64,000 nucleotides of DNA from an uncultured Actinomycetes bacterium (lineage in GTDB: Bacteria > Actinomycetota > Thermoleophilia > UBA2241), in NCBI GenBank assembly GCA_963709345.1, contig CAVPVX010000004.1, forward strand, positions 32,001 to 96,000. The letters are read 5' to 3'. Position 1 is the stretch's first letter, and every line of letters starts with the position of its first letter. A program made the translations under genes and the position numbers. Shown here one piece after another: positions 1-64,000 of the stretch. The notes under the pieces are model-generated. The model searched no databases, was not told the DNA's origin, and worked only from the letters and a program-made list of their open reading frames with translations.

Positions 1-767
<767 letters not shown>

Positions 768-835
768 GGCCGGGGGGGTAGAATGTGCGGCGGGCGGTCG
801 AAGGTTCGCCCGCTCCACGGACTCGAGGCAACACG

Positions 836-2044
836 ATGAAAGACGACAAGCAGACGCAGGGCAAGCAGATCGGCGACGTGGCGATGAACCTCGACGACGA
901 TGCCGGTTCGGCCGGCATCGTCCGCACCGAGTACGTCACGTTCGACCAGCCCGGCCAGGAGCTCGCGCTCGAGGGCGGCGGCGCACTGGCGCCGTTCACG
1001 CTCGCCTACGAGACGTACGGGACGCTCAGCGAGCGGCGGGACAACGCGATCCTGGTGACCCACGCCCTTTCCGGCGACGCGCACATCGCCGGCAGGCACG
1101 GCGCGACGGACAAGCGCCCCGGCTGGTGGGACATGATGATAGGGCCCGGCAAGGGGCTCGACACCGACAGGTACTTCGTCATCTGCAGTAACGTGATCGG
1201 CGGCTGCGGCGGCAGCACGGGGCCGGCTTCCGTGAACCCCGCCACCGGCGAGCCCTACGGCACCGACTTCCCCATGATCACCATCAAGGACATGGTGAAC
1301 GCCCAGATGCTGCTGCTCGACCATCTCGGCATCCCCAAGCTGCTCGCCGCCGTCGGCGGCTCCATGGGCGGCATGCAGGTGCTGGAGCTGGCGATCTCGC
1401 ATCCCGCCCGCGCCCATCTCTGCGTGCCGCTGGCCACGGCGGCGCGCCAGCCCACCATGGCGATCGCCTTCAACGAGGTCGGCCGCCAGGCGATCATGGC
1501 CGACCCCGACTGGCGCGGGGGCCACTACTACGACGGCGTGCCGCCGGCCAGGGGCCTGAGCGTCGCGCGCATGGTCGGCCATATCACCTACCTCAGCGAC
1601 GCGGCGATGGAGGAGAAGTTCGGCCGCCGGCTGCAGGACATCCACGACTACACGTTCACGTTCTCCGCCGACTTCGAGGTCGAGAGCTATCTGCGGCACC
1701 AGGGTCTCAGCTTCACCGACCGGTTCGATGCGAACACCTACCTCTACATCACGCGTGCGCTCGACTACTTCGACCTGACGCGTGCGCATGGGAGTCTGGT
1801 GCGCGCCTTCCGCGGCGTGGCTGCGCGCTTCCTCGTGCTCGGCTTCAGCAGTGACTGGCTGCATCCGCCGTACCAGCTCAAGGAGATCGTCAGCGCTCTG
1901 CGGACCACGCACAAGCACGTGAGCTACTACGAGGTCGAGAGTCACTACGGCCACGATGCGTTCCTGCTGGAGCGCGAGAAGATGGAGGGCATCGTCGCCG
2001 CGTTCCTCTCCAGCGGTGCCCGGACGTTCGCCCCGCCCGCCTGA
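836..2044 (+). CDS. metX: homoserine O-acetyltransferase
   Basis: HALSGDAH, GWWD, GGSMGGMQ nucleophile motif, FDANTY, YGHDAFL; start taken at ATG 836 after GAGG. Confidence 0.93.
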   Translation: MKDDKQTQGKQIGDVAMNLDDDAGSAGIVRTEYVTFDQPGQELALEGGGALAPFTLAYETYGTLSERRDNAILVTHALSGDAHIAGRHGATDKRPGWWDMMIGPGKGLDTDRYFVICSNVIGGCGGSTGPASVNPATGEPYGTDFPMITIKDMVNAQMLLLDHLGIPKLLAAVGGSMGGMQVLELAISHPARAHLCVPLATAARQPTMAIAFNEVGRQAIMADPDWRGGHYYDGVPPARGLSVARMVGHITYLSDAAMEEKFGRRLQDIHDYTFTFSADFEVESYLRHQGLSFTDRFDANTYLYITRALDYFDLTRAHGSLVRAFRGVAARFLVLGFSSDWLHPPYQLKEIVSALRTTHKHVSYYEVESHYGHDAFLLEREKMEGIVAAFLSSGARTFAPPA

Positions 2045-2640
2045 TGCGCCGCATCGACTACAAAGTCATCGAGGGCCTCGTGCCGGAGGGCGCGACGGTG
2101 CTCGACCTCGCCTGCGGTGACGGCGAACTGCTCGGCGAGCTCATCGCCGAGAGGCGCGTGCGCGGCAGCGGGGTCGAGATCGACCAGGCTGCCGTGCAGG
2201 CCTGCATCGGCAAGGGGCTCTCCGTGTTCCACGGTGACCTCGATGCCGGTCTTGCCGACTTCTCCGACCAGTCTCACGACGTGGTCATTCTGAGCCTCAG
2301 CCTGCAGCAACTCCGGCGACCGCGGATGATCGTCCGCGAGATGGTCCGCGTCGGCCGTCTCGCGATCGTGAGTTTCCCCAACTTCGCGCACTGGGTGCCG
2401 CGCTCCCAGCTCTTCTTCGGCGGGCGCATGCCGGTCTCGCGCGACCTTCCCTATCAGTGGTGGGACACGCCCAATATCCACCTCTGCACCATCAAGGACT
2501 TCCGCGCCCTGTGCCGGGAGGAGGGCCTCTGCATCGAGCGCGAGCTCTATCTGCGCTCGGTCGCCAAGCCCCCGCCGGCTCACCTCGTCGCCCCGGACCT
2601 GCTGGCCCGCATAGCGATCTTCGCCGTCACGCGCTGCTAG
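2044..2640 (+). CDS. metW: methionine biosynthesis protein MetW
   Basis: VLDLACGDG SAM-binding motif, SFPNFAHW, WWDTPNIHLCTIKDF; TGATG overlap with metX. Confidence 0.92.
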   Translation: MRRIDYKVIEGLVPEGATVLDLACGDGELLGELIAERRVRGSGVEIDQAAVQACIGKGLSVFHGDLDAGLADFSDQSHDVVILSLSLQQLRRPRMIVREMVRVGRLAIVSFPNFAHWVPRSQLFFGGRMPVSRDLPYQWWDTPNIHLCTIKDFRALCREEGLCIERELYLRSVAKPPPAHLVAPDLLARIAIFAVTRC

Positions 2641-2820
2641 GCGAAGGCCTTCCGCGCGGGTCGCAGAGACAACCGGCGGCCGGCTTTCGACGTCCGTTCG
2701 GAGCGGGTACACTACGTGTACGTTCTGCGTCTCAGAGACCGGCGCGAGCGGCACAAGGAGCGTCTCACGTCTTCACCGAGCACCGGCGGCGAAGCGCTTC
2801 AAGATCAAAGGAGAAATACA

Positions 2821-3162
2821 GTGCCTCAGGGTAAAGTCAAGTGGTTCTCGACGGAGAAGGCTTTCGGCTTCATCGAGCAGGACAGCGATAACGACATCTT
2901 CGTGCACGTCACCGGTCTCGCCGACGGCGTCACGATGCTCGACAAGGACATGCTCGTGGAGTACGAGGTCGAGCAGGGCCGCAAGGGCCCGCAGGCCGCC
3001 AACGTGAAGCCCGTGGCGGCCGCCGCCCCGGCTGCCGAGGTCGAGGCCGAGGTCGAGGCAGAGGTCGAGGCCGAGGTCGAAGCAGAGGTCGAGGCAGAGG
3101 TCGAAGCAGAGGTCGAGGCAGAGGTCGAGGCAGAGGTCGACGAGGAGCCTGAGGCCGACTGA
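2821..3162 (+). CDS. cold-shock domain protein with acidic C-terminal repeat tail
   Basis: GTG start after AAGGAGA; GKVKWF, RNP1-like KAFGFI, RNP2 IFVH, KGPQAANV; TACACT -10 box at 2708. Confidence 0.9.
   Translation: MPQGKVKWFSTEKAFGFIEQDSDNDIFVHVTGLADGVTMLDKDMLVEYEVEQGRKGPQAANVKPVAAAAPAAEVEAEVEAEVEAEVEAEVEAEVEAEVEAEVEAEVDEEPEAD
3037..3140 (+). repeat. 12-bp tandem repeat GAGGTCGARGCM, 8 full copies plus a partial, encoding (EVEA)8
   Basis: Units counted directly from 3037; synonymous third-position variation. Confidence 0.95.
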
Positions 3163-3179
3163 GGCTCTGAGCTCTCGAA

Positions 3180-3235
3180 CGGGCCGACCGCCGGAGGATC
3201 GCTCGGGATCCGGCGGCCGGCCCGTCTTTCTTTTT
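3180..3235 (+). terminator. intrinsic terminator after csp
   Basis: CGGGCCGACCGCCGGA...TCCGGCGGCCGGCCCG stem followed by TCTTTCTTTTT. Confidence 0.85.
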
Positions 3236-3283
3236 GCGCCGAGCGGGAAAGACGCTCACGGCGGTCCATCGCGGGAGGCGCTC

Positions 3284-3922
3284 ATGCTTGAGAACATCCA
3301 CTGGCTCGGTCACGACTCGTTTCGTCTCGACGGCAGCGTGACCATCTACATCGATCCCTGGAAGCTGCCCGCCGGCCCTTCCCCCGCCGGCCTCATACTC
3401 GTCACCCACGATCACTACGATCACTTCAGCTTGCCCGACATCGAGGCACTGGCGGGTCCGGACACCGTGGTCGCCGGTCCGCCTTCGGTGACCGGCCGCA
3501 TGCAGAGCCGCGCGACGGTCACGCTTGGTCCGGGCGACAGGGCCGAGATCGCCGGCGTCGACGTCGAGGCGGTGGCTGCGTACAACATCGACAAGTTCCG
3601 GGCGCCGGGGGAGCCGTTCCATCCACGTGAGACGGGAGGGCTCGGCTACGTGGTGATGCTCGACGGCGCAAGGTACTATCACGCGGGAGACACCGACCTC
3701 GTTCCTGAGATGGCCGGCGTATGCTGCGACGTCGCGCTGTTGCCCGTGGGCGGCACCTACACGATGACCGCCGAGGAGGCCGCCGCAGCGTGTGAGGTCA
3801 TCCAGGCGGCGGCCGCGGTGCCCATGCACTACGGCGGAATCGTCGGCGGCGTCGCCGATGCTGAGCGCTTTCGCGACCTGTGCAGCATCCCGGTCACCAT
3901 CCTGACGCCGGAGCATGGGTGA
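3284..3922 (+). CDS. MBL-fold metallo-hydrolase (UPF0173-like)
   Basis: WLGHDSF, THDHYDH, YHAGDT, LLPVGG, PMHY motifs. Confidence 0.88.
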   Translation: MLENIHWLGHDSFRLDGSVTIYIDPWKLPAGPSPAGLILVTHDHYDHFSLPDIEALAGPDTVVAGPPSVTGRMQSRATVTLGPGDRAEIAGVDVEAVAAYNIDKFRAPGEPFHPRETGGLGYVVMLDGARYYHAGDTDLVPEMAGVCCDVALLPVGGTYTMTAEEAAAACEVIQAAAAVPMHYGGIVGGVADAERFRDLCSIPVTILTPEHG

Positions 3923-3992
3923 CCCGGCCGCCGACAGGCCACCGCGCGCAGCGCATGGAGCACGGGCGTCGACTGACGCCGGGGAGGGGTAG

Positions 3993-4337
3993 ATGAAGGT
4001 CGTACGCGCCGTACCCACTGAGAGCATCTCCGAGCAGTTGAGCGTGCAGCGTCTCAGCGAAGCGCTCGGGGTTCAGCACCTGCGAGCCAACGTGTTCACG
4101 CTGGCCGAGGGTTCGATGTCGAAGCACATGCACAGGGAGCAAGAAGAGGTGTATCTCGTGCTCGACGGCACGGCGCTGATCGATGTCGACGGCGAGCAAC
4201 TCAAGGTCGGCGAGCGTGAGGCCCTGGCCGTGCCTGCTGGAGCCTGGCACAGGGTGGCCAACGCCGGCCGCGGGCCGCTCACGTTCTACGTCGTCGCCGC
4301 GCCGCCCTTGAGCGACGACGTCGAGTTCATGGGGTGA
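3993..4337 (+). CDS. cupin domain protein
   Basis: HMHREQEEVYLVLDG and VPAGAWH cupin motifs; RBS GGAGGGG. Confidence 0.85.
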   Translation: MKVVRAVPTESISEQLSVQRLSEALGVQHLRANVFTLAEGSMSKHMHREQEEVYLVLDGTALIDVDGEQLKVGEREALAVPAGAWHRVANAGRGPLTFYVVAAPPLSDDVEFMG

Positions 4338-4460
4338 TGCGAAGGGTGGTCATTCTCCGGTACGCGTTCGCAAGGGCAGGGCGCGAACGAGCCTCAAGTC
4401 GTCCCGCGACGGTCTCTCGGCGACAGTCGGCCGCCGCTCACCCACACGAGGGAGACACAG

Positions 4461-4910
4461 ATGCTGAAGGAAGGCCAGAAGGCTCCGGCCGTGACCGGGA
4501 CGTCGTACGACGGAGCGACCTTCGATCTCGGGGCGCCGGGCAGGCGCACCGTCCTCTTCTTCTACCCGAAAGCCGCGACCGGGGGCTGAACGACCGAAGC
4601 CGTTGAGTTCAACGGCCTGCTGGACGAGTTCGCCGTTCTCGACATACAGGTGGTGGGGGCCAGCGTCGACAAGCCTGCCGCGAACGAGCGCTGGGCAGCC
4701 AAGCACGACCTCAGGATGCCGCTGATCAGCGATCCCGGCGAGCACATGTTCTCGAGCGCCTTCGGTGTGGCGCGGCCACTCGTCGGCGTGGCCAAACGTA
4801 CGACGTGGCTCATCGATCCCGACGGGACGCTGCGCAGGGTCTATCCCAAGGTGACGCCCAAGGGTCACGCCGCCCAGGTCCTCGCCGATTGCAGGCAGAT
4901 CTGGGGCTAG
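4461..4910 (+). CDS. bcp: Bcp/PrxQ-family peroxiredoxin, probable selenoprotein (TGA=Sec43)
   Basis: MLKEGQKAP...VLFFYPKAATGG[TGA]TTEAVEF...GASVD...LISD...KRTTWLIDPDG; in-frame TGA at 4587-4589 replaces the peroxidatic Cys of FYPKxxTPGCT. Confidence 0.88.
4599..4616 (+). promoter_or_regulatory. putative bacterial SECIS hairpin
   Basis: GCCGTTG-AGTT-CAACGGC perfect stem; 16 nt between the UGA and the loop; G in second loop position. Confidence 0.75.
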
Positions 4911-4916
4911 GCCGCC

Positions 4917-5918
4917 CTACTCATCGGCGGAGTCGTCGCGCGGGCCGAGGTAGGCCGGCGCGTCGATCATGAAGATGCGGCTGGACCAGCTGGCGCCGGC
5001 CGGGGTCGCCCTCTCGGCGTCGTCGATCGCGGCTATGCGGGCGGTCATGTCGTCGCAGTAGTGGACGATGATGGCCTCGCGCGTCTGTGGGACCACCGGA
5101 CTCCCCTTCTCGCGCATGCCGTGGTGCGCGACGATGATGTGGCGCAGGCGCAGCGCCACCTCGGCCGGGAAGTCCGGCGTCTCGTCAATGAGGTCGCGCA
5201 CCATGTCGTGGCCCATGACGATCTCGCCGTGCAGGCGCCCGACGTCGGTCATCTGCGGGGCCATGCCGCTGCTGGTGTAGGCCTGCGTCTTGCCGATGTC
5301 GTGGAGGAGGCCGCCGGCGACCACGATGTCGCGGTCGACGGAGTCGAATCGCGACGCGACTCCGGCGGCGGCCTCGGCGACGATCAGCGAGTGCTCCAGC
5401 AGACCGTGGCGGTACGCGTGATGGTTGCGCACCGCGGCCGGGGCCACCGCGAAGGTCGCCCCGGGCTCCCGGGAGCCGTCAAACGCGCGCTCGAGCAGCG
5501 CGCGGAGGTGCGGCTCGTCCACGGAGTCGATGAGCGCGTGCAGGAGCTCGGCCAGCTCTGCAGTGCCGATCGGCGACACGGGCACGAGGTCGCCGGCGTC
5601 GTACTCGTCGGGCTCCGCGGGCCGCAGCCGGCGGACCTGCACCTGGGCGCCGTACTGGGGATGCACGCTGTACGTGCCTCCGACGACGACGACGTCGCCG
5701 GTGGAGATGCCGAGCGCTTCGTCTGACGGGTCGAAGTGGATGGCGGCGACTTCGCCGCTCGCGTCGCGCAGCTTGAGCCGCAGGTAGGCTTTGCCGTTGC
5801 GATCGGTCGCGGCGGTCATCTCTGAGCAGGCGTACGCACCGGCGACGGCTTGTCCGCTCTCGAGCTCGGCGATGGGGATTCGGGCGGCGGCGCCCGGCAG
5901 GCTCGTCTGTTCGGTCAT
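4917..5918 (-). CDS. yhaM: OB-fold + HD-domain 3'-5' exoribonuclease (YhaM/Cbf1 family)
   Basis: GKAYLRLKLRDASG OB fold; HHAYRHGLLEHS, LLHDIGK, HHG..KGSPVVP; start at 5918 after AAGGAGA. Confidence 0.85.
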   Translation of the reverse strand: MTEQTSLPGAAARIPIAELESGQAVAGAYACSEMTAATDRNGKAYLRLKLRDASGEVAAIHFDPSDEALGISTGDVVVVGGTYSVHPQYGAQVQVRRLRPAEPDEYDAGDLVPVSPIGTAELAELLHALIDSVDEPHLRALLERAFDGSREPGATFAVAPAAVRNHHAYRHGLLEHSLIVAEAAAGVASRFDSVDRDIVVAGGLLHDIGKTQAYTSSGMAPQMTDVGRLHGEIVMGHDMVRDLIDETPDFPAEVALRLRHIIVAHHGMREKGSPVVPQTREAIIVHYCDDMTARIAAIDDAERATPAGASWSSRIFMIDAPAYLGPRDDSADE

Positions 5919-6007
5919 GGGTCTCTCCTTGGTCCGGGACAGGGTACCAGACGCCCCGGACGAGGAGCGACGCGCGGCCGGTTCACATTGACGGGAGGCG
6001 GTCGTGC

Positions 6008-6627
6008 TCAGGCGTCGTCGGCGGGCTTCCCCGCGGGCGGCGACTCCTTGGCGGCGGGTTTCTTCGCGGCCGGCTTGCGAGCAGCGGCAGGCTTCTTGGC
6101 GGCGGGCTTCTTCCCGGCCGCCTTCGCTCCGGCCGCGGCTTCTTGGCGGCACCCGGCTTCTTGGCGGCAGCCGGCTTCTCTCCCACGGCCTTCGCTCCGG
6201 CGAGCTCCTCGTTCACGGCTGGAGCCTCCTCTGCGGCTTTCTCCGCCGGTGCTTCCTCGGTGCCGGGCTTCGTCGTCGGCGCCTCCACGGTGGCCTCGAC
6301 CACGACCGCGACTGGCGCGGGCGCCTCGTCCGGGGGTGTCTCGGCGGCCGGCGGCTGGGGGCCGCGCAGCTTCGCGATCTCGGCCTCCTTCTCACCGACC
6401 TCGGCCAGCGCCGCGCGGAGTCTCGCGAGGACATCGGCCAGGTCGGGATGCGCGAGCTCGCCCCGGTCCATCAGCGCGAACGCCGCGTGGCCCAGGTCGC
6501 GCTCGGCTCTCCGCACGTCGTTCTGTAGCACCACGAGTCGAGTCTGCGCGGCAGTCACCTTGCCGGCGCGACCGGCGTCGCCGGCGAGCACGCCGGCCTT
6601 CTGCTTCACTGTATCGAAGAATCCCAT
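6008..6627 (-). CDS. hypothetical coiled-coil protein with Ala/Lys/Pro-rich (histone H1-like) tail; frameshift near 6137
   Basis: MGFFDTVKQKA start with AAGGAGG RBS; KKPAA repeats continue in another frame to TGA at 6008-6010. Confidence 0.7.
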
Positions 6628-6675
6628 GTCGCCCTCCTTGATCGCCGCCGCCTTGCCGGCGGGCGCCGCCTTGCA

Positions 6676-7860
6676 TCAGTCTCTCGCCTGGGCGACCTCG
6701 CGTCCAGTCCCGGACGTACCGCCGCCCCTCCGCCTCCACCGGCTCGTCGACAGCGCGAGCAGAAGGCACGCGGATACGGCGATGACCAGGAGGAAGGGTA
6801 GAGGATACGAAGCGCGATAGAGAAGACCTCCAAGTATCGCGCCTCCGGCCATCGGGATGCCCATCACGGTGTCGAAGATGGCGTAGCCCCAGGCGAGCGG
6901 CATGCCTTCGAAGGAATCCCCGACGATTCCCGCCGCCACGAAGCGCAGGGATTCGAAGGCTCCACAGAACAGCATGGCGATGCCCCAGACGATGGGGTTC
7001 CATCCCGCCAGCAGAAGTACCGTGCCGGCAAGCAGGAAGAGAAGTACGCCCCCGATGCCCGTCCGCGGCCCGTGCCTGTCCGTGATGCGGCCCATGACGG
7101 GTGTGAGAATGGTCGCGCCCAGGGCCGCGAGCGCCGAGTAGACCCCGAGGGCCGCATACCCCTGGCCATGTACCTGTGAGAGGTAGGGATTGAGAAAGGC
7201 CTGGCCGACGTACACGGCGAGGAACCCCGCGACGAAGAACGCGAGGTAGCGGCGGAAGCGCCGGTTGCGCCGGAGGGCGGCAAGGCTGAGCGGGGCGTTC
7301 GCGCCATGGTAGGGCGTGTCGCGGATCAGGCTCACGACGGATGACGAGACGACGTACATGACCAGTGACAGAAGGAAGACGCTGCGCATGCCGTACCGAT
7401 CGGCGAGAAGCCCACCGGCGAGCGGCGCGACGATCAGGCCGAGGGGGTACGCGCCGAAGATGATCGTGAGGTTGCCGGCCACGCGAGCCGGTTCGGACTT
7501 GAGGTAGACGTACGCCTTGATGGCGGGGTTGTTCGCCATGTACACGCCCGAGATGAGGAGGCCGGGGATGAGCCACGGCCAGCTCGGCGCCAGCAGGAAG
7601 CAGAGGGCGGCCGGCACCGTGAGCCACCAGGTGGCGACGATGACCGGCTTCAGCCGGAAGCGCCGGGCGGCCCAGGCGCCGGGCATGTTCACGAGCGCCG
7701 TCGTTGCCAGCATGACGGCGCTGAGGACGCCGAGTGTGCCTCGCGGCGCGCCCAGGTCGAGTGCGTAGACGAAGAGTAGCGGCATGTACATGCCGAGGCC
7801 GAGGCCGAAGACGAGGGCGGCGATGAACATCAGCTTCATGTCGCGGTCGAGGTGCTGCAT
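6676..7860 (-). CDS. MFS transporter
   Basis: About 12 hydrophobic segments; GGLLADRYGMR and GRITDRHGPR motifs. Confidence 0.88.
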   Translation of the reverse strand: MQHLDRDMKLMFIAALVFGLGLGMYMPLLFVYALDLGAPRGTLGVLSAVMLATTALVNMPGAWAARRFRLKPVIVATWWLTVPAALCFLLAPSWPWLIPGLLISGVYMANNPAIKAYVYLKSEPARVAGNLTIIFGAYPLGLIVAPLAGGLLADRYGMRSVFLLSLVMYVVSSSVVSLIRDTPYHGANAPLSLAALRRNRRFRRYLAFFVAGFLAVYVGQAFLNPYLSQVHGQGYAALGVYSALAALGATILTPVMGRITDRHGPRTGIGGVLLFLLAGTVLLLAGWNPIVWGIAMLFCGAFESLRFVAAGIVGDSFEGMPLAWGYAIFDTVMGIPMAGGAILGGLLYRASYPLPFLLVIAVSACLLLALSTSRWRRRGGGTSGTGREVAQARD

Positions 7861-8140
7861 GCCGGCGCCGACCCCTCGGTGAGATTCTCTCGGGCGGCCC
7901 GGATTCTACGCGGAGATGGGGCACGGGGCATCCGCGGTCGGCCCCGCTCCCTTCGCGGACGCCGAGGAGGACGCCGCCCCACAGGTGAACGACGCGGCCG
8001 GACTCCTCCCCGGCCGTACTGCCTCCGGGCGCGACCCGCGACCCGCCGTGGTTGAGAACCGCCCCGGGTTGCGCCAAGCTGGCAGGGACCCGGCTTGGAC
8101 GGCTTGCGCCGGCGACCGGTCCTTCAGATGTGAGGAGACG

Positions 8141-8941
8141 ATGATGCAGCTCGGCGGCATGGCTTTGAGAGACGGCGTGCTTCTGCAGAGTGACGGGTTC
8201 TGGGCGGCTGCGGTGCGGCAGCCGGACGGCAGTGTGAAGGTCGTCTCGGGCGCGAAGCGCCGGATGCCGGCTCGCGAGGCTTTGCAGCGGCTGCCCGTCG
8301 TCCGTGGCCTGGCCCGTCTCGGTGAGGCGCTGGCGGTCCTGCCGGCCGTGCGCCGGGAGACAGGCGGCCCCGTGCTGCCGCAGGAGGATCCACGGCTCTT
8401 GGCCGCGACCGCCGTCAGTGCCGCCGCCACCGTCGCGCTGCGTACCGTCAGGGGCGGTTCGCCGGTGCTCAAGGAACTCGCTGCCGTGGGCATCGGTCTG
8501 GCGCCGGTCCTTCTGGCCATGCGCGATTCGCGCCTGGCCAGGTACCACGGCGCGGAGCACAAGAGCGTCGCCGCGTACGAAGGGGGTCTGGAGCCGGCTG
8601 CCGCCGGCAAGGAGCACGCCCGCTGCGGCTCCAACCTCATCGCGCCGATGGTCGTCACCAGCGTCGCCACCAATCTGGTGCTGCGCGCCGCCGGCAAGGA
8701 GCGAGCCCCCGTAGCCACGTTCGTCGCCGGGCTCGTGAGCATCGGAACGGCGATGGAGCTCTTCTCGTGGATGGCGCGCCACCAGGACCACCCCCTGGCG
8801 CGTGTCCTTCGCCGGCCCGGCGTCGAGCTGCAGCGCCAGTTCACGACCAGTGAGCCGTCGGCGGAGCAGCTCGACGTGGCAGATCTGGCGTTGCAGGAGT
8901 TGCTACGGCTCGAGGACGGGGCTTCGGCCGCCGGCGCCTGA
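8141..8941 (+). CDS. DUF1385 (YqhQ-like) membrane protein
   Basis: LGGMALRDGV, YHGAEHK, HARCGSNL, LQ..FTTSEP; RBS GAGGAG. Confidence 0.85.
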   Translation: MMQLGGMALRDGVLLQSDGFWAAAVRQPDGSVKVVSGAKRRMPAREALQRLPVVRGLARLGEALAVLPAVRRETGGPVLPQEDPRLLAATAVSAAATVALRTVRGGSPVLKELAAVGIGLAPVLLAMRDSRLARYHGAEHKSVAAYEGGLEPAAAGKEHARCGSNLIAPMVVTSVATNLVLRAAGKERAPVATFVAGLVSIGTAMELFSWMARHQDHPLARVLRRPGVELQRQFTTSEPSAEQLDVADLALQELLRLEDGASAAGA

Positions 8942-8969
8942 TGCCGGCGGGCCGGGTCCGAGGCGTCGC

Positions 8970-9449
8970 TCAGTCGGAGGGCTCGCGTTCGGCGAGCCGC
9001 TTGCGGCGCCGCTCCCGGGCTTCGTCGAACCAGTGGCGCTGTTGGTCGGTCTCCGGCGTCAGTTGCGGCACGGGGATGGGTCTGCCGCTGTCGCTCAGCG
9101 CCACGAACACAAGGTAGGCGGAGTTCGTGTGCGTGGCCATCCCGGTGGTGAGATCCTCCGCTTCGACGCGCACGCCGACCTCGACGGACCTGGTGCCGGT
9201 GTAGTTGACGTTGGCCATGAGTCGCACGAGGTTGCCCACGCGCACCGGATGGTGGAAGTCGATGCGGTCGATGGCCGCCGTAACGACCCGGGTGCGGCAG
9301 AAGCGGAAGGCGCAGGCGCCGGCGGCCTCGTCGATGAGCTTCATCATGATCCCGCCGTGGATGTTGCCCATGAAGTTGGCGTCGGCGGGCTGCATCAGGT
9401 GGGTGAGCATGAGACTGGTCTCGCTGCCGCGCGGCAGTGGTTCGTTCAT
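8970..9449 (-). CDS. acyl-CoA thioesterase (HotDog fold)
   Basis: DANFMGNIHGG..MKLIDEAA, SVEVGVRV, YLVFVAL. Confidence 0.9.
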   Translation of the reverse strand: MNEPLPRGSETSLMLTHLMQPADANFMGNIHGGIMMKLIDEAAGACAFRFCRTRVVTAAIDRIDFHHPVRVGNLVRLMANVNYTGTRSVEVGVRVEAEDLTTGMATHTNSAYLVFVALSDSGRPIPVPQLTPETDQQRHWFDEARERRRKRLAEREPSD

Positions 9450-9473
9450 GGGGTCACCTGGCGAGTAGGAAGG

Positions 9474-9671
9474 TCAGATGTCGAGAGCGCCGGGTGAGCG
9501 CCGACGACGGCGGTCGCGGGTGCTGCGCTCGCCGCCACCCTTGCGCTCGGTGCGACGCTCGCCGTGACGGCGGTCCAGGATGACCTTGACGTTCGGATTG
9601 TCCCGGTAGTGCTCAACGAGCCGGCGAAACGCCTCTTCACCGAGCTCCGGTGGTACGACGCAGTAGATCAC
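9474..9671 (-). CDS. small hypothetical protein (65 aa) with DRR/ERR arginine motifs
   Basis: GTG start after GGGAG; MIYCVVPPELGEEAFRRLVEHYRDNPNVKVILDRRHGERRTERK...RDRRRRR; own extended -10 TGCTACCGT upstream. Confidence 0.7.
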   Translation of the reverse strand: MIYCVVPPELGEEAFRRLVEHYRDNPNVKVILDRRHGERRTERKGGGERSTRDRRRRRSPGALDI

Positions 9672-9745
9672 GGCGGTCTCCCGGTTGCCCGCGGCCAACG
9701 GTAGCACATGCCCGAGACCCCGACCACTGCTCGGGAGAGGTGGAT

Positions 9746-9801
9746 GGAAAGGGCCGGAGCCGACCGTTTCGTCAGCTCCGGCCCTCTGAAGGGGGTACCG
9801 C
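9746..9801 (-). ncRNA. candidate sigma28-dependent small RNA
   Basis: Lies between a sigma28-type promoter (9808-9835) and a 15-bp hairpin plus UUUCC (9746-9785); no start codon inside; C-rich 5' segment GGUACCCCCUUC. Confidence 0.5.
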
Positions 9802-9807
9802 TAAGGA

Positions 9808-9835
9808 GTATCGGCAACGGGCCACGGGAGCTTGA
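9808..9835 (-). promoter_or_regulatory. sigma28 (FliA/WhiG/SigD)-type promoter
   Basis: TCAAG-N15-GCCGATAC on the minus strand. Confidence 0.72.
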
Positions 9836-9972
9836 GGCCCCATGTGGGGATCGTGCGGCCTGGCGCGGAGCGGCCGGCCTCCGTGATTGGGCGCCGTCTC
9901 GCGGGCCGCCCGCCGCGTGTTCCGCGTCTGGTAAGCTACCGTGACCGCGTGGTCGCGAGTCAGGGAGTATGC

Positions 9973-10125
9973 GTGTTCCCGTACTACGATGACATCGTCA
10001 CTGCCGTGCCCGAGTACGACCGGTATCTCGGACTCACCGCGCTCGAGGCGTCCACGGACAGGCTGACCGCGCTCCATGCCGGCAAGCGCGCCGGGCGCGA
10101 CCGAGTCGTGGTGGGTGGCCGGTGA
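9973..10125 (+). pseudogene. chimeric remnant ORF: N-terminus of an unrelated protein fused to a GGDEF C-terminal tail
   Basis: VFPYYDDIVTAVPEYDRYLGLTALEASTDRL followed by TALHAGKRAGRDRVVV, compare AALYVAKRAGKDRVET in the next gene; GGGAG RBS and TGgTAAGCT promoter retained. Confidence 0.5.
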
Positions 10126-10156
10126 GCCGTCGTGCCGGCCGGGAGGGTCGGCGCCG

Positions 10157-12337
10157 ATGAGCCGGCGCCGCGAGCAAGGGGAGGCGTTCGCCCTCGCATC
10201 GGACCTGAGACTGGCCATCGCCGCGAGCCCGGGCCTGGGGGAGATGCTGTCCGTGATCGCGCGTCGCGTCACCGAGACGCTCGGCGTATCCGAGTGCGAC
10301 ATCTACGAATACCGGCCGGAGGCGGGCGCGCTTGTGGCCACCGCGCTTTGGACGGCCGAGTCCGACGCCAGGGATGCCGAGTGGCTCGGCAGCGCGTTCG
10401 CGGTCTCCGGCCGCCCGAGCTACGAGCGTCTGCTGGCGGAGCGCACCATCCGCCAGCACCACGTTGACGACCTCGAGACGCCGGCGCAAGACAGGGAGAT
10501 CATGGAGCGCTGGGGCGAGAAGAGCGTGCTGTCGGTGCCGCTCCTGTTCCAGGACGCCGTCATCGGCGCCCTCACGCTCGTCGAGAAGCGCGCACCACGG
10601 CGGTTCACGGACGACGAGGTGAGCCTGCTCGAGCTGCTTGCTGTGCCGGCCGCGGTGGCCGTCAACAACGCACGCATGTTCCGGCGCGAGGCGGAACAGA
10701 GCCGCCGCCTGGGAGCGCTTCTCAGCGCCAGCCGCGTGATGACCTCGACCATCGACCTCGACCGGCTCCTCGCGACCATCACCCGGGCCGCGCGCGAGGC
10801 TCTGGACACCGCTGAGTGCGCGATCAACACGTACGACGCGGAAGCGGAAGAGCTGACCGTCGTTTCTCTGGACCAGCGTGAGCCGGAGCCTGAGGGAGAG
10901 CGCTGGATCGGCAGGACGTACAGCCTTGCCGACTTCCCCGCCGACCGCGAGATCCTCTACGGCGGCAGGCTCGTCGAGGAGAGGGTCTCCGACCCGGAGA
11001 CGGACGAGCGCAACAGGGCCGACATGCTGAGGAACGGCGAGACGAGCTTCCTCAGCGTCCCGCTCGTGTACGAGGGCCGGCCGACCGGCCTGCTCGTGTT
11101 CATCGAGACCGACGTCGAGCGGCGCTTCGCCGAGGAGGAGCGCGGCCTGGCCGCCGCCCTGGGAGAGCAGGCGGCGGCGGCCATCCACCACGCCCAGCTC
11201 ATGCGTGAGGCCGAGACCCAGAACCGGCGGCTCGCGCTGCTCCTCGAGTCGACCCGGGCGATCAGCTCGAGCGTCGACCTGGAGGACGTGCTCAACACGG
11301 TGGCCCGGACGGCTGGCGAGCTGCTCGGCAGCGAGGAATGCCAGATCCAGGAGTACGACCGCGCCGCGAACACGGTGAAGCCCGTCGCGCTCTGGCAACG
11401 CCGACCAGACGAGCTCTCGCCGCAGAGCCTCGGCCAGACCTTCTCGCTCGATGACGAGCCGGCCGAGCACGACTTCCTCGGGGCCTGCGAGGTGCTCGAG
11501 CAGCGGTACTCCGACCCGGATCTGCCGGAGACCACGCGGGAGGCCTTCGAACGCTTCGGCGACCGCGCCTACCTGAACGTGCCGCTCGTCTTCAACGGCG
11601 GGCCGGTGGGCGTCCTGGTCCTGGTCGAAAAGGAACAGGAGCGGCGTTGGACGAACGACGAGGTGGCGCTGGCGCAGGGACTTGCCGAGCAGGCGGCAGT
11701 CGCCATCGAGCACGCCCGCCTGTACAAGCGGGTACAGGACCAGGCGGTCACCGATGGGCTCACCGGGCTGTTCAACCACCGCTACTTCTACGAGCGTCTC
11801 GACCAGGAGATCGCCCGAGCCCGGCGCTATGGCACCCCCGTCTCGCTGCTCATGATCGACCTGGACGACTTCAAGGCGTTCAACGACCGGAACGGCCACG
11901 TTGCCGGCGACGCGGTGCTGCGCACCCTGGCCGCCGTGTTGCGCTCCGAGCTACGGCAGAATCTCGACATCGCCGCTCGCTACGGCGGGGAGGAGTTCGC
12001 CGTGATCCTCCCCAACACACCGGTCGACGGTGCGTCGGAGGCGCAGATGGAGATGGATCTCACCGGCAGGATCGTTGAGGGCGGCCGCGGCGGTGACCCG
12101 CCGCCCCCCGGGCATCGCGAAGGCGCGGAGCTTGTCGCCGAGCGCATTCGCCGGCGCATCGCCTCGACCCGGTTCGCGGGCGCCGGCGGGGACATCCTGC
12201 CCGGCCTCACGGTGAGCATCGGCGTCGCCGTCTTCCCGGGGCGCACCACGCAGCCGGAGAGCCTTGTGGGGCACGCCGACGCGGCGCTCTACGTGGCGAA
12301 GCGCGCCGGCAAGGACCGCGTGGAGACGTATGGATGA
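10157..12337 (+). CDS. diguanylate cyclase with three GAF domains
   Basis: Three repeats of LSVPL...G.L...E....R.F...E; DGLTGLFNHRYF, IDLDDFKAFND, RYGGEEF, ADAALYVAK. Confidence 0.93.
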   Translation: MSRRREQGEAFALASDLRLAIAASPGLGEMLSVIARRVTETLGVSECDIYEYRPEAGALVATALWTAESDARDAEWLGSAFAVSGRPSYERLLAERTIRQHHVDDLETPAQDREIMERWGEKSVLSVPLLFQDAVIGALTLVEKRAPRRFTDDEVSLLELLAVPAAVAVNNARMFRREAEQSRRLGALLSASRVMTSTIDLDRLLATITRAAREALDTAECAINTYDAEAEELTVVSLDQREPEPEGERWIGRTYSLADFPADREILYGGRLVEERVSDPETDERNRADMLRNGETSFLSVPLVYEGRPTGLLVFIETDVERRFAEEERGLAAALGEQAAAAIHHAQLMREAETQNRRLALLLESTRAISSSVDLEDVLNTVARTAGELLGSEECQIQEYDRAANTVKPVALWQRRPDELSPQSLGQTFSLDDEPAEHDFLGACEVLEQRYSDPDLPETTREAFERFGDRAYLNVPLVFNGGPVGVLVLVEKEQERRWTNDEVALAQGLAEQAAVAIEHARLYKRVQDQAVTDGLTGLFNHRYFYERLDQEIARARRYGTPVSLLMIDLDDFKAFNDRNGHVAGDAVLRTLAAVLRSELRQNLDIAARYGGEEFAVILPNTPVDGASEAQMEMDLTGRIVEGGRGGDPPPPGHREGAELVAERIRRRIASTRFAGAGGDILPGLTVSIGVAVFPGRTTQPESLVGHADAALYVAKRAGKDRVETYG

Positions 12338-13913
12338 GCGCGCCGGGATGAAGCGCGTCGGCGGATCGCTCGCGGGCGCAGTGCCCGGGCGTGAGGCCGG
12401 CGACCTCCTGACCGCGGTCGTCGCGACTGTCGGCGATTCGCTCGACGTCTGGTCAGTCGACCTGTGGACCTTCAGTCGCGACGCCGACACGCTCGTGTGT
12501 CGCGCCTACTGGTGCCGTGACGGCGCCGCCGCCGGGTGTCTCGGCGCGGTCGTCGCCCTCGACCAGAGCCACGACCTTCGTCGGCTGGTGCTGGCGGCCG
12601 AATCCGTGGAGCGGCACGTCGACGACGATCTGTCTCCCGCGGACGCGGCCGCGCTGACGCAGCGCGGCTATACGACCCGCATCGATCTGCCGCTGCTGGC
12701 CGGCGCCGAAGTGCTCGGCGTGCTGAGCCTCGCCGAGACGCGGTCGGTGCGGCGCCTCTCGGACGCCGACCGAAGCCGGCTCCAGGCGCTGGCCCGGCTC
12801 GCCGCGGTCGTGATCCGCACGACTGAGCTGTACGAGGCGGAGTCCGACCGCGGGCGTCGGCTCGTGGCCTTGCTTGATGCGGGCCGTGGCATGGCGTCCA
12901 CGCTCGAGGTCAGGGCGATGGTCGCTGCTATCCGGGGCGAGGCTGCCAGTCTCCTCCCGGGAGCGCCGTGCGAGGCGGACGTGGTTCTGCGGCAGGACGA
13001 CGGCTCGTACGCGCGTGTTGCGGCGAGCGATGTGGGCGACCGCCCGGGCGCCGCCGGGTGGCGCGCCGACGCTCTGGCTCGTCAGGCCGTCGACCTGCGG
13101 CGCCCGGAGCAGGATCGGACGAGCGACGGGCGGGCTCGCCTGCTCTTGCCGCTGGTCGCCGCGGGTCGAGCGCTCGGCTATCTCGAGCTGACGGCAGCGC
13201 TTGAGCGCCGGTATCGGGAGCGCGAGGTGGAGCTGGCCATGCTCCTCGCGGACCAGGCGTCGGGCGCTCTCGAGAACGCTCGCGCCTATCGCGCCGTCGA
13301 GAACCGCTCGGCGACCGACACGCTCACCGGCGTGTACAGCCGCTGGTACTTCTACGAGCGGCTGTACGCCGAGGTCGCCCGGTCTCGCCGCTACCACCAG
13401 CCGTTGTCGCTCGTCGTCGCCGAGCTGGACGGATACGACGACCTCGTGACCGACCGCGGCGCCGGAGTCCGCGACGCGGTGCTCGTCGCGATCGCGCGTC
13501 TGCTGGTCAACAGCCTTCGCCAGAAAGTCGATGTGGCGTGCCGGCTGGGAGGAGGCCGATTCGGGCTGCTCCTGCCCGCCACGCTGCATGGGCCGGGGGG
13601 CGCCGGACTGGTGGCGGAGCGCGTGCGGCGGACCGTCGACGAGACGCGACTGGTCGACGACGACCTGGGGCCGCTGGGCCGCTTCACCATGAGCCTCGGG
13701 GTCGCCGGCTACCCCGGCGATGCGGACGATGCGGACGAGTTGGCGGCGTCAGCTGAGGAGATGCTCGGGCGGGCGCGCGCTGCCGGCGGCGACAGGGTGG
13801 AGCCGCCGTTGCCGGAGCCCGAGGAAGAGGCTCTCGAGGATCAAGCTCCCGATGCGGAGGGGCAGGCGGGCGCGGACGAGGGCGCGGACGCACCCGGCGG
13901 CGGCGCTAGCTAG
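12330..13913 (+). CDS. GAF-GAF protein with degenerate GGDEF domain
   Basis: DTLTGVYSRWYF; active site reads RLGGGRF; AELDGY in place of DLDxFK; overlaps the upstream DGC stop. Confidence 0.88.
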   Translation: MDERAGMKRVGGSLAGAVPGREAGDLLTAVVATVGDSLDVWSVDLWTFSRDADTLVCRAYWCRDGAAAGCLGAVVALDQSHDLRRLVLAAESVERHVDDDLSPADAAALTQRGYTTRIDLPLLAGAEVLGVLSLAETRSVRRLSDADRSRLQALARLAAVVIRTTELYEAESDRGRRLVALLDAGRGMASTLEVRAMVAAIRGEAASLLPGAPCEADVVLRQDDGSYARVAASDVGDRPGAAGWRADALARQAVDLRRPEQDRTSDGRARLLLPLVAAGRALGYLELTAALERRYREREVELAMLLADQASGALENARAYRAVENRSATDTLTGVYSRWYFYERLYAEVARSRRYHQPLSLVVAELDGYDDLVTDRGAGVRDAVLVAIARLLVNSLRQKVDVACRLGGGRFGLLLPATLHGPGGAGLVAERVRRTVDETRLVDDDLGPLGRFTMSLGVAGYPGDADDADELAASAEEMLGRARAAGGDRVEPPLPEPEEEALEDQAPDAEGQAGADEGADAPGGGAS

Positions 13914-15664
13914 ACTCGGCCCAGCGCGGAGAGCGTGTCGAGCATCGCAGGGTCGCCGCCGAGCACCTGCGTCGCGGCGCCTTCGACGCGCGCCGCCATG
14001 GCGTCGACGAAGTACTGCGTCACCAGGAGCTTGCGCGCGTCGTGCTGCGCCGCCCGCAGCAGGAGATAGCCACAGACCACGTCGATGCTCATGTCGGTGA
14101 GGCGGCGGGCGTGGAAGTCGCGGAAGCGCACGTCGTCGAGCTCGCGCACACGGGCGATCGCCTCGGCGAGGCGCGCGCGGGCGTGCCTCACGCGCGCGAG
14201 CAGCTCCGGTGTCGCCGAGAAGTCCTCGGAGTCGTACGCGTCGAGCCGGCCGGCCAGCGTGCCGCCGAGGATCGCGCCGATGGCGGCCACGACCTGCAGC
14301 TGCGTCGTGCCCTCGTAGATGTTGGTGATGCGCGCGTCTCGCGCGTGACGCTCCACGGCGAAGTCGCGCATGTAGCCCGACCCGCCATGCACCTGGAGCG
14401 AGTCGTAAGCGACCGTGTTGGCCATCTCCGTGCAGCAGGCCTTGGCGAGCGGGGTGAACAGCGCGGCGAGGCGCGTGTACTGCCTGAGCTCGCCGCGCAA
14501 CGCCTTGACGTCGGTCTCGGGGCCGGCCGGCGAGGCTTCGCCGGCCTTCGTTGTCGCCTGGACCTGCGCGATGCGGTGCTCGAGCACTTCCTTCAGGTCG
14601 ACGATGAGCGCCGTCTCGTAGAGCAGGGCGCGCGCAGCTTCGACGGAGACCGTCATGTCGGCGAGCATCGCCTTGACGGCGGTGAGGTCGCCGATGGGCG
14701 CCCCGAACTGGACGCGCTCGCCGGCGTACTTGACGGCCGCCCGGTACGCCGCCTCGGCGATTCCCTGCGCCTGCGCGGCGATCGCCAGGCGGGCGCCGTT
14801 CATCAGGCTCATGACGTACGTGGTGAGGCCGCGGCGGCGCTCGCCGATGAGCAGCGCCGGTGCGTCGTCGAACTGCAGCTCACAGGTCGGCGAGCCGTGG
14901 ATGCCGAGCTTGTCCTCGAGTCGGCGGATGCGCATGTGCTCGTCGCGCTCGTAGAGGAACATGCTGAGCCCGCGGGCGTCGGTCGTGCCCTCTTCGGAGC
15001 GCGCCAGGACGAGGCTGATCTGGCCGCAGCCGTTGGTGATGAAGCGCTTGACTCCGCTCAGACGCCAGGTGCCGTCCGGCTGCTCCGTGGCCTTGAGCTG
15101 GACGTTCTGCAGGTCGCTGCCGGCTTCGGGCTCGGTGAGCGCCATGCTGCCGGTGACCTCGCCGCTGGCGAAGCGCGGCAGGTACGCCGCCTTCATCTGG
15201 TCGCCCGCGAACTTGTTCACGGTCTCGCTGATGTCCTGAAGGCCGAAGATGTTCATGAGCGAGGGGTCGGCGCGGCTCACCATCTCGACGATCATCACGC
15301 TGATCGAGATAGGGAAGTTGAGGCCGCCGTACTCTCGGGGGAGGGTGATGCCCAGGAGATCTGCCTGCTTGAGGCGCTCGAGACCCTGGGCGATGCCCGG
15401 CGCGTAGCAGACCTCGCCCTCGATGAGCTCACTGCCGGCACGGTCGGCGTCTTCGGCGCGCGGCTCGATGTAGTCCCCGGAGATCTCGCCGGCGATGCCC
15501 AGCGTGCGCTCGTACGAGTCGATCGCGTCCTCGAAGTCCTTCGGCGCGTAGGCGAAGTCGTCCGCCTGGCGGTAGTCGTCCTCGCGCAGGCGCACCACGC
15601 GAGCCAGGTCGAGCCGCCGAAGGGTCGCCTGGAGGTCCGGGTTGTCGCTGTAGAAGTCGGTCAC
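13910..15664 (-). CDS. acyl-CoA dehydrogenase
   Basis: MALTEPEAGSDL, GVKRFITNG, EDKLGIHGSPTC, QVHGGSGYM, TNIYEGTTQLQ. Confidence 0.93.
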   Translation of the reverse strand: MTDFYSDNPDLQATLRRLDLARVVRLREDDYRQADDFAYAPKDFEDAIDSYERTLGIAGEISGDYIEPRAEDADRAGSELIEGEVCYAPGIAQGLERLKQADLLGITLPREYGGLNFPISISVMIVEMVSRADPSLMNIFGLQDISETVNKFAGDQMKAAYLPRFASGEVTGSMALTEPEAGSDLQNVQLKATEQPDGTWRLSGVKRFITNGCGQISLVLARSEEGTTDARGLSMFLYERDEHMRIRRLEDKLGIHGSPTCELQFDDAPALLIGERRRGLTTYVMSLMNGARLAIAAQAQGIAEAAYRAAVKYAGERVQFGAPIGDLTAVKAMLADMTVSVEAARALLYETALIVDLKEVLEHRIAQVQATTKAGEASPAGPETDVKALRGELRQYTRLAALFTPLAKACCTEMANTVAYDSLQVHGGSGYMRDFAVERHARDARITNIYEGTTQLQVVAAIGAILGGTLAGRLDAYDSEDFSATPELLARVRHARARLAEAIARVRELDDVRFRDFHARRLTDMSIDVVCGYLLLRAAQHDARKLLVTQYFVDAMAARVEGAATQVLGGDPAMLDTLSALGRV

Positions 15665-16848
15665 GGCGCACCTCCGTCGGACGTCGCCGGGGCGCCGGCC
15701 GGTGCGGGAGCGGCTTCGCCGCCCGCGCCCTTGCTCCTGTACGCGGCGATCAGCTGGGGGATGACTTTGTGCAGATCGCCGACGATGCCGTAGTGCGCGA
15801 CGCTGAAGATCGGCGCCAGCGGGTCGTCGTTGACCGCGAGGATGCGGGCGCTCTGGTCCATGCCGGCGCGGTGCTGCACTGACCCGCTGATACCGCAGGC
15901 GATGTAGAGCTTGGGGCGGACCGTGGTGCCGGTCTGGCCGACCTGGTGCTCGTGAGCGACCCAGCCCGCGTCCACGGCGGCGCGGCTGGCGCCGACGACG
16001 CCGCCGAGCGTGCGCGCCAGCTGCTCGACCAGGGCGAAGCCCTCGCGGGAGCCGACACCCACGCCGCCGGCGACGACCACGCGCGCGCCCTTGAGATCGA
16101 CGCGCTTCTCCTCCTGTACGCGGCGCACCAGCCTGACGGCGAACTCGGCGTCGGTGAGTGTGACACCGCGCACAACGTGAATAGGGTCGGACGTGCGCGT
16201 CACCGGCACGGCGACGATGGTGCCGTCGCGCCGCCGATCCTCCTCGGGCATGACCATGACGCCTTCGCGCACCGTGGCCATCTGTGGCCGGTGCAGCGGG
16301 CTGATGATGGTGGCGATGATGTTGCCGCCGAAGGCCGGGCGGATCTGGTACAGCAGATCTCGGTACTCCTCGCCCTTCAAGACGTGATCGCCGATGCGCA
16401 GGTCGGTGCAGTCGGCGGTGAGGCCGGTGCGCAGGGCGCTGGCCACGCGCGGCGCGAGGTCGCGACCGGTGGTGGTGGCGCCGTACAGGACGATCTGCGG
16501 CCGGTGTTCGCGTATCAGGCTGCTGACGACCGCGGCGTACGGCTGCGCCAGGTAGTGGGCGAGGTCGCCGTGCTCGACGAAGTAGACGGTGTCGGCGCCG
16601 CGGGCGACGAGCTCCGTGGCGATGCTTTCGAGGGCGTCGCCTGCCCCGATGAGGACGGCGCCGACCTGCGCGCCGAGCGTGTCGGCCAGCTCGCGGGCGC
16701 GGCCGAGCAGCTCGAGGCTGACCTCGGCCGCGACGCCGTCGTGCTGCTCGACGACGACCCAGACGTCGCCGCGCGGAGCGCCTTCGGCGGGCGCGGCTGC
16801 GTTCCCTGCGGCGCCGTCCACGGGGGCGCCTCCCCTCACCTCATCCAA
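15661..16848 (-). CDS. etfA: electron transfer flavoprotein alpha subunit
   Basis: GLTADCT, RPAFGGNIIATI, GASRAAVDAGW, QVGQTG, ACGISGSVQHRAGM. Confidence 0.94.
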   Translation of the reverse strand: MDEVRGGAPVDGAAGNAAAPAEGAPRGDVWVVVEQHDGVAAEVSLELLGRARELADTLGAQVGAVLIGAGDALESIATELVARGADTVYFVEHGDLAHYLAQPYAAVVSSLIREHRPQIVLYGATTTGRDLAPRVASALRTGLTADCTDLRIGDHVLKGEEYRDLLYQIRPAFGGNIIATIISPLHRPQMATVREGVMVMPEEDRRRDGTIVAVPVTRTSDPIHVVRGVTLTDAEFAVRLVRRVQEEKRVDLKGARVVVAGGVGVGSREGFALVEQLARTLGGVVGASRAAVDAGWVAHEHQVGQTGTTVRPKLYIACGISGSVQHRAGMDQSARILAVNDDPLAPIFSVAHYGIVGDLHKVIPQLIAAYRSKGAGGEAAPAPAGAPATSDGGAP

Positions 16849-17794
16849 GGATGTGCTCCTCGATCAGCTCGTGCACGAGCTCCGCGATGCCGGCGTCCGT
16901 GGGCTCGACCATGCGTGCCTCGCTCTGGGCGAGCACGACGCTCTCGATCTCCTTGACCCGCGTCGGCGAGCCGCGGAGGCCGAGCGCTTCGCGGTCGGCG
17001 GCCAGCGCTTCGTGATCCCATTGCACGACTTTGGCGCGGCACACGGGCTTGCCGTCGCGACCGAGCATGCAGACCTCGGAGGCGTCGTTCTCGGGGTCGA
17101 GGTAGGTGTCGTCGTAGTCGGGCATGGCCTCGGCGGCGATACCCTTGTAGGTCATGACGAGCTTGACGCTCGGCGGGCGCGGGTCGTTGGCCTCACCGGT
17201 GACGGTGAGCAGGCAGGGAAGCGAGCCGACGAGCGTCTCGAAGCCGCCCTCGATGCTGCGCGTGGCGGTGACGGAGCCTGGGGCCGCCGAGCCGTCCGCG
17301 CGGGGGTCGGCTGCGCTGCCCGGCGCCACCAGCTCGTCGATGCGGCTCACGCAGGTGATCTGCGGGTAGCCGAGTTTCTCGGCCGTCTGAGGGCCGACCT
17401 GGGCGGTGTCGCCGTCGATCGCCTGGCGGCCGCAGAGCACGAGGTCGGCGCCGCCGAGCTTCCTGATCGCCAGGGAGAGCGCGTAGCTGGTCGCCAGCGT
17501 GTCGGCGCCGGCGAACGCCTTGTCGGTGAGCAGGATGACCTCGTCGGCGCCGCGGTAGAGCGACTCGCGCAGCACCTGCGTGGCGGCCGGCGGCCCCATG
17601 GTGACCACGGTGACGCGGGCGTCGTGACGGTCCCGGAGCTTGAGCGCTTCTTCGAGCGCGTTCAGGTCTTCGGGGTTGAAGACGGCCGGCAGCGCCGCCC
17701 GGTTGACGGTGCCGTCTTCCTTCATGGCCTCGCCGGTCACGTTGGCCGTGTCGGGGACCTGCTTCACGAGAACCACGATGCGCAGTTGAGGCAT
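16841..17794 (-). CDS. etfB: electron transfer flavoprotein beta subunit
   Basis: VKQVPDT, NPED, TMGPP, AGADTLATS, GRQAIDGDTAQVGP. Confidence 0.94.
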   Translation of the reverse strand: MPQLRIVVLVKQVPDTANVTGEAMKEDGTVNRAALPAVFNPEDLNALEEALKLRDRHDARVTVVTMGPPAATQVLRESLYRGADEVILLTDKAFAGADTLATSYALSLAIRKLGGADLVLCGRQAIDGDTAQVGPQTAEKLGYPQITCVSRIDELVAPGSAADPRADGSAAPGSVTATRSIEGGFETLVGSLPCLLTVTGEANDPRPPSVKLVMTYKGIAAEAMPDYDDTYLDPENDASEVCMLGRDGKPVCRAKVVQWDHEALAADREALGLRGSPTRVKEIESVVLAQSEARMVEPTDAGIAELVHELIEEHILG

Positions 17795-17879
17795 GTCAGG
17801 CGTCCAGGGTCGCGGAGATGTGAGTGTGACGACGCGCGTGCACGGAGCCGAGAGAGTACCAGAAGGTGCCGGGTGCGGC

Positions 17880-17904
17880 AAAAAGGGACCGGCCTTGCCG
17901 GCCC
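17880..17904 (-). terminator. intrinsic terminator after the SH3 gene pair
   Basis: Minus strand GGGCCGGC-AAG-GCCGGTCC followed by CTTTTT. Confidence 0.7.
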
Positions 17905-17906
17905 GG

Positions 17907-18260
17907 TCAGTCCGGGTCGACGACGTTGCCCGGCACCCAGCCGGAGTGGCCGGTGGAGGTGCGGCAGAGCCACCAGCCGCCGGCCTCGTCGAGGACCTCG
18001 AGCAGCTCGCCCTTCGAGACGGTCAGCTCGGTGGCATCGTAGTCGCGCAGGGCGGTGCCCTCGTGCGCTCCCGTCATCTCGATGTACGCGTCAGGAACCC
18101 AGCCGGCGCGGCCGGCCTGGTCGGTGCCCCACACGTAGGCGGTCCACTGCCGGTTGTGGTGGCCGACGCCGATGGTGTCCCCGGCGCGGAGCCGGACCGG
18201 GTTCGGGTCGCTGGCGACGCGTGGCGTGACGACGCGCACGCGCTGCGGTAGTCTCGTCAT
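17907..18260 (-). CDS. tandem SH3-domain protein
   Basis: GWVPDAYI ends domain 1; ALRDYDATELTVSKGELLEVLDEAGGWWLC...GWVPGNVV is domain 2. Confidence 0.85.
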   Translation of the reverse strand: MTRLPQRVRVVTPRVASDPNPVRLRAGDTIGVGHHNRQWTAYVWGTDQAGRAGWVPDAYIEMTGAHEGTALRDYDATELTVSKGELLEVLDEAGGWWLCRTSTGHSGWVPGNVVDPD

Positions 18261-18622
18261 TCGCGTCCCTCGACGTCCTCGACGCCCGAGACGGGCACCC
18301 ACCCTTCGATGCCGGCGGCGTTGCGGCAGCGCAGGAAGTCGCCGACCTCTTCGAGCACCTCGAGCGTCTCGCCGGCGGTGGCCGTGAGGTGGCTCGAGTC
18401 GTAGTCCCGCCAGGCGATCGCGGCGCCGGGGTCCACGATCTCGATGTACTCCTCCGGCACCGAGCCGTGATGCCCGTCTTCAGTGGCGCACCAGACGAAG
18501 GCCGGGTGCTGCTGGTTGCGGGGTCCCACGCCGACTACGTCACCGGGGCGGATGCTGATCGTGTCGATGTGGTCGCGCGGTCGCGAGGCGGTCGCGCGCA
18601 CTCTGTTCGCAAACGTGCGCAT
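18257..18622 (-). CDS. tandem SH3-domain protein (paralogue of neighbour)
   Basis: GSVPEEYI; AWRDYDSSHLTATAGETLEVLEEVGDFLRC...GWVPVS; ATGA overlap with the downstream paralogue. Confidence 0.82.
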   Translation of the reverse strand: MRTFANRVRATASRPRDHIDTISIRPGDVVGVGPRNQQHPAFVWCATEDGHHGSVPEEYIEIVDPGAAIAWRDYDSSHLTATAGETLEVLEEVGDFLRCRNAAGIEGWVPVSGVEDVEGRE

Positions 18623-18684
18623 ATGAGCATTGTAGACTGGTTCGGCCATCTTCACAGCGGGTGATGCGGTATGATGAGCGGCCT

Positions 18685-20235
18685 ATGATCGCGACCTCGT
18701 CCCCCTGCGTCCGTTTCGCCCCGTCGCCGACCGGCTACTTGCACCTGGGCAGCGCCCGTACGGGCCTCTACAACTACATCTTCGCGCGTCGGAGCAAGGG
18801 CACGTTCATCCTGCGCATCGAGGACACCGACCTCAGCCGCAGCACCGACGAGGCCATCGTCCAGATCATCGCCTCCATGAGGGAGATGGGCCTCCACTGG
18901 GACGAGGGTCCCGGCGCGCCCGGCCCGCACGCCCCGTACCGGCAGACGGAGCGCGACGGCATCTACCACGAGTACGTCGCACGCCTGCTCGAGAGCGGCC
19001 ACGTGTACCCGTGCTTCTGCTCGGCCGAGGAGCTCGAGGCCGAGCGCACGGCGGCACAGAAGGGCGGTAGCGCCTGGGTCTACTCGGGCAAGTGCCGGGC
19101 GCTGAAGCCGGAAGCGGTCCGGGGGCGACAAGCCGCTGGAGAACCGTACACGCTGCGCGTGCACGTGCCCGCCGGGCGCACCGTCTTCCACGACCTCCTG
19201 CGCGGCGACGTCGCCTTCGAGAACGACACCATCGGCGACTTCATCGTGCAGCGCTCCGACGGCACGGTCACCTACAATCTCGCCGTCGTCGTCGACGACG
19301 TGACCATGGACATCACGCACGTGATCCGCGGCGACGACCACATCAGCAACACCCCCAAGCAGGTGGTCGTCTACGAGGCGCTCGGCGCTTCCGTGCCGGA
19401 GTTCCTGCACATGCCGCTCCTGTTCGGCACCGACAAGAAGAAGCTCAGCAAGCGGCACGGAGCGACCAAGCTCGAGCAGCTCACCGCCGAGGGCTTTCTC
19501 GTCGAGGTGGTGCGCAACTACCTCTGCTTTCTCAGCACCGAGTTCGACGACAGCATGATCACCTGGACGCTGGACGACCTGGTCGCGAACTTCGACGTGA
19601 CGCAGCTCGGCACCAGCCCGAGCATCTTCGACCCCGAGAAGCTCCGCTGGATGAACGGTCGCTACGTGCGCGCCATGACCGACGAGTGGCTCGGCGGCCG
19701 TCTCGTGGAGTACCTGACGCGGGTCGGCTTCTACGGCGACCCGGCGGCGATCGGCGAGCTGGCGGCCCAGGGGCCGCAGGCTCTCGCAGCCGCCGTCGAG
19801 GGCGCCGAGACGGCGCTCATGCCGCCCGTCGTCCCCGACGAGGAGCAGGAGGCGCTCACCCGTGAGGTCGCGCCGCTGGTGCACGAGAAGATCGACGTGC
19901 TCGCCGACGCGATCCCGATGGCCGGCTGGTTCTTCCGGCCACTCGCGTTCGCGCCTGAGGCGCTCGAGCGGTTGCAGGCCACGGCGGGAGCGGCGGAGAC
20001 GCTGGCGTCCGCCGCCGCCGGCCTGCGCGCCCTCGAGCAGTGGGACGTGCCGGCGATCGAGACGCTCGTGCGCGAGCTCCCGGCCGCGCTCGAGGTCAAG
20101 CCCAAGTTCGTCTTCGCCGCTCTGCGCCTCGGCATGAGCGGCCAGACGGTCACTCCCGGGCTGTTCGAGAGTCTCTGGCTGCTCGGCCGCGACCAGGCCG
20201 TCGCACGACTCGAGCAGGCGGCTGGGCTGCTCTGA
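18685..20235 (+). CDS. gltX: glutamate--tRNA ligase
   Basis: RFAPSPTGYLHLGSAR, LRIEDTD, THVIRGDDH, KKLSKR, anticodon-binding tail. Confidence 0.95.
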   Translation: MIATSSPCVRFAPSPTGYLHLGSARTGLYNYIFARRSKGTFILRIEDTDLSRSTDEAIVQIIASMREMGLHWDEGPGAPGPHAPYRQTERDGIYHEYVARLLESGHVYPCFCSAEELEAERTAAQKGGSAWVYSGKCRALKPEAVRGRQAAGEPYTLRVHVPAGRTVFHDLLRGDVAFENDTIGDFIVQRSDGTVTYNLAVVVDDVTMDITHVIRGDDHISNTPKQVVVYEALGASVPEFLHMPLLFGTDKKKLSKRHGATKLEQLTAEGFLVEVVRNYLCFLSTEFDDSMITWTLDDLVANFDVTQLGTSPSIFDPEKLRWMNGRYVRAMTDEWLGGRLVEYLTRVGFYGDPAAIGELAAQGPQALAAAVEGAETALMPPVVPDEEQEALTREVAPLVHEKIDVLADAIPMAGWFFRPLAFAPEALERLQATAGAAETLASAAAGLRALEQWDVPAIETLVRELPAALEVKPKFVFAALRLGMSGQTVTPGLFESLWLLGRDQAVARLEQAAGLL

Positions 20236-20466
20236 CAGGCGGCTGGGGGTGTCCGCACTTGGAGCTGGTCCTTCTCCGTGCGTGGCCCGGACGGCGTCCT
20301 TGAACACCCGCCGCGCGTGGTCGGTGTCGGGTCCCTCGTCGTTCGTCCGGTAGACCCGGCGACGTGCGGGGAAAGGGGTGAACCCGGCCCGTGCACAACG
20401 CTTGCCTCGGGTTCTGATCGACGTTAGGGTTCTTCCGCAACGAGGCCGACGCGCCCGGGGGTAGCG

Positions 20467-21536
20467 ATGCGCCACTCGCTAAGAGTCACGTTGATCGCCG
20501 TTTGCGGAATCGTGTTCGTGGGGGCGTTCGCCGGTCTGGTCGTCACGCTCTCCTCTTCGCCCTCCCCCGCTTCGTCCGAGCCCAAGCTCTCGGTAGACGT
20601 CCACGTGGTCCCGGAGTTCATGACGGCGGTCTACAAGGCGTACACGGGCGACTACGCGGACCGCTGGTTGGCCCGCACCGCGGTCACCAACACCGGCGAC
20701 ACGGCCGTCCGCGACTTCCGCATCCAGTACGGCATCGCCGGCTACACGGAGGGGGCCTCGGCCGAGGAGTACCCCGTCATCCTGCCCGGCCAGACCGTGC
20801 GCGACTACTGCTACCCGGTCTTCACCCGCGACCAGATGGCGGCGATCGACAGCGAGACGCCGGCAGAGCTGACCATCACCTACGAGTGTGACGGCATGGA
20901 CCGCCCCGTCACCACCAGCGAGCGCTTCGATTTCCTCGGTCGCAACGACTGGGTACGCACCGACATCCCCGAGGACGAGCGCCTGGTCTTCCACGACTAC
21001 GGTGACAACGACACGTTTCTGGCGGCCTTCGTCACGCCCAAGGACCCGAAGGTGCAGAAGCTCGCGAAGAAGCTCACCGGCAGCCTGTTCACCGGCGAAG
21101 ACGAAGGGGCGATGCTGGCGCTGGGCCGCATCTACTACGGGCTGCGCGACGCGGGGTACAAGTACGTCACCGAGCCCGAGTCCTACTGGACCGAGGCAAG
21201 CGCCCAGCACGTGCAGTTCCCGAGCGAGACCATCGCTCGTCAAGTCGGGCAACTGCGTCGACCTCTCGGTCCTGTTCTCCGCACTGCTCGAGGCGGTCAG
21301 CGTCAAGACCTATCTGACGCTCAGCCCCGGTCATTGCCAGGTCTGCATCGAACTCCCGCGAGGAGGGAAGCATCATCCCGGTCGAGGAGACGATGGTGGA
21401 GGTCCCGAGCAGCACGTCTGCAAGACTCCATGGACCAGCTGCCTGGACGTGGTACCAGAAGCACTCCGCCGAGCAGGCGTACACGTTCATGGACGTCGAG
21501 CAGGCGTGGATGGACGGGATGGTGCCGGCATGGTGA
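20467..21536 (+). CDS. membrane-anchored protein with transglutaminase-like/Cys-protease core; several frameshifts in 21230-21450
   Basis: N-terminal TM helix; QHVQFPSETI, then in a shifted frame SGNCVDLSVLFSALLEA...PGH, then IIPVEET...DVEQAWMDGMVPAW*. Confidence 0.65.
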
Positions 21537-22300
21537 GAGGTGCGGTGGCAGTCCTTCTTCTGCTTGTCTCTGTCTGCTGGCGCCGGCCGGCGTCGCGCTC
21601 GCGGACGAGACGGCGGACGACTCGGCCGGTCAGGGCACCTACGACGTCGAGGAAACGTTCCACGTTGACGTCGACGCACTCGGGAAACGTGAGCTACCGG
21701 GATGTGCTGGCCTACGACCGCGAGGTCTTCGACGCCCAGAGTGCGGCGTTCGAGGAGTACCCGTTTCTCCTCTCTCGCCGCTACCAGGCGAGTTCGGACG
21801 TCGACGAGATCCAGGATTTCCACGCCGAGCTCGGCAAGGCCGACGCGACGGTCACGCTCACCTTCAGCGAGGTCGGCCGGGCGTACAACATGGGCGACCA
21901 CTGGGTGATGTATGGGTTCGAGACGGAGCCCGCCAGCATCACCGGGCGCGAAGTGGTGATCGAGGAGGAGAGCACCGAGAACAGCGACTACACGCTGTGG
22001 AAGGATCTTGACTTCAGGACCACCACCTTCGTCTCCTTCCCGAGCGGCACCACCGCTCTTCGCTGGGATGGGGACGACTCGGCTCTGGTCTGGGAGGTGC
22101 CGCAGCAGGCGGCGGCGTTGCGGCTCGACGACGGCAACCTGCTGCAACGCAACCGGACCGCCTTCATCGCGCTGTTCGCGGTCCTGTTGGCCGCTTCGTT
22201 GGGCGTGGGCGTCGTCCTGGCGGTGACTGGCAGGCGCCAAGTCGCCCCGGCGTCGGCGGACGCCGTTTCGGAGCGGCGAGATGTGAGCCGGCCTTCATGA
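21530..22300 (+). CDS. exported hypothetical protein with C-terminal membrane anchor; frameshifts near 21575 and 21686
   Basis: Signal-peptide-like MVRGAVAVLLLL..APAGVALA, acidic body, C-terminal TM FIALFAVLLAASLGVGVVLAV; pieced together across frames. Confidence 0.6.
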   Translation: MVRGAVAVLLLLVSVCWRRPASRSRTRRRTTRPVRAPTTSRKRSTLTSTHSGNVSYRDVLAYDREVFDAQSAAFEEYPFLLSRRYQASSDVDEIQDFHAELGKADATVTLTFSEVGRAYNMGDHWVMYGFETEPASITGREVVIEEESTENSDYTLWKDLDFRTTTFVSFPSGTTALRWDGDDSALVWEVPQQAAALRLDDGNLLQRNRTAFIALFAVLLAASLGVGVVLAVTGRRQVAPASADAVSERRDVSRPS

Positions 22301-22391
22301 ACCCGTCGAGGATGCCATAGGCGGCGGACTGACGCTCTGCCGGCACGTCGTCGGCCGGGGCCGCAGCCACGGCAGGGCAGGTGGCCCAGGG

Positions 22392-22931
22392 TCAGTCCAC
22401 GAGGCTTAGGGCGAAGAAGCGATACTCGTCGCCCTCGTCCCTCACGACCTCGATCGTCCGTCCGGCATTGCGCACCGTCGTGAACACGTCGACGCCGCAG
22501 CCCTCCAGAGACGGCCTCGCCTTCTCCGGGCTGGGGCAGTTCTTGCCTTCGGAACACGACTCGCAGAGGTCGCACGGGCCGGCGCCCATCGTCCATACCT
22601 TGTGGTAGCCGACGAGGAACAGGTCGCGCTCCAGCGCGAGCGCCGCGTCGTTGAGGCGCCGCGCCTCCGGGTCGCTGAACTCGTTGCCGACGATCGGTCC
22701 GACTTCGAGGAGCACGGCGCGGTGGTACTCGGCGAGGAGCCGCAGGGTCGTCGCGACCGGCGGCAGGTTCGGTGGGCACGTCCTGTGCACGCCCGGCTCG
22801 TCGCAGCCGAAAAGGCACTTCATGCGCACCCACTCGGCGGCGACTACGTCCGTCGCGGCGATGACGGTGGCGGCGTCGGCGCCGAGGCGGACGGCGTGGG
22901 CGCACCAGGCATCGGGGTGGCTCAGGTCCAT
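22392..22931 (-). CDS. DUF2284-like Cys-rich metal-binding protein
   Basis: WVRMKCLFGC, CPP, AGPCDLCESC, ARPSLEGCGVDVFTTV. Confidence 0.85.
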   Translation of the reverse strand: MDLSHPDAWCAHAVRLGADAATVIAATDVVAAEWVRMKCLFGCDEPGVHRTCPPNLPPVATTLRLLAEYHRAVLLEVGPIVGNEFSDPEARRLNDAALALERDLFLVGYHKVWTMGAGPCDLCESCSEGKNCPSPEKARPSLEGCGVDVFTTVRNAGRTIEVVRDEGDEYRFFALSLVD

Positions 22932-24373
22932 GGAGCTCCTCCCGGTGAGGGCGGGTCTGAGACCTCATCGCCGACCGTGCCGGGTAGTGCCGCGGCGGCG
23001 GAGGCCGCGGCATTGGCGGCGGCGGTCTCGGCCCGCAGGGCCGCGGTGGCCGCTGCCGTGTCGGCCGCTTCGGTCCGTGCCGCCGCCTCGACCTCGGCCT
23101 TGCGCCGTCCGCGCAGGCGCTTCTGCGGCGTCATGCCGGCCAGCCGGTCGACGGTCGCCGGCAGGTCGATAAGCCTGCGGATGGTCGCGTCCGGAGGGGT
23201 GGCTCCCTCCGGGAAGCGGCGCTTGGTCGGGTTGTACCAGATCGTGCGCAGGCCGGCGCGCCGGGCGCCGGCGACGTCGTTGGTGGTGCCGTCGCCGACC
23301 ATGACGGCGCGGGCGGGGTCGAGCGGCATGCCGGCCGTGCCTGTGCGCAGCAGCGCGGCGCGGTAGAAGGCGTAGTGGGGCTTGCGGTCGCCGACGTCCG
23401 CGGACGAGATCACGTCGTCGACAAGTGCGTCGAGGCCGACGCGGGCGAGCGCCATGCGCACGTCGCTCGCCGGAGAGTCGGCGGCGTTGGTGGCCACGAC
23501 GACGCGGTACCGGGCGCGCAGGCCGCGCAGCGCGATCTCGGCTCCCGGCTCGGCCTCGACAGTCTCCCACTCCTTCATCGGCCCGTCGTGGAGGCCGTCG
23601 TCGACCATGAGTGTGTTGCCCCAGTCGAGGAAGACGACGTCGAAGCCCGGTCCGGCGACAGGGAGCGGGGTGCCGGCGACACCCGCTCCGGCCGCTCCGC
23701 CGGCGACGGCCGCTCTCGCGGCGCCGGCGAGGCTCGCCTGCGCGGCGATCGCCTCCCCGGGCGTCGGCCATGGCATGACGATGCGCACCGTGAGCGCCAC
23801 GGCGAAGCCGAGGGCGAGGCCGGCGGCCACGTCCGAGGGCCAGTGCACGCCGAGGTACACGCGCGAGCCGCCCATGCTCAGCGCGAACAGCGCTGCGAGC
23901 GCGACCACGGGCCAGCGCCAGCGCGTCGGCCAGGCGATGACGGCCAGCGCGGCGGCGACGGCCGTGGCCGTCATCGTGTGCCCGCTCGGGAACGCGTACA
24001 GTGAGGCCTTGACGACGGGCTCGACACCGGGGGGCTGGCGTTGAAAAGCGATCTTGAGGATCAGATTCAGCGTGAGCGACGTCGCGACGGTGATCGCGAG
24101 GTAGACCGCCTGGACCATGCGGCCCGTCCACCAGAGTGCGCCGCAGAGGACTGCGACCCCAGCGCCCATGATCCACCATGTGCCGAGCCTGTCGTACGCT
24201 ACGGCGATCGCCGTGAGCGGCTCGCGCCGGTGAGCCTCGAACCAGACAAGCACCTTGCCGTCGAGCCCTCCGCCCGCGCGGGCCCGCACGAGCGTGGCCA
24301 GGACGACGAAGGCGAGAACCGCGACGACTGCGGCGATCGCGAAGAGGCGGCGGTGCCTCTCGTGAGCCGCCAT
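22922..24373 (-). CDS. PAP2 membrane phosphatase fused to a HAD hydrolase domain
   Basis: FPSGH and SRVYLGVHWPSDV, then FLDWGNTL, ATNA, KP, VGDGTTNDVAGA. Confidence 0.85.
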   Translation of the reverse strand: MAAHERHRRLFAIAAVVAVLAFVVLATLVRARAGGGLDGKVLVWFEAHRREPLTAIAVAYDRLGTWWIMGAGVAVLCGALWWTGRMVQAVYLAITVATSLTLNLILKIAFQRQPPGVEPVVKASLYAFPSGHTMTATAVAAALAVIAWPTRWRWPVVALAALFALSMGGSRVYLGVHWPSDVAAGLALGFAVALTVRIVMPWPTPGEAIAAQASLAGAARAAVAGGAAGAGVAGTPLPVAGPGFDVVFLDWGNTLMVDDGLHDGPMKEWETVEAEPGAEIALRGLRARYRVVVATNAADSPASDVRMALARVGLDALVDDVISSADVGDRKPHYAFYRAALLRTGTAGMPLDPARAVMVGDGTTNDVAGARRAGLRTIWYNPTKRRFPEGATPPDATIRRLIDLPATVDRLAGMTPQKRLRGRRKAEVEAAARTEAADTAAATAALRAETAAANAAASAAAALPGTVGDEVSDPPSPGGAPWT

Positions 24374-24377
24374 GGCG

Positions 24378-25112
24378 TCAGCAGCCGGCACAGGTGAGCC
24401 CGCCGAGCGCCCGGGGCAGGTCGTCGAAGTGGCGGACGAGCGCGTCGCCGGTGGAGCGTGCGGCGTCCTTGCTGTTGGCGCCGATGAAGTGGACGGCGGC
24501 CAGCCCCGCAGCCTGTGCTCCGGCCACGTCGGTGCGCTGGATGTCGCCGACGTGGGCCGCCTCGCCGGCCGCGACGCCGAGCTCGTCGAGGACGTGGCGG
24601 AACACGCGCGCGTCGGGCTTGCTCATGCCGTGCTCGCCCGAGAAGAACGTGTACTCGAAGTGAGCGAGCATGCCGTGGCGCTCGAGGATCTCGCGGAGCA
24701 CCGACCCCGGCGAGTAACCCGTGTCGCAGATGACCGCGAGGCGGTAGCGCTCGGCGAGCAGCGGCATGGTGTAGACGGCCCCGGGCGTCGGCTCGGGCGG
24801 AATCTCGATGACGAGGCGCTCGAAGTCGCGGACGAGTGGCCGGCGGATTTCATCGGGGAGGCTGACGCCGAGGGTCGCGAGAATCGCCCCGACGAGCTCG
24901 TCGCACAGCGGTGTGCGGTGCTCGTGCAGCCAGACGCGGTCGAAGTGGTCCCAGCTCGCGCGCAGCGACTCGTCGAGCGCGAGCGGCGTGGTCGTGTGAC
25001 CCGCTGCTTCGAGCGCCGCGGCGAGGATGGCGGCGCGGCGCTCCTCGCGGTCGCGTCCCCGGGTGTCGACGAACAACGTGCTCCAGAAGTCGAAGGTGAC
25101 TGCTCTCAGCAT
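24378..25112 (-). CDS. HAD-family hydrolase
   Basis: FDFWSTL, SKPD, HVGDIQRTDVAGA. Confidence 0.88.
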   Translation of the reverse strand: MLRAVTFDFWSTLFVDTRGRDREERRAAILAAALEAAGHTTTPLALDESLRASWDHFDRVWLHEHRTPLCDELVGAILATLGVSLPDEIRRPLVRDFERLVIEIPPEPTPGAVYTMPLLAERYRLAVICDTGYSPGSVLREILERHGMLAHFEYTFFSGEHGMSKPDARVFRHVLDELGVAAGEAAHVGDIQRTDVAGAQAAGLAAVHFIGANSKDAARSTGDALVRHFDDLPRALGGLTCAGC

Positions 25113-25135
25113 GCGCTAAGGGTACCAGAGAGCGC

Positions 25136-25187
25136 GCGGCCGACGACTACCGTGCGGCGCCGGCGCCGCACGGTAGTCGTCGGCCGC
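25136..25187. repeat. perfect 52-bp palindrome (26-bp arms, no spacer)
   Basis: GCGGCCGACGACTACCGTGCGGCGCC followed directly by GGCGCCGCACGGTAGTCGTCGGCCGC. Confidence 0.95.
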
Positions 25188-25189
25188 CG

Positions 25190-25405
25190 TCAGGACGCTT
25201 TGGTCTCGTGCGGCTCGCGCCAGTCGCCGGCCGGCGCGCCCGTGCGGGCGCGCATCACCGGTGGCCGCGGCCGCTCGACGTCCATCAGGGTGAGGTCGAT
25301 GCTTCCGCACGCGGGGCACATCAGCGATCGCGTGTCGTGAGGCACGCCCTCGGGTGTGCGAAAGCGGTGCCGACATTCGGCACACTGGTACTCGCTGCCA
25401 GGCAT
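25190..25405 (-). CDS. small zinc-ribbon protein (FmdB-like)
   Basis: MPGSEYQCAECRHRF...CPACGS; RBS AAGGGAG. Confidence 0.75.
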   Translation of the reverse strand: MPGSEYQCAECRHRFRTPEGVPHDTRSLMCPACGSIDLTLMDVERPRPPVMRARTGAPAGDWREPHETKAS

Positions 25406-25586
25406 CGTGGGTACTCCCTTCAGTGGCCCACATCTAGAGTGTACCCTCCCGCGCCGTTTCCCAGTGGGCAGATGTGGGTTACGACGGGGCGCGGGGCGCC
25501 CGAAGCGTGTGCCGCGCCGACAGCGTGCGACGCCGGGTGGGCGCCGGCCGGCGACAGCGTCGCCGGCGCCCGGTAGACTGGAGCGC

Positions 25587-26520
25587 ATGGCAGCCGAGTC
25601 GAAGAGGGCCATCGTGGCGGCGATCGTCGGCAACTGCGCCATCGCCGTGATCAAGTTCATCGCCGGGGGCATCACCGGCAGTTCGGCGATGATCAGCGAG
25701 GGCATCCACTCGGTGGTCGACACCGGCAACGGCGGGCTGCTCTTCTACGGCTTGCGCCGCGGCGCCCGCCCGGCCGACGAGAACCATCCGTTCGGGCACG
25801 GCATGGAGGTCTACTTCTGGAGCCTGATCGTCGCCGTGAGCATCTTCGGCATCGGCGGCGGCATGTCGATCTACGAGGGCATCACGCACATCCAGCACCC
25901 CGTGGAGCTCCAAGACCCCACCATCAACTACATCGTGCTGGCCCTGGCAATGGTGTTCGAGGCCTACTCGTTCAGCGTCGCGTGGCGGGTCTTCCGCAAG
26001 ACACGGGGCACGCGACGGACGTTCTCGCGCGATCCACCACGGCAAGGACCCAAGCCTGTTCACCGTGCTCTTCGAGGACACCGCCGCGCTGCTCGGCCTC
26101 GTGGTCGCGTTCGTCGGCGTGTTCCTCAGCCACCAGCTCGACGCCCCCGTACTGGACGGGACGGCATCCATCGTGATCGGCGGCATCCTCGTCGTAGCCG
26201 CGCTGTGGCTCGCTTACGAGAGCCGCAGCCTGCTGGTCGGCGAGGCGGCGGACCCGGAGATGGTCGCCGCGATCCGCGCGCTCGTGCTCGCCGACCCTGC
26301 GGTGACCGGCCTCGGGGCGGTGCTCACCATGCACCTCGGCCCGGACGATGTGCTGCTCAACCTCGAAGCGCGCTTCACCGAGGGGCTGCCCGCAGAGGAG
26401 ATCCACGCCGCCATCCACCGCATTGAAGCGCGGATCGGCGAGCCGTATCCTTCGGTGAGCCGCGTCTTCATCGAGGTGCAGGCGTTACGGCCTGCCTCGG
26501 CGGGTAAGGGAGAAGAGTAA
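25587..26520 (+). CDS. cation diffusion facilitator transporter; frameshift near 26027
   Basis: SEGIHSVVDTGN, HPFGHG, then KDPSLFTVLFEDTAA...TMHLGP in a shifted frame. Confidence 0.85.
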
Positions 26521-26647
26521 GCAGGGGCGCACGCACGCCACAATGAGTCGCGCCCCTCGCGTCTTCATCTGCCTCTCGACTCCGGCTCATGCCCCGGCAC
26601 GGTGAGGTTGCGTTTCCCCGTTTCTCGTCACCAGCGCCCGGAGGCCC

Positions 26648-27196
26648 GTGCTTCAAGGCTGGATCGTCTATCCGCTCGCCATCGCCGCCGCCGTCCTCGT
26701 GGGCCGGCGGGATGCACGCCTTGGCCTGCCCGCTTTCGTTGTGGCGATGCGGGTCCTCTTCGTGCTCTACCTCGGCTGGGTCGCCGGCGCGACGCTGTTC
26801 CCGCTGCCTGCCGGCTCGCTTGCCGCATCCCTGGACGCGGCCGGCCGTGGCGTGAGCGTCGGGCTGACGCCGCTGGCGTCGATCCGCGAGGTGATCGCCA
26901 CCGGCACGCCCTTCGTCCAGGTCTGGATCATCGGGGGCAACGTGCTGACGCTGGCGCCGTTCGGCTTTCTGCTGCCCTTCGCGGCGCCCCGCCTGGCCAC
27001 CGCCCGGCGCATGGCGGTCTCGGCGCTCCTCCTTCCGCTGGGCATCGAGCTGAGCCAGCTCGCCGTTTCGCTCGTGCTCGGCTACTCCTACCGCGTCACG
27101 GAGGTCGACGACGTGCTCCTGAACTTCGTGGGGGTGCTGCTGGGGTACGGCGCGTTCGCCGCGCTGCGCCGCACGGAGAGCGTGCCGGTCGAGTAA
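26648..27196 (+). CDS. VanZ family membrane protein
   Basis: GNVLTLAPFGFLLP, IELSQL, RVTEVDDVLLNFVG. Confidence 0.85.
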   Translation: MLQGWIVYPLAIAAAVLVGRRDARLGLPAFVVAMRVLFVLYLGWVAGATLFPLPAGSLAASLDAAGRGVSVGLTPLASIREVIATGTPFVQVWIIGGNVLTLAPFGFLLPFAAPRLATARRMAVSALLLPLGIELSQLAVSLVLGYSYRVTEVDDVLLNFVGVLLGYGAFAALRRTESVPVE

Positions 27197-27228
27197 GCTG
27201 GCGGTCGACACGGCGTGGGCCGCCTACC

Positions 27229-27546
27229 ATGGGGGAGCGAGATGACGGGGATGCCGGTGGCGCCGATGCGGGCTCATCGACTGGAACACCGGTGAAGAAG
27301 GCGCTCGGGCTGCTCGGCGTCGGGTTCGCTCTGGTGGGTGTCGCGTGGCTTGTGTCGCTCTTCGTGCACGGTGGGTGGGTGCTGTTCGCGTTCGTCACCG
27401 GCGGGCTCGCCGTCTTCTTCCTCATGCTGGTTCGCGGCGAGCTGGCGAGCGGGGACAAGCGCCGCCCGCCCGGCGCTTTCGGCTACCTGCTCGTCGCCGC
27501 GCCGCTCGCCGCCGCCGCCGTCCTGTCTATCGTGCTGTACGCGTAG
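27229..27546 (+). CDS. small hypothetical membrane protein
   Basis: Three hydrophobic segments; start uncertain. Confidence 0.6.
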   Translation: MGERDDGDAGGADAGSSTGTPVKKALGLLGVGFALVGVAWLVSLFVHGGWVLFAFVTGGLAVFFLMLVRGELASGDKRRPPGAFGYLLVAAPLAAAAVLSIVLYA

Positions 27547-27743
27547 GCCGCGCAGACGATCCGGCAGCGGCATCGCGGGTGGCGCCGCCCGAACGTGTGC
27601 ACGCCGCGCGGGAGCCGGCGCCGCTGCCCGCGCCGGGGCGACGAAGTCCCCCCCGGCGTGTACACTGGACGTGCCCGGTCGGCGCAGCGCCGCCGGGCCT
27701 TTGACCGTTCTTCACCCGCGACCCCGACAGAAAGACTACGACC

Positions 27744-29699
27744 GTGCACGCCGTCAGCAACATCCGTAATCTGGCCATCATCGCCCACATCGACCACGGC
27801 AAGACGACCCTGATCGACAGCATCTTCCGCGCCGCCCACGTGTTCCGCGAGAGCGCGCACGTCGACGAACGCGTGATGGACAGCAACGACTTGGAGCGCG
27901 AGCGCGGCATCACGATCCGCTCCAAGCACTGCACGGTGGAGTGGAAGGACTATCTGATCAACATCATCGACACCCCCGGCCACGCCGACTTCAGCGGCGA
28001 GGTCGAGCGGGTGCTCAGCATGGTGGATTCGGTGCTTCTTCTGGTGGACGCCAACGAAGGGCCGATGCCGCAAACGCGGTACGTGCTCATGCGGGCGCTC
28101 GGCTTCGGGCTGCGGCCGATCGTCATCGTCAACAAGGCGGACCGGCCCAACGCCGATCCGTCGGGCGCGCTCGACAAGACCTTCGACCTCTTCGTCGAGC
28201 TGGGCGCGAACAACGAGCAACTCGACTTCCCCGTGCTGTACGGATCCGGCCTCGAAGGCTGGATCGTCGGCGACCTGGAGGAGTACCAGAAGGAAGAGCG
28301 CGAGCGCGAGGAGCACCTGGCCGACGGCGGGACGCTCTCGCCGGCGCTGCTCAAGGAGCTTGCCGACGTTGCCATGAACGACCTCTTTGAGACGATCATC
28401 GAGAAGGTCCCGGCGCCCCAGGTCGACCAGGACGCGCCGTTCCTCATGCAGGTGAGCACCCTCGCCTGGAGCGACTACATCGGCCGCATCGGCTGCGGGC
28501 GCGTGCTCGCCGGCGGCCTCAGAATCGGCGACGAACTGCAGCGCATCAGGACGCGGCACCTTGAGATCGGCGACCCGGACGCCGGCTGGGAGTTCACCGG
28601 CACGACGCCCGCGCGCGTGACGCACCTTTGGGTCACGCGCGGGCTCGAGAACCGCGAGGTCGACGAGGCCGTCGCCGGCGACATCGTCTGGCTCGCGGGC
28701 CCTGAAGACATCACGCTCGGCGACACGCTCGCGTCACCGGAGCGGGAGGCGGCCGACGCCGCCCTGCCGCCGCTCGAGATCGAAGAGCCCACGGTCAGCA
28801 TGTTCTTTCTCGTCAACAACGGCCCGTTCGCCGGCCAGGACGGGAAAGCCGCGACGCTGCGCCAGATCAAGGACCGGCTGGAGCGCGAGCTGCGCGTCAA
28901 CGTCGCGCTGCGCGTCGAGGACCTCGGCCGCCCCGACGGCGTCAAGGTGAGCGGCCGCGGCGAGCTGCACCTCGCGATCCTCATCGAGGAGATGCGTCGC
29001 GAGGGCCTCGAGCTCTGCGTCAGCCGCCCCGAGGTCATCACGCACCGCGACAAGCGCGGGAGGCTCCTCGAGCCGATGGAACAGCTGATCATCGACGTGC
29101 CGGAAGAGTACCAGGGCGCGATCATCCAGGAGATCAGCCTGCGCAAGGGCGAACTGGTGGCCGTCGAGGCGACCGGCACCGGTCTCGTCCGCCTCGAGTT
29201 CACGATCACGACGCGCGGCCTGATCGGCTACCGCAACGACTTCCTCACCGAGACGCGCGGCCTGGGCGTGATGAGTTCGCGGTTCACGGGCTACGGCCCG
29301 TGGAAGGGCGACCTACCCGGCCGCGAGCGCGGCTCGCTGGTGAGCCAGACCGGCGGCGAGGCGGCCGGCTACTCGCTCGAGAACCTGCAGAACCGCGCCG
29401 TGCTCTTCGTCGGTAACATGACGCCGGTCTACGAAGGGATGATCGTCGGTGAGAACTCGCGCGCCGACGACATGCTCTGCAACCCGACGAAGCGCAAGCA
29501 GCTCGGCAACTACCGGCAGTCGACCAAGGACATCGACGCCGGGCTCAAGGTGCCACGCGCGATCACTCTCGAGAGCGCGCTCGAGTGGATCGCCGACGAC
29601 GAGCTCGTCGAGGTCACGCCCAAGATCGTGCGCGTGCGCAAGCACATCCTCAGCACCGAGCAGCGCAAGAAGTCCGAGAAGCGCGGCGCGGAGGCCTGA
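27744..29699 (+). CDS. typA: translational GTPase TypA/BipA
   Basis: [44 protein letters not shown]. Confidence 0.95.
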
Positions 29700-29734
29700 C
29701 GGCGCGCTCGGCTGTCGCTGGGCGGTCTGCCGCC

Positions 29735-30083
29735 TCAGGCGCTCCGCCGGTCGCGCACCACGAGCTCGACCTCGCAGCCCAGCACCTGCAGCAGCGACAG
29801 CATCTTGTCGACCGACTTGCGGTAGTCGGTGGGGTCGATCAGCCGGTAGAACTGCGCCGGCGAGGTGCCGAGCCGGCGGATGGTCTCTCGCTTGGATACC
29901 CGCGTCGTCTCCAGGCGCTTCAGAGCCTGGACAGTCAGGTTGTAGAGGAGCAGGTCGCGCATGTGGCCCGGCTCTTCGTTGTAGTCGAAGACCCAGTCGA
30001 GCAGTACGCACCCATCGGCGCCAGACGCGAGAATGCAGCCGAAGCCTTCGTTGCCGAGTTCCGGGTCGATGAAGAGGTCGATG
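29735..30083 (-). pseudogene. 5'-truncated HTH (antitoxin-like) gene remnant
   Basis: Frame continues upstream of Met 29962 as FIDPELGNEGF...DYNEEP.HMRDLLLY; HTH SKRETIRRLGTSPAQFYRL; no proper start before an in-frame TGA. Confidence 0.55.
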
Positions 30084-30337
30084 CGGAAGCCGATACCTTG
30101 CGCGGTAGCACTTGGCGAGGCTCAGGGGCATGGATGGAGCCTGCGCCGCAAGGAGTCGTCCGTCGTCGTATGACGTGCGAGGAGTCCCCCTGCCTCGACA
30201 ACGTGATCGCGGCAGTCGCCGACGCTGCTACGGTCTTCGGCTCCGCCGCATCCCCGTCCCCCGCAGCCCAGCCGACACCTGGTCGTTGGTCAACCGCTAC
30301 TCCCGCAGTCTACAGCGTGTCGCGGTTGGCGGCCGGG

Positions 30338-31677
30338 TCAGCCCAGGTCAGCCAGGATCAGGTCGACGTCTTCGCGTGTCGTCAGCGGGTTGATGAAGCA
30401 GAAGCGAAGGACCATCTCGCCGAGGTGCCTCGTCGGGGTGATCATTCCGAGCCCGCTGCGCAGGGCCTCTTCGCTCCACGCCTTGTAGTCCGTCTCCTTC
30501 CAGCCCAGCCGCCGGAACATCATCACGGTGAGCGCCGGCTCGAGTACGAGCTCGAGAACAGGGCCCGCCGCGATGCGCTCGGCTGCGTAGGCGGCATGTC
30601 GAGGCAGTAGTCCACCGCCTCGGTGTACGCGGCCGTGCCGTTGGCGAGGACCGAGGCCCACAAGGGCACTCCCCGGACCCGGCGGGTGAGGTGGACGGCC
30701 AGGTCTGACGGATTGCCGGCGGCATCGTCGCTGATGGCGTCCAGGTAGTCGGCCTCCTGGGTCAGGGCGCCCCGGGCGAGGGCGCCGTCGCGATAGAGCA
30801 CCGCGGCGCAGTCGAATCCGGCGTACAGCCACTTGTGTGGATTGACGATGAACGAGTCGGCGCGCTCGATGCCGGTGAAGAGGGCGCGCGTGCGTGGTGA
30901 GAGCAGGGCCGCGCCGCCGTAGGCGGCGTCCACGTGCATCCAGATGCCGCGCTCGCGACACACGTCGGCGACGCCGGCGAGGTCGTCGACGGCGCCGGTG
31001 TTCGTCGCGCCGGCCGTGGCGACGACCGCGACGACACTCTCCGGGTCACGGCCGCGGAGCGCAGAGGACAGCGTGTGCCCCGTGAGGCGCCCGTGATCGT
31101 CGGCCGCCGGCACGCTGCAGAGATCGCACCCCATGATCCGCGCCGCCGCGAGCATGGAAGCGTGCGCGGAGGCGCCGGCCACGATCGCCTGACGCGCCGG
31201 CGCGGCGTGCCTGTCGCCGCGCGCCGCCACCAGCGCGCTGAGGTTCGCGATGGAGCCGCCGCTGACGAACGCGCCGGCCGCCGTGGAGGGGAAGCCGGCG
31301 GCGTCCGCGAGCCACCGCAGCGCCGCGTCCTCCGCGTCGGCCGCGAGACCCGCCTCGATGCGGCTGCCACCGAAGATCATGGCCGGCGCCACGGCCATGT
31401 CGGCCAGCGCCGCGACGACCGTCGGCGTGCCGGGCACGAACGCGAGAAAGCGTGGGTGGTCGGGCGGGAGCGCCGTGCGAAAGACGACGTCCCGGAGCAG
31501 GTGCAGCGTGGCCTTCGCGCCGATCCCCTCGGCCGTCAGAGCGGGCAGCGGCGCATTCGCCGCCACGGCCGGCAGGATCGAGCGCCGGTCGGCAAGCCTT
31601 GCAAGCGCCCACTCGAGCGTCTCGCGGGCGGCTGCGGCGTCTTCGGGTCCGGGCACGTGCATGGGCATGCGTGCCAT
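30338..31677 (-). CDS. group II PLP-dependent decarboxylase; frameshift near 30595
   Basis: HPRFLAFVP, SGGSIAN, HVDAAYGG, NPHKWL, C-terminal LRFCFINP in a shifted frame. Confidence 0.87.
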
Positions 31678-31684
31678 CCTACTC

Positions 31685-31927
31685 TCGGGCCTGGTCTGCG
31701 TCGTCGACTACCTCAACGACACGCTGATCATGTACACGCCCGGCGGCGCGCTCGTGGACGTGTGGGGAGGATACCGCTCGGCGCCCGGCCGCTTCGCGAA
31801 CCCGAGCCGCGTGGCTGTGGGCCCAGCCGGCTCCGTCTACGTCACCGACGAGCGGAGCCACTGTGTGCGGACCTTCACCGTCGCCGGGAACGCGACGGCG
31901 GTGAGCGGCGTTCTTGTCGTGCGCTGA
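31685..31927 (+). pseudogene. fragment of an NHL-repeat beta-propeller gene
   Basis: PGRFANPSRVAVGPAGSVYVTDERSHCVRTF matches the NHL repeat pattern; no convincing RBS or start. Confidence 0.55.
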
Positions 31928-31981
31928 CGCCCGGCCGCCGCCGCGGAGCGAGGCGCGCCGCGCGGGGCAGCGCACGCGGCC

Positions 31982-33244
31982 TCAGACTTCGTCGAACACC
32001 ATGATGCTGCCGCTGTAGCAGCACACCCAGACGGCCTTGGTCGGCGCGTCGTAGGTGATCCCGATCGGAAGCTGGCCCGTGTTCACGACCTGGATGACCT
32101 TCATGTCGCTGGTGCGGACCTTGCTCATGGTGCTGGAGTCGTAGTTCACGACGTACAGCGACTTGCCGTCGGGGGCGATCGCCATGCTCCGCGGCTGCGA
32201 GCCGGTGGCGACCTTGTCGACGACCTTGCCTGTCGTCGGGTCGATCTTGGCGACGTTGCCCTCGTTGTTGAGCGTCGCGTAGAGGTACTTGCCGTTGCCG
32301 GCCATGCACAGGTGCCGGGGGCCGGCGCCGACACCCCTGAGCCATGAGACGCGGAAGCCCTGGAGGTCGACCTTTGCGATGTCGAAGGTGCCCATGACGG
32401 CGACGTAGGCGTACCGGGAGTCGGGGTCGACGGCGATGCCGCGTGGATACGGACCGAGGTAGACGCCCTTGATCTGCTTGCTCGTGTGGATGTCGACGAC
32501 GCTCAGCGTGTACGAGCACCAGTTGCTGACCAGCAGGTACTTCTGGTCGGGGGTGATGGCGACGTACTTGGGGACGGCGCCGACCCGGATCACCTTGTCG
32601 ACTTCCAGCGTGTCGAGCGGGACGCGGTAGACGTAGCTCTTGCTGGCGCCGTCGCCGGGGGCGCAGACGTCGTGGCCCTCGACGAAGCCGTCGCCGTACA
32701 TCGAGTACTGCGAGACGTACATGAAGCGCCCGTCGGGCATGACCGCAGCTTCGACGGGCGCTCCCAGGATCGTGTCGCCATGTCCCTTGATGCTGAACTT
32801 CCCGGCGTCGATCTTGTCCGGGATGGTCTCGACGAGCTTGAGCGTCTTGGAGTCGTACACGGTCATCGTGTGCTTGTACATCATGTTCTGCGCGAAGACG
32901 TAGCCGGTGCCGGTGCTGACGACCGACTTGGGGGCGATGGAGGGGCTGACGATGGTCTTGCGCAGCTTGAGCTTGAGCTTGTACGAGGCCGGCCCGGTCC
33001 AGGCGGTCGCGACCGGCGACGGTTTGGGGGAGGCCGCGGGCGACGCGGTCGCATCCGCGGCCGGTGCTCCGGAGTCACCGCGCCCGTCGCTCCCGCCGAC
33101 GGCCGACCAGATCACGAGGACGAGGACGAGGACGGCGATGAGGCCTGCGAGCGCGACCAGCCGCCTGCGGCGGTAGATCCGCGCGTTGGTCGCGCGGCGA
33201 ACGCGACGTCCGGGCGGCCGGGGGTTGCGACGGGAGCTGCTCAT
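31982..33244 (-). CDS. membrane-anchored YVTN/YncE-type beta-propeller protein
   Basis: IYRRRR plus TM helix; repeated P..+A+.PDG+.LYV.N blades. Confidence 0.85.
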   Translation of the reverse strand: MSSSRRNPRPPGRRVRRATNARIYRRRRLVALAGLIAVLVLVLVIWSAVGGSDGRGDSGAPAADATASPAASPKPSPVATAWTGPASYKLKLKLRKTIVSPSIAPKSVVSTGTGYVFAQNMMYKHTMTVYDSKTLKLVETIPDKIDAGKFSIKGHGDTILGAPVEAAVMPDGRFMYVSQYSMYGDGFVEGHDVCAPGDGASKSYVYRVPLDTLEVDKVIRVGAVPKYVAITPDQKYLLVSNWCSYTLSVVDIHTSKQIKGVYLGPYPRGIAVDPDSRYAYVAVMGTFDIAKVDLQGFRVSWLRGVGAGPRHLCMAGNGKYLYATLNNEGNVAKIDPTTGKVVDKVATGSQPRSMAIAPDGKSLYVVNYDSSTMSKVRTSDMKVIQVVNTGQLPIGITYDAPTKAVWVCCYSGSIMVFDEV

Positions 33245-33325
33245 GCTGCGGGGAGTGTAGCATCCGGGCGGAGCCTCCCACGCCGCCTGCTCGGGTGAGC
33301 GCGCCGGGTCGCGCTGCCGCAGAGA

Positions 33326-34453
33326 TCAGGCCAGCGCGGCCCGCAGGCGGCGCAGCGCCTCCCGCAACGTCTCGCGGCGGCAGCCGAAGTTGAGGCGGAG
33401 GTAGGCCGGGTCGCCGAAGGCGGCCCCGGCCGAGAGGGCCACCCCGGCGGAGCGGCACGCCGCCGCCGGGTCCTCGTGCTCGAGCCCCCGCACGTCGAGC
33501 CAGGCGAGGTACGTCGCCTCGACGTGCGTCATCTTCACGAGGGGCAGCTCGTCCGCGACGAAGGCCTCGACCAGATCGCGGTTGTCGCGCAGGTATTCGA
33601 GCAGCTCCGCGTGCCATTCGCCGCCCTCGCGGTAGGCGGCCTCCGCGGCGGTGACGGCGAAGCAACCCGGGAACGGCAGGATCCCCTTGCCCGGCTGCAG
33701 GAACCGCCGCCGCAGCTCCGCGTCCTCGACGATGGCGAAGGCGAGGTTGAGGCCCGGCAGGTTGAACGTCTTGCTCGGCGACATGAGGGTGACGATTCGC
33801 CCGGCGTCGCCGGGACAGGCGACTGCGGCGGGGACGTGAGCGAGCTCGTCGAGGATGAGGTCGCAGTGGATCTCGTCGCTGACGAGCACGAGGTCGCGCC
33901 GGCGGCAGAACTCGACCAGCGCCGTCACTTCGTCGCGGCGCCAGACGCGTCCGAGCGGGTTGTGCGGGTGGCACAGGAGGAGCACGCGCGAGTCGGGCGT
34001 GACCGTCGCCTCCAGCGCCTCGAACGGCAGCTCCCAGCGCCCGTTGCGGAGCTCGGCCGGAACCGTGAGCAGCCGCCGGCCACGCTCGCCGGGAGCCTCG
34101 AGAAACGGCGGGTACACCGGCGTGATCGTGACGACCGTCTCGCCGGGCGCGGCGAAGGCGTCGCAGGCGAGGTTCAGCCCGGGCACGACGCTCGGCAGCC
34201 AGGCGATCCACTCCTTCTCGATGTGCCAGCCGTACCGGCGCTCAAGATGCGCCATGATCGCGGTCTCGAGCGAACCCGGCACCAGGGAGTAGCCGAACAC
34301 GCCGTGTTCGGCCCGTGCGCGCAGCGCTTCGACGACGGGCGGCGGCGAGGCGAAGTCCATGTCGGCGACCCAGAGCGGCAGCACGTCCTCGCCGTACAGG
34401 TCCCACTTGAAGCTCGCCGTGTCGCGGCGTTCGATGCGCCTGTCGAAGTCCAC
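33326..34453 (-). CDS. MalY/PatB family C-S lyase (cystathionine beta-lyase)
   Basis: PLWVADMDF, CHPHNPLGRVW, SDEIHCD, SPSKTFNL, RLNFGC. Confidence 0.9.
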   Translation of the reverse strand: MDFDRRIERRDTASFKWDLYGEDVLPLWVADMDFASPPPVVEALRARAEHGVFGYSLVPGSLETAIMAHLERRYGWHIEKEWIAWLPSVVPGLNLACDAFAAPGETVVTITPVYPPFLEAPGERGRRLLTVPAELRNGRWELPFEALEATVTPDSRVLLLCHPHNPLGRVWRRDEVTALVEFCRRRDLVLVSDEIHCDLILDELAHVPAAVACPGDAGRIVTLMSPSKTFNLPGLNLAFAIVEDAELRRRFLQPGKGILPFPGCFAVTAAEAAYREGGEWHAELLEYLRDNRDLVEAFVADELPLVKMTHVEATYLAWLDVRGLEHEDPAAACRSAGVALSAGAAFGDPAYLRLNFGCRRETLREALRRLRAALA

Positions 34454-34614
34454 CCGCGCTCCCCCGGTCGTGGCGCCGCGGCAGGGTCGATGCGGCGCGT
34501 ATCGCGTGCGCGGTCCACGCTATCAGACGACGTCCCGGGGTTGCTCTTTGCCGGAAATGGTACAGACTTGCACGAGGATCCCCGTCAGTCCCCGTCCGTA
34601 GAGGCTCGCCCCGC

Positions 34615-36051
34615 ATGAAGATCCGTCTGATCGAACCGAACGCGCCCAGCATGCACCTGTGGTCCAAATCGTACTTCGTGCGTCTCGGCCTGCCGATGAT
34701 CGGCGCCGCGCTGAAGCAGCAGGGCCACGACGTGCGCATCTTCAACCCTCAGCTCGCGCCGGTCGACTGGGCCGACGTGCACAGCGCCGAGCTGGTCGGC
34801 CTCTCGAGCACCACGTCCACGACACCCGAGACCTATCGCATCGCCGACGACCTCCGCGCTCGAGGCATCCCGGTGATCATCGGCGGCTCTCACGTGACCT
34901 TCATGGCGGACGAGGCGCTGCAGCACGCCGACTACGTCGCTCGCGGCGAGGGCGGCGAGACGATCATGGTCGAGCTGGCCGAGGCGCTCGCCGGCGACCG
35001 CGAGCTCGACTCGATCAAAGGCATTTCGTACATGAAGGACGGCGAGGCTGTGCACGCCCCGCTCCACGAGCGTTGCGCCGACCTCGACACGCTGCCCTTC
35101 CCCGACATCACGCTCGTCGACGGGCACGAACGGATCACCCAGACGCCGATCATGACCAGCTGGGGATGCCCCTTCGCCTGCAACTTCTGCTCCGTGACGG
35201 CGATGTTCGGGCGCAAGTACCGCTTCCGCTCCGCCGAGAACGTGGTCGCCGAGATCAAGGAGAAGAAACCGCGGAAGATCTTCTTCTACGACGACAACTT
35301 CGCCGCCGACAAGCGCCGGCTCAAGACGCTGCTGCGCCTGATGATCGCCGAGGGCATCGCCGTCCCGTGGGGCGCCCAGGTGCGCACCGATGTGGTGAAG
35401 GACAAGGAGCTGATGGAGCTCATGCGGGCCTCGGGAGCCGACTTCGTCGCCCTCGGCCTCGAATCCGTGAACCAGGATACGCTCGACCACTTCGAGAAGT
35501 CGCAGACCGTCGCCGAGATCGAGGAGTCGATCCGGATCCTGCACGACTACGGCATCCGCAGCCACGGGATGTTCGTGCTCGGCGCCGAGCACGACGGCGA
35601 TCGTTCGGTGCACGACACCGTGGACTTCGCGCTCAAGAACGGCATCGACACGGTGATGCTCAACATCCTCACGCCTCTGCCGGGCACGAAGCAGTTCGCC
35701 GACCTGGACGCCGAGGGACGGATCATCGAGCGCGACTGGTCGTTCTACGACGCCCAGCACGTCGTCTTCCGGCCGCAGCTCATGACCCCGATCCACCTGC
35801 TGCAGGAGACGCTGCGCGCGAACCGTCGCTTCTACCACGCGCTGCGCCCGGTCGCGCAGTTCAACCGCTGGCTCTGGCGCCGCGATCCCGCCGCCTGGGA
35901 TCGTATGCTCGAGTACGGCTGGCTCTGGTGGTACTCGCGCATGTGGTGGCGGGACCCGGCGAACCGCGCGCAGCGTCGCCGGCTCAGGGAGCTCAGCCGT
36001 CCGGAGCCCGCCGCTCGCGTGCGCCGCGGCCAGAAGGCGCCGCAGGCGTAG
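34615..36051 (+). CDS. B12-binding domain radical SAM protein
   Basis: GGSHVT..GEG; GCPFACNFC CxxxCxxC; DDNF; LTPLPGT. Confidence 0.9.
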   Translation: MKIRLIEPNAPSMHLWSKSYFVRLGLPMIGAALKQQGHDVRIFNPQLAPVDWADVHSAELVGLSSTTSTTPETYRIADDLRARGIPVIIGGSHVTFMADEALQHADYVARGEGGETIMVELAEALAGDRELDSIKGISYMKDGEAVHAPLHERCADLDTLPFPDITLVDGHERITQTPIMTSWGCPFACNFCSVTAMFGRKYRFRSAENVVAEIKEKKPRKIFFYDDNFAADKRRLKTLLRLMIAEGIAVPWGAQVRTDVVKDKELMELMRASGADFVALGLESVNQDTLDHFEKSQTVAEIEESIRILHDYGIRSHGMFVLGAEHDGDRSVHDTVDFALKNGIDTVMLNILTPLPGTKQFADLDAEGRIIERDWSFYDAQHVVFRPQLMTPIHLLQETLRANRRFYHALRPVAQFNRWLWRRDPAAWDRMLEYGWLWWYSRMWWRDPANRAQRRRLRELSRPEPAARVRRGQKAPQA

Positions 36052-36226
36052 CCGCTCGCGGCGCCGCTCCCCGCGGGCATGGCGTACCGCACCGCGTGAC
36101 AGGCCGTAGACCCTCGCCGCGTCCCCTCGGCGTGCGCCGTGCGTGACGGCGGCGCGCGCGGGGAAGAGTCGTGGTGCAGGGCGCGCCGGTCGCCGGCGCG
36201 CGTCATCCGAGGAGACAGGATGCGCC

Positions 36227-36697
36227 ATGGCCATCGCCACCTTTGCCGCCGGCTGCTTCTGGGGCGTCGAACAGCGCTTCGCCCAGATCGACGGCGTCAC
36301 TTCCACGGAGGTCGGCTATACGGGAGGCTCCACGGCACAGCCCACCTACGAAGAGGTCTGTGGGCACGGCACCGGCCACGCCGAGGCGGTGCGGCTCGAG
36401 TACGACCCCGACAGAGTCACCAACGAGGATCTGTTGCAGGCCTTCTTCGCCATGCACGACCCCACGCAACTGAACCGCCAGGGGCCGGACGTCGGCGACC
36501 AGTATCGCTCCGCCGTCTTCTTCCACACTCCGGAGCAGGAGCGGGAGGCGCGCGACATGGTGCTCCGGCTGACCGAGAAGGGCGCCTTCAAGCGGCCGAT
36601 CGTGACGCAGATCGTGCCGGCCCCCGAGTGGTGGCGCGCCGAGGACTATCACCAGAAGTACTTCGACCGGCACCCTCGCTTCGGCTGCCTGTTCTGA
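36227..36697 (+). CDS. msrA: peptide-methionine (S)-S-oxide reductase
   Basis: [31 protein letters not shown]. Confidence 0.95.
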
Positions 36698-36734
36698 GTC
36701 TGGGGCGCCCGCGGCGCGCTGGGCGGAGCCTCAT

Positions 36735-36875
36735 TCAGGCTAGCGGCTCCTGTGCGGCGAGGATGAAGAAGCTGAACGGCAGCAGGCGCTGCATCCGGCT
36801 TGGCGGGGTCAGCCTCACGCCGCGCCGTACCTCAAGGGCGATCACTGCGCCGAGGGTGAAGAACGCCAGCCCCTT
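36735..36875 (-). pseudogene. possible membrane acyltransferase gene fragment
   Basis: Startless frame KGLAFFTLGAVIAL...LLPFSFFILAAQEPL, reminiscent of acyltransferase-3 segments; family call from memory. Confidence 0.3.
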
Positions 36876-36924
36876 CTAGTCGTTCCAGTTCGACGCCGGG
36901 GGCTCCCCCGCCGTCCGCCGCGAG

Positions 36925-37488
36925 CTAGCCAGTGAGGTGCTCTACCAGGATCTTGACGCCGATGCCGATGAGGATGACGCCGCCGACCACCTCCATGCGC
37001 CGGCCGAGCAGGGCGCCGAAGCGCTGGCCGAGCTGCAGCCCGACCGTGGTGAAGGCGCCGGCCACGAGCCCGATCACGAGTGCCGGCCACCAGATGTCCA
37101 CGCCGAGCAGGGCGAGCGAAAGGCCAACGGCGAGCGCGTCGATGCTGGTGGCGATGGAGAGCAGGATCAGCGACCAGCCCTTCGTCGGGTCGGGCCGCTC
37201 CGCCTCGGCTGCCTCGGGCTTGAGCGCCTCGTAGATCATCTTGCCGCCGATGATCGCGAGGAGGCCGAAGGCGATCCAGTGGTCGATGGGCGCGATCCAT
37301 TCCGCGACGGTGAGACCGGCGAGCCAGCCGACGACGGGCATGAGCGCCTGGAAAAGCCCGAAGTGCCACGCGAGCCGGAAGGTCTGGCGGGCGCTCACCC
37401 TCTTCAGCGTCAGTCCGGCGCCGATCGCAACGGCGAAGGCGTCCATGGCGAGACCGACGGCGATCCCGATGAGGGTGAGAGTGGACAT
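36925..37488 (-). CDS. mntP: manganese efflux pump MntP
   Basis: GLAMDAFAV, FGLFQALMP, ATSIDALAVG, E..GG..LIGIG. Confidence 0.9.
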   Translation of the reverse strand: MSTLTLIGIAVGLAMDAFAVAIGAGLTLKRVSARQTFRLAWHFGLFQALMPVVGWLAGLTVAEWIAPIDHWIAFGLLAIIGGKMIYEALKPEAAEAERPDPTKGWSLILLSIATSIDALAVGLSLALLGVDIWWPALVIGLVAGAFTTVGLQLGQRFGALLGRRMEVVGGVILIGIGVKILVEHLTG

Positions 37489-37540
37489 TGCGTCGTGGGC
37501 TCTACAGGCAGACCGGTGCGCGGGTCGCCGGCATCATGCC

Positions 37541-38572
37541 TCAGGTGCCGGCGGCATCCGTTTCGCCGTACTTCTTGAGGAGAGTGGCTGTCTCGGCGCT
37601 CAGCAGGTTCTGCCAGACCTTGCGGCCGGGCTCGACAAGGTGCCACAGGTCGTAGAAAGCGCCGTTACCGAGCTTCGCCTGGGCGACGAGGTTCACGTAG
37701 GGGACGCCGTGCTTGCCGGCCAGCGCCCGGCACTTGTCGCGGTAGCGTTTGGTCGGCGCGTCGAACTTGTGGCCGATGATCGCGGTGTTTCGCGGCAGCT
37801 CGAAGAGCACCGGGTGCAAACCGCGCGCTTTGCAGGTCACGATGAGCTTGTCCAGGACGCCGGAGCTGCTTCTGAAGTTGCGCTTGAAGACGGGGTAGCG
37901 GTCGGCCAGCCACGCCTTCACCAGCATCCGCTTCTTGGCGGCGGTGAGGATGCGTTTCTGATTGTAGTGGTGCTGCTTGTAGGCAGGGAGCGGGGTGCGT
38001 GGCTGGGGCAGGGAGATCCGGGCCGTCTTCTCCGCGCGCGTGAAGGAGCCGAGGTTGACACCGATGTAGACGATGGTCGGGCGCTCCGCCGTACCCTCAG
38101 GCAGGGCCTTGACGATGGCGACGTTCTGCGCGAGCGTGCGGTTGCTCGAGCCCAGGTTGTAGACGGCGGCGGCCGGTCCTCCCCTGGCCCCGATCTGCGT
38201 GCGCCAGCTGCGGTCGCTGATGGTCGATTCGCGAGCGGCGGAGCCGCCGAGAAGGACGACGAGCGGCTTGCCCGGAGGCGCGGCCTTGACGTTTGCGACG
38301 ACCTGCAGGACGTGGGACCAGTCGGCGCCGGAACCGGCTCTCGCTCCGACGTCTGCGGCGTCCGTCGCGCCGGACGGAGCGACGGCGTCGCCGGAGCTTG
38401 GAGCCGCGCTGACCTCCGGCTGGGCCGAGCATGCAGCCGGGAGCACTGCCAGAGCGGCGAACAGGACGACCAGCAGCGCGAGGCTGGCGCTCGGGCCAAC
38501 GGATCCGCTGCGTGGAGCGACCCGGCGTCGCGATGCGCGGCGAGTCGGACGATGCTGACGGCGTGTGGGCAT
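37541..38572 (-). CDS. exported SGNH/DltD-like hypothetical protein
   Basis: TM or signal segment; LLGGSAARE, YNLG, FYDLWHL (G-x-S and DxxH); RBS GGAGG. Confidence 0.65.
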   Translation of the reverse strand: MPTRRQHRPTRRASRRRVAPRSGSVGPSASLALLVVLFAALAVLPAACSAQPEVSAAPSSGDAVAPSGATDAADVGARAGSGADWSHVLQVVANVKAAPPGKPLVVLLGGSAARESTISDRSWRTQIGARGGPAAAVYNLGSSNRTLAQNVAIVKALPEGTAERPTIVYIGVNLGSFTRAEKTARISLPQPRTPLPAYKQHHYNQKRILTAAKKRMLVKAWLADRYPVFKRNFRSSSGVLDKLIVTCKARGLHPVLFELPRNTAIIGHKFDAPTKRYRDKCRALAGKHGVPYVNLVAQAKLGNGAFYDLWHLVEPGRKVWQNLLSAETATLLKKYGETDAAGT

Positions 38573-38782
38573 GGACAGTCCTCCGGGCGTGTGGCCCGAC
38601 TGTAGCATCCCGCCGCTGCCGCCGCGACATCGTCTGCCTTGGCGCCACGTGCGCGTCCAATGACGCGGCGTGCGTCGCGGCCGCACCGGTGCAGCCGCGT
38701 CTCTGCGGCCGCCGGCTGCGAGTTCCCGGCAGCGGATGTAGGCTTGGCCGACAGGTTCGTAAGCCGCCAGGAGGTCACGACC

Positions 38783-39907
38783 GTGAAGTATCGCCGCATG
38801 CCGATCGAAGAGGAATCGCCGGAGCAGTTCGGGTACGAGCGCATCCGCTACAACCTCACCGAGAGCTCGGTGCGCGACCGCTCGCTCGCCGATCTCGGCG
38901 TCGGGGTCGGCGACATGCTCCTCTTCTACGGCGACCATGTGGGCAACGAAGCGTTGCGCGAGCTGGTCGCCGAGCAGAGCGGCGGAGCGGGCGGCGGCGT
39001 GAGCCGTGACGACGTGCTCGTCACGGCCGGCGCCGCCCAGGCGCTCTTCATCATCGCGACGGCGCTGCTCGAGAAAGGCGACCACCTGGTCGTGATCCGC
39101 CCCAACTACGCGACCAACATCGAGACGCCCCGCGCGATCGGGGCCGACATCACCTACCTCGACCTGACCTTCGAGGACGGTTATCGCATCGACCCGGAGA
39201 AGCTCCTGGCGCTGATCACGCCGCGCACGAAGTGCGTGAGCGTCACGCTGCCGCACAACCCGACCGGCGTGACGATGAGCGAGGCCGACCTGCGCAGCCT
39301 CGTCGGCGGCGTCGAGCGCGCCGGCTGCCGCCTCCTGGTCGACGAGACGTATCGCGAGATGACCTTCGGAGAGCCGCTTCCCGTGGCCGCCACGCTCAGC
39401 GAGCGCGCGCTCAGCGTCAGCTCGCTGTCCAAGACCTACGGCATCCCCGGCATCCGCACCGGCTGGCTCGTCTGTCGCGACCGCGAGCTCATGACGACCT
39501 TTCTCGCCGCCAAAGAGCAGATCGGCATCTGCGGCAGTGTCGTCGACGAGGAGATCGCAGCCCGCGCCTTCGCCCAACGCGGCGAGTGGCTGCCCGAGAT
39601 CCACGGACTCATCCGCCGCCAGCTGGCGGTCGTGCGCGAGTGGATGGCCGGCGAGGAGCTCATGGAGTGGGTCGAGCCCGCCGGAGGCGTCGTCTGCTTC
39701 CCGCGGATCAAGCCGGAGGCGCCGGTGGACGTGGACGAGTTCTACCGCGTGCTCAACGATGAGTACGGGGCCTACGTCGGCCCCGGGCACTGGTTCGAAC
39801 AGCCGCGCCGCTACATGCGTGTGGGGTACGCGTGGCCGTTGACGGACGAGCTCGAGGGTGGGCTGGCGGCGATCTCCGCTTCCGTCCACGCCGCCATCAG
39901 GGGGTGA
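38783..39907 (+). CDS. class I/II PLP-dependent aminotransferase
   Basis: PHNPTG, DETY, SSLSKTYGIPGIRTGW; GTG after AGGAGG. Confidence 0.9.
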   Translation: MKYRRMPIEEESPEQFGYERIRYNLTESSVRDRSLADLGVGVGDMLLFYGDHVGNEALRELVAEQSGGAGGGVSRDDVLVTAGAAQALFIIATALLEKGDHLVVIRPNYATNIETPRAIGADITYLDLTFEDGYRIDPEKLLALITPRTKCVSVTLPHNPTGVTMSEADLRSLVGGVERAGCRLLVDETYREMTFGEPLPVAATLSERALSVSSLSKTYGIPGIRTGWLVCRDRELMTTFLAAKEQIGICGSVVDEEIAARAFAQRGEWLPEIHGLIRRQLAVVREWMAGEELMEWVEPAGGVVCFPRIKPEAPVDVDEFYRVLNDEYGAYVGPGHWFEQPRRYMRVGYAWPLTDELEGGLAAISASVHAAIRG

Positions 39908-39911
39908 CGTG

Positions 39912-40847
39912 ATGACTTCGAGGCAGGGAGCTCCGGCCGAGTGCGCCGGGGAGCGGAGCGCCATTCGGCACACGTCGGCGCAGCTGCACGGCGGAGAGGG
40001 CGTGCGCCTGCATCTGCAGGCCTGGCTACCCGACGGCGAGCCGGCCGCTGTGCTCGCCGTGATCCACGGGTACGGCGAGCACGGCGGCCGCCACTGCCGG
40101 CTCGGCGAGGCGATGGCGGCTCGCGGCTACGCCGTGTACGCCTGCGACCTGCGCGGTCACGGGCTCTCGTCCGGCGTGCGCGGGCAGGTCCGGCGCTTCG
40201 GCGACTACTTCGACGACGCGACGGTCTACCTCGATGAAGTGCGGCGCCTGCAGCCCGGCCGCTCCGTCTATCTTCTCGGCCACAGCCTCGGCGGGCTCAT
40301 AGCGGCGCTGTACGCCGCAGACCGGCCGCAGGGCCTGGCCGGACTGATCCTCTCGTCGCCGTTCCTTCGGCTCGTCATGGCGCCGCCGACGTCCAAGATC
40401 GTGGGCGCCCGGATCCTCGCCGTCGTGATGCCGGATTGGAACATCGGCAACACGCTCCAGGCGGCCGACCTCTCGCACGAGCCCGATGTCGTCGACGCGT
40501 ACGTCACCGATCCGCTCGTGCACCATGTGGCGCCGTCGCGCTGGGCCGTTCAAGCGCTGGCCGCGCAGAAGGCGGCGCCTGCGGCCGCTGCGCGGCTCTC
40601 GCTGCCGCTCCTGCTGCTCTACGGCGACGCGGACGTCGTGGCCGACCCCGACGCCGCGCGCGAGTTCTTCGCCGTCGCCGGCTCCGCCGACAAGACCGAG
40701 CGGTGCTACGAGGGCTACTATCACGAGCTCTTCAACGAGACCGGCCGCGAGACGGTGTTCACCGACCTCGCGGCGTGGCTCGAAGAGCGCGTGCCTGCGG
40801 CCGCCCGATCCGCCTCACCCGCGGCCGCTTCGACGCCTCCGGCCTGA
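39912..40847 (+). CDS. alpha/beta hydrolase (lysophospholipase/monoacylglycerol lipase-like)
   Basis: HGYGEH, DLRGHG, GHSLGG, YHELFNE. Confidence 0.9.
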   Translation: MTSRQGAPAECAGERSAIRHTSAQLHGGEGVRLHLQAWLPDGEPAAVLAVIHGYGEHGGRHCRLGEAMAARGYAVYACDLRGHGLSSGVRGQVRRFGDYFDDATVYLDEVRRLQPGRSVYLLGHSLGGLIAALYAADRPQGLAGLILSSPFLRLVMAPPTSKIVGARILAVVMPDWNIGNTLQAADLSHEPDVVDAYVTDPLVHHVAPSRWAVQALAAQKAAPAAAARLSLPLLLLYGDADVVADPDAAREFFAVAGSADKTERCYEGYYHELFNETGRETVFTDLAAWLEERVPAAARSASPAAASTPPA

Positions 40848-40887
40848 CGTCTGCGGGGACGCGGCGGCCGGCGCCGGCCGCCGTCCC

Positions 40888-41619
40888 TCACGGATGGGCG
40901 GGCCGCCCCACCGTCGTCATGTACACGACGGGCTCGACGTCGGGGTTGACCTCGAGCAGGGCCGCCGCCTCGACGTCGTAGAAAGCGGCTATCTGGCAGG
41001 ACCCGAGGCCCATGGCCGTCGCCGCGAGGGCGACGTTCTCGGCAATATGCCCCGCGTCGAGGAAGATGTAGCGGGCGAAGCGCTCGCCGTACTTCCAGCG
41101 CGAGCGCTCCAGCGCCGCCGTCCAGACGAACACGGCGCCCGCCTGCGCGGCGATGCTCTGGTCGAGGGCGGCGTGCGCGATAGGCAGGCGCAGGTCGCCC
41201 GGCCGGAGCAGTTCCAGAGCGCGGTCGAGCACGGCGTAGTGGTACAGCCCCGGTTCGAGCCCGTCGATGGCGTGGGCCACGACGTAGTGCTCGATGGGAA
41301 ACAGGCCGCCGGCCGACGGCGCGGTGCGGAAGGCGAAGCCCACCTCCCGCGCCGTGACTCCGGCGGCCGCCCAGAGCAGCGCGCCCAGTTCGCCGAGCGC
41401 GAGCGGCGGCTCCGCGTACTCTCGCAGGCTCCGCCGTCGCGCCAGCGCGTCGAACAGGCCGCCGTCGCTCAGCTCGGTCTCGGGCAGCACGACCCGAGGC
41501 GCCCCGGGATAGGTCTTGAACCAGTCCGGCTGCCGCGACCAGTCCATGCGCCCGCCCACCAGGTGATCGCGGCTGTGGCGCGTCTCGCGCAGGTAGCGCA
41601 GCCCGGCGCCGTCGTCCAT
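40888..41619 (-). CDS. SagB/ThcOx family nitroreductase-like dehydrogenase
   Basis: RRRSLREY, RTAPSAGGLFP, KYGER..RY..LDAGH..EN. Confidence 0.88.
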   Translation of the reverse strand: MDDGAGLRYLRETRHSRDHLVGGRMDWSRQPDWFKTYPGAPRVVLPETELSDGGLFDALARRRSLREYAEPPLALGELGALLWAAAGVTAREVGFAFRTAPSAGGLFPIEHYVVAHAIDGLEPGLYHYAVLDRALELLRPGDLRLPIAHAALDQSIAAQAGAVFVWTAALERSRWKYGERFARYIFLDAGHIAENVALAATAMGLGSCQIAAFYDVEAAALLEVNPDVEPVVYMTTVGRPAHP

Positions 41620-41734
41620 GGGGAACCTCCGCTTCTCGCCTGCGGCGGGCCGGGCGCCCGTGAAGTCGCGGCCGGCCGCGCCGCCCATGGTGGTGTGGTG
41701 CCCCGTACCGGCGCACCCCACACCCGGGGCGGCG

Positions 41735-42805
41735 TCAGTCGAGCAACCGGCTGAAGTTGCCGGTGCCCCAGGGTGAGGCGCCCACGGCCGCGGCGACCGC
41801 CGACGCGTCGTTGCCGCGGCGCAGGGCGGCGATGATGCCGTCGTAGAAGCCGTTCTTCATCGTGATCACGGTCGCCTCCAGCCCCTGCTTCCAGCTCGTG
41901 TACGCCTTGACTCCGACCGAGTTGAAGATGCTCGCTCCAGGCATCGACTGCGTCGTGTTCAGCGGGTTGTAGTAGGCGGTGTTGTACCAGTGGCCGCCCT
42001 CGGCCATCTCCCAGGCGGTGACGGCGGCGAGGTTGTCGGCGGTCACCGGCAGTCGCATCGCCACGAGCAGCGCCTTCGCCCAGGTGAGCTGGTTGAACTC
42101 ACCGTTCTTGGCCATCGCCAGCGCCGCGCCGAGGCCGCCGCTGGCGAGGATCTTCTTGATGCGCTTGGTCACGTCCTGGAGGATCGCCTGGCGCTCGACG
42201 AGCTTCTGGTCGAGCTCGATCTTCTGGTTCTGGACCTCCTGCTGGGCGACCACCGCCTCTTCGCGCTCGTCCTCCACCCGGCGCGCGAGGCGGCGCGCCT
42301 CGCGCGCCAGGCGCTGGGCCTCGTTCTCGGTGCGGCGGTCCTCCTCCGCTATGGCGCGCAGCAGCGCCTGCAGCGTGTCGATGTCGGCGAGGGAATCCAT
42401 GCTCGAAAGCAGGTCGAGCCAGTTCAGCTCACCGGTCTTGTACATGGTGGCGGCGCGCCGTGCGAGGATCAGACGCTGCTGCTCGAGGTCCGCTTCGGCG
42501 CGGGCGAGATCACGACGCGAGCGCTGCAGCCGGACGTTGACGGCATCCAGTTCCTGCTGCGCCTCTATGAGGCGCCGGCCGACCTGCTGGAGGTCCTGCT
42601 GCAGGCCGGACATCTCGGCGCGTACGCGCTTTGCCTCGCGCTGCAGCTGGGGAAGCGACGGGGCGGCCGCCGCCTGCGGGGCGGCCACGGCGGCCAGCAG
42701 CGCCAGCGTGAGCGCCAGGATGGCCGCGGCGACCGCGGCCGCGCGGCGGGGTGTAGGTCTCACCGGCAGATGGCGTGTGGGGGTGATGGGGCTGTCTCCG
42801 GCCAT
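41735..42805 (-). CDS. secreted coiled-coil (PcsB/CwlO-like) protein with putative peptidoglycan-hydrolase C-terminal domain
   Basis: Signal peptide, long coiled coil with RAATMYKTG, C-terminal AWEMAEGG..NPLNTT..GVKAY. Confidence 0.72.
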   Translation of the reverse strand: MAGDSPITPTRHLPVRPTPRRAAAVAAAILALTLALLAAVAAPQAAAAPSLPQLQREAKRVRAEMSGLQQDLQQVGRRLIEAQQELDAVNVRLQRSRRDLARAEADLEQQRLILARRAATMYKTGELNWLDLLSSMDSLADIDTLQALLRAIAEEDRRTENEAQRLAREARRLARRVEDEREEAVVAQQEVQNQKIELDQKLVERQAILQDVTKRIKKILASGGLGAALAMAKNGEFNQLTWAKALLVAMRLPVTADNLAAVTAWEMAEGGHWYNTAYYNPLNTTQSMPGASIFNSVGVKAYTSWKQGLEATVITMKNGFYDGIIAALRRGNDASAVAAAVGASPWGTGNFSRLLD

Positions 42806-42834
42806 GTCGCTTCTCGCGTGTCTTCTGCTACGGG

Positions 42835-42861
42835 GTATCGGCGCGGACCGGCGCTTCTTGA
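42835..42861 (-). promoter_or_regulatory. sigma28-type promoter
   Basis: TCAAG-N14-GCCGATAC, 29 nt upstream of ATG 42805. Confidence 0.78.
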
Positions 42862-42989
42862 CGACTCGACGAGCCGGCGCGGCGCCCCGGCGTGTGGCAT
42901 GCAGCTTCGCGCTGCGGGCACGAAACCCTGTCGCGAGGGTAGCGATGGGCTGCCCGCGGCGCCACCGCGCCGCGCGGTGGCGCCGCGGC

Positions 42990-44408
42990 TCAGAGCGAGG
43001 CCGCCTCCTGCAACGCCGCCCAGAGCCCGGCGATGTGCTCGCGCTCCGTGGCCTCGGCGCCGACTGAGACACGGAGGAGCTGCATGCCCTTGACGATCGA
43101 CGGTGTGAGGTAGTAGCCGCCGTCGTCGCTGATCCGCGTGGCGATCGCGCGGTTGTGAGCCGCGAGCGCCGGCTCGTTGCCGGCCAGCGTCGCCGGCTCG
43201 TGTCGCAGGCAGACCGTCTGGAGCGGCGCCGGCGCGAGCCGCTCCCACTCCGAAGCGGCGTCGACCCGGTCCACGAGCCAGCGCGTGTTGTCGAGGTCGC
43301 GGCGGATGCGCTCGCGAATGCCCTCGACGCCCTGCTCGCGGATCAGGAACCAGAGCTTCAAGGCCCGGAACCGGCGTCCCAGGGGGATCCCCCAGTCGCG
43401 GAGGTTGCGTACGCGGCCGTCCTGGGCCGTGCGCAGGTAGCTCGGGTCGGTGCTCATCACGCGCACCAGGTGCTCCGGGTCGCGCACGAAGTAGGCGGAG
43501 AGGTCGAAGCCGGTGCCCAGCCACTTGTGGGGATTGAAGACCACGGAGTCGGCCTGCCCGACACCTTCCCACATCCACCGGCACTCTTCGCAGACCATGG
43601 CGGTACCGGCGAGGGCGGCGTCGACGTGCAGCCACAGCCCGTGTCGCGCGCAGAGTGAGGCGATACCGGCCACCGGATCCAGCGCCGTGGTGGCCGTCGT
43701 GCCCACGGCCGCGACCACAGCGCACGGCCGGCGACCGGCGACGAGGTCGTCGCGGACGGCGGCCTCCAGCAGGTCGAGCCGGAGGGCGTGCTCGTCGTCT
43801 GTCTCGATGAGGCGTAGGTGGTCGGCGCCGAAGCCGGCCAGGAGCGCCGCCTTGGGTACCGAGCTGTGCGCCTGGTCGCTCGCGTAGACGACGAGCGGGG
43901 CGTCTTCGGCTTGCAGGCCGCCGCGGTTCTGGCAGAAGCCGGTCGCGCGCTCGCGGGCGCAGAGCAGGGCGCAGAAGGTCGCCGTGCTCGCGCTGTCGTG
44001 GATCACGCCGGTGAAGGTCGCGGGCAGCCCGACCATCTCACGGAGCCACTCCATCACGACGTCCTCCACCTCGGTGCAGGCGGGGCTCGTCTGCCAGCTC
44101 ATGCCTTGGGAGCCGAGCCCGGAGGAGACGAGGTCGGCCAGCACCGACGAAAGGTCGGTGTTGCTGGGGAAGTAGGCGAACCAGCCGGGGTGGTTCCAGT
44201 GCGTGATGCCGGGCATGACGACGCGCTCGAGGTCGGCGACGATGTCGCCGAGACCCTCGCCGTGCAGCGGCGGCTCGGCGGGCAGCTGCGCCGCCACCTC
44301 GCCCGGCTGCACCCGGCTCATGACCGGGTATTCGCCGATGTGCTCGCGGTAGTCGGCGACCCAGTCGATGAGCTCGTGGCCGACCCTGCGGAACTCGTCG
44401 GGGTCCAT
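42990..44408 (-). CDS. aromatic-L-amino-acid decarboxylase family protein
   Basis: PGITHWNHP, SPACTEVE, HVDAA, NPHKWL, LGRRFRALKLW. Confidence 0.92.
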   Translation of the reverse strand: MDPDEFRRVGHELIDWVADYREHIGEYPVMSRVQPGEVAAQLPAEPPLHGEGLGDIVADLERVVMPGITHWNHPGWFAYFPSNTDLSSVLADLVSSGLGSQGMSWQTSPACTEVEDVVMEWLREMVGLPATFTGVIHDSASTATFCALLCARERATGFCQNRGGLQAEDAPLVVYASDQAHSSVPKAALLAGFGADHLRLIETDDEHALRLDLLEAAVRDDLVAGRRPCAVVAAVGTTATTALDPVAGIASLCARHGLWLHVDAALAGTAMVCEECRWMWEGVGQADSVVFNPHKWLGTGFDLSAYFVRDPEHLVRVMSTDPSYLRTAQDGRVRNLRDWGIPLGRRFRALKLWFLIREQGVEGIRERIRRDLDNTRWLVDRVDAASEWERLAPAPLQTVCLRHEPATLAGNEPALAAHNRAIATRISDDGGYYLTPSIVKGMQLLRVSVGAEATEREHIAGLWAALQEAASL

Positions 44409-44581
44409 GAGCGCTCCCTGCGTGTCGGTGATTGCGTGCCGGTGGCACGGTCGGACGGTATGGCCGCCGTGGCTGGCAGACGTGCCACGTCACCTCCACG
44501 GTTGCTCCCGATTGTACAGAACGATGTCGATCCGATGGGGCGGACGACAGGCTTTTGGCTCAGCTGGGCGAAAACGTGCGC

Positions 44582-44959
44582 ATGACGCCGTGCATACTCG
44601 TGATAGAGGACGACCCGGACTTGCGGAGCCTGATCCGACACACGCTTGCGGGCGACGATCGCGACGTGCAACTGGCCGCCGACGGCCAGGATGGGCTCGA
44701 GCTGTATCGGGAGCTCCGCCCCGACCTCGTCCTCCTGGACGTGATGATGCCACGTCTGAGCGGGTTCGAGGTGCTCCAGGAGCTGCGCGCGGGTGGCGAA
44801 CTGCGTCCCGAGTGCCCGATCCTCATCCTGACTGCGAGAACGGCGGAGAAGGACGTGGTCGCCGCCTTCGACCTCGGCGCCTCCGACTATCTGGCCAAGC
44901 CGTTCATGATTGCCGAGCTGCGGGCTCGGGTACGCGCGCTGCTGCGGCGCCCGCGGTGA
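44582..44959 (+). CDS. single-domain response regulator
   Basis: IEDD, LLDVMMP, LTA, DYLAKPF. Confidence 0.9.
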   Translation: MTPCILVIEDDPDLRSLIRHTLAGDDRDVQLAADGQDGLELYRELRPDLVLLDVMMPRLSGFEVLQELRAGGELRPECPILILTARTAEKDVVAAFDLGASDYLAKPFMIAELRARVRALLRRPR

Positions 44960-46373
44960 CCGCCGGCCGCTCTGCCGCGGCCTCGAATCCTTTGCGCGTC
45001 ATCTCGCCCCAGCCGCGCTTCCTGCGCAGGAAGTCCACGGTGGCCTCTGCGCGCCAGACGGCCTGCAACTGCCTGTAGCCGAAGTTCTCGACGATCGTGA
45101 AGAGGAGCAGGCGCGGCAGTCCCCGGCGCGACCTGTGGCGCGCGTTGCGCGTCTCGTCGAGCAGGACGGAGGCGATCGAAAGCATCACCCCGTACCCCAC
45201 GGCCAGCAGGAAGAACAGGCCGATGTACGCCCAGCTTGCCTGTCCGAATGCGATCGAGAGGAGCAGGGCGCCCCAGCCTGCGACTTCGAGCAGAGGCCCC
45301 ACGGCCTCGAACACGAGGTTGTAGGTGATCCCGAGTGTGCCGACGGATCCATACCTCGGGTTGGCGATCATGCGGCGGTTCAGGGTGAGGCACTCCAGCA
45401 GGCCACGATGCCAGCGGTTGCGCTGGCGGTGCAGGCCGCGGAGCGTCTCGGGCGCCTCGGTCCAGACCACCGGGTCGGGGATGAACACGATACGGTACCG
45501 CTCGTGCCGGTCGCGACAGAGGCGATGCAGGCGCAGGACGAGGTCCATGTCCTCGCCGACCGTGTCCGTCCGGTAGCCGCCCGCGTCGATGACGCTCTGC
45601 TTCTTGAACACGCCGAAGGCGCCGGAGATCACGAACAGCGCACGGATCCGGCTCCACGCCGTGCGGCTGCTCACGAAGGCGCGCAGGTACTCGACGACCT
45701 GGAGGAGGGCGATCCGGCTGCGTGGGTTGCCGATGTGGACGACGCGGCCGTCCTGTACCTGGCAGCCGTTGGCGATACGCACGATACCGCTCGAGGCGAC
45801 GGTCTCCTGGGGGCGCTCCATGAAGGGCTTGACGACGCGCAGCAAGGCGTCCGGCTCAAGGATGGCGTCGGCGTCGATCGCGCAGAACAGGGGGTAGCGG
45901 CTCACGTCGATGCCGGCATTGAGCGCGTCGGCTTTGCCGCCGTTGCGCTTGGCGACGACGGTCAGATTGGCGACCTTGCGCGACGCGTACACCGCGAGGA
46001 TCTCCGCGCACGGGAGGGTGAGCCGCACCGGGCGGTCGATGCGCTCGAGGGAGAACGCCTGCGTGAGCCGCTCCAGCGTCGCGTCCGTCGATCCGTCGTC
46101 CACGACGACGATCTCGAACTCGCCGTATTCGAGCAGACGAAGAGCGTTGACCGCCTCGGCGATGGTGCTCTCCTCGTTGTACGCCGGCATCAGCACGGAG
46201 ACGGGGAGCGTCAGCGGCGACCGGAGCACGACGTCGAAGCCGCCCAGGTCCAGCCTCCGGTGGTGGCGGCCGGACTCGTGGTAGGAGATCGCGAGGAGCG
46301 CCGTGTAGACGGCGTTGATCGCCAGGAAGTAGGCAAGCACGATGGAGTTGAAGATGTTGAGCGCGAGGTCCAT
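44904..46373 (-). CDS. membrane GT2 glycosyltransferase (processive synthase-like)
   Basis: PAYNE, DDGSTD, NGGKADALN, DAD, GEDM, QRNRW; TM helices at both ends. Confidence 0.9.
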   Translation of the reverse strand: MDLALNIFNSIVLAYFLAINAVYTALLAISYHESGRHHRRLDLGGFDVVLRSPLTLPVSVLMPAYNEESTIAEAVNALRLLEYGEFEIVVVDDGSTDATLERLTQAFSLERIDRPVRLTLPCAEILAVYASRKVANLTVVAKRNGGKADALNAGIDVSRYPLFCAIDADAILEPDALLRVVKPFMERPQETVASSGIVRIANGCQVQDGRVVHIGNPRSRIALLQVVEYLRAFVSSRTAWSRIRALFVISGAFGVFKKQSVIDAGGYRTDTVGEDMDLVLRLHRLCRDRHERYRIVFIPDPVVWTEAPETLRGLHRQRNRWHRGLLECLTLNRRMIANPRYGSVGTLGITYNLVFEAVGPLLEVAGWGALLLSIAFGQASWAYIGLFFLLAVGYGVMLSIASVLLDETRNARHRSRRGLPRLLLFTIVENFGYRQLQAVWRAEATVDFLRRKRGWGEMTRKGFEAAAERPAVTAGAAAARVPEPAARQS

Positions 46374-47474
46374 TCAGTCGCTCGCGGGGAGAGGTCGTTC
46401 AAACGAGGGTGCGGCCGGCGCCGGCGAGGCGCCGGGAGCCATCGCGAATGCCTCGACGGCGGCGCGGGCCGCGTCGCATACGTAGCGGTCGGCGTTCTTC
46501 TGGAGCGCGGCCAGCTCGCGAGCGCCGGCGGGGCCGAGTCTCGCGAGCGCCTCCGCACAGTTGATCCTTACCCACCAGTGGCGGTCGGGCATGGCCTCAG
46601 CGAGGTGCGGGGCGGCCACGGCGGCTCCGAGGGAGCCCAGTGCCTTGGCCGCCTGGGAGCGCACAGGCCACTTCTCGTCCTTGAGCGCCGCGACGAGAGC
46701 GGCTTCGGCGCAGGGGCCGCCCAGCTGCCCCAGCGAGGCCGCGGCACGCGCCCGCAGATTGAGACTCTCGTCGCTGCGCAGTACATCGCAAAGCACCGCG
46801 GTCGCGGTGGGGTCGCGGATCTCCCCGAGGATCTGCACTGCGGCGACGCGCACGTTGTGGTCGTCTCCGCGCACGAAGTCGAGGAGCGGCGGCACGGCCG
46901 CCGCTCCCATCAGCATGAGATTCTCCGCGACCAGAGACAGGGTCCAGCGCGAGGGGTCGCACAGGGCCCTGGCGAGCGCCGGGACCGCGCGCTCGTCGCC
47001 GATCTCGGCCAGACTGCGTGCCGCGACCGTACGGACCTCCTCGCTGCGGTCGTCCAGAGCTTCGACCAGCGCCGGGACCGCACTCGTCACACGCAGCCGG
47101 CCGATCGTCTCTGCCGCGAGCGCACGGTCCCACTCGTTGCGCGCGTGCAGACCTGACACGATCTCGTCCAGAATCCCCTGCGTATCCAGACACGCCAGGA
47201 TGCGTTCTGCCTCGGCGCCGCGGATCAGTGCTGAATAGCGGAGCGCGAGCTCGAGCAGTGCGTGACGGTCGGCTGCCGACAGCGACGGAAGAGGTGCTCC
47301 GTCGAGGAAGCACGCCTCCGCGGGACCGCGCAGGAGTTCCATCCGCTCCGCTCGCCGAGCGGAATCACGCATATCGGTGTGGCGGCGAACCAGGGACAGG
47401 ACGATCAGCCCGGCGCTCACGAGGTAGAGCGCCAGGACGAGATAAGCTAGAAGGAACAGATCCAGTCTGATCAT
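46374..47474 (-). CDS. membrane-anchored HEAT-repeat protein
   Basis: N-terminal TM; repeated L.D....VR..AA..LG units. Confidence 0.85.
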   Translation of the reverse strand: MIRLDLFLLAYLVLALYLVSAGLIVLSLVRRHTDMRDSARRAERMELLRGPAEACFLDGAPLPSLSAADRHALLELALRYSALIRGAEAERILACLDTQGILDEIVSGLHARNEWDRALAAETIGRLRVTSAVPALVEALDDRSEEVRTVAARSLAEIGDERAVPALARALCDPSRWTLSLVAENLMLMGAAAVPPLLDFVRGDDHNVRVAAVQILGEIRDPTATAVLCDVLRSDESLNLRARAAASLGQLGGPCAEAALVAALKDEKWPVRSQAAKALGSLGAAVAAPHLAEAMPDRHWWVRINCAEALARLGPAGARELAALQKNADRYVCDAARAAVEAFAMAPGASPAPAAPSFERPLPASD

Positions 47475-47515
47475 GGTTGCTGCCGGCCGCCGGTTGTCGC
47501 ACTCTCTCGCAAGCT

Positions 47516-47542
47516 GTATCGGCAGTCCGGTCGTGACCCTGA
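47516..47542 (-). promoter_or_regulatory. sigma28-type promoter
   Basis: TCAGG-N14-GCCGATAC, 41 nt upstream of ATG 47474. Confidence 0.7.
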
Positions 47543-47611
47543 GGGACTGGTCGTCGACGGCAGGTCGCGCTCCGGGAGAAGACGGCGCGCGAGAGTACCG
47601 AGGAGGCACCC

Positions 47612-48736
47612 GTGCACATCGAACCATTCGCCGTAGAACAGTGGATGAACTCCCACGAGACGACGGCGACCTGGAACATGGGCGAGACCTGTGTTCATTC
47701 TCTGAGCCTCGGCGAGCTGCTCGAGCTCACCGGCGACGCCGACGAAGTCCTGCGTCGCCTGCGCGACACCCGGCTCACCTACGGGCACATCATCGGCTCG
47801 CAGGAGCTCCGCGCCCAGATCGCGAGCCTGTACGGCGAAGCGATCGCGCCCGAGAACGTGCTCGTGACCAACGGCGCCATCGGCGCCAACTTCCTGGCGC
47901 TCTTCTCGCTCGCCGGGCCCGGCGCCGGAGTGGTCTGCGTCAAGCCCACCTACCAGCAGCTGTACTCGGTCCCGGAGGCGCTGGGCGCGGACCTCAGGCT
48001 GCTCCCGCTGCGCGAGCAGAACGGCCACCTTCCCGACGTGGACGAGCTCCGCTCCCTCGTCGACGCCCGCACGCGGCTCATCGTCGTCAACAACCCGAAC
48101 AACCCGACCGGCGCGCTGATGGACGAGGCGCTGCTGCGGGACATCGTCGAGGTCGCCGGCGAGCGCGACGCCTGGCTGCTCTGCGACGAGGTGTACCGGA
48201 TGCTCGAGCACGAGCCCGGCACGCGCTCGCCTTCGGTCGCCGATCTCTACGAGAAGGGCGTGAGCACGGGCAGCATGAGCAAGAGCTACTCGCTGGCGGG
48301 GCTGCGCACGGGCTGGGTCGCCGGCCCGGCGCAGGCGATCGCCCGCTGTCTCGACGTGCGCGACTACACGACCATCTCATGCGGCGTGCTCGACGACATC
48401 CTCGCCACGGTGGCGCTCGAGCGCCGCGACGCCGTTCTCACGCGCAATCTCGAGATCGTGCGCGGCAATCTTGAGCTCGTCGACGCGTGGGTCGAGGCCG
48501 AGCCGCGGCTTCGCCACGTGCGGCCGCGGGCCGGCACCACCACCCTGATCCGCTACGACTACGAGGTTCCGTCGGTCGAGTTCTGCCAGGGCATGTTCGA
48601 CCTGAACGGCGCTTTCGTCGTGCCGGGGGCCGCCTTCGGCGAGGAGCACTCCTTCCGGCTCGGGTACGCTTGCGCCCGCGACGTCCTCACTGGCGGGCTG
48701 GTCGCGATCTCCGAGTACCTGCGCACGCTTGAGTGA
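47612..48736 (+). CDS. class I/II PLP-dependent aminotransferase
   Basis: NNPNNPTG, DEVY, GSMSKSYSLAGLRTGW; GTG after GAGGAGG. Confidence 0.9.
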   Translation: MHIEPFAVEQWMNSHETTATWNMGETCVHSLSLGELLELTGDADEVLRRLRDTRLTYGHIIGSQELRAQIASLYGEAIAPENVLVTNGAIGANFLALFSLAGPGAGVVCVKPTYQQLYSVPEALGADLRLLPLREQNGHLPDVDELRSLVDARTRLIVVNNPNNPTGALMDEALLRDIVEVAGERDAWLLCDEVYRMLEHEPGTRSPSVADLYEKGVSTGSMSKSYSLAGLRTGWVAGPAQAIARCLDVRDYTTISCGVLDDILATVALERRDAVLTRNLEIVRGNLELVDAWVEAEPRLRHVRPRAGTTTLIRYDYEVPSVEFCQGMFDLNGAFVVPGAAFGEEHSFRLGYACARDVLTGGLVAISEYLRTLE

Positions 48737-48817
48737 GGCGGCTCGCATGCCGGCTGCGGCTTCGCCGGATGGCCGGCCGCACGGCCGCCGTGCACCCGGG
48801 TCTAGAATGAGGGGGAC

Positions 48818-49211
48818 ATGACCGACCCGGATCCTCAGAGCGACCGCGACGGACGGACCACTGCCGACCTTGTGGACTCCGCGCCGCGGCGCACCTGGCT
48901 GGCGGCCGAGCGAACGTACCTGGCCTGGCTTCGTACCGGCCTGGGCGCGCTCGGCATCTCGCTGGCGGTCGGGCGCCTGCTGCCGGCGCTGATCGACGCC
49001 GAGCACGTCGCCTTCGGCCTGCTCGGCATCGGCTACGGCGCGCTCGGGCGTCCTCCTGCTCGTGATCTCCGCGTACCGGACCCAGCGGGTGCGGGCGGCG
49101 CTCACCGCGCAGCGACCGCTGCCCACCGACGCCTGGACGATCTGGGTGTTCACCGCCGTGGGCCTCGCGCTGGCCGTCGGGACGATCGCGCTGGTCATCG
49201 TCGCGATCTGA
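48818..49211 (+). CDS. DUF202/YidH family membrane protein; frameshift near 49047
   Basis: RTWLAAERTYLAWLRTGL; hydrophobic continuation VLLLVISAYR...ALVIVAI* in a shifted frame. Confidence 0.8.
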
Positions 49212-49257
49212 ACGCGGCGGCCGCACCAGGACCGACAGAAGACCGGAGGAGGCCCGC

Positions 49258-49610
49258 ATGAGCCGCCACGCGCCGTTGCGGGAGCTCGTCGTCCGCGCCT
49301 TTCTCGAGGACGTCGCTCTGAACACCCGCTGGCTGCTCGGTCCGGTTCGGAAGTACCTGCGCCGGCTCGTCGAACGCATCAATGTGGTGAGCTGCGGCGG
49401 CAGCTCGGCCGTGTGGTGCCAGTCCTCGCCGACGTGCCCGAGTTGATGGAGTTCGAGCACGTGTTCGAGCCGCAGGCGGTCAACCTTGGGGTATACGATG
49501 AGCGCTATGGGACCTTTCTCGAGGTCCACAGACGCATGCGCCTGCTCTGCCGGCGCATCCGCCGGGGGGCGCCGCCCGCGAGCGGCGCGGGGTCGGCCGG
49601 CCGGGCGTAG
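49258..49610 (+). pseudogene. C-terminal remnant of an FGGY carbohydrate kinase (xylulokinase-like)
   Basis: VRAFLEDVALNTRW...INVV.CGGSSAVWCQ, compare RA.LEGVA...GGG..S..W.Q; then VFEPQ..N..VYDERY..F in another frame. Confidence 0.6.
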
Positions 49611-49640
49611 CCGGAGCCGGCCGCGGCCAAAGGGGGCGAC

Positions 49641-50987
49641 ATGAGCGATCGTGTCGGCGACCGGGCGGACGACCGGGCGAACGATCGGGCTGCCGAGAGA
49701 GCGGACGAACGAGCGCCGGCAGTGGCGGATCCCGGCTACCGGGTGTACGGCTACCGCTGGGTCGTGCTGGCCGTCTTCATGCTGGTGAACGTCACCATCC
49801 AGATGCTCTGGATCGGCTACGCGCCGATCACCAGTCTCGCCTCCGAGTACTACGGCGTCTCCGAGCTTGCGATCGGCGTCCTCGCGATGTCGTTCATGAT
49901 CGCCTTCATCCCGCTGTCGCTGCCGGCCGCGTGGCTCATCGACACGCGCGGCTTTCGCTTTGCCGTCGGCTTCGGCGTCGTGATGATGGCCGTGTTCGGC
50001 ATCGCCCGCGGCCTGGTCGGCGCGAACTACACCCTGGCCCTGCTTTGCACCGTCGGCATCGCCGTTGCCCAGCCCTTCCTGCTCAACGCCTGGACCAAGG
50101 TGCCGGCCAACTGGTTTGCGCCGCGCCAGCGTGCGACGGCCGTCGGCCTGGTCACGCTGGCCAGCATGCTCGGGGTCGCGCTCGGGATGGTGCTCACGCC
50201 GATCCTGGCCGAGATGATGTCGATCGCGACGCTCCAGCTCGTCTACGGCCTGCTGGCCGCAGCCACCGCCGTCGCGTTCCTGGCGCTGGCGCGGGAGCGG
50301 CCGGCGACCTCGCCGTGCCCTCCCGGCATGGAGGAGCGCGCCCTCATGCTCGACGGACTCAAGCACGCGCTCCACGTGCGACCGTTCCTGATCATGCTCG
50401 CCGTCGCCTTCATCGTCATGGGCGCCTTCAACGGTGTGACCACGTGGGTCGAGCAGATCATCGAGCCGCGTGGCTTCAGCCCCAGCGACGCCGGCGTGAT
50501 GGGGGCGCTGATGCTGCTCGCCGGGATCGTCGGGGCGGTCGTGCTCTCGGCGCTCTCCGATCGCCGAGGCAAGCGCATCCTCTTCATGGTCATCGCTCTG
50601 GTCGCGACCGTGCCCGGTATGCTCGGGGTCGCCTTCGTGTCGTCCACGGCGCTTCTCTACGCCTTCGCTGCGTTCCTCGGCTTCTTCCTCGTCGCCGTGC
50701 TTCCGCTGGGCATGCAGTACGCCGCGGAGATCACCAACCCGACGCCGGAGGGCACGTCGAACGGGCTCATCCAGCTCTGCGGTCAGGTCTCCGTCGTCTA
50801 CGTCTACGTGATGGCGGCGCTACGCGGCGACGACGGCTCGTTCACCGTGTCGCTGCTGCTCTCGACGGCGCTGCTCGCCGCCGGGGCGGTCGTGGTGTCA
50901 CGGCTCAAGGACGCGGCGCCGACAGGCGGCGAAGCCGTCCCGGATCCGACGTCCATCGCTCCGGCGACGGCCGCACCGACGCCATAG
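49641..50987 (+). CDS. MFS transporter (FLVCR/SLC49-like)
   Basis: YRVYGYRWVVL, AQPF..N......WF...QRATA, SDRRGKR, YAAEITNP.PEGTS.G. Confidence 0.88.
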   Translation: MSDRVGDRADDRANDRAAERADERAPAVADPGYRVYGYRWVVLAVFMLVNVTIQMLWIGYAPITSLASEYYGVSELAIGVLAMSFMIAFIPLSLPAAWLIDTRGFRFAVGFGVVMMAVFGIARGLVGANYTLALLCTVGIAVAQPFLLNAWTKVPANWFAPRQRATAVGLVTLASMLGVALGMVLTPILAEMMSIATLQLVYGLLAAATAVAFLALARERPATSPCPPGMEERALMLDGLKHALHVRPFLIMLAVAFIVMGAFNGVTTWVEQIIEPRGFSPSDAGVMGALMLLAGIVGAVVLSALSDRRGKRILFMVIALVATVPGMLGVAFVSSTALLYAFAAFLGFFLVAVLPLGMQYAAEITNPTPEGTSNGLIQLCGQVSVVYVYVMAALRGDDGSFTVSLLLSTALLAAGAVVVSRLKDAAPTGGEAVPDPTSIAPATAAPTP

Positions 50988-50988
50988 C

Positions 50989-51633
50989 TCAGGCGGCGGG
51001 CGCCCCCGCCCCGGCACGCCATGGGATCACGCGCTGTCGCGGGTCGTCGACCAGGTCCAGTTCCACCATTCGCGGGCGCACTACCACGGTGCCGGCGGCG
51101 AGATCGCCGAGACGCTGGTGGCGCGGTGTCAGCCAGATGGCGACGGCGCCGACGAGATAGAAGACCGGCAGCACGTCGACGACACGTGCGAGCGTACGCA
51201 CGAGGGCCCGACCGAGGCCGATCGGCGATCCGTCCACGCGCAAAACGCGCAGGTCGCAGAGGCGCTTGCCGAGCGTCTGTCCCCAGAGCCCTTCGCAGAC
51301 CCAGTAGTAGACGAACGCGGCGCACGCGAAGACGAGCCACAGCGGCCAGCTCTGCGGTTCTTCCCCGACCACGGCGAACTCGCCGGCCCCGGTCAGGAGC
51401 AGGTACACGACCAGCGATACCAGGATGAAGACGAGGAAGAGCAGGATCGTGTCGATCGCCTGCGCCAGCAGGCGGATGCCGACCCCTTGGCAGACGCGGA
51501 CCCTGTCGGTGCCGCGACCGCGGAAGGCGGACTCGCCGCTGCGCGGGTCGGCGCCGCACTCGGGGCAGCGCGGCGCCTCGGCGGACACTTGCCGCCCGCA
51601 TCGTCGGCACCTGCTGTCGGACGCACCGGTCAC
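50989..51633 (-). CDS. RDD family protein with N-terminal zinc ribbon
   Basis: CRRCG...CPECG; RLLAQAID, GQTLGK, QRLGDLAAGTVVV; GTG after GGAGGAG. Confidence 0.85.
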   Translation of the reverse strand: MTGASDSRCRRCGRQVSAEAPRCPECGADPRSGESAFRGRGTDRVRVCQGVGIRLLAQAIDTILLFLVFILVSLVVYLLLTGAGEFAVVGEEPQSWPLWLVFACAAFVYYWVCEGLWGQTLGKRLCDLRVLRVDGSPIGLGRALVRTLARVVDVLPVFYLVGAVAIWLTPRHQRLGDLAAGTVVVRPRMVELDLVDDPRQRVIPWRAGAGAPAA

Positions 51634-51787
51634 GGCTCCTCCACATCGGGACCGTCGACAAGCATAGCGACTCCCCGCTCCCCGGCAAGGGGGGCGGTTC
51701 CGCCTCGCGCCACGCGGGGTGCCTCGCGCCCTCCCGCTCCGGTAGGGTAACGGCGTATCGCTGTGGGGCCGGTCGAGAGGAGTCCGA

Positions 51788-53128
51788 GTGAACGCGTCCA
51801 GAGCGGATCCGCGCGCTGACGACGCGGTCGCGAGCGAGAACGGCGACGGTGGCGTGCGCATGCGGCGCGCTCGTCGGTCGGGCATGCGGGAGCGAATCGT
51901 CTTACTCGTCTGCGCGGCCGTCATCGCGCTGCACCTGGCCCTCGCCGCATTCGTGTTCGTCCGCCCCGGGGTCGCCCGGACGGACCACCTGCTCGCGGCC
52001 GTCGTCCCGGTCGCCATTCTCCTGCTCGCCGTCGACCTCTGGCCGCGAATGGTCGCGGGACTCCGCGCCGCTCTCTCGCTCGGCTTCGGCATCCTCGCGC
52101 TGGTGACCGGCGGCGTGGCGGTCTTCGCCGCCCGCGCCGAGGGTGTCGCCGCGACACACATCACCGGCGCGCTACTCGTGCCGGCCGGCGCCGTTCTGGT
52201 CGGAATGGGCGTGTGGCTGCTCTGGGTCTCGCGAAGGCGGGGCGGCCGGCTGTGGCGGACGATCGTGCGCCGCGCCTTGCTCGCGATCGCGGCGCTGTTC
52301 GTGTTCTACTCCGTGCTCTTGCCGGCGAGCATCGCGATCGTGGCCACCGAGCGGCCCAGTGAGACCGTGGAGGCGGCCGATCTGGGCCGGCCGAAGCAGG
52401 ACGTCACGCTTGTGACCAGCGATGGCCTCATGCTGAGCGCCTGGTACGTGCCGCCGGAGAACGGCGCCGTCGTCATCACCTTCCCCCGCACCTGGACCAT
52501 TGAGCACGCGCGCATGCTGGTGCGTAGCGGCTACGGTGTGCTGCTGGTCGACCCGCGCGGGTACGGGCGCAGCGAAGGCGACCCCAATGCCTACGGCTGG
52601 GGCTCTACCCGCGACATCGACGCCGCCGCCGCGTGGTTGCGACACCGTCCGGAGGTCAAGAAGCGACGCATCGGCGGTCTCGGACTCTCGGTAGGCGGCG
52701 AACAGATGATCGAGGCGGCCGCCGGTAACTACACGCTCAAAGGCGTGGTCAGCGAGGGCGCCGGGATCCGCTCGGTCCGCGAGACGTTCGTGCGCCGGGG
52801 CGTGAGCCCCCTGGAGCTGCTCCTTCAGTTTCCCCAGGATCTCGCGCAGACGGTGTCCGTGTGGCTCCTCGGCAGCCAGGCTCCGCCGCCGTCGCTCGAG
52901 GATGAGGCCGCCCGGATCACCCCGCGAGCCGTCTTCTTCATCTACGGCGAGAACGGCCAGGAGATCGAGGCGGCGGTCAACCCGGCCTACTACGCCGCCG
53001 CCGGTCAGCCCAAGGAGATCTGGATGGTGCCCGGCGCGGGCCACACCGGCGGCATCGACGCGCAGCCGGAGGAGTACGAGCGGCGCGTGATCGAGTTCTT
53101 CGACCGGTCCCTGCTCGGCCAGGAGTAG
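51788..53128 (+). CDS. membrane-anchored alpha/beta hydrolase
   Basis: Several TM helices, then DPRGYGRSEG, GLSVGG, PGAGHTG. Confidence 0.85.
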   Translation: MNASRADPRADDAVASENGDGGVRMRRARRSGMRERIVLLVCAAVIALHLALAAFVFVRPGVARTDHLLAAVVPVAILLLAVDLWPRMVAGLRAALSLGFGILALVTGGVAVFAARAEGVAATHITGALLVPAGAVLVGMGVWLLWVSRRRGGRLWRTIVRRALLAIAALFVFYSVLLPASIAIVATERPSETVEAADLGRPKQDVTLVTSDGLMLSAWYVPPENGAVVITFPRTWTIEHARMLVRSGYGVLLVDPRGYGRSEGDPNAYGWGSTRDIDAAAAWLRHRPEVKKRRIGGLGLSVGGEQMIEAAAGNYTLKGVVSEGAGIRSVRETFVRRGVSPLELLLQFPQDLAQTVSVWLLGSQAPPPSLEDEAARITPRAVFFIYGENGQEIEAAVNPAYYAAAGQPKEIWMVPGAGHTGGIDAQPEEYERRVIEFFDRSLLGQE

Positions 53129-53167
53129 CTGCGCTCGCCCGGCCGGGTCGCCCTCGAGCGCCCGGTC

Positions 53168-53950
53168 CTACCGGGGCAGACGGCCCTCGATGCGGCTGGC
53201 GAGGTAGCCGACGGAGTTGAACGCGGTGTGCGTGAGCCACGGCGCCAGCACACTGCCGGAGCGGAGGCGCAGGAAGCAGAAGAAGGCGCCGGCGACGCCG
53301 GTGGTGAGCACGATGAAGGCGACGGCGCCGGCCTGCAGGACGAGACTGTCCGCCGCGGCGGCCGCGCCGGGGTTGGTATCCAGAGAGCTCAGCGTCGGCA
53401 GCACGTGCCAGAAGCCGAACACGGCGGAGCTCATGAGGACGGCGACCCACGGTCGGTGACGCTGCAGGTAGAGACCGAGGAGGCCGCCGCGGAAGATGAG
53501 CTCCTCGGCCAGCGCCGTGCCGAAGGGGATGCGGAGAAGGAGCGTGTAGGCGGCCTCCGCCGTGCTCGCGCCGACGATCGTGGCGTCGCGGAAGAACTCC
53601 CGCGTCCACGGGATCGCCAGCCCGACCGTCACGACCGCGGCGATGGGGATCACCGTGAGCGCTCCCAGTCGCAGTCCGCTCCTCATGAGGTCGCGGGCGA
53701 GACCGAGGTCGCGCCAGGTCACGCCGGAGCGTCTGAGCGCGATCAGACCGAGGCCGGCGACCGCAAGGTTGACCGGCACGTACAGGAAGCCGGGGACGAC
53801 GCGGGCGATGAGCACGCCGTAGCCGAGGACCACGGCCGCGGCGCCGAGCTCCAGCGCGAGACCGCCCGGAGGTCGGCGGGGGGCTGCGCCGGGAAGCGCC
53901 GGGCCGGCTTCGCCCGCCGGCTCCTCCTCACTACTCGATCGCGTACTCAT
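53168..53950 (-). CDS. CPBP/CAAX (Abi) intramembrane metalloprotease
   Basis: EELIFRG, FGFWH, HTAFN. Confidence 0.88.
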   Translation of the reverse strand: MSTRSSSEEEPAGEAGPALPGAAPRRPPGGLALELGAAAVVLGYGVLIARVVPGFLYVPVNLAVAGLGLIALRRSGVTWRDLGLARDLMRSGLRLGALTVIPIAAVVTVGLAIPWTREFFRDATIVGASTAEAAYTLLLRIPFGTALAEELIFRGGLLGLYLQRHRPWVAVLMSSAVFGFWHVLPTLSSLDTNPGAAAAADSLVLQAGAVAFIVLTTGVAGAFFCFLRLRSGSVLAPWLTHTAFNSVGYLASRIEGRLPR

Positions 53951-55586
53951 CGATCAACTGCTGCAGGCGGTCGGTGTCGGCGTCCGTCCAGCCGGGCGGC
54001 TGCGCCAGTCGCGCCCACGCCGACACCATCATGTTGCCGTAGTTGTGGCCGTGGCCGTTGGGCACCCCGGTGCCGTGGAACTGGTCTACCGTGACCTGCA
54101 CGAACGACACGATCGGGAACCAGACGGACTTGGCGCTGACGTCTGGCCCGCGGGGCTCGGCGAGCCAGTCGGGCCGGCTCCAGAGGATGCTCCAGTACCA
54201 CCACACGATGGGGTCGGAGGCGTGCTGAAGGTAGAGGATGCGAGGCGTTGTCCACGGTCCCGGCGGGTTGGCGTAGTCAGGCGGAGACGCGGCGAAGCGG
54301 GCGCCCCGGCCTTCGCCGACCACGGGCTGCCACTCGGGGCTGCCGGCGTCGCGGCCGCGCACGACTGAGCGCCACAGCGTCGTGTCGTTCGGTGTGCCGA
54401 TGAAGACCGCGCCGTCCGTCCGTGAGCGCAGATCGCCGAGACTGCCGAAGGCGGCCTGCTGGGCGAAGGACCCAAGGCTGAGCCCGTAGGCGAGCAGCCT
54501 CGGCCGCTCGTCGTCCGGCAGCTGCGCCCAGCGTTCGTGCACGGCTTCGAAGAGCGCCTGCCCGGCATCTTCGGCGCGCTGCTTGTCGACGAGGAACGAG
54601 ATCCAGCTGGGCAGGTACGAGTACTGGATCGTCGCCAGCGCCGTGTCGCCGTTCCACAGGTACTCGACGGAGTTGCTCGACTGCGGCTCGATCCATCCGG
54701 TGCCGGTGGTCCCCATCACGACGAGGATCTCGCGCGAGAAGGCTTTGGTCCGCTCGAGCTCTTGCACCGCGAGGGCGGCGCGCGCCTCTGCCGTCGGCGC
54801 GCTGTCGAGGCCCACGTAGACGCGGATCGGTTCCTTCGCCGACTCTCCGTTGAACTCCTCGAGGCTGGCCGCGTCCGGGCCGCGGCCGATGAAGTTGCGG
54901 CCCTGGAAGCCGAGCGACTCCCAGGTGACGAGCGAGCCCGGACCACCGGAACGGAGCGGGCTCGTCGGCTGAGTCACGCCGGGCGCGGTACTGGCGTTCG
55001 TCGTGTCGTACAGGCTGTCGGCGAGGTTCTTGGAGAATCGGAGCCCGAGGCCGAAGAGGATGAGAAGCGGCAGCGCGATGAGGACGGCGCCACAGACGAG
55101 CGCGACCGTCCTCGGCAGCTTGTGTGCAAGCAGTCTGGCGATGCTGCGCGCGGCTGCCCGCAGAAGCCGCGCGATCGCCAGCAAGACGAGCCAGATCAAC
55201 GCCGCGAGTGGCAGAGCGGCGAACGCTCCCCACGCCGAGACGGGGTCGAGCGTCATGAGCTCGCGCGCCTGGTTGTTCCACACGCCGCTCGTGTAGGTGG
55301 CGCCCGCGACGAAGACGACGGCGGTCGCGGCCAGCGTGAGCCAGGCGATGCGGCGGCCGCGCCGGGAGGGGCGCCACTGCGCGGCGCCGGCGCCGGCCCA
55401 GAAGAGCAGCGCGCCGAGGCCGTACCCTGCGGAAAACGAGACGCCGCTGACGAGACCCTGCAGCAGCCAGTCGCGCGGCAGGAGCGTCGGCGTCAGGGAG
55501 AAGCCCAGGAAGACGAGTGCGAGCACGACCCCCCCGAAGCTGAGCGGGGCGAGGAGCTTGCTGCGTGTGGGGCGACCGGCAGGCAT
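53931..55586 (-). CDS. membrane alpha/beta hydrolase (Abhydrolase_9-type)
   Basis: SLTPTLLPR, PIRVYVGL, TGTGW, QYSYLPSW, GLSLG, HASDP, GHGHNY. Confidence 0.87.
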   Translation of the reverse strand: MPAGRPTRSKLLAPLSFGGVVLALVFLGFSLTPTLLPRDWLLQGLVSGVSFSAGYGLGALLFWAGAGAAQWRPSRRGRRIAWLTLAATAVVFVAGATYTSGVWNNQARELMTLDPVSAWGAFAALPLAALIWLVLLAIARLLRAAARSIARLLAHKLPRTVALVCGAVLIALPLLILFGLGLRFSKNLADSLYDTTNASTAPGVTQPTSPLRSGGPGSLVTWESLGFQGRNFIGRGPDAASLEEFNGESAKEPIRVYVGLDSAPTAEARAALAVQELERTKAFSREILVVMGTTGTGWIEPQSSNSVEYLWNGDTALATIQYSYLPSWISFLVDKQRAEDAGQALFEAVHERWAQLPDDERPRLLAYGLSLGSFAQQAAFGSLGDLRSRTDGAVFIGTPNDTTLWRSVVRGRDAGSPEWQPVVGEGRGARFAASPPDYANPPGPWTTPRILYLQHASDPIVWWYWSILWSRPDWLAEPRGPDVSAKSVWFPIVSFVQVTVDQFHGTGVPNGHGHNYGNMMVSAWARLAQPPGWTDADTDRLQQLIDEYAIE

Positions 55587-55704
55587 TCTCGCTATTCTGT
55601 CGTACTTGGGTGCACGGCGACAGCCCGGAGCCGGGCGGCGTTCGTGCCCGCCGGCGTGAAGCGCTCGCGGTCGCCGCCCTCGCCGCCGATGGGATGATGG
55701 ACCA

Positions 55705-56586
55705 ATGAGCAGCCCCGACGACAGACGGACTCCCTGGAAGCGCCGGCCGCGGAAGCGGCGACTCACGGTGTCAGGCGCGCTTCTTGCTACCACCACGCTG
55801 CTCGCCGGCCTGCTCGTCGCAGCGTGCGCCTGCGGCGAGGCCCAGGTCGTCGGTTCTTCGCCGGGCTCCGGCTCGTCCGGCGCGCTCGCTTCGCCGTCCT
55901 CGTCGGTAACTCCTTCGGAGGCGGCCGCCTCGCCGTCGCCCAGCCCCACTCCGCCACCGCTCGACAAGCCGACGAAGAAGGATCCGCTGCGCGTGTACTT
56001 CGGCGGCGACTCCCTGGCGGGCATGCCCGGGGTCATGCTGCAACAGTTGACCGCGAAGAACGGGCTCGCCAGGGTGCGGCCCGACTACGTCGTCTCGTCG
56101 CGGCTCACCTACGACGACCCTGTGGATTGGCCGGCGCGCGTCAAGCAGCAGATGGCCGCCGGGCGCACCGACGTCGGCGTCTTCATGATCGGCAGCAACG
56201 ACACCGGCATGCCGATGCTCGTGAACGGTGAATCGACCTGGTACCCGAAGAAGAAGTGGCTTGAGGAGTACGAGCGCCGCGCCATGAGGATCGCCGTCAT
56301 CATGCTGCGCGGCGGCGCGGAGCGCGTGTACTGGGTCGGGATGCCCATCATGCCGAACGGCGAGGAGTCGGCCAAGATACGTAAGCTCAACGAGTTGTTC
56401 GAGAACGTCGCCCGTCGCAGCCCGGACGTGGTCTACGTCGACAGCTACGAGCTTCTGTCGAAGAAGAACGGCGACTTCAACGCCGCGTTGCGCAGCGGCG
56501 ACGGCGTGCACTACACGAACGAGGGAGCCCAGGTAGTCGCCGAGGCCGTCTGGGAGGCGATCAAGCGCGACTGGCAGGCCCGGTAG
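55705..56586 (+). CDS. DUF459/SGNH-family exported (lipo)protein
   Basis: GDSL, GSND, VYWVGMP, RSGDGVHYT. Confidence 0.82.
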   Translation: MSSPDDRRTPWKRRPRKRRLTVSGALLATTTLLAGLLVAACACGEAQVVGSSPGSGSSGALASPSSSVTPSEAAASPSPSPTPPPLDKPTKKDPLRVYFGGDSLAGMPGVMLQQLTAKNGLARVRPDYVVSSRLTYDDPVDWPARVKQQMAAGRTDVGVFMIGSNDTGMPMLVNGESTWYPKKKWLEEYERRAMRIAVIMLRGGAERVYWVGMPIMPNGEESAKIRKLNELFENVARRSPDVVYVDSYELLSKKNGDFNAALRSGDGVHYTNEGAQVVAEAVWEAIKRDWQAR

Positions 56587-56622
56587 GGTCGGCCGCTGTT
56601 CGTGCGGCGGTACCATGTGCCC

Positions 56623-57840
56623 ATGGATCGGGTGACACGGAACTCGCGGCGCCGCCGGGCCCGTCGGCGCGGCTTCGTCGCGCTCGCGGTGCTCGCGGCG
56701 CTCGCGCTCGTTGCGGGTCTCGCCGTGGCGCGGGCCGTCTCCGAGCCGCCACAGGGCGCCGCGTCATCGGGCGACGCGAGGGGCGCCGTCACCGGCGCCA
56801 CTGCAGGCCCCGTCGCTTCTCCGGCGAGCGGCTCGCCCACCTCCTCCGTCTCGCCGTCTGCGTCGCCCTCGGAGCCGCCGCCCGTGCACGTCGTCAGCGG
56901 CGGTGACGTCATGCCCGACCGCGGGCCCAGGGCTTACGCGGAGGCCCACGGCAGCGACGCTGTGCTCGCCGGCATCGCCCGCGTGCTCGGCAAGGGCGAC
57001 GCCGCCTGGGTCAATCTCGAGGGGCCGCTCACGAGGACCGGCACGCCGTGGCCGGACAAGACCTACATCTTCCGCGGTCCGCCGGGGATGGCGCCGGCGC
57101 TCCGCCGCGCCGGCGTCGACATCGTGACGCTGGGCAACAATCACGCCGTCGACTACGGGCGCTCAGCGCTCAAAGACAGCATCAAGCTTCTGGAGAAGGC
57201 CGGCGTGCAGGTCGTCGGCGCCGGCCACGACGCCGCCGACGCGCGCGAGCCGGCGATCGTCACGACCGCGTCCGGAGCCACGATCGGTTTTCTCGCCTGG
57301 AACGACGCGTGGTGGCCCGGGTTCGCCGCCACGACGGACAAGGCGGGGGTGGCCGAGGCCTTCGCCGACGTCGGCCGGATGAAGCGCGACATCCGCACGC
57401 TGGCGAAGCGCGTCGACTATGTGGTCGTCGGCTACCACTGGGGGATCGAGCACGAGCACTACCCGATCGCCCAGCAGACGAAGGAGGCGCGCGCCGCCGT
57501 CGACGCCGGAGCCGACCTCGTCATCGGCCACCACCCGCATGTGCTGCAGGGAGTCGAGGTCTACAAGCGCGGGATCATCTTCTACAGCCTCGGCGACCTC
57601 GTCTTCGACCACTACAGCGTCGAGACCGGGCAGACCGTGCTGGTCGACGCCGTGCTCACCCCGCGCGGCGTGACGGCGACGCTCGTGCCCGCCTACGCCT
57701 CGAGCCAGGGCATCCCCAGCATCCAGCACGGCGCCGCCGGCAGGACCATCCTGGCGCTGGTGAAGCAGTACTCGCAGCCCTTCGGCACCAAGGTGACCAT
57801 CAAGGGCGACACGGCGACGGTGCGGGCCGGCGGGAAGTAG
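56623..57840 (+). CDS. CapA family (poly-gamma-glutamate synthesis-like) metallophosphoesterase
   Basis: GD, NLEGP, GNNHAVDYG, HWGIE, GHHPHVLQ, YSLGD. Confidence 0.9.
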   Translation: MDRVTRNSRRRRARRRGFVALAVLAALALVAGLAVARAVSEPPQGAASSGDARGAVTGATAGPVASPASGSPTSSVSPSASPSEPPPVHVVSGGDVMPDRGPRAYAEAHGSDAVLAGIARVLGKGDAAWVNLEGPLTRTGTPWPDKTYIFRGPPGMAPALRRAGVDIVTLGNNHAVDYGRSALKDSIKLLEKAGVQVVGAGHDAADAREPAIVTTASGATIGFLAWNDAWWPGFAATTDKAGVAEAFADVGRMKRDIRTLAKRVDYVVVGYHWGIEHEHYPIAQQTKEARAAVDAGADLVIGHHPHVLQGVEVYKRGIIFYSLGDLVFDHYSVETGQTVLVDAVLTPRGVTATLVPAYASSQGIPSIQHGAAGRTILALVKQYSQPFGTKVTIKGDTATVRAGGK

Positions 57841-57961
57841 GGCAGGGGGCGGACGAGCCGCATCTCGGATCGGCCTGCCGTCCGCAGGCCACCGCATCCG
57901 TCGCCGGCGCCCGTCGCATCGCCGGCGCCACCATACCTCGCGTCGCCTGGCCGTGGTCCTC

Positions 57962-58450
57962 TCACGCGTGGTGCCCGTCCTGCGCGGTGATCCGGCGCGC
58001 GAGCATCCAGGCGACCAGGTGAATGAGGATGACGATGTTGAGGACGAGCCCGACGACGGCGGCCTCGGCCCAGACGGCGCACAGAGCCAGTGAGAGCAGC
58101 GTGGCGGCGAAGGCGAGCGGCAGCCACCAGGAGCGCTCAAGGACGATGCCGGCCGCCGCGAAGAAGAAGAGGCCGAGGGCGACGACCCAGAGGACGCCGA
58201 GCGCGCTCATCGCCGCCGACCCCGGTGTGCTGGCGGCGAGAAGCGTCGACGTGTTCTCGACAGGTGTGTCGCCGAGACCGAAGATCCCGGCGACGCCCAC
58301 GGCGTGGGCGAACCCGTGGAGAGCGAACAGGCCCGCGACGAGCAGCGCTCCCGCGCGGGCCAGCCTGGCGCCGGTCGAGCGGCGCGCGCCGGAGTGACTC
58401 CGCATCGCGTTCCCGATGCCGGCATCGATGGTTGTGGTGAACTCGCTCAA
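57962..58450 (-). CDS. hypothetical 4-TM membrane protein
   Basis: TTG start after AGGAGGAG; LHGFAH motif; divergent from tetR. Confidence 0.7.
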   Translation of the reverse strand: MSEFTTTIDAGIGNAMRSHSGARRSTGARLARAGALLVAGLFALHGFAHAVGVAGIFGLGDTPVENTSTLLAASTPGSAAMSALGVLWVVALGLFFFAAAGIVLERSWWLPLAFAATLLSLALCAVWAEAAVVGLVLNIVILIHLVAWMLARRITAQDGHHA

Positions 58451-58474
58451 GACTCCTCCTTGCGAAGCGGTGTT

Positions 58475-58523
58475 TTACAGTGTAATCTTACGCCGTAAGA
58501 AGGGTAGGTCTTACGCTGTAAGA
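58475..58523. promoter_or_regulatory. three palindromic TetR-type operators TTAC-N3-GTAA
   Basis: TTACAGTGTAA 58475-58485, TCTTACGCCGTAAGA 58486-58500, TCTTACGCTGTAAGA 58509-58523. Confidence 0.82.
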
Positions 58524-58572
58524 TGTCAACTCTGCTTCTCGTCGTCACTGGGAAGCCGATGCAGGAGGTCCG

Positions 58573-59196
58573 ATGGCCGACGTGAGCGGATCGCGCGCCC
58601 AACTGAGCCGTGAGCGCATCACTGAGGCTGCGCTCGAACTGGTCGAGGAGCGCGGCATCAATGGTCTCACCATGCGCGGCCTGGGTGTGCGCCTCGGCGT
58701 CGAGGCGATGGCCATCTATCACTACTTCCCGAGCAAGGAGGCGTTGCTCCGGGCGGTCGGCGAGATCGGGCGCGACATCGAGACGACGTTCGCGGCGTTC
58801 TTCGACGACATGAGCGCGAGCGGCGCGTCTGCCGCCGACGTCGTGATCGCCCTCGGTCTGCGCTACATCGAGTTCGCCGAGATGCACCCGGCGCAGTTCA
58901 CGCTCCTGTTCAACACGCTGCCGATCCCGATCGCCACCTGGGAGGAGTTCATGAGCGCGCCGACCACCTTCCGCATCCCGCAGCGCGCGGTGCAAGCCGG
59001 CATCGATGCCGGGGAGTTCCATCCGCGCCCCGGGTACGGCCGGGACGAGATGGCCTACAATCTGTGGGCGCTGGTCCACGGCCTCGCGGTGCTTCGTCAG
59101 ACACGGCTGCGCTCCCTCGATGCCGACTACGACACTCTGCACCGGTCCCTGCTCGGTGCGCTGGTCGAGCAGTTCTCGCGGGAGGAACCGGTGTGA
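58573..59196 (+). CDS. TetR/AcrR family transcriptional regulator
   Basis: LSRERITEAAL...LTMRGLG..LGVEAMAIYHYFPSKEAL; WALVHG C-terminal motif. Confidence 0.92.
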   Translation: MADVSGSRAQLSRERITEAALELVEERGINGLTMRGLGVRLGVEAMAIYHYFPSKEALLRAVGEIGRDIETTFAAFFDDMSASGASAADVVIALGLRYIEFAEMHPAQFTLLFNTLPIPIATWEEFMSAPTTFRIPQRAVQAGIDAGEFHPRPGYGRDEMAYNLWALVHGLAVLRQTRLRSLDADYDTLHRSLLGALVEQFSREEPV

Positions 59197-60548
59197 AGGC
59201 CCTGGTGATCTCCGGATTCGGGCTGGACGAGGAGCGCGGTCCTGCCGCGCTCGCCGCGCTCCGGGACTCGCTCGAGGCGCGCGGCCTGGACGTCGACGTC
59301 GTCGACGCGGTGGCCGCGAAGGTGAGCGCCTGCGTCGGCTGCGGCAGCTGCGGGCTCAAGACGCCCGGGCGCTGCGTGGTCAAGGACGACATGCAGGCGA
59401 TCTACCCCCGGCTCGTGGCCTGTGACGTGCTCGTGCTCGCCGGGCCGGTCAGCTTCGGCGCCCACTGCTACCCGGTCAAGAAGATCGTCGATCGTTTGCA
59501 GCCGTTCATGCAGTCGCTGTACACGAAGCGGAACGGAGAGCTGAAGTTCCGGCCGCGCTACCCGCACCGCGCAGCATGGATGGGCGTGGGGCTGGTGGTC
59601 GGGGACGATCCGCAGCGCGAGGAGCAGACGGCGGCGTTCCGGCTGCTCATCGAGCGCCACGCCGTCAACGTGGCCGCGCCCGCTCAGGCCGCCGCCGTCT
59701 TCGGCGGCGACGATGTCGAGGCGGCGCGACTCGAGCTGGACCAGGCGCTCGACGTCGTGTGCGGAGCGGCCGGCGGGGCGACCGCGACGACGACGGCCGC
59801 CGGGTCGCGGCGCGCGGCCCGCGCCGCCGCAGCGGCCGTCCGTCCGGCCGCGACCGGCGCCGGCCCGGCCGGCCGCGTGCTCGTGATCCAGGGCAGTCCG
59901 CGAAAGAGGGCGAACACACGGGCGATCGTCGCCGCCCTGGAGGTCGAGCTGCGGCGTCTCGGGACGAGCGTGGACGTGTTCCACGTACCGGCGAAGGGCG
60001 CCGGGCAGGACGACCTCAGTGAGCTGCAGCGGAAGCTGCGGGCGAGCGAGGCCGTCGTCCTCGCGGCGCCGCTCTACATCGACGGCCTGCCGCCGGTCAC
60101 CCAGCTGCTGCTGGAGCAACTGGCGGCGCGGCGCGCAGAGATCGGCGACCGTGCGTCGCGCGTGTACGGGCTCGCGCACTCCGGCTTCCCCGAGCCCATC
60201 CAGCGCGAGACGGAGCTGCGGACGATGGCGCTCTTCGCCGGCGCCATGGGATGGGTCTGGCAGGGAGGCGTCGGCTTCGGCGGCACGTCGCCGATCGACG
60301 GCCGCCCGCTCGACGAGGCCGGGATGTTCTCGAAGCACCTCCGGCGCTGCCTTCCGCACGTGGCCGCCGACATCGCCGCCGGCGGACCCTTCTCGGAGGC
60401 GACGGTGAGGCTCTGCGACAAGCCGCCGTTCGCCGTCCCGCTGTGGCTCATGATCCGGGTCGTCAACCGGGGAGCGCGCAAGGCCGCTCGCGAGAGCGGC
60501 GTCGAGCTCGAGGGGCTGCCGTACGCGGCGGCCGGCGCGGGGCGCTAG
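59193..60548 (+). CDS. fused double flavodoxin-like (NAD(P)H-dependent FMN reductase / Fe-S flavoprotein) protein
   Basis: Domain 1 CVGCGSCGLKTPGRC..KDD; domain 2 GSPRK, APLYIDGLP, SGFPE. Confidence 0.82.
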   Translation: MKALVISGFGLDEERGPAALAALRDSLEARGLDVDVVDAVAAKVSACVGCGSCGLKTPGRCVVKDDMQAIYPRLVACDVLVLAGPVSFGAHCYPVKKIVDRLQPFMQSLYTKRNGELKFRPRYPHRAAWMGVGLVVGDDPQREEQTAAFRLLIERHAVNVAAPAQAAAVFGGDDVEAARLELDQALDVVCGAAGGATATTTAAGSRRAARAAAAAVRPAATGAGPAGRVLVIQGSPRKRANTRAIVAALEVELRRLGTSVDVFHVPAKGAGQDDLSELQRKLRASEAVVLAAPLYIDGLPPVTQLLLEQLAARRAEIGDRASRVYGLAHSGFPEPIQRETELRTMALFAGAMGWVWQGGVGFGGTSPIDGRPLDEAGMFSKHLRRCLPHVAADIAAGGPFSEATVRLCDKPPFAVPLWLMIRVVNRGARKAARESGVELEGLPYAAAGAGR

Positions 60549-60603
60549 CCGGTGTGGCGGTGCGGGGCGCCGCTCACGGGTGGGCGTCACCCGTATGTGG
60601 CCG

Positions 60604-62595
60604 TCACGACGCCTCGTCGAGCGCCTCCTCGAACTGGCTGGCGTAGAGGTCGTGGTAGAAGCCGCGCGCAGCCATCAACTCCTCGTGGCTACCCTGTTCG
60701 ATGATCGCACCCTTGTCCATCACCAGGATCGTGTCGGCACCGCGGATCGTGGACAGCCTGTGCGCGATCACAAAGCTGGTACGGCCTCGCATCAGCTCGG
60801 CCATCGCCTCCTGGATCAGCACCTCGGTGCGCGTGTCGACCGAGCTGGTGGCCTCGTCGAGGATGAGGATGTCGGGGTCGGCGAGGAAGGCCCGGGCGAT
60901 GGTGAGCAGTTGCTTCTCACCTTGGGAGACGTTCGTCGCGTCGTCGTCGAGCACCGTGTCGTAGCCGTCGGGAAGCGTGCGTGCGAAGTGGTCCACGCGG
61001 GCGGCCTGGGCTGCAGCGCAGACCTCTGCCTCACTCGCTCCTTCGCGGCCGTAGGCGATGTTGTCGCGGATCGTGCCGCTGAACAGCCAGGCGTCCTGCA
61101 GGACCATCCCGAAGAGGCGGCGCAGGTCGCCGCGCGCCATCTGACGTGTGTCGATGCCGTCGACGAGGATGCGGCCGTGGTCCAGTTCGTAGAAGCGGAG
61201 CAGCAGGTTGACGAGCGTGGTCTTGCCGGCGCCGGTAGGACCGACGATGGCGACCGTCTCTCCGGGCCGGACGTCGAGCGTCAGGTCCTGGATCAGCGGC
61301 GCGTCCGGCAGGTAGCGGAACGACACGTCCTCGAAGGTGATGTGACCGCGGGTCTGGGCGATCTGCGCCGGCTCCTCGGCGTCGGGCTTCTCCTCGGGCT
61401 CGTCGAGGAGCTCGAAGACGCGCTCGGCCGACGCGGCCGTGCTCTGCAGCACGTTCATGATGCTGGCTGTCTGTGTGATCGGCATCGTGAACATCCGGGA
61501 GTACTGGATGAACGCCTGCACATCGCCGAGGGAGATGCGGCCGTTGGCCACCATGAGCCCGCCGACGACGGCGATCGCCACGTAGCTCAGGTTGGTCACG
61601 AAGGTCATCACCGGCATGATCATCCCGGAGATGAACTGCGCCTTGAAGCTCGCCTCGTAGAGCTTCTCGTTCTGCTCGTCGAACGTGGCGATGGCCTCCT
61701 TCTGGTGACCGAAGACCTTGACCACGTTGTGGCCGGTGAACATCTCCTCCACATGCCCGTTCAGATCGCCTGTGCTCTCCCACTGGGCGGCGAACTGCTT
61801 CTGCGACCGCTTGGCGATGATCACGGTGAGCAGCACGGAGAGCGGTACCGCGAGCAGCGAGATGACCGCGAGGATCCAGCTGATCGACAGCATCATGGCG
61901 AGCACGCCGATGATGGTGAGCACGGCGGTGATGAGCTGTGTGAGGCTCTGCTGAAGTGACTGCGAGATGTTGTCGATGTCGTTGGTCACCCGGCTCAGGA
62001 CGTCGCCGCGGGGGTGGTCGTCGAAGTAGCGCAGGGGGAGGCGGGCGAGCTTCTCGTCGGCCGCCCGCCGCATCCCGTAGACGGTACGCTGCGCCACGCC
62101 CGCCATGATGTACTGCTGCAGCCAGCTGAAGGCGGCGCTCAGCAGGTACACGGCGACGAGAAGGAGCAGGGTGCGGCCGAGCGCGCCGAAGTCCACGCCC
62201 TGGCCAGGGTTGATGTTCATGCTCGACAGCATGTCGGCCTGCGTGTCCTGTCCCTTCGCCCTGAGGGCGGCGACGGCCTGGGCTTGCGTCGTCCCGGCGG
62301 GGATCTGCGTGCTCACCACCCCGTCGAACAGGATGTTGGTGGCGTTGCCCAGGATCCTGGGGCCGACGACCATGAAGGCCACGCTGATCACGGCCAGCAC
62401 GAGGACGACGGCGATGAGCAGACGCTCTCTGCGCAGCAGGCCGCCGAGACGCCGGAGCGCGCCGCTCAGGTCTTTGGGCTTGGCGGCCGGCATGACGAGC
62501 GCGTGGCCGCCGGGTCCGCCGGGGCCGGGCCCGCCCGGGCCTCGCCCGGGCCCACCCGGCCTGCCCGCCGGCGTCTGTCGGGGCTGCGTGCTCAT
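60604..62595 (-). CDS. ABC exporter, fused permease/ATPase
   Basis: GPTGAGKT, SQGEKQ, ILDEATSSVD, IAHRLS. Confidence 0.93.
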   Translation of the reverse strand: MSTQPRQTPAGRPGGPGRGPGGPGPGGPGGHALVMPAAKPKDLSGALRRLGGLLRRERLLIAVVLVLAVISVAFMVVGPRILGNATNILFDGVVSTQIPAGTTQAQAVAALRAKGQDTQADMLSSMNINPGQGVDFGALGRTLLLLVAVYLLSAAFSWLQQYIMAGVAQRTVYGMRRAADEKLARLPLRYFDDHPRGDVLSRVTNDIDNISQSLQQSLTQLITAVLTIIGVLAMMLSISWILAVISLLAVPLSVLLTVIIAKRSQKQFAAQWESTGDLNGHVEEMFTGHNVVKVFGHQKEAIATFDEQNEKLYEASFKAQFISGMIMPVMTFVTNLSYVAIAVVGGLMVANGRISLGDVQAFIQYSRMFTMPITQTASIMNVLQSTAASAERVFELLDEPEEKPDAEEPAQIAQTRGHITFEDVSFRYLPDAPLIQDLTLDVRPGETVAIVGPTGAGKTTLVNLLLRFYELDHGRILVDGIDTRQMARGDLRRLFGMVLQDAWLFSGTIRDNIAYGREGASEAEVCAAAQAARVDHFARTLPDGYDTVLDDDATNVSQGEKQLLTIARAFLADPDILILDEATSSVDTRTEVLIQEAMAELMRGRTSFVIAHRLSTIRGADTILVMDKGAIIEQGSHEELMAARGFYHDLYASQFEEALDEAS

Positions 62596-64000
62596 GCCAC
62601 CTCCCCTTCGCCGAGCTGGGAGGCAACGATCTCGCGGTAGGTCTCGCTGGTGCGGAGGAGCTCCGCGTGGGTGCCCATGCCCGCGATGGAGCCGTCCTCG
62701 AGCACGATGATGCGGTCGGCGTGCATGATCGTCCCCACCCGCTGGGCGACGATGATCACGGTGGCGTCGGCGGTCTCACGTTTGAGCGCGGCGCGCAGGC
62801 GCGCGTCGGTGGTGAAGTCCAGCGCGGAGAAGCTGTCGTCGAAGATGTGGATCTTCGCCCCCTTGACGAGCGCCCGCGCGATCGCGAGACGCTGGCGCTG
62901 TCCGCCGGAGACGTTGGCGCCGCCTTGGGAGACGGGCGCCTCGAGTCCTTCCGGCATCTCGGCCACGAACTCCCGGCCCTGCGCCACCTCGAGGTAACGC
63001 CAGAGCTGCTCGTCGTCGGCCTGGTCGTCGCCGTAGCGCAGGTTGTCGGCCACGGTGCCGTTGAAGAGGAAGGCCTTCTGCGGCACGAGTCCGATGCGGC
63101 TCCACAGGTCCTGCTGCGCCATCTCGCGGACGTCGACGCCGTCGACGAGGACGCGCCCGCCGGTCACATCGTAGAACCGCGGGATGAGGCTGATGAGTGT
63201 CGTCTTGCCGCTGCCGGTACTGCCGACGATCGCCGTGACCTCGCCGGGCGCCGCCGTGAAGCTGATGCCGCTGAGCACCGGGTCCTCGGCGCCGGGGTAG
63301 CGGAACTCGACATCCTCGAACACGACCTCGCCGCGGCGGCCGGTGTCGGCGGCCGGCGTCTCCGGGTCGACGACCGTCGAGTCGGTGTCGAGCACCTCCT
63401 GGATGCGCGCCGCCGAGGCCGCGGCCCGCGGCACCATGACGAGCATGATCGTCGCCATGAGCACGGCCATGAGGATCTGCACGATGTAGGTGAGAAAGGC
63501 GGTGAGGTCGCCGATGGGCATGCCATCGTCGGCGACCTGGATGCTGCCGAACCACATGATCGCCACCGTCGACAGGTTGAGGATGGCCGTGAGGGTCGGG
63601 ATCATCAGCGCGAACAGCCGGTTGACCCGGAGAGTGGTGTCGGTGAGGTCGAGGTTCGCCGTGTCGAAGCGCTCTTCTTCGTACTTGGTGCGCACGAAGG
63701 CGCGGATCACGCGTACGCCGCTCAGCATCTCGCGGGTGACCTGATTGATGCGGTCGATCTTCTTCTGCATGGAGATGAACAGCGGGAGCGCGCTCCGCAG
63801 GACGAGGCCGATGAACACGGCCATGACCGGGATCGAGACCAGGATGACGGCGCTGAGCGGGACGTTCAGGCGCAGCGCCATGATGATGCCGCCGATCGCC
63901 ATCATGGGCGCCGAGATGACCACGTTGAGCATCATGAGGACGACCATCTGGACCTGCTGCACGTCGTTGGTCGTGCGCGTGATCAGCGAGGGGGTGCCGA
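62592..64000 (-). CDS. ABC exporter, fused permease/ATPase, heterodimer partner (5' truncated)
   Basis: GSTGSGKT, SGGQRQR, degenerate IFDDSFSALD and VAQR. Confidence 0.92.
   Translation of the reverse strand, partial: GTPSLITRTTNDVQQVQMVVLMMLNVVISAPMMAIGGIIMALRLNVPLSAVILVSIPVMAVFIGLVLRSALPLFISMQKKIDRINQVTREMLSGVRVIRAFVRTKYEEERFDTANLDLTDTTLRVNRLFALMIPTLTAILNLSTVAIMWFGSIQVADDGMPIGDLTAFLTYIVQILMAVLMATIMLVMVPRAAASAARIQEVLDTDSTVVDPETPAADTGRRGEVVFEDVEFRYPGAEDPVLSGISFTAAPGEVTAIVGSTGSGKTTLISLIPRFYDVTGGRVLVDGVDVREMAQQDLWSRIGLVPQKAFLFNGTVADNLRYGDDQADDEQLWRYLEVAQGREFVAEMPEGLEAPVSQGGANVSGGQRQRLAIARALVKGAKIHIFDDSFSALDFTTDARLRAALKRETADATVIIVAQRVGTIMHADRIIVLEDGSIAGMGTHAELLRTSETYREIVASQLGEGEVA

Follow-up and report, generated by a model that had tools for sequence, protein, structure and literature searches.

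Several small RNAs (sRNAs) are described as dependent on sigma-28 (FliA), namely UhpU, MotR, FliX and FlgO in Escherichia coli (PMC10578931) and a FliA-dependent sRNA in Campylobacter jejuni (PMC11187230). WhiG is the c-di-GMP-gated sigma factor of Actinomycetota, and descriptions of its regulon have so far listed protein-coding genes only, namely those for sporulation regulators, pili, chemotaxis and c-di-GMP enzymes. In Rubrobacter, the WhiG regulon is reported to include five DGC/PDE genes as well as type IV pili (PMC8325347), and in related basal actinobacteria it likewise extends to type IV pili and c-di-GMP turnover, with c-di-GMP gating the regulon via RsiG. Single-motif RsiG proteins have been reported in Thermoleophilia (PMC8325347; bioRxiv 10.64898/2026.01.14.699351). 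As described in both of these studies, promoters were sought only ahead of genes or at most 200 bp away from a start codon, and the terms "sRNA" and "small RNA" are absent from the two main texts; thus, an RNA member of the regulon is not described there. For scr1906, an sRNA of Streptomyces coelicolor, PMC2602773 reports that no WhiG-type promoter was found upstream and that the authors judged the whiG dependence to be indirect.

Here we analyse an intergenic element in a 64,000-nucleotide stretch of DNA (hereafter, the window) from an uncultured bacterium of the class Thermoleophilia. We consider it moderately probable that this element, spanning approximately 9802 to 9746 on the minus strand, is a new WhiG-dependent base-pairing sRNA of about 55 nt with a 5' seed resembling the anti-Shine-Dalgarno sequence. 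We infer its transcription, the exact ends of the RNA, its action in trans, repression at ribosome-binding sites and the identity of the target mRNAs. The original prediction had placed a sigma-28-type promoter, an unpaired C-rich stretch and a hairpin at this locus, and all three are seen in the sequence of the minus strand.

The -35 element TCAAG (9835-9831, minus strand) has the family consensus GCT(C/A)AAG, with the core kept as T[AC]AA[AG] in 51 loci. It is followed, after a 15-nt spacer, by GCCGATAC at 9815-9808, within the -10 element TTGCCGATAC (9817-9808; family consensus CTGCCGATAC). The WhiG consensus is published as T(A/C)AA-N16-GCCGATAA, and the -35 of WhiG2 as T(A/C)AA (bioRxiv 10.64898/2026.01.14.699351); the window promoter, read as TCAA-N16-GCCGATAC, fits this consensus at both the -35 and the -10. 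No sigma-70-type promoter was called by a consensus scan of positions 9000-10600. Downstream of the -10 lies a variable stretch, TCCTTAGC (9807-9800, minus strand), which is 7-8 nt long in 49 of the 51 loci and 10 nt long in the other two. With the usual sigma-28 geometry between the -10 and the transcription start, transcription is predicted to begin at about 9802-9800.

The 5' seed GGUACCCCCUUCAG (9799-9786, minus strand; family-wide core UACCCCCU) is unpaired in the centroid fold. We take it to be similar to the 16S rRNA tail that carries the anti-Shine-Dalgarno sequence, from which it differs by its uninterrupted C5 run; a pattern search of the assembly did not find the 3' end of the 16S rRNA. 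The seed runs into a GC-rich hairpin at 9787-9748 (minus strand), which we read as an intrinsic terminator. The original prediction of a stem stands, although not its length of 15 bp with a single U-G pair, given that RNAfold yields 17 bp (arms 9787-9771 and 9764-9748) with two wobble pairs, a 6-nt loop and UUUCC after the stem. The folding energy is -36.4 kcal/mol, against -20.5 +/- 3.1 in 200 shuffles (z -5.09), none of which (0/200) folded as stably as the element. The pyrimidine-rich tail UUUCCAUCCA (9750-9741, minus strand) contains the predicted 3' end, at about 9748-9744. The tails are C/T-rich with short T runs in all 51 loci and include a C4 run in 21 of them. A consensus terminator scan, which requires at least five T in eight bases, called nothing at the hairpin because the T run comprises only three T. 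The putative terminator has a strong GC-rich stem followed by a tail with three U here and short U runs in the relatives.

As had been predicted, there is no start codon inside the element: neither ATG nor GTG nor TTG occurs between 9802 and 9746, and the element contains no internal open reading frame. At the sequence level, it thus has the attributes of a base-pairing sRNA gene, with a predicted promoter and terminator of its own, no reading frame, a divergent upstream gene and a downstream gene that has its own promoter.

Across the family, promoter, 5' C-rich stretch and hairpin are retained jointly, as a single unit, in the kind of scan of related genomes that had been suggested along with the original prediction, and the stem covaries. 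Among the 51 loci, the -10 core is GCCGAT in 50 and GTCGAT in the remaining one, and the distance from T[AC]AA to the -10 is 15 nt in 39 loci, 16 nt in 11 and ambiguous in one. The spacer between the two promoter elements varies freely, and the elements themselves are nearly invariant. The bases between the -10 and the seed show only 30-60% column identity, flanked by invariant blocks, and the conservation profile is invariant from GGUACC onward, which is the pattern that a conserved RNA with its 5' end at the transcription start should leave. The string GGTACCCCCTTCA is invariant in the 51 loci, which had, however, been selected using this very string. Independently of that selection, a C5-7 run is found at the same place in diverged family members, and some lineages carry altered seeds, for example CCCCCGAGAG, CCCCCCUCAG and CCCCCCUAGG.

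A hairpin of 15-18 bp folds at this place in all 20 relatives that were folded. Of the 677 cells of the stem, 96.9% are paired, and changes on both sides are seen in 10 of the 15 pairs; none of 500 shuffles reached the observed value, and slid controls were paired in 31-61% of the cells. One of the alignments (A5) contains a single antisense row among its 47, and another (A2), in which both strands were mixed, was left out. The compensatory changes in the stem suggest that selection acts on a single strand in its folded form, and this bears on the possibility that the element is not an RNA gene at all, being instead a conserved DNA feature (an operator with an inverted repeat) or a hairpin that merely terminates upstream transcription. 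In some family members (G069, G072, G003 and G006), the end of a gene on the same strand is close upstream of the -35, and there the hairpin could also terminate that gene. However, the upstream gene is divergently oriented in the window as well as in many relatives, so that nothing reads into the hairpin, and the free bases between the -10 and the invariant seed fit a transcript start better than an operator. Together with the compensatory changes, these observations make it very improbable that the element is no RNA gene. For the predicted sRNA composed of promoter, seed and terminator, the joint conservation, the stem covariation and the absence of a reading frame all speak in its favour; one weak point is the terminator tail, with only three T.

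The distribution of the element was assessed with a promoter-independent search pattern, GGTACCCCCTTCAN{1,5}GGCCGG, across 185,579 species genomes. This pattern matched 64 loci, of which 50 were the hairpin element, in Thermoleophilia or Actinomycetota metagenome-assembled genomes (MAGs). The motif T[AC]AA[AG]-N14-16-GCCGAT lies 4-12 nt upstream in 49 of these 50 loci, and the 50th has GTCGAT, whereas none of the 14 chance matches in other taxa is preceded by a WhiG-type promoter. Within the family, the pattern TMAARN{14,16}SCCGATN{8,16}CCCCC matches 85 of 89 genomes, and comparison of coordinates by hand placed 83 of the matches in the 89 genomes on the same strand as one particular small gene and within about 450 nt upstream of it. 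The number of matches elsewhere is about 17, compared with about 13 for a reversed-pattern control. The first covariance model (R1) misses diverged copies in g15-g20, g24 and a g1 subclade, and a diverged copy was present in 14 of the 15 genomes missed by this model. In the genome studied here, the covariance model finds a single full-length copy, along with 12 further matches to the hairpin only, scoring at most 32.3 bits. Second "full-length" copies in five other genomes (L081-L085) proved to be ordinary terminators with neither seed nor promoter. Two loci were left out of the synteny count, namely L077, in which a C-rich stretch and a hairpin lack a recognisable WhiG-type promoter, and L078, which is unrelated. 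By these sequence searches, the element is restricted to one family of uncultured soil Thermoleophilia.

The small gene downstream of the element (9474..9671, minus strand) encodes a 65-aa protein (MIYCVVPPEL...) with an Arg-rich tail. Its translation is assigned to begin at the GTG at position 9671, not at the GTG at 9707 with which the longest open reading frame opens. It is followed on the same strand by a 4HBT thioesterase gene (8970-9449; Pfam 4HBT). The protein has no Pfam family, and its look-alikes in the Atlas are annotated only as "hypothetical". Its structural model comprises a beta-alpha-beta arrangement over residues 1-32 (pLDDT 85-90), with the rest disordered; these 32 residues are too few for a meaningful fold search. 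The small gene is present in 88 of the 89 family genomes and in 112 of 201 genomes of the class.

This arrangement raises the main rival to an independent sRNA, in which the element is a WhiG-driven leader or attenuator. The operon of the small gene and the thioesterase gene would then be served by an additional promoter further upstream, with the hairpin as a regulated or leaky terminator and the 5' stretch binding a read-through factor, possibly the Arg-rich small protein itself. The placement of the element would fit such a role in cis. It is found immediately ahead of this gene, on the same strand, in 33 of 33 element loci, in 14 of 15 diverged members and in 83 of 89 genomes; where both are found in family members, the element is always upstream, and this is constant in all 11 genera, whereas the gene on the opposite side varies. 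Furthermore, the weak terminator tail makes read-through plausible, and the basic tail of the small protein, modelled as disordered, could potentially bind nucleic acid.

However, the small gene keeps a promoter of its own downstream of the hairpin, as the original prediction had it: the extended -10 TGCTACCGT at 9706-9698 (minus strand), outside the sRNA, with a short 5' UTR. A TGnTAnnnT-type element is found about 25-35 nt before the start codon in 32 of the 32 loci displayed, and likewise in diverged family members. The distance between the hairpin and this promoter ranges from about 20 to about 200 nt, and neither its length nor the intervening sequence is conserved. The folds of 20 species reveal no conserved antiterminator, with only a 4-bp CCCU/AGGG pairing to compete with the 17-bp stem, and a leader of 14 nt is too short for a ligand-sensing fold. 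Finally, the small gene occurs without the element outside the family, where none of 20 sampled small-gene loci from seven other Thermoleophilia families carries it. The attenuated leader, which had been named as an alternative from the outset, is thus weakened by the separate promoter of the small gene and by its existence without the element, and favoured by the constant upstream placement; on balance, we regard it as unlikely, although read-through mediated by a protein is conceivable.

Returning to the proposed WhiG-dependent sRNA, the sigma factor itself has a candidate gene. An intact gene for a protein scoring above the cut-off of TIGR02479 (sigma-28 family) is present in 75 of the 89 family genomes. 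In the genome studied here, the match is split into two pieces in different frames (142.3 and 117.4 bits, each below the cut-off of 189.6; C7:51093-51771), with the reading frame shifting near C7:51445-51452 in this assembly. Should this frameshift be genuine rather than an error of the assembly, no transcription from the promoter would be expected in this organism. FHIPEP/FlhA was not found in this genome, which suggests that the sigma factor is WhiG-like rather than flagellar. The sigma-28-type promoter of the original prediction is supported at the sequence level by its fit to the WhiG consensus, and a sigma-28-family gene, interrupted in this assembly, is encoded.

The strict pattern T[AC]AA[AG]-N14-16-GCCGATA occurs seven times in the 3.1-Mb genome, whereas 20 mononucleotide shuffles gave 0.7 occurrences on average (range 0-2), indicating that the arrangement is more than chance. 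Promoter sites of the same type precede genes for a T2SSE+MshEN (PilB-like) ATPase, an HD_5+MASE9 (HD-GYP) protein and two NlpC/P60 hydrolases. Judged by these predicted sites, the other putative WhiG promoters of this genome mirror the Rubrobacter WhiG regulon. A regular expression for the published c-di-GMP motif of RsiG, E(X)3S(X)2R(X)3Q(X)3D, which is a crude test, returned nothing convincing.

As for the putative targets, one candidate site, CUGAAGGGAGUACC (25423-25410, minus strand), spans the Shine-Dalgarno sequence that precedes a gene for a zinc-ribbon protein of 71 aa (25405..25190, also on the minus strand; Zn_ribbon_8, 26.9 bits, below the Pfam cut-off of 34.4). It is complementary to the seed at 13 of 14 positions, with a central A:C mismatch, and the predicted duplex energy is -22.1 kcal/mol, a value that only 5 of the genome's 5953 crude start sites attain. 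The site is kept in 22-24 of 30 orthologues within the genus and missing in the other 6-8; it is not conserved in three distant homologues from other genera, and it is missing in the g21 and g23 homologues, though both genomes carry the same seed. A candidate site in the HrcA gene, AAGGGGGTA, is kept in 14 of 30 orthologues, and one in the KhpA gene, AGGGGGTA, in 2 of 30. RtcB has the best-energy site here (-26.3 kcal/mol), yet this site is unique to the genome (1/18), and the pairing with the whiG mRNA reaches only -14.5 kcal/mol; both were rejected. Target lists based on energy only were likewise set aside, being dominated by chance GC-rich matches, as was the ribosome-binding site of the small gene as a cis target, because its complementarity is of a generic purine-rich kind that differs between genera. 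Chance matches are to be expected, given that any purine-rich Shine-Dalgarno sequence is partly complementary to the seed.

Among shorter matches, GGGGGTA before the ATG at 20467, which the original prediction had offered as an example, is only 7 nt long. GAAGGGG(G) is found in the Shine-Dalgarno window of about 10-17 crude gene starts, including those of amino-acid/peptide uptake genes, an EAL protein and an REC-PAS-HD_5 protein. Ribosome-binding sites of the GAAGGGGG type precede the EAL and REC-PAS-HD_5 genes and those of amino-acid permeases.

None of the four candidates (zinc-ribbon, HrcA, KhpA and RtcB) is a target conserved across the whole family, and this contrast between an invariant seed and the lack of an equally conserved complementary site in them would fit an RNA whose C-rich 5' end binds a protein, for instance the KH-domain protein KhpA, or mimics the 16S 3' tail instead of pairing with specific mRNAs. 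The genome does encode KhpA. Nevertheless, a single C-rich site on a 55-nt RNA would make a poor sponge, and the C-rich sRNAs known from Gram-positive bacteria work through base pairing, as reported for 6C (PMC6486639). We therefore consider a protein-binding or decoy role improbable.

Under the favoured reading of a base-pairing sRNA, RNA polymerase with a WhiG-type (sigma-28 family) sigma factor would transcribe an RNA consisting of a single-stranded 5' end of 14-16 nt, GGUACCCCCUUCAG, directly followed by a stable terminator hairpin. By pairing with ribosome-binding sites that are rich in G, of the type (C)UGAAGGGGG(UA), the seed would block the initiation of translation, and the WhiG regulon would thereby gain a post-transcriptional arm. 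A more speculative extension, which we put forward as possible though doubtful, is that this sRNA could supply the post-transcriptional output that the c-di-GMP/RsiG/WhiG switch of a basal actinobacterial lineage has so far been missing. Made upon release of WhiG, it might outcompete the ribosomal anti-Shine-Dalgarno sequence, by virtue of its C5 run, at GGGGG-type ribosome-binding sites, turn down nutrient-uptake and c-di-GMP phosphodiesterase mRNAs, and thus feed back on the switch. Its constant place beside the gene for the tiny Arg-rich protein could mean that RNA and protein are dedicated partners.

If confirmed, a family-universal sRNA driven directly by WhiG would be the first RNA member of the WhiG regulon and would provide an example of a sigma-28-type sRNA beyond Proteobacteria and Campylobacter. 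It would furthermore add an RNA family that is missing from Rfam for Thermoleophilia, a class with almost no RNA biology, and, with a 14-nt seed and one hairpin, it could serve as a very small and sharply defined model for C-rich seeds in Hfq-less, high-GC bacteria. Its value is limited by the fact that all carriers found so far are uncultured MAGs.

A search of all 4227 Rfam families at gathering thresholds yielded no match in the window and none in 13 loci from other species, in agreement with the original view that the element does not belong to a described family. The best sub-threshold match is Scr3202 (RF02833; 20.2 bits compared with a gathering threshold of 52, E = 5), a Streptomyces sRNA with a weak overall likeness, in that a terminator hairpin comes after a 5' portion rich in C. 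Membership in this family was rejected because the 5' hairpin of the Scr3202 model is not formed by the element and the score is sub-threshold. 6C was not among the five weak Rfam matches to the element.

Compared with the FliA-dependent sRNAs of E. coli and C. jejuni, the element is alike in being a putative small RNA under a flagellar-type sigma factor, with the same promoter type, but there is no sequence relation, and the host here is a non-flagellate actinobacterium with a WhiG-like sigma factor. In addition, the E. coli RNAs are reported to be derived from UTRs (PMC10578931), whereas the element appears to be a free-standing gene with a predicted promoter and terminator. With the RsiG-(c-di-GMP)-WhiG switch of basal Actinomycetota it shares the promoter consensus, as published (bioRxiv 10.64898/2026.01.14.699351), and the other genes predicted here as targets of the sigma factor, for a pilus ATPase and an HD-GYP protein, fall into categories reported in the WhiG regulon studies. 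In its predicted dependence on WhiG it resembles S. coelicolor scr1906, described as an actinobacterial sRNA with whiG-dependent expression (PMC2602773). The match of the element to a WhiG promoter, by comparison, is direct and conserved at the sequence level. RsaE and RoxS of Firmicutes are sRNAs with C-rich seeds. In Actinobacteria, 6C is reported to be a C-rich sRNA that acts by base pairing (PMC6486639). The element is similar to 6C/B11 and RsaE/RoxS in that single-stranded C runs pair, or in this case would pair, with G-rich sites near the Shine-Dalgarno sequence, with no need for Hfq. However, 6C carries its C-rich motifs in hairpin loops, whereas the element has one such motif, at its extreme 5' end.

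The element lies on the minus strand, in an intergenic gap of ~370-450 nt, and reads as a -35 motif TCAAG (9835-9831), a 15-nt spacer, the -10 motif GCCGATAC (9815-9808), the stretch TCCTTAGC, a C-rich seed GGTACCCCCTTCAG (9799-9786), a hairpin with a GAAACG loop (arms 9787-9771 and 9764-9748, from the sequence and RNAfold) and a 3' tail TTTCCATCC, read to 9741. RNAfold predicts a stem of 17 bp, including two wobble pairs, with an energy of -36.4 kcal/mol against -20.5 +/- 3.1 in 200 shuffles (z -5.09), none of which was as stable. No ATG, GTG or TTG occurs in 9802-9746. As a description of the sequence, the original prediction was right in every detail that matters. Two results are contrary to the textbook picture: a consensus scan called no terminator in the element, because just three T follow the stem, and no sigma-70-type promoter within 9000-10600.

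Covariation, which had been named as a check on the hairpin, was found in an alignment of 47 matches (one antisense row included) to R2, a covariance model that spans the whole stem. In this alignment, whose fitting to the model biases it toward structure, standard pairs fill 96.9% of 677 cells and both sides have changed at 10 of the 15 pairs (64 cells). None of 500 shuffles reached the observed values, and pairing fell to 31-61% when the 3' partner was shifted by 1-3 columns. The same hairpin appeared in separate single-sequence folds of all 20 species, and, in hand counts from the stem base, identical inner positions were occupied by GC, CG, AT and TA.

A blastn search with 261 nt found matches in 22 of the 24 other genomes of the genus and in none of 16 genomes of other families of the class. 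All 20 loci fetched share a common layout, namely C(T/A)(C/A)AAG, 15-16 nt, TGCCGATAC, a few free bases, GGTACCCCCTTCA and a GC-rich hairpin, the inner sequence of which differs among species. When 185,579 species genomes were searched without the promoter, using only seed and stem foot (GGTACCCCCTTCAN{1,5}GGCCGG), 50 of the 64 loci retrieved were the element; T[AC]AA[AG]-N14-16-GCCGAT ends 4-12 nt before GGTACC in 49 of them, and the remaining one has GTCGAT. The other 14 are chance matches in Proteobacteria, Acidobacteria, other actinobacteria and similar taxa, all lacking both promoter and hairpin. In a profile of 51 loci, conservation covers the -35 (GCT[C/A]AAG) and the -10 (CTGCCGATAC) but neither the spacer sequence (15 nt past T[AC]AA in 39 loci, 16 nt in 11) nor the 7-8 bases that follow the -10 (10 bases in two loci), and the sequence is invariant from GGTACC onward. 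This is the pattern that a transcription unit would predict. Since free bases follow the -10 and invariance then sets in, the 5' end of the conserved RNA seems to lie no more than two bases from the predicted transcription start, a sigma-28 start lying at the usual distance from its -10. A second C4-5 run is present in the tail past the hairpin in 21 of the 51 loci (for example, CUCCCCCUUUCC), including all of genus g23, and many members may thus carry two C-rich single-stranded motifs.

The covariance model R1 did not find the element in 8-9 genomes of the genus or in genus g15, an apparent absence that was ruled out by reading the 330 nt 5' of the downstream small gene in 15 R1-negative genomes: 14 carry a promoter of the WhiG type, followed after 8-16 nt by a C5-7 run, and a long hairpin. 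These diverged copies differ in their seed flanks and stems (GUACCCCCUUCACGACGGGCCCGGG in g15; AUCCCCCGAGAGGGCCG, UCCCCCCUUGCAGGGCCGCG and GGUACCCCCCUAGGACGGGCCGGG in others). The pattern TMAARN{14,16}SCCGATN{8,16}CCCCC matches 85 of the 89 family genomes, in 83 of them on the contig and strand of the small gene and within ~450 nt upstream of it (coordinates compared by hand), and in genome G093 at a contig end; its matches elsewhere number ~17, against ~13 for a reversed-pattern control. Genome G066 has a GTCGAT variant, G061 only a degenerate copy, and G042, G086 and G009 nothing at the element locus. The combination of promoter, C run and hairpin, for which a scan of relatives had been proposed, hence recurs across the family, with UACCCCCU as its universal core. 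The element is absent from all 20 sampled small-gene loci of seven other families, where the small gene directly follows another gene. It is therefore a family-specific innovation (the collection has 11 genera of the family), kept at one locus. As a whole, the original observation was confirmed in the sequence and in relatives, and the comparative evidence for a putative conserved, structured RNA of ~55 nt with a WhiG promoter and an invariant C-rich 5' end is strong.

Divergent from the element on the plus strand is a GAF-GAF-GAF-GGDEF gene (ORF from 10076 to 12337, domains confirmed with Pfam), which may start at a later in-frame ATG at 10157. A second diguanylate-cyclase-type ORF (12264-13913, plus), recognized as GAF-GGDEF by eye from its translation, is in tandem with it, and a GAF-GGDEF gene occupies this divergent position in roughly half of the relatives. 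Because the upstream gene is divergent and the small gene (9474-9671, minus) lies downstream, no protein-coding gene reads into the hairpin in the window. In three species (loci L007, L011 and L017 of genomes G001, G023 and G010), the -35 region of the sRNA promoter is CAAGGTATCGGC, which contains an inverted GCCGATAC copy oriented toward the divergent gene and suggests either two WhiG-type promoters placed back to back or a palindromic binding site.

Of the 89 family genomes, 88 have the small gene, as do 112 of the 201 genomes of the class. Its highly conserved 65-aa product (MIYCVVPPELGEE...DRRxGERR...RDRRRRR) has no Pfam family and no named look-alike, and is predicted to form a beta-alpha-beta unit (residues 1-32, pLDDT 85-90) followed by a disordered Arg-rich tail. 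In all 33 loci, and in diverged members too, the element lies upstream of this gene and the 4HBT thioesterase gene next to it, the gene on its other side varies, and the U tract is weak, all of which would suit a leader acting in cis on these two genes, the main rival and, as an attenuated leader, already the alternative in the original prediction. We consider it unlikely. The small gene has its own extended -10 (TGnTAnnnT), as originally noted, which is conserved together with a 20-30-nt 5' UTR in 32 of 32 displayed loci, and diverged family members keep both. Moreover, the stretch between the hairpin and this promoter is unconserved and varies from ~20 to ~200 nt, no conserved alternative structure was found, and other families have the small gene without the element. 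We prefer to read the element as an sRNA gene, the transcription, RNA ends, action in trans and targets of which are predicted from the sequence.

The promoter of the element corresponds to the published WhiG consensus, T(A/C)AA-N16-GCCGATAA (bioRxiv 10.64898/2026.01.14.699351), also given as T(A/C)AA-N16-GCCGA (PMC2602773). A FliA/WhiG factor (TIGR02479) was detected at 270-284 bits, above the family cut-off, in 75 of 89 family genomes. In G000, the genome of the window, this gene (L156, C7:51093-51852, outside the window) matches in two frames with their junction at C7:51445-51452 (N-terminal half, 142 bits; C-terminal half, 117 bits), because of either a true frameshift or an indel in the assembly; several other genomes show a similar split. 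FlhA (PF00771) was not found in this 98%-complete genome, so the factor is WhiG-like rather than flagellar.

In the G000 genome, 7 sites fit the strict promoter pattern, against 0.7 expected. The strict-pattern sites other than that of the sRNA, together with one looser-pattern site (C3:72145), precede a T2SSE+MshEN (PilB-like) ATPase, an HD_5 (HD-GYP-type) + MASE9 gene, two NlpC/P60 hydrolases (one via the looser-pattern site) and two proteins without a Pfam family. The second WhiG-type match in the window, TCAAG-N15-GCGCCGATAC (~42861-42835, minus), precedes an ORF (41738-42805, minus) for a 356-aa secreted coiled-coil protein without a Pfam family. The matches at C7:708366 (minus) and C7:708567 (plus) stand back to back, ~200 nt apart; behind one of them is the HD_5+MASE9 gene, behind the other an Arg-rich ORF that is probably not a real gene. 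An identical 45-nt promoter-plus-C-run match at C9:34576-34620 and C10:2987-3031, with an identical gene start also at C9:32871 and C10:1282, suggests that the assembly contains a repeat or duplicated contig ends. The set of genes behind the strict- and looser-pattern sites resembles the WhiG regulon of Rubrobacter radiotolerans, to which genes for type IV pili and five DGC/PDE genes belong; the same study reports single-motif RsiG anti-sigma factors in Thermoleophilia (PMC8325347). Both WhiG regulon studies sought promoters only near start codons, and their main texts do not mention sRNAs (PMC8325347; bioRxiv 10.64898/2026.01.14.699351).

The reverse complement of the seed, CUGAAGGGGGUACC, searched as a 14-mer with <=1 mismatch, occurs across the genus almost solely in the sRNA gene itself. 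The one recurrent site outside it, CTGAAGGGAGTACC, found in three genomes, covers in the window (25423-25410, minus) the Shine-Dalgarno of a 71-aa zinc-ribbon gene, a candidate target with a predicted duplex of -22.1 kcal/mol, a value reached by only 5 of 5953 crude start sites. Among 30 orthologues, TGAAGGGAGT(A/G)CC is present in 22 and the duplex is <= -19 kcal/mol in 24, and the site is kept although the proteins are just 49-97% identical. Against this target, all but one of the orthologues have a central A:C mismatch, the bases of the site also belong to a GUGG/CCAC stem of the 5' UTR, the site is missing in six to eight of the 30 orthologues, and three distant g21/g23 homologues lack it despite an identical sRNA seed. 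The 8 g1 genomes whose seeds have diverged also lack the gene, which may reflect shared ancestry only. Its short 5' UTR (25405-25445, minus), better conserved than the coding sequence, can form a GUGG(G)/(C)CCAC stem with the Shine-Dalgarno in the loop, and a conserved -10-like box, GGGTA(A/C/T)nnnT, lies just upstream. RtcB, the best site by energy, was rejected as unique to G000 (1/18); the HrcA site AAGGGGGTA is kept in 14 of 30 orthologues, and the KhpA site AGGGGGTA in 2 of 30 (consensus GGAGGGAGUAG). As these controls demonstrate, chance matches arise easily. Genes with GAAGGGGG in the Shine-Dalgarno window in G000 include those for a sodium:solute symporter, two amino-acid permeases, two ABC ATPases, a solute-binding protein, S9 and M6 peptidases, an EAL protein and a REC-PAS-HD_5 protein, a suggestive set of candidate targets.

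Rfam searches of the window and 13 loci from other species returned no family at the gathering score (best weak match Scr3202, 20.2 bits vs 52); as originally judged, the element belongs to no described family. The limited literature collection searched contained neither a directly WhiG-driven sRNA nor a Thermoleophilia sRNA. C-rich-seed sRNAs are found in Firmicutes. Actinobacteria have one in 6C (PMC6486639), and sigma-28-dependent sRNAs exist in E. coli (PMC10578931) and C. jejuni (PMC11187230). The Streptomyces sRNA scr1906 depends on whiG, a dependence that its authors judge indirect, and lacks a WhiG promoter in their account (PMC2602773), whereas the element has a WhiG-consensus promoter. 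In its predicted mode of action, the element would resemble a base-pairing sRNA with a C-rich seed, controlled by a sigma-28-type factor.
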